This document shows, piece by piece, positions 1 through 64,000 of a stretch of DNA of 64,000 nucleotides. The stretch comes from Pocillopora damicornis (lineage: Eukaryota), in contig NW_020847109.1 of NCBI RefSeq assembly GCF_003704095.1, forward strand, positions 1 to 64,000, written 5' to 3'. The notes beneath the pieces are model-generated. The model made no database searches, was not told the DNA's origin, and was given only the letters and a program-made list of their open reading frames with translations. The translations under genes were made by a program, and so were the position numbers. Within the stretch, counting starts at the first letter, position 1. Each line of letters begins with the position of its first letter.

Positions 1-1
1 G

Positions 2-100
2 CATGGCACTTGGCAGCCAGATAGCGGCAAGCGAGGCTCGTTTGAAGAACACCTCCTCGGCTCCTTAAAACGTGCGAAGCTCGATGGAATTGAGCAGTAA
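2..100 (+). CDS. Possible C-terminal tail of an upstream gene running in from the left edge (HGTWQPDSGKRGSFEEHLLGSLKRAKLDGIEQ*)
   Basis: Frame 2 is open from base 2 to TAA at 98-100, followed by AATAAA at about 103 and 175. No family recognised. Confidence 0.35.
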   Translation, partial: HGTWQPDSGKRGSFEEHLLGSLKRAKLDGIEQ

Positions 101-709
101 GAAATAAAGTTTGGGCAAGCCAGTAAACATCTTGGATGTCTCCATTAGACAGGGATACAGCTTTATCTGCCCAAAATAAAGCCGTTTTGTACAAATGCAT
201 GTCTATATATTGTCGAACAAGGTTACGAAGTTGAGAGATATCAACCTTCCCGCCAGTCGCCATGTTGGATTTTTGGGGAATACCGCTTGCACGTCATAAA
301 TTTACCGTTGGCATAAAATTCTTTTGTGGGGGTGTGGAGAAGGGAGTTTAAAAAATATTGATCTACTAATTTAGTTATCTTTTAGTCCTTTGATTTTTGC
401 TTCCCTCTGAATCAAAGTTATATACCTTATGTATGGTTCTGCATTATCGATATTTCAAATCAATTCTCAAACTTTTATTCCTTATTGATTCGTCCTTTCA
501 GCTCTTGGCACCTCTCCCCACAGGCCAATTCGACTGGCCTGCAATAGTGGGGAAATGGCCGCGAATTGAGGAGGAATGTAGTTAATGAGTAGTTTTCCCT
601 TTGATTTCTTCACCGCCGTGTCCTCATGAGGTTTATGGTTGCCATATGTTACGAGATATTGGTTAGTTTCTGCTGAGTTGTGGTTATTACAACTCCAGGT
701 TTTGCGATC

Positions 710-3700
710 ATGTCTTCCGGAGAGAAACTTCCCAAAGGCAAGAGCAAGAAAGCTGCTCCAAAGGCCAATTCTACAAAAGGTAAGACATTTTTTATGTCTG
801 TTATGAAATTCGTTATCAGATAATGAACCTGGAGCCAATTGGTAAGTAAATTGTTGTTTAATAGTGCTGTTGAGAGACATCTAAACTTCACCAGGATGAA
901 ATGTAAATTTATTGTTTTCAACCATGTATTACATTCCAGTCAGTCTTACCGCCCTCCCGCTCAAATTGCGTGATCCACGTCTATGAAAAACGTTAGCGAA
1001 AGATTGAGATATCTTTTCCGATTCGATACCATCTATCTCTCTGTTTTTCTTTTCTTTTTTATTAATAACTAGGTAAAGAACCTCAGCTGAACGACCATCG
1101 ATTCCGAGGAGAAGGAGTAAAATTCAAGTGCAAGGTAAGTTCTTCAATGTCTTCTCCTTCACGATTTAAACCAAATAGTTAAAACTGTGAATCGCCAACG
1201 CATCAGTTCGATGTTGGTTAGAAGCATACTATAATTTCAGTGTTATATTATTTTACGTATAGTAACGTTCAACAGATCTGCGATAGAACAATGATACAAA
1301 TTTGTAAACAGTTAAAAGGTGATGTACATTTCAATATGTACAATTGTTTCATAGCTGTTATCTTTATTTCTTGTAGCTTGTAGGCACAACAGATGTAAAC
1401 AATGCGAGAGGTGATGCANNNNNNNNNNNNNNNNNNNNNNNNNNNNNNNNNNNNNNNNNNNNNNNNNNNNNNNNNNNNNNNNNNNNNNNNNNNNNNNNNN
1501 NNNNNNNNNNNNNNNNNNTCTATCTGAAGTGAACATTATTCACTTGTGTTTTTGCATATTCACAGTTTCTGTCATTAAGAAAAGACAAAATCTTTTCATC
1601 ACAATCTTGTTTCTCTCACAAGTTGTTAATTAATAATAAGAATTGGTAACAGGGCCAATAGTAATAGGTGAATCAAATTCAGTCTGTAATCATACAAGTG
1701 ACTAACAGAACTGGATGACAGCAAAACTCGATTCTGATTTGTTAATCTTAAATATGGTTACTGAGTGAATTGGACAACAAGAAGTCCTAATATAATTTAC
1801 TTATAATTACAACAATTTCTGAGAAAACAACTGTTTTTTTTTTACATGGGCTTCCCATTCCAATCTTTGAACACTTAACCATTTATAATCTTTGACAAAA
1901 GTGTAATAGAAGGTTTTAGGTTTTGTCTAATGTACCAAATTCTTCCATTTGGGGAAATCCCCAGCTTTGAATGAAAGTGGTGCCATGGTGACTATAATCA
2001 AGTCTGTGAGTGGTGGATTAATTTGAGTTCATTGATTGACTGATGTAGCTGTTGGATTACAACTCTAGAGAAGAACTAAGAAAAATAATAAATACATTTG
2101 TTCATCCACTGTGGCCAAACACTTCTGCTATTTTTTAGTGATTTGCCATCTGAGTTGTAATTTCAACTTACTAGAACAATTGTTAGTGGGAAGTTAACAG
2201 CCAAGTTGGGTGAAGCAGTTTGGCACCAAAACAGGTTTAACTGCCATGGCAATGCATAGTTTTTAGTCATGGTTATCCCAATAATTTATTTTTTTCACTC
2301 AGTTTGAGTTCTAACTAGCCAAGTTGGGTGAAGCAGTTTGGCACCAAAACAGGTTTAACTCCCATGGCAATGCATAGTTTTTATTCATGGTTATCCCAAT
2401 AATTTATTTTTTTCACTCAGTTTGAGTTCTAACAAGCTACTTTGTTCTATTTTATCAGAGGTTTTTTTGATTGGTGATTAGTTAGGTTTGGTTTAAGAGA
2501 CTCTGTTAAGAAGGTATTAAGTTCTCCAAACTCAGATGGTGATCACGATGCCAGTGCATTCTTATTATCTGGAAAATAGTTTCTTTTTTGGTTAGATGTA
2601 ACTATAACTTTTATGTTATTTTAATGCAAGTAGTCTATTTCTCACAGTTTCCATCTTTAGAAAAATACTATCAAATGTTTGTCCTTTCTTTGTAACTTTT
2701 CACAATTTTGTTTTATAAACCTTTCTCACTCTTTTTTTGTTTTTGTTTTTTGGCCGTTTGGACAAATTTTATAAGGTTTCTTTGGAGCGAAAATTTATAG
2801 TTCATTATTATGTATTTCTTAAAGTTTTTGTCTTGATCATGGTTTATTTGAGGAATTGGCTAGAGAAGGCCCAATGGCTCCCCTTCTTAAATTTTGAGGG
2901 ACCCTTTTCCAAGAGATGGTTCCAAGAAAAGGGTTACCATAACAAGGGTTCGAATGTACCAGTACCTGTATTGTCACTTTAGTGTGTAAACTAAAAAGAG
3001 AACAGATACAGAAGTTTAAAATACTATGAAGTTTAAAAAAAGTATTGTAGCTATCATATCAATTTTTTGCACCCCATTTAACACCCAGTCGTAAGTCTTG
3101 TGGGACATTTTTTTGTATTGTGGAAATCCTGCAAAACTTTTTTCTAGTATAGACTGTGGTAATAAAATTGTCACCAAAATGTTGGTCCTCTCTTTGTGTA
3201 TTTCAAGTACATTTATTATAAACCTTTCTCTTGGTAATGGTTGGTTTTTTTGTTGCTTGTTTGCATAACATTTGATAACATTATTTTGTACTTAAATTTT
3301 CTAATCCAGGCACAAGCCTTAAAGCTGAATAAAGAAAGCAGGGAGCACAAGCAGAAAATAATATTCTATACCTCTTTGAAAGGAATCAGGATAGTGGATG
3401 AGAAGACTCAGGTAAGTCTATGTCTAGCTACAGGGACAAATACAGTGTCATGAGTCTCGTCAGGCTGTCACCTAGTTAAAATTGGCAGTCTCTAAAGTTA
3501 ATTTTTAACAATATTTGAGGACAATTTTCAGATGGTTATGTTACCATCTAAAATCTGGGAATTTTAAGTATTTATGGTAATGATGGGGTAAAAATTATAT
3601 GGTGTCTGAAGCATAAATATTCATTAAGGTCAACTACAAGATGATAACAAGACAATAACATTAAGGGCATGGGATAAGTTTATGGATGTTCACTCTGTCT

Positions 3701-6700
3701 GAGTAACAAACATGATGTTAGTCTGTAGAATTGAAATCATTTTGGTATGTTTTTGCAGAAAGTGCAGCATGAACATCCAATCAATAAGATATCATTTATC
3801 ACTCATGACCCAGAAGACAAGAAAGTATTTGGATATGTGTGTAGTCAGCCCTGTACTACTGGACATAAACTTTATGCTATTAAGTCTGAAAAGCCTGTAA
3901 GTATACTATGTTCATCTTGAATTAACTTTAAAACAATCAGAGAATAATTAATAGGTGCTTGTAGATATGGAATTTCTGTAGTGTTCAACTTCATGACTCA
4001 CAAGTGAGCACAGAGAAAAAGTTAGGTATCAAGTATAGCACTGTATCTAGTATAACACCGCAGTTTATATATAAAGATTCTTCTCGTATAAGAAGTAAGG
4101 TCTGAAATTGGAGAATATTACTTGAGGAATATTCCCCAATATTCCAGAGTTTTAGCTGGGGCGTATGTGATTGTCTAATGCATTTAGACCAATCGTGTGA
4201 GAGAAAAAGTATCACAACTGGTGATATTTGTCAAGTGATATCCCCCAATTTTCAAATATTTTATCCAATGTGATAAAAGTCTTTTTTGTGAAAGATGACA
4301 AGTGTGATCAGGTAATTCTGCATAAACTGTATGTTCATTGTTGCTCACAAGTATTTACTGAAATCTTACATCTCCAAAAATTCACTTCACCTCATGGAAA
4401 CTTTGTCATGATTTGCAATCACTTTCCTTATGTTTCATAATTCATTCTCCTCAGGCAGGGAGTGTCACTGGTACTTTGTATGAATTGTTTCAAGTTGTAT
4501 TTAGACTTCGACAAGAGGCTGGATTAACAAAAAAGGTTCCAAACAATGCTTCTCAGGTTTCAAATGGTAAAATTCTTTGTATTTTTATCTTTTACTTTCT
4601 ATATTGATTAGTGTAATAAGTAGGGGTAATTGTTTCTATTTCAAATCAAGACTCATCGTGAGTAAGACAGTTAATATTATATATGTGTAGCTCATAAAAT
4701 GATAATGGTAATTTAGTTATGATAATTACAATTTTGATTTTTATTATTGCTTCCTTCAGGTCCAAGCTCACAAGAAGGAATTTATGAGGTGCATGGAATA
4801 ACTTTACTCACTAGTTTTGAATTGTATATGGTGTCATTTAAAATTGATATTAATTTGGTCAAAAAGGTCTTTGGTGTTAGATAGCTAACAATTATTCACT
4901 GAAGTGAAGGTGAATAATGGTGGATATTTACCAAAGCGTGAAGTGGCAAGGTAAATATTCAAGACTTTTAGCGACACTGAGGTAAAGAGGTGTTTTGGTA
5001 TAATCCACACAGATTTAAAAAAAAAGTTCATTTCTGTCAATATACCAAGAGATGGTCGGAAATGAAATTGTTGATTAACATGCAATTTTGTCTCTTTGGC
5101 TGCTTGGAGGCGATAAGTACTTGCTACTCACTTCACAGCCAACGTGGAATTGTTTTCTTTAATTAAGTCTTATGTTGATTATTATCAGTATAGAACAAAC
5201 TGGATCTGGTATTTACCAAAAAATGACTTAAAAAAAGAAAATGCCAGTCTTATCAGCAAGAGCTGTTATTTTTATTTATTCAAGGGGTGATTATCTCTCA
5301 ATAATTACTGAAAGTCAGGAACAGTTTCAATTTTTTGAAATAGTTTAAGATGGGAAAAACTGACTACAATATCACTTAGGGTAGATTGAAAGTCAATAAT
5401 GAATGCAGCTTACAGTTGTGTAACTTGATCAGTGCCTTGTGATTGTCAGTCTGTAGTATGGTAAGAGTTACACATGTATGTGCAAATGCTTTTATCCAGG
5501 TGCCTTACAAAAATGGTAACAATAAACAAGCTACGCCCAGTGCACAAGTTGATCATGAATATGAGCCAGTGAACATACCAGTGAATAAAACTGATTCACA
5601 TTATAAAGTAAGTCATTCTTAGTCAGGGGAGGATAATTTTCAGAAAAGCTATTGGTGCACAATCTGAATGCTTACAAGACTCAAAAAATTATTAGTGAAA
5701 CTGAAAACACAGGAAAGATGTGTGGAATGGGTGTTTCTAAGAAAAAAGCCAATCAGAGGCAAGAAATCTTAGCTGTACACAGTAACATGAATTAGTCTTG
5801 TTCCATAATATTGTTTTTGCAACACTTCCTCATTTGAATTTGCATTTGTTGACTTCCCATGGGATGGATTTAAATATTAACCAGAGCTGCACAATATGGA
5901 ATCTGCAGATTGTATACAAGGTCTAGTCACTCACTGTGCTCCCTAACTTAGAAACTACCCAAATATTTCAGAACAGTTTTTTTTATTTTTGTAGTGAATA
6001 TGGCACACAGGACAATTTGGTCCCTGATCTACATGGTCAAAATCATTGTTTTTTGCTTAGCTTATTAGAATGCAGGATTTGATAAGATAACTGACTGAGT
6101 TGTTGTTCATGTATCATTAGGTTCCAAGGACTCCACCTGTTCAGCCAAAACTTTCAGAACCTCCTTCTGAAAGTGACAGAGAGGGAACTGAGGTTGGTTT
6201 GATGATATTTAGCCTTTGCACTCACAATTCATGAATGGCTCATCTAATGGCTTAAGAGATAATCTGGTCAAGTTCCTCTTGACTAATGTGACATTTAGTA
6301 CCTTGGAACTGTTTGAATCTCTCTGACTAGAATTTACTATAATTTGGTTCTTGAATAGTTGATTACTAAATTTTTGCATAGACTTTGATAGTATCTAGGA
6401 CTGGCATATTGATTGTAGAAGAGAAAAAAAGATCTTAGTTTTATGGAGAGGTTTTGCTGTTGGCAATGTGTATCTTTTGTGCAAAATGGCTTACTTAGTT
6501 GATATTGAGCATTTAAATATTGGTAGAAATGTGTCATGACAACACTTGCAGTCCTTTTATAGCAGTCTGTAATTGTGTAATTTGACTTTCACATTATTCT
6601 TTAAAGGCAGCACCCTCAACAGGTTTTCCAAGTTCCTCTTCTCTTCTCAGTCCAACATTCATGAATAAGGTATTTATCACAATGCTTTACAGCCACTGCA

Positions 6701-9700
6701 ACTTTTACAAAGGCTTAAAGTCAAAATAGCCATTAGGAATGGGGAGAATGGAAATAGCAATTGTTATGGTTTGCAGAGCATTGAAAGGTTAGTAGTAGAA
6801 CATCCATATACTGGCTCTTTGACCACTGATGTGAGATTCAATTGGAATTTGGATTCTTAGTCTTTTTTCAGGGAAAAAGGGTGAACTTTGGGAAAAACTG
6901 TCTGCTAAGTTCACCAATAGCAAACTTGGCCCACTTGTGTTGCTAGGTGTATAATTTAGCCCTGTCTACAACAATCAAATGAGAGTGCATGCACCACTGA
7001 ACCATCCTGCTTGCTTCCTTAATGATGTTTTCTAATGAAATATTTTGCCTTTGCAGGATCCTGATCAAGTTTCACAGGTATCCATGGAGTCACCATTTCC
7101 TGCCCATGATGGCACCAGTGCTGACTTGGCATTCTTCAGCTCCTCTGTGTTTGATCATGCAGCAGGTGAATCAGGAGCAGCAGACACAGTATCTGTGGCA
7201 TCAGCTGACATATCAGTAGTGAGAAGTGGTTCAGTGTCCTCTGGATCATCAGAGACACATTCTCAACACACTAAGAGTGGACACTCAAGGAGTGGTTCTC
7301 TGGTGAATCAGATGGGTCCTAATGAAGGATCTCAAGCTGAATTTGCAACTAACTTTGATGATACAAATGTGTGGACTCCCTCCTTTGGTAACAATGATGG
7401 ACAGGAAGGAGACGAGGCACCAAAAAGTGGAAGCCTTGAAAACAAAGTAGCTCTTTTCCCCCCTCTTACTGATGCTAAGAGAGAGGACCAAATAGAGATG
7501 CCATCAGCTTTGGAGACATCAAGTGGTTTAGAAAGCAGTTCAGACCCTTTTGCACCATCAGATGGGTCCACAAGATTGAATGAAATAGCCCAGCCTACTG
7601 GTGATAATTTGTTCACTGAATCATTTGCAACATTCGAAGCATCATTTGACAAGGCTGAGATGAAAAATAACAAAGAGAACCCCTCCTGTTATGACCCTTT
7701 TGCTGCCTCAAGTGATCTTCAAGATAAGGACACTGCCTTTGGAAGTGCTCAACAACAGCACAACTCTGCCAGTGTCCAAGATCAAAGTCAAGAAGACAAT
7801 GGTGATGAGGAAACAGTTGACTCTGAGAGGTCAGATAAAACTGTTGAAAAGGCAGCTGTAAGTTTCTCTTGGGACAATGCATTTGAAGATACAAACACAA
7901 CTTCCCAACCAGAAACAACTCAGAGCACTACTACAACACAAGGACAGTTCTCTTGGATTGAAAGTTTTACTTCTGAGGATGTTGAAACTTTGCCAAAAGC
8001 TGACCCTGTAACTTCAACTGGAGTTTTTTGGGATGATACCTTTGGTGAAGCTGTGGCAGCTGAAAAAGAATCTTCCAACCAAGCAGAGGAACCTTTCTCA
8101 TGGGATAATGCCTTTGGTGGAATGGTTGCAGATAGTAGCAATGAGCAGTTTGACCAATCACCATTTGGTGATCCTTTTAGTGTTTCATCAACTGTGGAGT
8201 CTAGTACTGGTTCAATTGATGTGTCACAGCAAAGTGATCAGCCAGCATCACAGCATGCTATCTCTAATGATCTTGAATTAGGTGGCTCAGTGTCTAATGT
8301 ACAGTCAGAGTTACAGGCTGATGTTCCTCCTGATGAAGCACTTCCTGCGCCTGCATCAAAATCTGAAAGTGACACACTTGTCTCGGATACTCTTGGATCT
8401 GGTGATCAACCTGGAGATCTCTTTGAAGAGCTGAAGATTTCTTTTCAAGGTCCAGACAACCAGAAGAAGGCAGATATTGAGGAAAGTGATGAAAGCTCAG
8501 AGCCTGAAATCAGTAAACTTAGTGAAAATGTTTTATTTGGTGCAGAAAATGCTTCAAATGAATTGGGGGCTGATGAAAACAAGGACACAACTAAGGTAAT
8601 GAATCAGATGGACAGTGCTTTAAACTTAGCAAATGAAGAATCTCCACCCTCAGACACCAAAGAGGAAGAGGTCAAGAAAGAAAAAGATGGAAATTCAGAG
8701 CTCCATATCCAGGAATCAAGTTTTTCAATCTCCCAACGTTCCATCTCTCCAACTGTCCCTCCTCCTCTTCCACCACGCCCTGCATTATCAGCCCCTCCTC
8801 TCCCAGCCAGACCAGCAAGCTTCAACTCAACTTTGTCACCCAGAATTTCCCCTTTCAGTCCCCAGACATCCACAGGGCCACCAGCATCAAACTCTCCACA
8901 TCAAGGGAAGAGGAGCAGTGCAAAGAAAACCCCTCCTGCACTGCCACCTAGAGTAGATTTGAATGAGAAATCACAGAACAAGTCTTCAAATGTAACAGAG
9001 GCATTTCCAGATCCATTTGGTGGAGATGTATTTGGTCAGAAGTTTAATGATAACAAAGTGATAACTCAAGATGAAACCTCTGATTGGGCCACATCATGGC
9101 CTAATTCAGTGGAAGTTTCTTCTGCAGGGAAAGGCAAAGACCTTTCTGATCCTTTCAGTGAAGACTTTTTTACAAACTTTGACTTTCCTCAAAAGTCTAG
9201 TGGGGAAAGTATTAAAGTTGATCCTTTTGGTTCAACAAAAGTACCCTCTGAAATTTTTCCATCAGAATTGGAAAATCAAGATATGTTTGCACAGTTTACC
9301 CCTGGTAAAGGGGAAGGTGTATTTGACAGTGGAGATCCTTTTGAAAATGACTCTTTTGCAGCATTTCCTGCAGATGATCCTTTCAGCGATATAAGTGACC
9401 CTTTTGCAGACAAAGGAGTTTTAGGTGAGGATCCATTTACTGATAGTCCACGAAAGCCACAGTCTGGGAATGCTTTCACTCTCAATGAGGTTTGTATTTA
9501 TATTTTTATTTGTATTTTTTTTTCTCAAGGATTGGTGGATTTCATAGTCTTTTAATTACTCAATGGTCTGACTTGATGAATCTTACATTTTCACTTCACC
9601 ATGGTGTGAGATTTGCATTCTATTGGTTTTTTTACTGAATTAATATATATTTTTTTTCTTCATGTGTGAGCCGGCAGTATTCTTCAAATCTTGTCATCTG

Positions 9701-10438
9701 ATTGGTTCCAAAATTTTTTCATTCATAGAGAGTCTTGCCAAAATTACAGCCCTAGAAAAAAATTAAAATCTTTTTCACCAGCCTAGGTCAGTCCATATTG
9801 GGAAAGACTGTGCCCTGTCTTGAGTGCTGCCTTCGGCCTATGGCCTCAGATGGTATTTAAGACCCCAGACACAGTTTTTCCCAACATGAACCTCCCAGCT
9901 GGTGAATAAGATATATTTATTACTGGCATTATTGTGGTTATTTTTATTATCAGTTAATCAAATTCATCATTAAGGTATTCATTATCATAAAGGGAGGTGT
10001 GGCATTATGTAAGTAGATGATAACCATTTGAAAAAGCACAGCATTTTGGGAATGTCACCACATTGTTTTCTTGGTCAAAATAATCAGAATTGACCTTTAA
10101 AAATACCTTGATGTGGGTTAGAAGAAAATCATGCAGTGTTATGCAAATAGTTTGTTTAGATTGGAGCCAATTGGAATGTCCTAGCTTGTAAACTTTCACG
10201 ATTTTAGAAGTCAAACTTTGTTACATTCTCTCATTTTTTTAACAAAAAATTTTCATTTGAGATTTGTCAAGACAATGTTATTTAATATTTACACATTTAT
10301 GCAGAGGAATAGTTCTCATGTTTGTCTTTAAAAATAAATATGTATATTCTTGATGATCTGGGAGGAATGGTAATAATTTTCTCTTTCCTCATGTGTGTAT
10401 AGAGCTTGGTGGCATCTGATGAAGATTCTTTTGCCTGA
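710..10438 (+). CDS. DAB: Disabled-family (Dab1/Dab2-like) PTB-domain adaptor, about 1100 aa
   Basis: Exons with GT-AG ends and consistent phase: 710-779, 1073-1134, 1377-1418+ (runs into N gap), 3310-3411, 3759-3896, 4455-4566, 4760-4788, 5500-5607, 6121-6192, 6607-6669, 7057-9489, 10403-10438. The translation RFRGEGVKFKCKLVGTTDVNNARGD...EHKQKIIFYTSLKGIRIVDEKT...HEHPINKISFITHDPEDKKVFGYVC...HKLYAIKSEKPAGSVTGTLYELFQVVF matches the Dab PTB domain. The tail has YxVP, DPF and PxLPxR motifs. The terminal exon (SLVASDEDSFA*) is less certain. Confidence 0.9.
1419..1518. other. Assembly gap (100 N) interrupting Dab coding exon 3
   Basis: The N run starts right after codons for NNARGDA. Confidence 0.99.
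2199..2433 (+). repeat. Near-perfect tandem duplication, 118-bp unit x2, in a Dab intron
   Basis: agccaagttgggtgaagcagtttggcacc...tttgagttctaac starts at 2199 and again at 2317 with only a few substitutions. Confidence 0.92.
4885..5140 (-). mobile_element. Interspersed repeat with a terminal imperfect hairpin; same family as 33540-33852, opposite orientation
   Basis: Segments such as tttggctgcttggaggcgataagtacttgctactcacttc are reverse-complement matches of gaagtgaatagcaagtactattcatcctccgagcagccga near 33590. Confidence 0.65.
9773..9910. repeat. Imperfect inverted-repeat (hairpin) element in the last coding intron of Dab
   Basis: ttcaccagc...gggaaagactgtg pairs with cacagtttttccc...gctggtgaa. 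Confidence 0.55.
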
Positions 10439-12294
10439 GAAACATTGCAGGTATGTATTTGTAACATTTTAACACAATGAATTGATCTTAATATCAATAG
10501 TAGGAGGTCCTGTGATTTTAGCAGCCTCCACCATTTAGTGGTCATACATAGAAGAAGGATTTAAAGTTTCCCGTAATGAGGGTAACAAAGGGAGGTCCAG
10601 TCAATTTCTGGCTTTTTTAAAAAACATCAAATTTTAAAGGTGTCAAAACTTTATGATGTTACATTATCATGATAATACCCCTCTGTTGATATACTTCTCT
10701 ATTCTCATCACTTGTGACTGGGAAAATGTAGCAGAATATGCAGAGAAAAGTTACTTGTCTATCAATGTTAGGAGTTGTTAATTAATGTGCTATTGTTCTA
10801 TTTTGTTTTTTTGCTTTGATGAGAAGATAGCTATTTGACCCTAGCATATTTCATCCTTTCAGTTACAAGATGCTAAGTGCCATTGCATCGAAGGTCTTGC
10901 ATATTTTTACTGACAGATGTGATGTTTACTTATGGATTGGATTAATTATTTAATATGCAGTATCAAATGCATGTAACCTTTTTACCTTAAAATCAGGGTA
11001 TTAAGATTATTAAGTTAAAGACAATATAGTTTTAACATTCAAAGATGGATAATCTGGGTGTGTAACCTTGGTACTGAAAATGTGTTTCTGTAATCTAAAT
11101 ATCAGTGGCATGTGACTCTTCACACCATTTTAGTTTCTTTGGGTTATGACATGCACATGCCATATCAATTTAATAAGACAGAAACAACAGTTTGATTAAT
11201 TCATGAATACATCAAGATCATGTATACAAACTTACTGCAGATGGAAAGCAATAATATTGTCATCAGCCAACAACTTTTAAGGGTAATCACAAGTTTATTG
11301 TGTAAAGAAGGCACAAACCAAGCATACTTACTGAATTAACAATTTGCATGCTGTTTTGATAATGACTATTTTGAGATAAACTTACAGTTTACAAGTAATT
11401 TTCCTGTTATGACTCAGTTGAGGTCCTGTCTGAGGGTAGTTGAAAACCAAGGCTGAAAATTAGAAATTATTAAAACAGGAGTACTTTGTTACTAAATATT
11501 AAAAAAGAATCCAGCACTATATAGAACAAATTTATCACAATATAACAGCAAATTATTTTACAGTTTTGTATGTCTGCCTCTGCTCACTGCAAAGTGTAAA
11601 TAGAATTCTGACATATTAGTAACTCTACTGTGTTATATTTCCTAATCTTAGGAATGATAATATGCTGAATATTCTGATCAGTGGCAAAAAATATAAAACA
11701 ATTGGCAATTTGTTGGTCAGAGTGTATTTTGTAGACATCCCTCAAGAAGTTAACAAACAATTTTTTTTTGAGGGTTTGAGTTAGAATTTGTTATTGCTGC
11801 TGTAGTTAACAGTGTTTGTTTATAAAACATATGACAATAATATTACTTTGATAGTGGCTTGTGATTAAAGGAGTACTAAAATACTGAATTTTAAAATGAA
11901 AATTGTGTTGTTAATACATTTCAAAGACAGTACAGCTAGATAATACTATGTTATGTTATATATGATTGCCAAGCACATGCTGTGAATGTTAATTCTGATA
12001 GTAACTGTTGTTAATGCGTATGTTTTATAGTGCATTAAATTTGAAAGAAATATGATGTAGACTTGGCAGTTGATGTAAATTGCTTTATCCAAGAGAAAAC
12101 TACCATTGGCATGTGTCACCTTTTCACTCCAAAGATTTGTGTCAAATCTCCAGTTTGTTTCCCATACATTTGTCCCAATTTTAACTTTGATAAATTTTGT
12201 GTGAGATCAAACCATTATTACCAAGGTCACCCTTAGCCTCATTCCTGTTAAAGGCTTGGCAACCAAGCACACAACTGTAAAATGGACTATTACT

Positions 12295-12479
12295 TAATGT
12301 GAATTTTAATTGTGGTGATTTAATTAAGTGATAGATGATGTATTCAGTGACTGACACAGGTGTTGTGGGAGAAAAAAAAAAGGAAGTGCTCCCAATAGGA
12401 ATTGAACCGATGACCTTCCAATTAGTGCTTCAGATGCTTTACCACTGAACTATAGGAGACTCATGGCAGGCTGGGTCAT
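12295..12479 (-). mobile_element. tRNA-derived SINE (tRNA-like head about 12387-12459), interrupted by a MITE
   Basis: The minus strand reads ctcctatagttcagtggtaaagcatc...ggtcatcggttcaattcctattgggagcac, with Pol III A box (TAGTTCAGTGG) and B box (GGTTCAATTCC). The cloverleaf is degenerate. A related body recurs at about 12750-12868. Confidence 0.7.
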
Positions 12480-12690
12480 TTAACCCTTCACCTCCCATGA
12501 GTGACCAAGACAGGATTTCTCCTTACAACAACCATACAATGTCAACTAGATAAGTGATGAGAATAAAGAAAAAGATTAATTTGGGGACAATTAGTTAGTC
12601 CAATACTTAATTCTCTGAACTAACATGAAAAGAATTGTATGGTTGACACCAAGGAAAATTACAAATTTTATCTGGGAGTTACAGGGTTAA
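12480..12690. mobile_element. piggyBac-type MITE with TTAA target-site duplication
   Basis: TTAA (12480-12483), CCCTTCACCTCCCA ... TGGGAGTTACAGGG, TTAA (12687-12690). TIRs match 11/14 with CCC/GGG ends. About 200 bp, non-coding. Confidence 0.8.
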
Positions 12691-12862
12691 CTAGGTCACT
12701 GATGATAAACGTCCTGCATACTTTCCCAAATGTGATGCTTTGGTGCAAGATGATGAAAATGAAGGTGGTAAACGTGAAGCCTGGTGATTCAAGTGAAAGA
12801 TGATGCAGTCAGTAAATAACACAGGCATACTCCAAGAAAAAAAATGGTCACTTCTGGGAGTC

Positions 12863-37400: not shown

Positions 37401-40400
37401 AAATCAAATCACGAAGAACCACCGATACCGGAGAAAAGGTAATAGAATAGAAAACGAATAGAAGACATAACGGCAACATTTTTCTCACTTTCTAGAGAAC
37501 TGTTTGCCTCCTGCACATCCACCAATGGTTAGCCTGTGCAAATGATAAGTTCTAGGTTAAAACTCAAAGCTGTGGCTTGAAGGGACATTGAAGTCAAATG
37601 AATATTATTTAAGAATACTCCAGTTTTAGATTTCCGCTATTTCATATGATCTCGGTTGTTCTATCTTCTTTGTCGCTCTCTGCCAAAAAAACTAAAAATA
37701 TTTATAAATGTTTAAAGATTTAGTAAAGGAGAATAACGTAGGGCTAGGGATATATGGCTGAGATATAGCCAGAGGAAAAACTTTTATTTCGAATATTTTT
37801 AAACATTACAGCTTTGAAGGAATAATTGAAAAACGAAATGAAAAATATCCTATCAGTCCACTACCACGCCAATATACCCATGAGTCCTTGCTTGTTTTAT
37901 ATATCAATTTCAAAATCAGTGAATGAAATATTATTCTAGGATTCATCAAAAGACAGTCTTAAAGTCGAAACTGTGGAGATGAAACGATCTGAAATGAACT
38001 CATTGGCTTTAATAGAGGTAAAAGAGACATTGTTGGTACAGTTTTACCACTTCTGCGCAGTAATGTCCTTATAGAGCTACTATCTATTTGAATACGTACA
38101 AAATACTTTTGCAGTGCCGTAGGTAGCCCTTGCCCGCAAGATACAGGGTATTTACGTAATATATACCTTAATAATCATGATGAGGATTCAGACTTCAATC
38201 CCTTGAAATCTCTTAATGTCTAACGACGATATTGCTCTTTATTTAAGGCAATTCAAAGTTTTTCTTCTTTCATGCATATGTCCAACGAATGTGAACACCT
38301 CTCCTCATAGACGTCAAAAAAGCATCACAAAAACGTGTTCATGTGGGTTACGAGTTTTTTTAGGTAAATGTTCATGTAAAAATAACCAAATATCAGCCGT
38401 GTTCTAGAGATGCTTTTCTTTTTATATTTCAGACCATGGCGATTCATCGCAGAGAGAGATGCCTAACGCATCCTATCAGCTTTCATTTGCTGAATACTAA
38501 ATGGTACGAGGAGAGTAAAATGATTAAAGGATCTCAACCCTGACTATTTAAAATTTTTCTCCATCAGTTACATATTACATACAATAAGTTTGTTATTGGA
38601 AATAAAACCACCCTCCATGGACTTGCATCATGAATCACCTCAACTTTTAAAACCCACCTCAACAGGAAAAGATCTGGATTCAAAAGTATTAAAAATAACG
38701 TCATGGACTGCACTGTTCACTTTTATTCTACAAGGTAATAATAATGCTCTTTCATGTGTTTCCAGGAAGAAGTTTGGCTGGATGACATTCGCAGTCAACC
38801 TGTTGACCTACCTCCTCTTTATTGTACCGCTGACCACCTTAGCCGTGTACACGCGAACACATGAAGATGATTTGTGTGGTTTTAACTCTTCCAATCCCAA
38901 CGAGGTAAGCTTTGCAGGCTATAAAACAATTCAATGAATTTGACAATTTACATGTAAAAAAACCTATGTATTTTTATTCGAACGAAGATCCTTCTCAATA
39001 TCAAACACGATAACCCTAATAGGTATGTTTTTTTGAGGCGTATTGATTGCCTAGAAACCACGGCTTAAGTTGGCCTTTGTTTAATCATTAACGAGCCCTG
39101 AGAGTCTGAGCTTCGAGGCCCTACGGGTTACCTAGAATTTTCCTTTGTCCACGCTACAGAGAAATGTTCAACTTCTAAGCTGTGTAAAATTATATTTCCT
39201 TTGAAGACTGCCAAAAAATAAAGGGGGTAAATTTCTAAAGAAACTATGGTGCTGAGTCGGTGGGAGAGTATAACAAGGTAATTTATCAACTGAGTTGATA
39301 ACGTAAATTGGCCACTGTAAAACGTTTAAAAGCTCTGAGGAGGGGCTAACGTACGAAACGTCAGATTTTAAACTCTTTACGGTGGCCAATTTACGTTATC
39401 AACTCAGTTGATAATACTAATTTTGTCTTTGCCAAGATACACGAGGAGATGGGACAATTTGTTTTCTCATTCTTTTGTCTTCTAGAATAGAGATGAATTC
39501 CAATGTACTTTTTCCAATGTGGTAAGTGTTTTATCCCGAGTCGAAGTTATGTCCATGTAGGTGCACTTGATATGGTCGAAACGTATCACAAGTTACATGC
39601 AGCCCGGCGATAGAGACCCTAATATGCAAGATGGCCGACAAAACATCCTTGACGAACAAATTGGGAGAAACTAAAAAAAAAAATGAGTGAAAGGGAAACG
39701 AAATGGTTTTTAAATGTTCATTCTGAGCACCCTTCCAGCATTCAATTGAGTTATCAAATTTGCTCCGCTGGTCGGTCTGCTATGTTCAAACCCTCAGTGG
39801 ATACATTAATAGAATTTGTGGTAATGTGGTAATTTTTCATCTCAAATCCTCCCCTCTCCAGGTAGTTTTCTCCCTCTTTACTGGAAAGTAAGGAAATAAC
39901 TTATTGACTCTGGTGTTCATGGCATTTTGTTCTTACTATTTCGCAGGTAGTTCAGGTGTTTAATTACTTTGTGTTAATCACAGCATCAGGGCATCTTCTA
40001 AAGGAACTCATTTCTTTATACCATAAGGTTAGTAAATCTTGGTCAACACCCATGAGTATTTTGCCATATTCATCTAGGAATTCTGAACCATGTGATGCTA
40101 GTTTAGATCAGGTAAGACTCTTACGGGAAAAAATTTGTATTATGGAAAATGTGTAAAGATAATTTAAGCTATATCTGTACTCTTAATAATAAATGAAACG
40201 TTCTACGGAGTTTAGTTAGACCTAATGGATTACACAGGGGGGGACAATCATGTGCCCCTTTTGTACCTGCATGAGAATATTGACAATTTACTTCTCTAAA
40301 ACAATCCGACAACCCCCCCTAAATTTCAATAAGACGCTGTTACGGGAATAGTTTATCACAAAAAAAAAAATCTGCCAAAGCCTCAAATTTTTTTAAAATT

Positions 40401-43400
40401 TTTCTTGACAGCGGCTGTCATACCTGGAAGATGTCAGTAACTTCTTGGAATGGGTTTGTTATATAGCATCAATACTGTACGTCATACCACCCTGTGACTG
40501 TAAAGCTGGTTTTAAAAGAGAAGTTGGCGCGGTTGCTCTATTCTTTGGTTGGATGAATCTTATCTTATACTTTAGAAGGTAAGTTCCAAAAGGAATGTTT
40601 AAAATAAAGATCTCAAGATTTCCGCTGAAAACTATTTCCTATCGAGTTCGATTTCGGTCATGTCGCAATAAAATGAAAGGAAGTTAACTTTATACTCTCA
40701 TTTAACTTGCTTACGATTCTTCTCCTGAAATGCATGGCTCAGTAAGGCCACTGATGACACGTTAGAACTTCTGATCACTAATCAGTTCGTTCCGTTTTTT
40801 TCATTCTTAGACTGTCTTCCTACGGTCAATATGTCATCATGTTGTCAACGATGTTTGTTACATTATTAAAGGTTTGTTTCAAAATACGTCAAAATACTGG
40901 TTTCAGTTATGTCTTATTTCCCTAAAGTTAAGTCATAAAAAACACTTTCATCATACTGGATCCTCTACGCTGAGTTTTTTCTTGTTATAGATATGTCCAT
41001 TAATTCTTCTTAAAGAGGAAAAAAACATATGATTGCTTGACCAAAGGTGTTGCGGTTGATCTGAGGAAAATTGGCAAAGAAAAGCCTCTATCACTTTTAC
41101 GTTCCTAGAGAGCTCTTCCTCTTTCGTAGGCTAAAATTCTCTAGAAACGACCCAGTCGACAGACACATTGCAATCAAGGTCTGTTGTTTTCTTCGCGTTG
41201 GCATGGTCACGTTTTTCATGTTTGTCGAGCCTTATTTTTCCATAATTTTTCGCAGGTTCTGCTTCTTTGGATTTTGTTTATAATGGCATTTGGGACAACA
41301 TTTTTATTGGTCATGAATGATGTAAGTTTATTACATAATCTAGGAATCATAGAAGAAGCAAATAAAGTGAGGGATTTTTATGGCTTACTCCCTTTTGTTG
41401 TAGAAGGATTTTTATTACAGTTTTGAGAAGAAAAAAATAACATTATCACTTCTAAAGCAGCTGAACAGAAGAGGCCATACACATGACAATTTTTGTAGAA
41501 GTAAATATACACACTCAATGTTTCCTTCTATTCCACGCTGATTTTCAGCAAAATTATCTATCAATGATAATTTGGCTTTATCAACTTGATAATTATATGT
41601 AAATTAGCCACCGTAAAGGATTTCCGTAAGCTGACATTTTTAGCTGTTAGTCATTTTCTCTGACGAAAGGCCAATACTGGAAAAGTCAGCTTTAGGAACT
41701 GTTTACGGCGGCCAATTTTTTATTATCAACTCTGTCGATAAAACCAATTTATCTTGTTAAACTCCCTCATCGACGCATCACTACAGTTTCTTTGGAAACT
41801 TGCCCCCTTTATTCATATATGACACAAGTTTTGTTTAAACTATTCCACAGCCTCCATTTGATAAGTTTGGTACTTCAATGATGACGATGTTTGTGATGAC
41901 TTTGGGAGAGATGAATTACCATGAAAACTTTCTTCCGTGGGATAATCTGGCCTTCTCGACCCTCACCAATATTTTGTTTATCGTGCTTGTTCTTGGAATG
42001 CCTATCATAATGATGAACATGCTGGTGAGGCTAATCACTGAGAATATTTCAGATCCTCAATGTGTTATGATAATTCAGGAATGAGATGAAACGAGGTATC
42101 ACACAAGATAAAGAGTTAATGACTCTTCGCATAGCGACATTGCATGATTTCACCTGGGAGGAAGAAGACAGGAGGGGGGGGGGNNNNNNNNNNNNNNNNN
42201 NNNNNNNNNNNNNNNNNNNNNNNNNNNNNNNNNNNNNNNNNNNNNNNNNNNNNNNNNNNNNNNNNNNNNNNNNNNNNNNCCCCCCCCCCCCCATATATAT
42301 AATTACTGGTCAGGAGTAAAAATTTGCACTTTGGTGGGGAAAGATGGGAAAAATGGCAGAGATCCAGATCTTGTGAGCAGTACATTCTATTTCATGCCTG
42401 TTACGTGATTTACACCGTTATCATTTTTATAAATTTTGCTTAATTTCTACTTTTTCAGGTTGGTCTGGCTGTTGGTGATATTGACAAAATCCAGGAGAAT
42501 GCACTTATGGATCGTTATGTCCTTCAAGTAAGGAAAAGATAATTTTTGAAAGATAAATCATGTTGAAGAATATTCTCGTAGTAGCCCTGTTTCGGGTGCA
42601 TGTTAGCTTAAGTGATGAAATTAGACGAATGTACATTTTGTTTTTCAATTCCCAGGTTCGGCTGCTTGTGGACATCGAAAATTCTCTCCCAGAGTTTATC
42701 ATGAAACGTGTGCAAGTTTACTCGTACAGCGAGTTTCCAAACCATCCTAAGACACTTAAACAAAAGGTTGGTACTAAAATTTAAATATGAAAGTCTCTTT
42801 AAGGTCAGTCAAATGAGGAAAAATTTCACTCTTATTCTTAGACTTTTGATGCGTTAAAAATTTTGTCCATTCTTACATTTTTCAGTTGATCGATGGCCTC
42901 GTTGGTTTTGATAAACCTCAAGTTAGTATCGAGGAAGAAGCTAATGAGATGTCACCGGAAATGGTAAAAGTTCTGGAGAGAATACAAAAACAAGAAGAAA
43001 AGTAAGGAGCTTCTGCGACGTGAGGCACTTAATACGTTGAAAGGGAATAACTGATATTATCATATGACTTGTACGACCCCGCGCGAGCGTGGGCCGCCAG
43101 TCCGGAAAAAGACGTCTGGTTTTGCACTCACACAGCTCTTTTGCATTTTCCCAGAACGTGAAATTAAAATGGAGGAAGGAGGCCTAGGAGAAAAAAAAGA
43201 TGAGAAAACGAGTCGGGCTTTTCGATGAATTATGAGTTTCTAGTTCTGAAACAAAGAAAAAAATACGACTCAAAGTTACCTAAAGTAGAATTTTTTAATA
43301 GTTGTCCAGCGCTCGCCAAAGTGGTTATATATACAATGCCTATTGATACAGTTTAGTTGGGCAAGACGACAAATTATTTGGCTCAAATTTATACAACACG

Positions 43401-43823
43401 GTTCTCGTTGCGCTCGGTTCGTATGTTATGACCTTCCCATCCGGCTCTTTCAGTCAGTCAATAAAAACTCATCATCCCGACAGACGTTAAACCTTTAATA
43501 ATCCTTTGCTGATTGTGAGAACGACAAAAATGGTACAAGAGAAAAGAAAGGCTATTTTGTGCATCTGTATCTCCAGTGGAAAGGAAAGTGATTTTTCGGG
43601 TATTTAGTTGCACAGCTTAAACAGTAAGAAAGCATTTGGTAAATAATTTTGTTAAAAATAGTTTGGTCTGTTTTTTTTCTCCAGAATGCAAAAGATGTAC
43701 GAAATGATGAAAGAGCAGTCAGATTTGTTGAAAGAAATACAAAGCAGAAAGATAGCAGACGAACAGAAAAAGAAAGAAGAAACAAAGACGTCCAGTAAAA
43801 TTGGTTTATTTGGATTTTCATAA
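28498..43823 (+). CDS. TRPA1: TRPA1-like ankyrin-repeat TRP channel, paralog A, about 1111 aa, 30 coding exons, complete
   Basis: Phase-consistent exons: 28498-28674, 29306-29399, 30115-30290, 30822-30929, 31464-31572, 31697-31791, 32569-32616, 32842-33027, 33220-33408, 34127-34213, 34311-34396, 34809-34970, 35193-35307, 35779-35948, 36602-36686, 36920-36976, 37355-37438, 37940-38017, 38433-38503, 38766-38904, 39486-39521, 39947-40027, 40412-40578, 40811-40871, 41256-41321, 41851-42024, 42459-42527, 42656-42766, 42886-43001, 43685-43823 (sum 3336 nt). Features: about 16 ankyrin repeats (TPLH-type), pre-S1 LTHP...KW, S1-S6, pore MTLGEMNY, S6/TRP-like MNMLVGLAVGDIDKIQENA and a C-terminal coiled coil. 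Confidence 0.93.
28910..28931. repeat. Poly-G tract (22 nt) in the first coding intron of TRPA paralog A
   Basis: Direct read. Confidence 0.95.
33540..33852 (+). mobile_element. Interspersed repeat with terminal hairpin (family shared with 4885-5140), in a TRPA-A intron
   Basis: Reverse-complement similarity to 4885-5140. The terminal imperfect IR is aacaattagtcacctcaaagt...ttcacctccactttggtaaatgattgtt. Confidence 0.65.
39220..39420. mobile_element. Fold-back copy of the hammerhead-bearing repeat in a TRPA-A intron; degenerate hammerhead at 39332-39365 (+)
   Basis: ttatcaactgagttgataacgtaaattggccactgtaaa pairs with tttacggtggccaatttacgttatcaactcagttgataa. The loop contains gctCTGAGGAggggctaacgtacGAAACGTCaga. 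Confidence 0.75.
41575..41812. mobile_element. Fold-back copy of the hammerhead-bearing repeat in a TRPA-A intron; degenerate hammerhead at about 41657-41690 (+)
   Basis: gtaaattagccaccgtaaa ... CTGACGAaaggccaatactgGAAAagtcagc ... tttacggcggccaatt ... cagtttctttggaaacttgcccc. Confidence 0.65.
42184..42279. other. Assembly gap (96 N) flanked by poly-G and poly-C, intronic
   Basis: Direct read. The flanking exons 41851-42024 and 42459-42527 join in frame (MNML|VGLAVGD), so no coding exon appears to be missing. Confidence 0.95.
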
Positions 43824-46800
43824 ACAAGCCTCTAAAATCAGTTTCACTGTACATACTTTACATACTTTATCTAAATATAGTTTCCAAATTCCAGGATGCT
43901 TATATTCTGAGCGTAATTATACAATTTTTGCGTGCCCCAATTTAGGATTTTTTTTAGGAGCAAGGCCACACCACGACACCAGCAGCTATGTTGCCTACTC
44001 TTTGTCAGAGTTGCGCAGGCTCTTAAACGTCTTCTGCTAACCGGTTTAGAGAAGACACATGAGACGGAGCAATACAGTTTTATATAGTTTATCATAAAGT
44101 TACTGACAAATATCTTAAAGCAGCCAGAGGCTGTAATTGTCAGAGTCCAAAATTTCTACCTCACTCGAGAACATGACCAGGGGCAAGTTATGTCGGCTCA
44201 ATATATCTTTGAATTAATTTGTCAACCGCAAGGTCACGTTGCTTTAGGGAATCGGTGGTTCCGCTTAGGAGAGTATGCTTAAGTCAGCCATGAGAAGCTA
44301 TGAAATAAACGAACAATTGAAATGTACTCGACCGAGGTGTATCGTACAGGGTTTTAAATATTTAGAGTTCAAAAGAAGTTTGTATTTGTAATAGAAAGCA
44401 TGACAGAGAAAAACTTTAAGAAGCAGATGTATGTTAAACAAAGACGATGCCAGGTCACGTGACTGAATGTTTTTGTGAGCGTAAGTGATTTTGTTTATAA
44501 TTGTTCTGCTGAACAATTCTTGTAACAATTGCCCTAGAGAACGAACCACAACTGAATACTGGGGTTTTGAAATTCACGCTACGACACTATGCTGGTAACC
44601 ACAGTCGAAAACAGTTCAGCGTAAAAGGCAAGTGTAGTAACTAGTCTATCAGATATTTGTGTGTGTGTTTTTGTAATAAGCGGGGATTATTGACACGTTT
44701 TCGACCAGTTTAATGCTTCACCACAAGAGACATGCCTAGAGTGACTCGAGGTGCAATTAGGGAGTACGAAATTTTTTTTTGTACTGAGCTCTAACGTTGA
44801 AACCTGGTTCTTTTGTGAAGGTGGAGAAGCTTTCCTTCATTCTATTCTGTCTTTGCCGTTTTATGAGCTAGGTTTGGTAGTTAAGACCTAAATCAAGATG
44901 TAAGACAGAAAGACGCAAGACTCTGATTGGCGAGTTGTAATTGTACAACGAATCCGGCATCCCTCTGAGAAAAGGAAAGAAAATTAAATTGCTTTCTTAG
45001 CCGTCAAATTAAAGAGGCTTCCGATATTAAAGCGCGCAGTGTTTCGGCTGCGTACTATTATCTTACAGTATTTCGACTTTGTGGAGTCCAACTAGAGAGC
45101 TTCATTGGTCGAGGATGAAATTAACCTTTTGGTAAATCAATTCATTCTTCGATATGTACTGTGAAGACGTTTGACTCTGGAACGTGGAAATTATGCCAGA
45201 ACCAGTATTCTTGTCCAATTCAAGTCTTTATGTTTTTCTTAGGGGCGTTTCAGACAAGAAACCGGTGGAATGTGCTCTGTATTGTTCATGAATTTTCAGA
45301 AGATTCTAGTCGAACACGCGTGCTAACAATAAATGTATTTGGTAATTAAGCTCTATTGACTGGAACCCTATTGTTTATGTATCATTTCAAAGTAGTTCCT
45401 ACACGAAATAGAACCCCGTTTAAATCAGTTGACAGTAGCAATGAAAAACTTGCTAAACATGCGAGACAAGTTTCGAAAAATACGTAAATCAATAGCTTTC
45501 GGATAGTATTGATTACACTCTACAGGCTTTCCTCGTGTTCCCCTGCTATCTTGCTTATGTCTTGGAAACTGAGGCTTGATTTTACCGTTATGGTTTGGAT
45601 TTAATAGAAGTGCTGAAAACAGTGAATTTGTAGTCTGACTACCCACACGCCGGCTTATAATTCAACTTATATTGAAAGCCAAATGATAGCCGTTTTTTAG
45701 GTGAGCCAACGTTAGGGTAATAGGAGCAGTATTTAGGTTTAACGTCTAACTTTATTAGTTTATACTTTAGGGCAGAAGTTTCCTACTGCTTTCCTTTCAG
45801 TTTTCTTGTTTCACTTCAAAAAATGAATACAACTGCGTTGCTCGCTAGCGATTAGTCTGAATATTCGAGAAGCCAATCTGCATATTTGATCTGCATATTT
45901 AAATGCGTCATAGCTATTCGATGTGACTGGCTACAAAAGCTGGCAAAATTGAAAAAGAAAGTTATTGTTTTTAGACGGAAAGCTCTCTGGCTGTGGAAAT
46001 ATTTGTTTTTGTGTTCACACTTTGTTGCAATTAAAAGTTTAGGTCCATAACACCTACTAATAGCTAAAAACAAAAGGAGTCTTTCGACTTCCCTAGTAAT
46101 CATCTCTGTCAACTATGGCTGTAAAAAGGAACTAAAGAGTTTTTAAGCATTTTGATCACCGTTTGCACACAGAAGACTGAGTGGCCTCACGAAATACTAG
46201 ATAATGAAATCTGAGTAAACGTCAACTGGAATTTCAGATCTTATAATACAGTAAAGATTTTTTCCTCTCTCGACTGCGTAAAAACAAAGAGGCGGTTAAT
46301 CGTGTTGTCAAAAATGCCTCCCTTTGTCACGATTTACCTGCTTAAACGATCTTATTTTTATATTGTTTTGTCCACAGCTTTGTTACAACTTGTTAATCAT
46401 TCATTGATAAGGGCGCTCTTACTAGTCAAAAATCTATCATCTATTGTATGTTTTATTTGCTGAATATTGTCAAATGCTTTAAAGATAATCTTTCAGAGGC
46501 AGAGGAGAACATTTTGTTTCAGAGCACACCTGTAATAACCCATGGAAGATGTTGAAAAACGGGCCTCAAGTGAGAAATCGTGATTTAGAAATTGTTTTTT
46601 CTTTCTTACGTGTTCCACTTCAAAAGCCGATAGCAGGGAGGAGTAATATTTTGCCTGAGGGAGCCCCTCAATGCCCTTTTGCTGCTCAAAATAGAATACC
46701 TGACACGCTCCATGGTTTTTTTTGCATGATTAATAAACAGCACGGACTTAATGAAGAAGATGAAGTGAATATTAGTTGTGATCTTGAAAAATGAGAGGTA

Positions 46801-46848
46801 AACATTTCAAGATGTTTGGACCGTCACCGGGCTTTTCTTCGCAGGTCC

Positions 46849-47000
46849 GCTCTGACGAAAGGCTAACGCTCGAAACGCCAGCTTCAAAAACTTTTAAGTG
46901 TCGGCAATTTACACTGTAAACTCAGTTGATGAAACCAAAATATTTTGTAATACCCACTCCGACAATGCATCACACAAGTTATTAAGAAACTTGCTCCCCC
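46849..47000 (+). mobile_element. Copy of the hammerhead-bearing repeat between the TRPA paralogs; hammerhead at 46849-46882 with GUC changed to GCC
   Basis: gctCTGACGAaaggctaacgctcGAAACGCCagc...aactcagttgat...aagaaacttgctcccc. Confidence 0.7.
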
Positions 47001-48954
47001 AAGATATAACCCCAAGCTGATTTGGTTCTTTTGTTTCAATATTGCGCAATTCAAACAAACCTTTTCAACTCACTTACCACGTGACTTTGATGCATAAGTT
47101 AGAGAGTAAATAGTATTTGAATTGACGCTTGATCAACCAAACGTTTTTCATGGATTTGATAAAAGGTAATACTTTTTATGCATTTGAAAATTGCGCAGTT
47201 CTAAGCTCCCTTATTCATTATGAAGTGAATTTCTCTCTCTCAACCAAGTGAATTTCTTGGCGTTTTTTGCAAGAAACAATTTCAGGACGCGTTCTGTTTT
47301 TCATTTAATGGCAAAGAAACTTTGGCTGAAAAAATTCGGTGGGCTTCTTCCTGCACCATTTATTGTTTTAGGAAAGATCGGAAAAAAGTACAGATGAAAT
47401 AACAATCTACCATTTCGACGTTAAAATGATTTTTCCAACAGTTGATACATCTGCAATATTTCACAGTAACAACAATAGAATCGAACACCCATTCAGTGGT
47501 CTGTTTCTGAAATAAAACTAACCGTTACGACGAGGCTTGAACCGAGTAAGAATTGCTAGTAGTGACCAGAGAACATTCCTAAAGGAATTACAACATGGTT
47601 TTAATGATACCTCTGTTCATTTTCAATCAACATGAATTGTCAACTTCAATCTAGCTGAACATCAGTTTTGGTTCGGAAGTGTAGCAGCTTTGTTTTAGAG
47701 ATGAAGATTTCCCAAAATTTATTGGGAGAGTGACATGCGCCTTTAAGCGAACTAAAATCATAGTTCGCGTACAATTTGAATGAGCTCGGGTCTTCTTAAT
47801 TTTTACTGAAAATAAAACTCGCTCAACTCTCTGTTTACCTATGTGTGTCCTTTGTTCTTTTCACCTCCCCATTTTTAAGTTTTTCGTCATCTCTAAGTCA
47901 TTGGATCGTGATCAAGGGAAAACAATGTATCTGGACAAGTTTCCAAGTGCAGTTGTCGTAATTTAAAATAATTAATCAGATTTGATCTAAGAACTTTTTC
48001 ACCCCGAAAAGAAAAATTATTTTTCTCTGTGAAATGATCGAGGACAGTGACTTAGGCTCAGCAAATTCCCTACGGTCTGTAAATATAGAAGTACCGCTTG
48101 AGGAAGATATTGACAAATCTGAAAGGTATAAACTATAAATGATGCAATTGAATGGTCCATATACAAGGAGTCAAAATCAGTGCTTTTGACCGGGTTTGAA
48201 ACAACAGATTCAAAAGGTGGAAAAAACTACAGATATTTTTAAGTGTAAAGCAATTTTGTTACCACGATTAGCTAGTTTTAGTTACCAGAACTCTTTTACG
48301 AACGTAACATCATCCATGTTTAATGCTTTTCCGATCGATAACGACACAGACATAAACCCAGAAATATGATCTCGTATGGTAAAGAAGAGCGATCGGAGAA
48401 ACGTTTGTAAATGACTTGAAAAAGTCTGCTTCTAGAGTTCATCCTAAGGAGTTCATCTAAAAGAACCCCCCCCGAAGTTACTTGCGCAATCTTTGCAAAA
48501 GACTGAAACAAGTGTTTAAAAGATTTTTCGATGTCTACGAGGAGCCTAATAAATAGAAAAAGATTGGAATGCCTATAACATGATATGTCTTGCATCCATG
48601 ACCCGGTTTCATTTCAACTGATTTAGCACTCGAGTGTTGTATTGTAAACTGTAACTACGTGTAGAACCAAACGAGTGGAGTTTGGCATTAGAGGTTTTAA
48701 TAAAGATAGGAACCGAGCCTGACCTGGGTAGAGTATCAAGCAACGCCCTGAGAAAAATACAGAAGCTGAGAGGTTAGAACACTGGCACGCAACCTTCTTA
48801 AAATATAGACATTTGAGAATTGACGCTTGGGAACAAGGTAACAGCCAAGAACTTGAGATTTTTCCTGACAACGTTTTACTCTTAATTTTTTTTCATGGTT
48901 TAGCCTTTTAAATAGCAAGTCTCAAGCAGTCGGACAGTCCGCCTCATTTTCATC

Positions 48955-64000: not shown

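What the first reader, a model, noticed from the sequence alone, without database searches (positions are those of the whole stretch)
4760..6192. Dab phosphotyrosine motifs are built at splice junctions, resembling Dab1 splice-mediated motif switching in an early-branching animal
Seen: three small exons after the PTB domain give ...QEGIYE|VPYKNG...HEYEPV...DSHYK|VPRTPP. Both YxVP motifs are split exactly at phase-0 junctions (4788/5500 and 5607/6121). Skipping 5500-5607 keeps YEVP but deletes YKNG (a YxN Grb2-type motif), YEPV and YKVP. Skipping 6121-6192 converts YKVP to YKAA. Known: vertebrate Dab1 has YQVP/YDVP Crk/Nck-SH2 sites, and its exon junctions fall after YQ so exon skipping switches SH2 specificity. 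EGIYEVP closely resembles Dab1 EGVYDVP. Inference: this splice-encoded SH2 switch may be much older than the vertebrate Reelin-Dab1 pathway.
Basis: partly seen in the sequence, partly recalled or inferred. Interest (0 to 1): 0.75.

Follow-up and report, generated by a model that had tools for sequence, protein, structure and literature searches.

The report
Coral Disabled gene: tyrosine motifs split by introns
In a coral's single Disabled adaptor gene, two conserved YxVP tyrosine motifs are each written across an exon junction, as in vertebrate Dab1 and several invertebrates, but the coral RNA examined always keeps these exons.

Summary
Exons 4760-4788, 5500-5607 and 6121-6192 of a single-copy coral Disabled (Dab) gene encode ..GIYE|VPYKNG..HEYEPV..SHYK|VPRTPP... 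Both YxVP motifs are split after Y-x at phase-0 GT..AG junctions. RNA contigs of 4 of 4 runs from four studies and a transcript-derived protein, P0080, show these junctions.

A genomic contig of a second stony coral (L002) has the same junctions. In bilaterians, isoform pairs place exon boundaries at the same spot in 7 of 10 species clusters: scallop, limpet, three oysters, an acorn worm and hagfish Dab1. Two papers say the same for mammalian and chick Dab1.

The switch itself is not shown in corals. No skipping joint appeared in 0 of 4 runs, and 44 of 44 stony-coral Dab proteins carry both motifs. The coral also has no YQxI class to switch to, so skipping could only remove or abolish sites. 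The YxN motif is not conserved.

Verdict: an orthologue with a conserved, probably ancestral exon-motif layout. Regulated switching in corals is untested. Interest is moderate.

The parts
710..779 (+). Exon 1, coding part (MSSGEKLPKGKSKKAAPKANSTK plus 1 nt)
   Evidence: It matches the N-terminus of the transcript-derived protein P0080. No RNA was laid here.
1073..1134 (+). Exon 2 (..KEPQLNDHRFRGEGVKFKCK), the start of the PTB region
   Evidence: donor gtaagt; matches P0080. Exon 3 begins at 1377 and runs into a masked stretch, which I left alone.
3310..3411 (+). Exon 4 (PTB domain)
   Evidence: Junction 3411|3759 seen in 4 of 4 RNA runs.
3759..3896 (+). Exon 5 (PTB domain core)
   Evidence: Pfam PID, E 3.2e-4, on this exon alone. 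Junctions seen in 4 of 4 runs.
4455..4566 (+). Exon 6: C-terminal PTB helix (LYELFQVVF) and the start of the linker; ends in phase 1
4760..4788 (+). Exon 7, 29 nt, ..PSSQEGIYE. Supplies Y-E of the first YxVP (site A, Y194)
   Evidence: Joints 4566|4760 and 4788|5500 seen in 4 of 4 runs. L002 has the same exon end, GIYE|gtatgt.
5500..5607 (+). Exon 8, 108 nt, phase 0-0. Starts with V-P (completing site A), carries Y198 (YKNG) and Y216 (YEPV), and ends with Y-K of site B (Y230)
   Evidence: Single copy in the genome. L002 has the equivalent exon, VPYKNG..LHYK|gtaact.
6121..6192 (+). Exon 9, 72 nt, phase 0-0. Starts with V-P (completing site B). Non-consensus donor gttggt
   Evidence: L002 equivalent begins VPKNQP.
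6607..6669 (+). Exon 10, 63 nt, phase 0-0 (AAPSTG..MNK)
7057..9489 (+). Exon 11, 2433 nt (811 codons). Disordered tail with DPF motifs and a PPPLPPRP..PPALPPR proline-rich stretch
   Evidence: Junction 6669|7057 seen in 4 of 4 runs. Single copy.
10403..10438 (+). Last coding exon (SLVASDEDSFA, then stop)
   Evidence: Matches the C-terminus of P0080. No RNA was laid here.

Best explanation
This is the coral's single Disabled (Dab) adaptor gene. It has an N-terminal Dab-type PTB domain, a short linker with a tyrosine cluster, and a long disordered tail rich in DPF motifs and prolines.

The linker carries two conserved YxVP motifs. In each, one exon ends with Y-x and the next exon begins with V-P, across a phase-0 intron. 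In the coral RNA sampled, all these exons are included constitutively.

The junction positions are most likely inherited from the common ancestor of cnidarians and bilaterians. The same boundaries delimit the cassette exons that bilaterian Dab/Dab1 genes splice alternatively. Every module starts with VP and ends with Yx and is a multiple of three bases, so exons can be skipped or duplicated without breaking the frame. A junction then either re-forms YxVP or loses it.

Inferred, not shown: the motifs are phosphorylated by Src/Abl-type kinases and, once phosphorylated, dock Crk/Nck-type SH2 domains (pYxxP).
For: Gene identity:
- Pfam PID on P0080, E 9.3e-16.
- The best solved relatives are the Dab2 and Dab1 PTB domains (E 6e-33 to 2e-29), against GULP at 2e-16 and Numb at 4e-10.
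- Close relatives are named 'Protein disabled' or 'disabled homolog 2-like' by their sources.
- The gene is single copy in the genome.

Junctions:
- 7 of 7 junctions appear in 4 of 4 RNA runs, all GT..AG.
- The same junctions are in the genomic contig L002 from another stony coral.
- Stylophora protein P0045 starts in the retained 3' end of intron 7, directly before VPYKNG.

Motif conservation:
- 44 of 44 stony-coral proteins carry G[IV]YEVP and HY[KEQ]VP.
- Nematostella has IYEEP and HYKVP; Xenia has LYSEP and HYDVP.
- Two aligned YxVP sites occur in Lingula, scallops, limpet, Lineus and crinoids.

Boundaries in bilaterians:
- In 7 of 10 species clusters, isoform pairs differ by a segment that starts with VP right after Y-x or ends with Y-x right before [VF]P. 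Six are unambiguous to the residue and one is ambiguous by 2 residues.
- An oyster skip form also exists as a transcript-assembly protein, P0199.

Vertebrate Dab1: passages of PMC3044655 and PMC3232236.

SH2 plausibility: the Crk SH2 preference for pYxxP is pre-metazoan, and cnidarians have crk orthologues (passages of PMC5043372).

Tyrosine distribution: 4 of the 5 tyrosines outside the PTB domain lie in this cluster.
Against: - Genomic intron positions were checked in only two stony corals.
- The bilaterian boundaries are inferred from protein isoforms, which are mostly predicted RefSeq models, and these give no intron phase.
- Y-[QEK]-V is encoded as ..AG|GT.. or ..AA|GT.., which resembles a proto-splice site, so parallel intron gain is possible.
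- Site A is YEEP in Nematostella and YSEP in Xenia. That is YxxP, not YxVP.
- All 13 named arthropod Dabs lack the motifs.
- No phosphorylation or SH2-binding data exist for any cnidarian Dab.
- No intronic sequence is conserved between the window and L002 beyond the splice sites, so there is no sign of conserved splicing regulators.
Confidence: 0.7

Rival explanations
1. One reading: corals actually use regulated skipping of exon 8 and/or exon 9 to change the number or nature of SH2-docking sites, as vertebrate Dab1 does, in tissues or stages not sampled here.
For: - Exons 8, 9 and 10 are symmetric (108, 72 and 63 nt, phase 0-0).
- The exon 9 donor (gttggt) and the exon 7 donor (gtgcat) are non-consensus.
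- Homologous cassettes are alternatively included in bivalves, a limpet, a hemichordate and hagfish and in mammals and chick.
- Contigs drop rare variants, so cannot show absence.
Against: - 0 of 4 RNA runs show a joint 4788>6121, 5607>6607 or 4788>6607.
- 44 of 44 stony-coral proteins with the PTB end, most of them from transcript assemblies, carry exons 7-9 in full.
- Length differences within the clusters are N-terminal ORF extensions or indels in exon 11.
- No flanking intron sequence is conserved between the two corals.
- There is no YQxI class to switch to.
Confidence: 0.2
2. The coincidence of junction and motif is convergent. Introns were gained independently at AG|GT proto-splice sites created by Y-[QEK]-V codons, so the coral and bilaterian layouts are not homologous.
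For: - The exon ends are GAG|GTG and AAA|GTT in the window and GAG|GTA and AAG|GTT in L002. These fit the proto-splice consensus, which I cite from memory.
- Intron phase in bilaterians was not determined.
Against: The same residue-level boundary recurs at aligned sites in corals, three mollusc lineages, a hemichordate and vertebrates (PMC3232236). That would need many independent gains. Both sites share it within each gene.
Confidence: 0.1
3. The conserved YxVP elements are not phosphotyrosine docking sites in corals. They would serve another function, such as a non-phosphorylated short linear motif or a sorting signal, and the likeness to Dab1 signalling sites would be superficial.
For: - No phosphorylation data exist.
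- The tail of the protein looks like an endocytic adaptor, with 9 DPF motifs.
- Arthropods lost the motifs yet keep Dab.
Against: - Tyr and Pro are the invariant positions across Anthozoa: Y230, V232 and P233 are invariant, and Y194 and P197 are nearly invariant, in alignment A1.
- This matches the pYxxP consensus of Crk-type SH2 domains, which is older than animals (PMC5043372 passages).
- Tyrosine is otherwise almost absent from the roughly 860-residue tail.
Confidence: 0.1

Closest known systems
Vertebrate Dab1 exons 6-9 (Dab1-L / Dab1-E; 'splice-mediated motif switching', Gao et al. 2012)
   Same: A tyrosine cluster sits directly after the Dab PTB domain. Exon junctions fall right after Y-x, and the next exon supplies V-P. 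The small exons are in frame. Skipping re-forms a YxVP site: Y185QVP after loss of exons 7+8, which total 105 nt (passages of PMC3044655 and PMC3232236). In hagfish Dab1, isoforms X1 and X2 differ by an exon that begins with VP.
   Different: Dab1 has two motif classes, YQXI and YXVP, and skipping converts one into the other. The coral has only YxVP/YxxP-type sites. Dab1 skipping is documented in tissue, whereas none was seen in coral RNA. Dab1 lacks the long DPF-rich tail. I could not read Gao et al. 2012 itself because it is not held. I know only its title, from a reference list.
Dab genes of invertebrate bilaterians (Argopecten, Patella, Crassostrea/Saccostrea/Ostrea, Ptychodera; RefSeq isoforms and one transcript assembly)
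   Same: They have the same overall build: PTB, one or two YxVP sites, and a DPF/proline-rich tail. The sites align with coral sites A and B. Cassette segments start with VP after Y-x or end with Y-x before VP. The Argopecten X3 form equals what skipping coral exon 8 would give, with YQ|VP re-formed. The Patella X2 form (YA|GI) and Ptychodera X3 form (YQ|EK) equal what skipping coral exon 9 would give.
   Different: In these animals alternative forms are annotated, and for the oyster one is also seen as a transcript protein, P0199. In corals only the full form is seen. Coral exon 8 is longer at 36 codons and carries two extra tyrosines.
Vertebrate Dab2 (endocytic adaptor)
   Same: It is the best PTB match among solved structures (E 6e-33). 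It also has a long tail with AP-2-type DPF motifs and a proline-rich end; the functional meaning of these motifs is recalled, not tested. NCBI names the Acropora orthologues 'disabled homolog 2-like'.
   Different: I recall that Dab2 is not known for a post-PTB YxVP cluster, but I did not test this because no vertebrate Dab2 sequence was fetched. Its known alternative splicing concerns other parts of the protein. I saw this only in a search listing, the abstract start of PMC5056475.

Membership tests
Disabled (Dab/Dab1/Dab2) adaptor family | N-terminal PTB/PID domain of the Dab type | tested here: met
   Pfam PID scores E 9.3e-16 on P0080 and E 3.2e-4 on exon 5 alone. In the PDB ranking, Dab2 and Dab1 (E 6e-33 to 2e-29) stand far ahead of GULP (2e-16) and Numb (4e-10).
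Disabled (Dab/Dab1/Dab2) adaptor family | Basic lipid/sulfatide-binding motif just before the PTB domain (Pfam DAB2_SBM) | tested here: inconclusive
   PF21792 matches residues 33-47 of P0080 at 18.9 bits, below the curated cut-off of 27. Hagfish Dab1 (35.6 bits) and the scallop Dab (27.5 bits) pass it.
Disabled (Dab/Dab1/Dab2) adaptor family | Long disordered C-terminal part with DPF motifs and proline-rich SH3-ligand stretches | tested here: met
   P0080 has 9 DPF motifs and 12 PxxP motifs. No Pfam domain was found in the 809 residues of the exon 11 translation scanned (7057-9483; the exon ends at 9489). What the motifs bind is recalled, not tested.
Disabled (Dab/Dab1/Dab2) adaptor family | Orthology: nearest relatives are Dab proteins, and the gene is single copy | tested here: met
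   Nearest relatives are 'Protein disabled' in Stylophora (82% identical to P0080 in A1) and in Acropora cervicornis. There is one locus in the 234 Mb genome.
Dab1-type splice-mediated motif switching | Tyrosine motif split after Y-x by an intron, with the following exon supplying the +2/+3 residues | tested here: met
   YE|VP at 4788|5500 and YK|VP at 5607|6121, both phase 0. The same is true in L002.
Dab1-type splice-mediated motif switching | Cassette exons whose length is a multiple of three, so that skipping stays in frame | tested here: met
   Exons 8, 9 and 10 are 108, 72 and 63 nt.
Dab1-type splice-mediated motif switching | Alternative inclusion and exclusion actually present in RNA | tested here: inconclusive
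   None was seen. 0 of 4 RNA runs show a skipping joint, and 0 of 44 stony-coral proteins lack exon 8 or 9. However, the runs are kept as contigs, which drop rare variants, and life stages were not sampled.
Dab1-type splice-mediated motif switching | Two motif classes (YQXI and YXVP) that skipping converts into each other | tested here: not met
   The coral tyrosine contexts are GIYEVP, VPYKNG, HEYEPV and SHYKVP, with no YQxI. Skipping exon 8 would re-form YEVP, and skipping exon 9 would give YKAA.
Dab1-type splice-mediated motif switching | Phosphorylation by Src/Abl-family kinases, with SH2 partners depending on the isoform | not testable with these tools
   Only indirect support: the Crk SH2 preference for pYxxP is pre-metazoan and cnidarians have crk orthologues (passages of PMC5043372).

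The most novel reading that the evidence does not exclude
The exon-junction coding of phosphotyrosine docking motifs in Dab, with modules that begin with VP and end with Y-x, was already present in the cnidarian-bilaterian ancestor. It would still be used as a splice switch in corals in stages or cell types not sampled here, such as larvae, settlement or neurons. Splice-tuned SH2 docking on Dab would then be hundreds of millions of years older than Reelin-Dab1 signalling in the vertebrate brain.
Probability: 0.2. Interest if true: 0.65.

Novelty: new member of a known kind. Interest (0 to 1): 0.45.

Why it matters
Dab1's tyrosine cluster and its splice-mediated reshuffling are usually discussed as part of vertebrate Reelin signalling. 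Here the same exon-motif layout appears in a coral. The protein isoforms gathered along the way show the same boundaries, and real or annotated alternative forms, in molluscs, a hemichordate and hagfish. This points to an ancestral modular design of the Dab linker, in which exon gain, loss or skipping changes the number of pYxVP docking sites without breaking the frame.

It also gives direct tests. One is junction-read counts or RT-PCR in corals and Nematostella. Another is SH2-binding assays with cnidarian Crk/Nck.

My five literature searches turned up no description of this for invertebrate or cnidarian Dab. Subscription papers, including Gao et al. 2012 and Gao & Godbout 2013, were not readable, and supplements were closed, so a prior mention cannot be excluded.

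Tried and rejected
Dead ends and negative results:
- Pfam on the small exons one by one. Only exon 5 matched; exons 8, 9, 10 and 11 matched no family.
- Genomic loci of Nematostella and Xenia Dab through the look-up of encoding contigs.
- Gao et al. 2012 (PMC3416185) and Gao & Godbout 2013 (PMC4457513) are not held.
- Skipped isoforms among members of five stony-coral protein clusters (sequences). None was found. The length differences are N-terminal ORF extensions, exon-11 indels, one model lacking exon 4 (P0098), and fragments.
- Conserved intron sequence as a sign of regulated splicing. blastn of window 3700-7300 against L002 hit only exons 5, 6, 8 and 11.
- A second Dab-like gene in the same genome. 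Exon 11 and exon 8 each hit only the window. With the Oculina PTB-kinase protein P0064 as query, the only PTB hit was the window's exon 5, and the rest were kinase loci.
- Earlier notes of this scan. The four notes near the window concern other genes, and a word search found nothing. None was used.

Not used: the big protein search (search of protein representatives), because the operators flagged its cost and the protein's family was not in doubt; structure prediction, because the region of interest is a disordered linker; and the protein atlas.

I made, typed and searched no joined exon sequence of the window. Whole-protein work used natural database proteins (P0080 and others).
Full report
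WHAT IS IN THE WINDOW. Bases 710 to 10438 of the + strand hold one gene of at least 12 coding exons. Scanned exon by exon against Pfam, exon 5 (3759-3896) alone matches the PTB/PID domain (E 3.2e-4). The other six exon translations match nothing.

The exons of the finding are:
- Exon 7, 4760-4788: 29 nt, entered in phase 1, reading ..PSSQEGIYE.
- Exon 8, 5500-5607: 108 nt, reading VPYKNG..HEYEPV..DSHYK.
- Exon 9, 6121-6192: 72 nt, reading VPRTPP..EGTE.
- Exon 10, 6607-6669: 63 nt, reading AAPSTG...
- Exon 11, 7057-9489: 811 codons.

Both YxVP motifs are thus cut between x and V at phase-0 junctions.

RNA EVIDENCE. The look-up of sequencing runs listed 24 runs that hold the stretch. Fourteen are on record as RNA, from 11 studies, and most are labelled coral or marine metagenome. 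I laid window 3250-7600 on four poly(A)/oligo-dT RNA runs from four studies, all kept as Logan contigs.

All seven predicted junctions appear in 4 of 4 runs with GT..AG ends, at contig depths of 58-105. They are 3411|3759, 3896|4455, 4566|4760, 4788|5500, 5607|6121, 6192|6607 and 6669|7057. No joint 4788>6121, 5607>6607 or 4788>6607 is listed in any run (0 of 4).

Contigs of low depth (2-13) cover intron 7 in full and parts of introns 8 and 10. These are unspliced RNA or DNA carry-over. Contigs drop rare variants, so this shows the constitutive form but cannot exclude a minor skipped form.

IDENTITY OF THE GENE. A word search with the exon 11 translation found 32 relatives. One cluster of them holds P0080 (1098 aa, from a transcript assembly). 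It reads through exons 1-12 exactly as predicted, including ..QEGIYEVPYKNG..SHYKVPRTPP..EGTEAAPSTG...

P0080 has a PID domain (E 9.3e-16). Its best solved relatives are the PTB domains of Dab2 and Dab1 (E 6e-33 to 2e-29), ahead of GULP (2e-16) and Numb (4e-10). The nearest named relative is 'Protein disabled' of Stylophora pistillata, 82% identical to P0080 in alignment A1. From that I infer the window comes from a related stony coral. The gene is single copy in the 234 Mb assembly.

The tail has 9 DPF motifs and proline-rich stretches, like endocytic Dab2. This meaning is recalled, not tested. Only 9 of the 1098 residues are tyrosine. Four are in the PTB domain, four are in the 37-residue cluster of exons 7-8, and one lies elsewhere.

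CONSERVATION IN CNIDARIA. Of 46 stored anthozoan proteins that contain the end of the PTB domain, 44 are from stony corals. All 44 carry both G[IV]YEVP and HY[KEQ]VP with the exon 8 sequence between them.

Nematostella has IYEEP and HYKVP, and the octocoral Xenia has LYSEP and HYDVP. In alignment A1 (10 anthozoan proteins), Y230, V232 and P233 are invariant, and Y194 and P197 are nearly so.

The other two tyrosines of exon 8 are less stable:
- YKNG becomes YKDG in Montipora, YKSD in Acropora and FKNG in P0014.
- The middle site is YAEP, YSEP or YTEP in most corals, but YEPV in the window's species (P0080) and YETV in Stylophora.

The YxN 'Grb2' reading is therefore weak.

One scan of metagenome contigs with alignment A1 gave 11 loci.

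L002 (6639 nt) is a genomic piece of the Dab gene of another stony coral, closest to P0014. Its exon 7 ends GIYE|gtatgt. Its exon 8 reads tttag|VPYKNG..LHYK|gtaact. Its exon 9 begins attag|VPKNQP. These are the same two junctions in the same phase.

In Stylophora, protein P0045 begins in a retained intron, and its first residues match the translated 3' end of the window's intron 7 directly before VPYKNG. Outside the exons, the window and L002 share no detectable sequence.

BILATERIANS. A word search with an arthropod-like Dab PTB domain (P0067, unnamed; closest named relatives are beetle proteins) gave 76 proteins. Of the 73 surveyed proteins that contain the PTB end, 17 have at least one YxVP within 140 residues after it. 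Those that carry a source name are molluscs, a brachiopod, a nemertean, crinoids, Ciona and a hemichordate. None of the 13 named arthropod proteins has one. In an alignment of 20 proteins the two sites line up with coral sites A and B.

I then listed the members of 10 species clusters and compared isoforms. In 7 of the 10, two isoforms differ by a segment bounded at these motifs:
- Argopecten X1/X3: 17 residues, VP..HIYA between YQ and VP. The placement is ambiguous by 2 residues.
- Patella X1/X2: 28 residues starting with VP after SEYA.
- Ptychodera X1/X3: 35 residues starting with VP after HTYQ.
- Crassostrea virginica, Saccostrea and Ostrea: 14 residues ending ..PIY[DE] before [VF]P.
- Hagfish Dab1 X1/X2: 20 residues starting with VP.

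The other three clusters (Lineus, Anneissia, Antedon) show no difference here.

The oyster skip form also occurs as a protein from a transcript assembly (P0199). The inclusion form is the representative of a cluster with 234 members (P0150). The Mizuhopecten model is the skip form. Most of these are predicted RefSeq models, and I could not check their read support.

WHAT IS KNOWN. Passages of the pig Dab1 paper (PMC3044655) and of Katyal et al. 2011 (PMC3232236) state the following. Exons 7 and 8 (105 nt) hold Y198/Y200 and Y220. Their removal changes Y185 from YQXI to YQVP. Y232DVP is retained, and YXVP sites are Abl/Crk recognition sites.

The paper that named the mechanism (Gao et al. 2012) and the 2013 review are not held. 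I saw only their titles, in a reference list. Passages of PMC5043372 report that the Crk SH2 preference for pYxxP predates animals and that cnidarians have crk orthologues.

Five literature searches listed nothing on this layout in invertebrate or cnidarian Dab. Supplements were closed and could hold exon tables.

INTERPRETATION. Shown:
- The gene, its junctions and its constitutive splicing in four adult-type RNA samples.
- Conservation of both motifs in Anthozoa.
- Identical junctions in a second coral.
- Residue-level agreement with the isoform boundaries of several bilaterian phyla and with mammalian and chick Dab1.

Inferred:
- The two introns are ancestral. The rival is parallel gain at AG|GT-like sites.
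- The motifs are phosphorylated and dock Crk/Nck-type SH2 domains.

Not shown: any skipping in corals.

The coral also fails one defining feature of the Dab1 mechanism. It has no YQXI class, so skipping could only lower the number of YxVP sites (exon 8) or abolish site B (exon 9). In addition, the vertebrate site that GIYEVP resembles most in sequence (DGIYDVP in hagfish Dab1) lies inside an exon. Sequence likeness and junction likeness therefore point to different vertebrate sites.

VERDICT. This is the coral orthologue of Dab with a conserved, probably ancestral, exon-junction coding of YxVP motifs. A working splice switch in corals remains a hypothesis, at about 0.2. Novelty: a new member of a known kind. 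Interest: 0.45.

Noticed in passing
window 4913-5044 (inside intron 7): In 3 of 4 RNA runs, contigs of depth 15-50 lie here with a non-canonical joint 4934>5022 (AG..AA). They run on into unrelated sequence on both sides (loose ends at 4913/4916 and 5044). This looks like a transcribed repeat or a copy expressed from another locus, not part of the Dab mRNA.
   Followed up: no
window 4763-5527, 5580-6093, 6641-7084: Low-depth contigs (2-13, against 58-105 for the spliced form) cover intron 7 in full and parts of introns 8 and 10. These are unspliced RNA or DNA carry-over in the RNA libraries. A Stylophora protein (P0045) also starts in retained intron 7.
   Followed up: partly
window 2199-2434 (intron 3): A tandem duplication of a 118-nt unit, with the two copies 97% identical.
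   Followed up: no
P0064 / P0065 (Oculina patagonica); own-genome hits: Oculina has a predicted protein whose first ~230 residues resemble the Dab PTB exons up to ..SSQVSNG. That is the position where the window's exon 6 ends. It then continues as a long coiled coil and a protein kinase domain. In the window's genome the kinase part hits dozens of loci (58 candidates scored, 60 matches listed), but the PTB part hits only the window's exon 5. The fusion is therefore absent here, missed by the search, or an annotation artefact.
   Followed up: partly
L002 3427-3552: Exon 8 of the other coral carries an internal duplication, QHYAEPDQHYAEP, which gives it one more Y-A-E-P site than its relatives. 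The number of tyrosine motifs in this exon varies between corals.
   Followed up: no
P0047-P0060 (Montipora), P0062/P0098-P0109 (Acropora): Acroporid corals have a further site after site B, in the exon 9 region: PLYAVP in Montipora and PIYTTP in Acropora. The window's species lacks it.
   Followed up: no
window 7057-9489: Repeated SWDNAF / FWDDTF / SWDNAF / SWIESF elements (W-x-x-x-F) and 9 DPF motifs lie in exon 11. This roughly 860-residue tail holds only one tyrosine.
   Followed up: no
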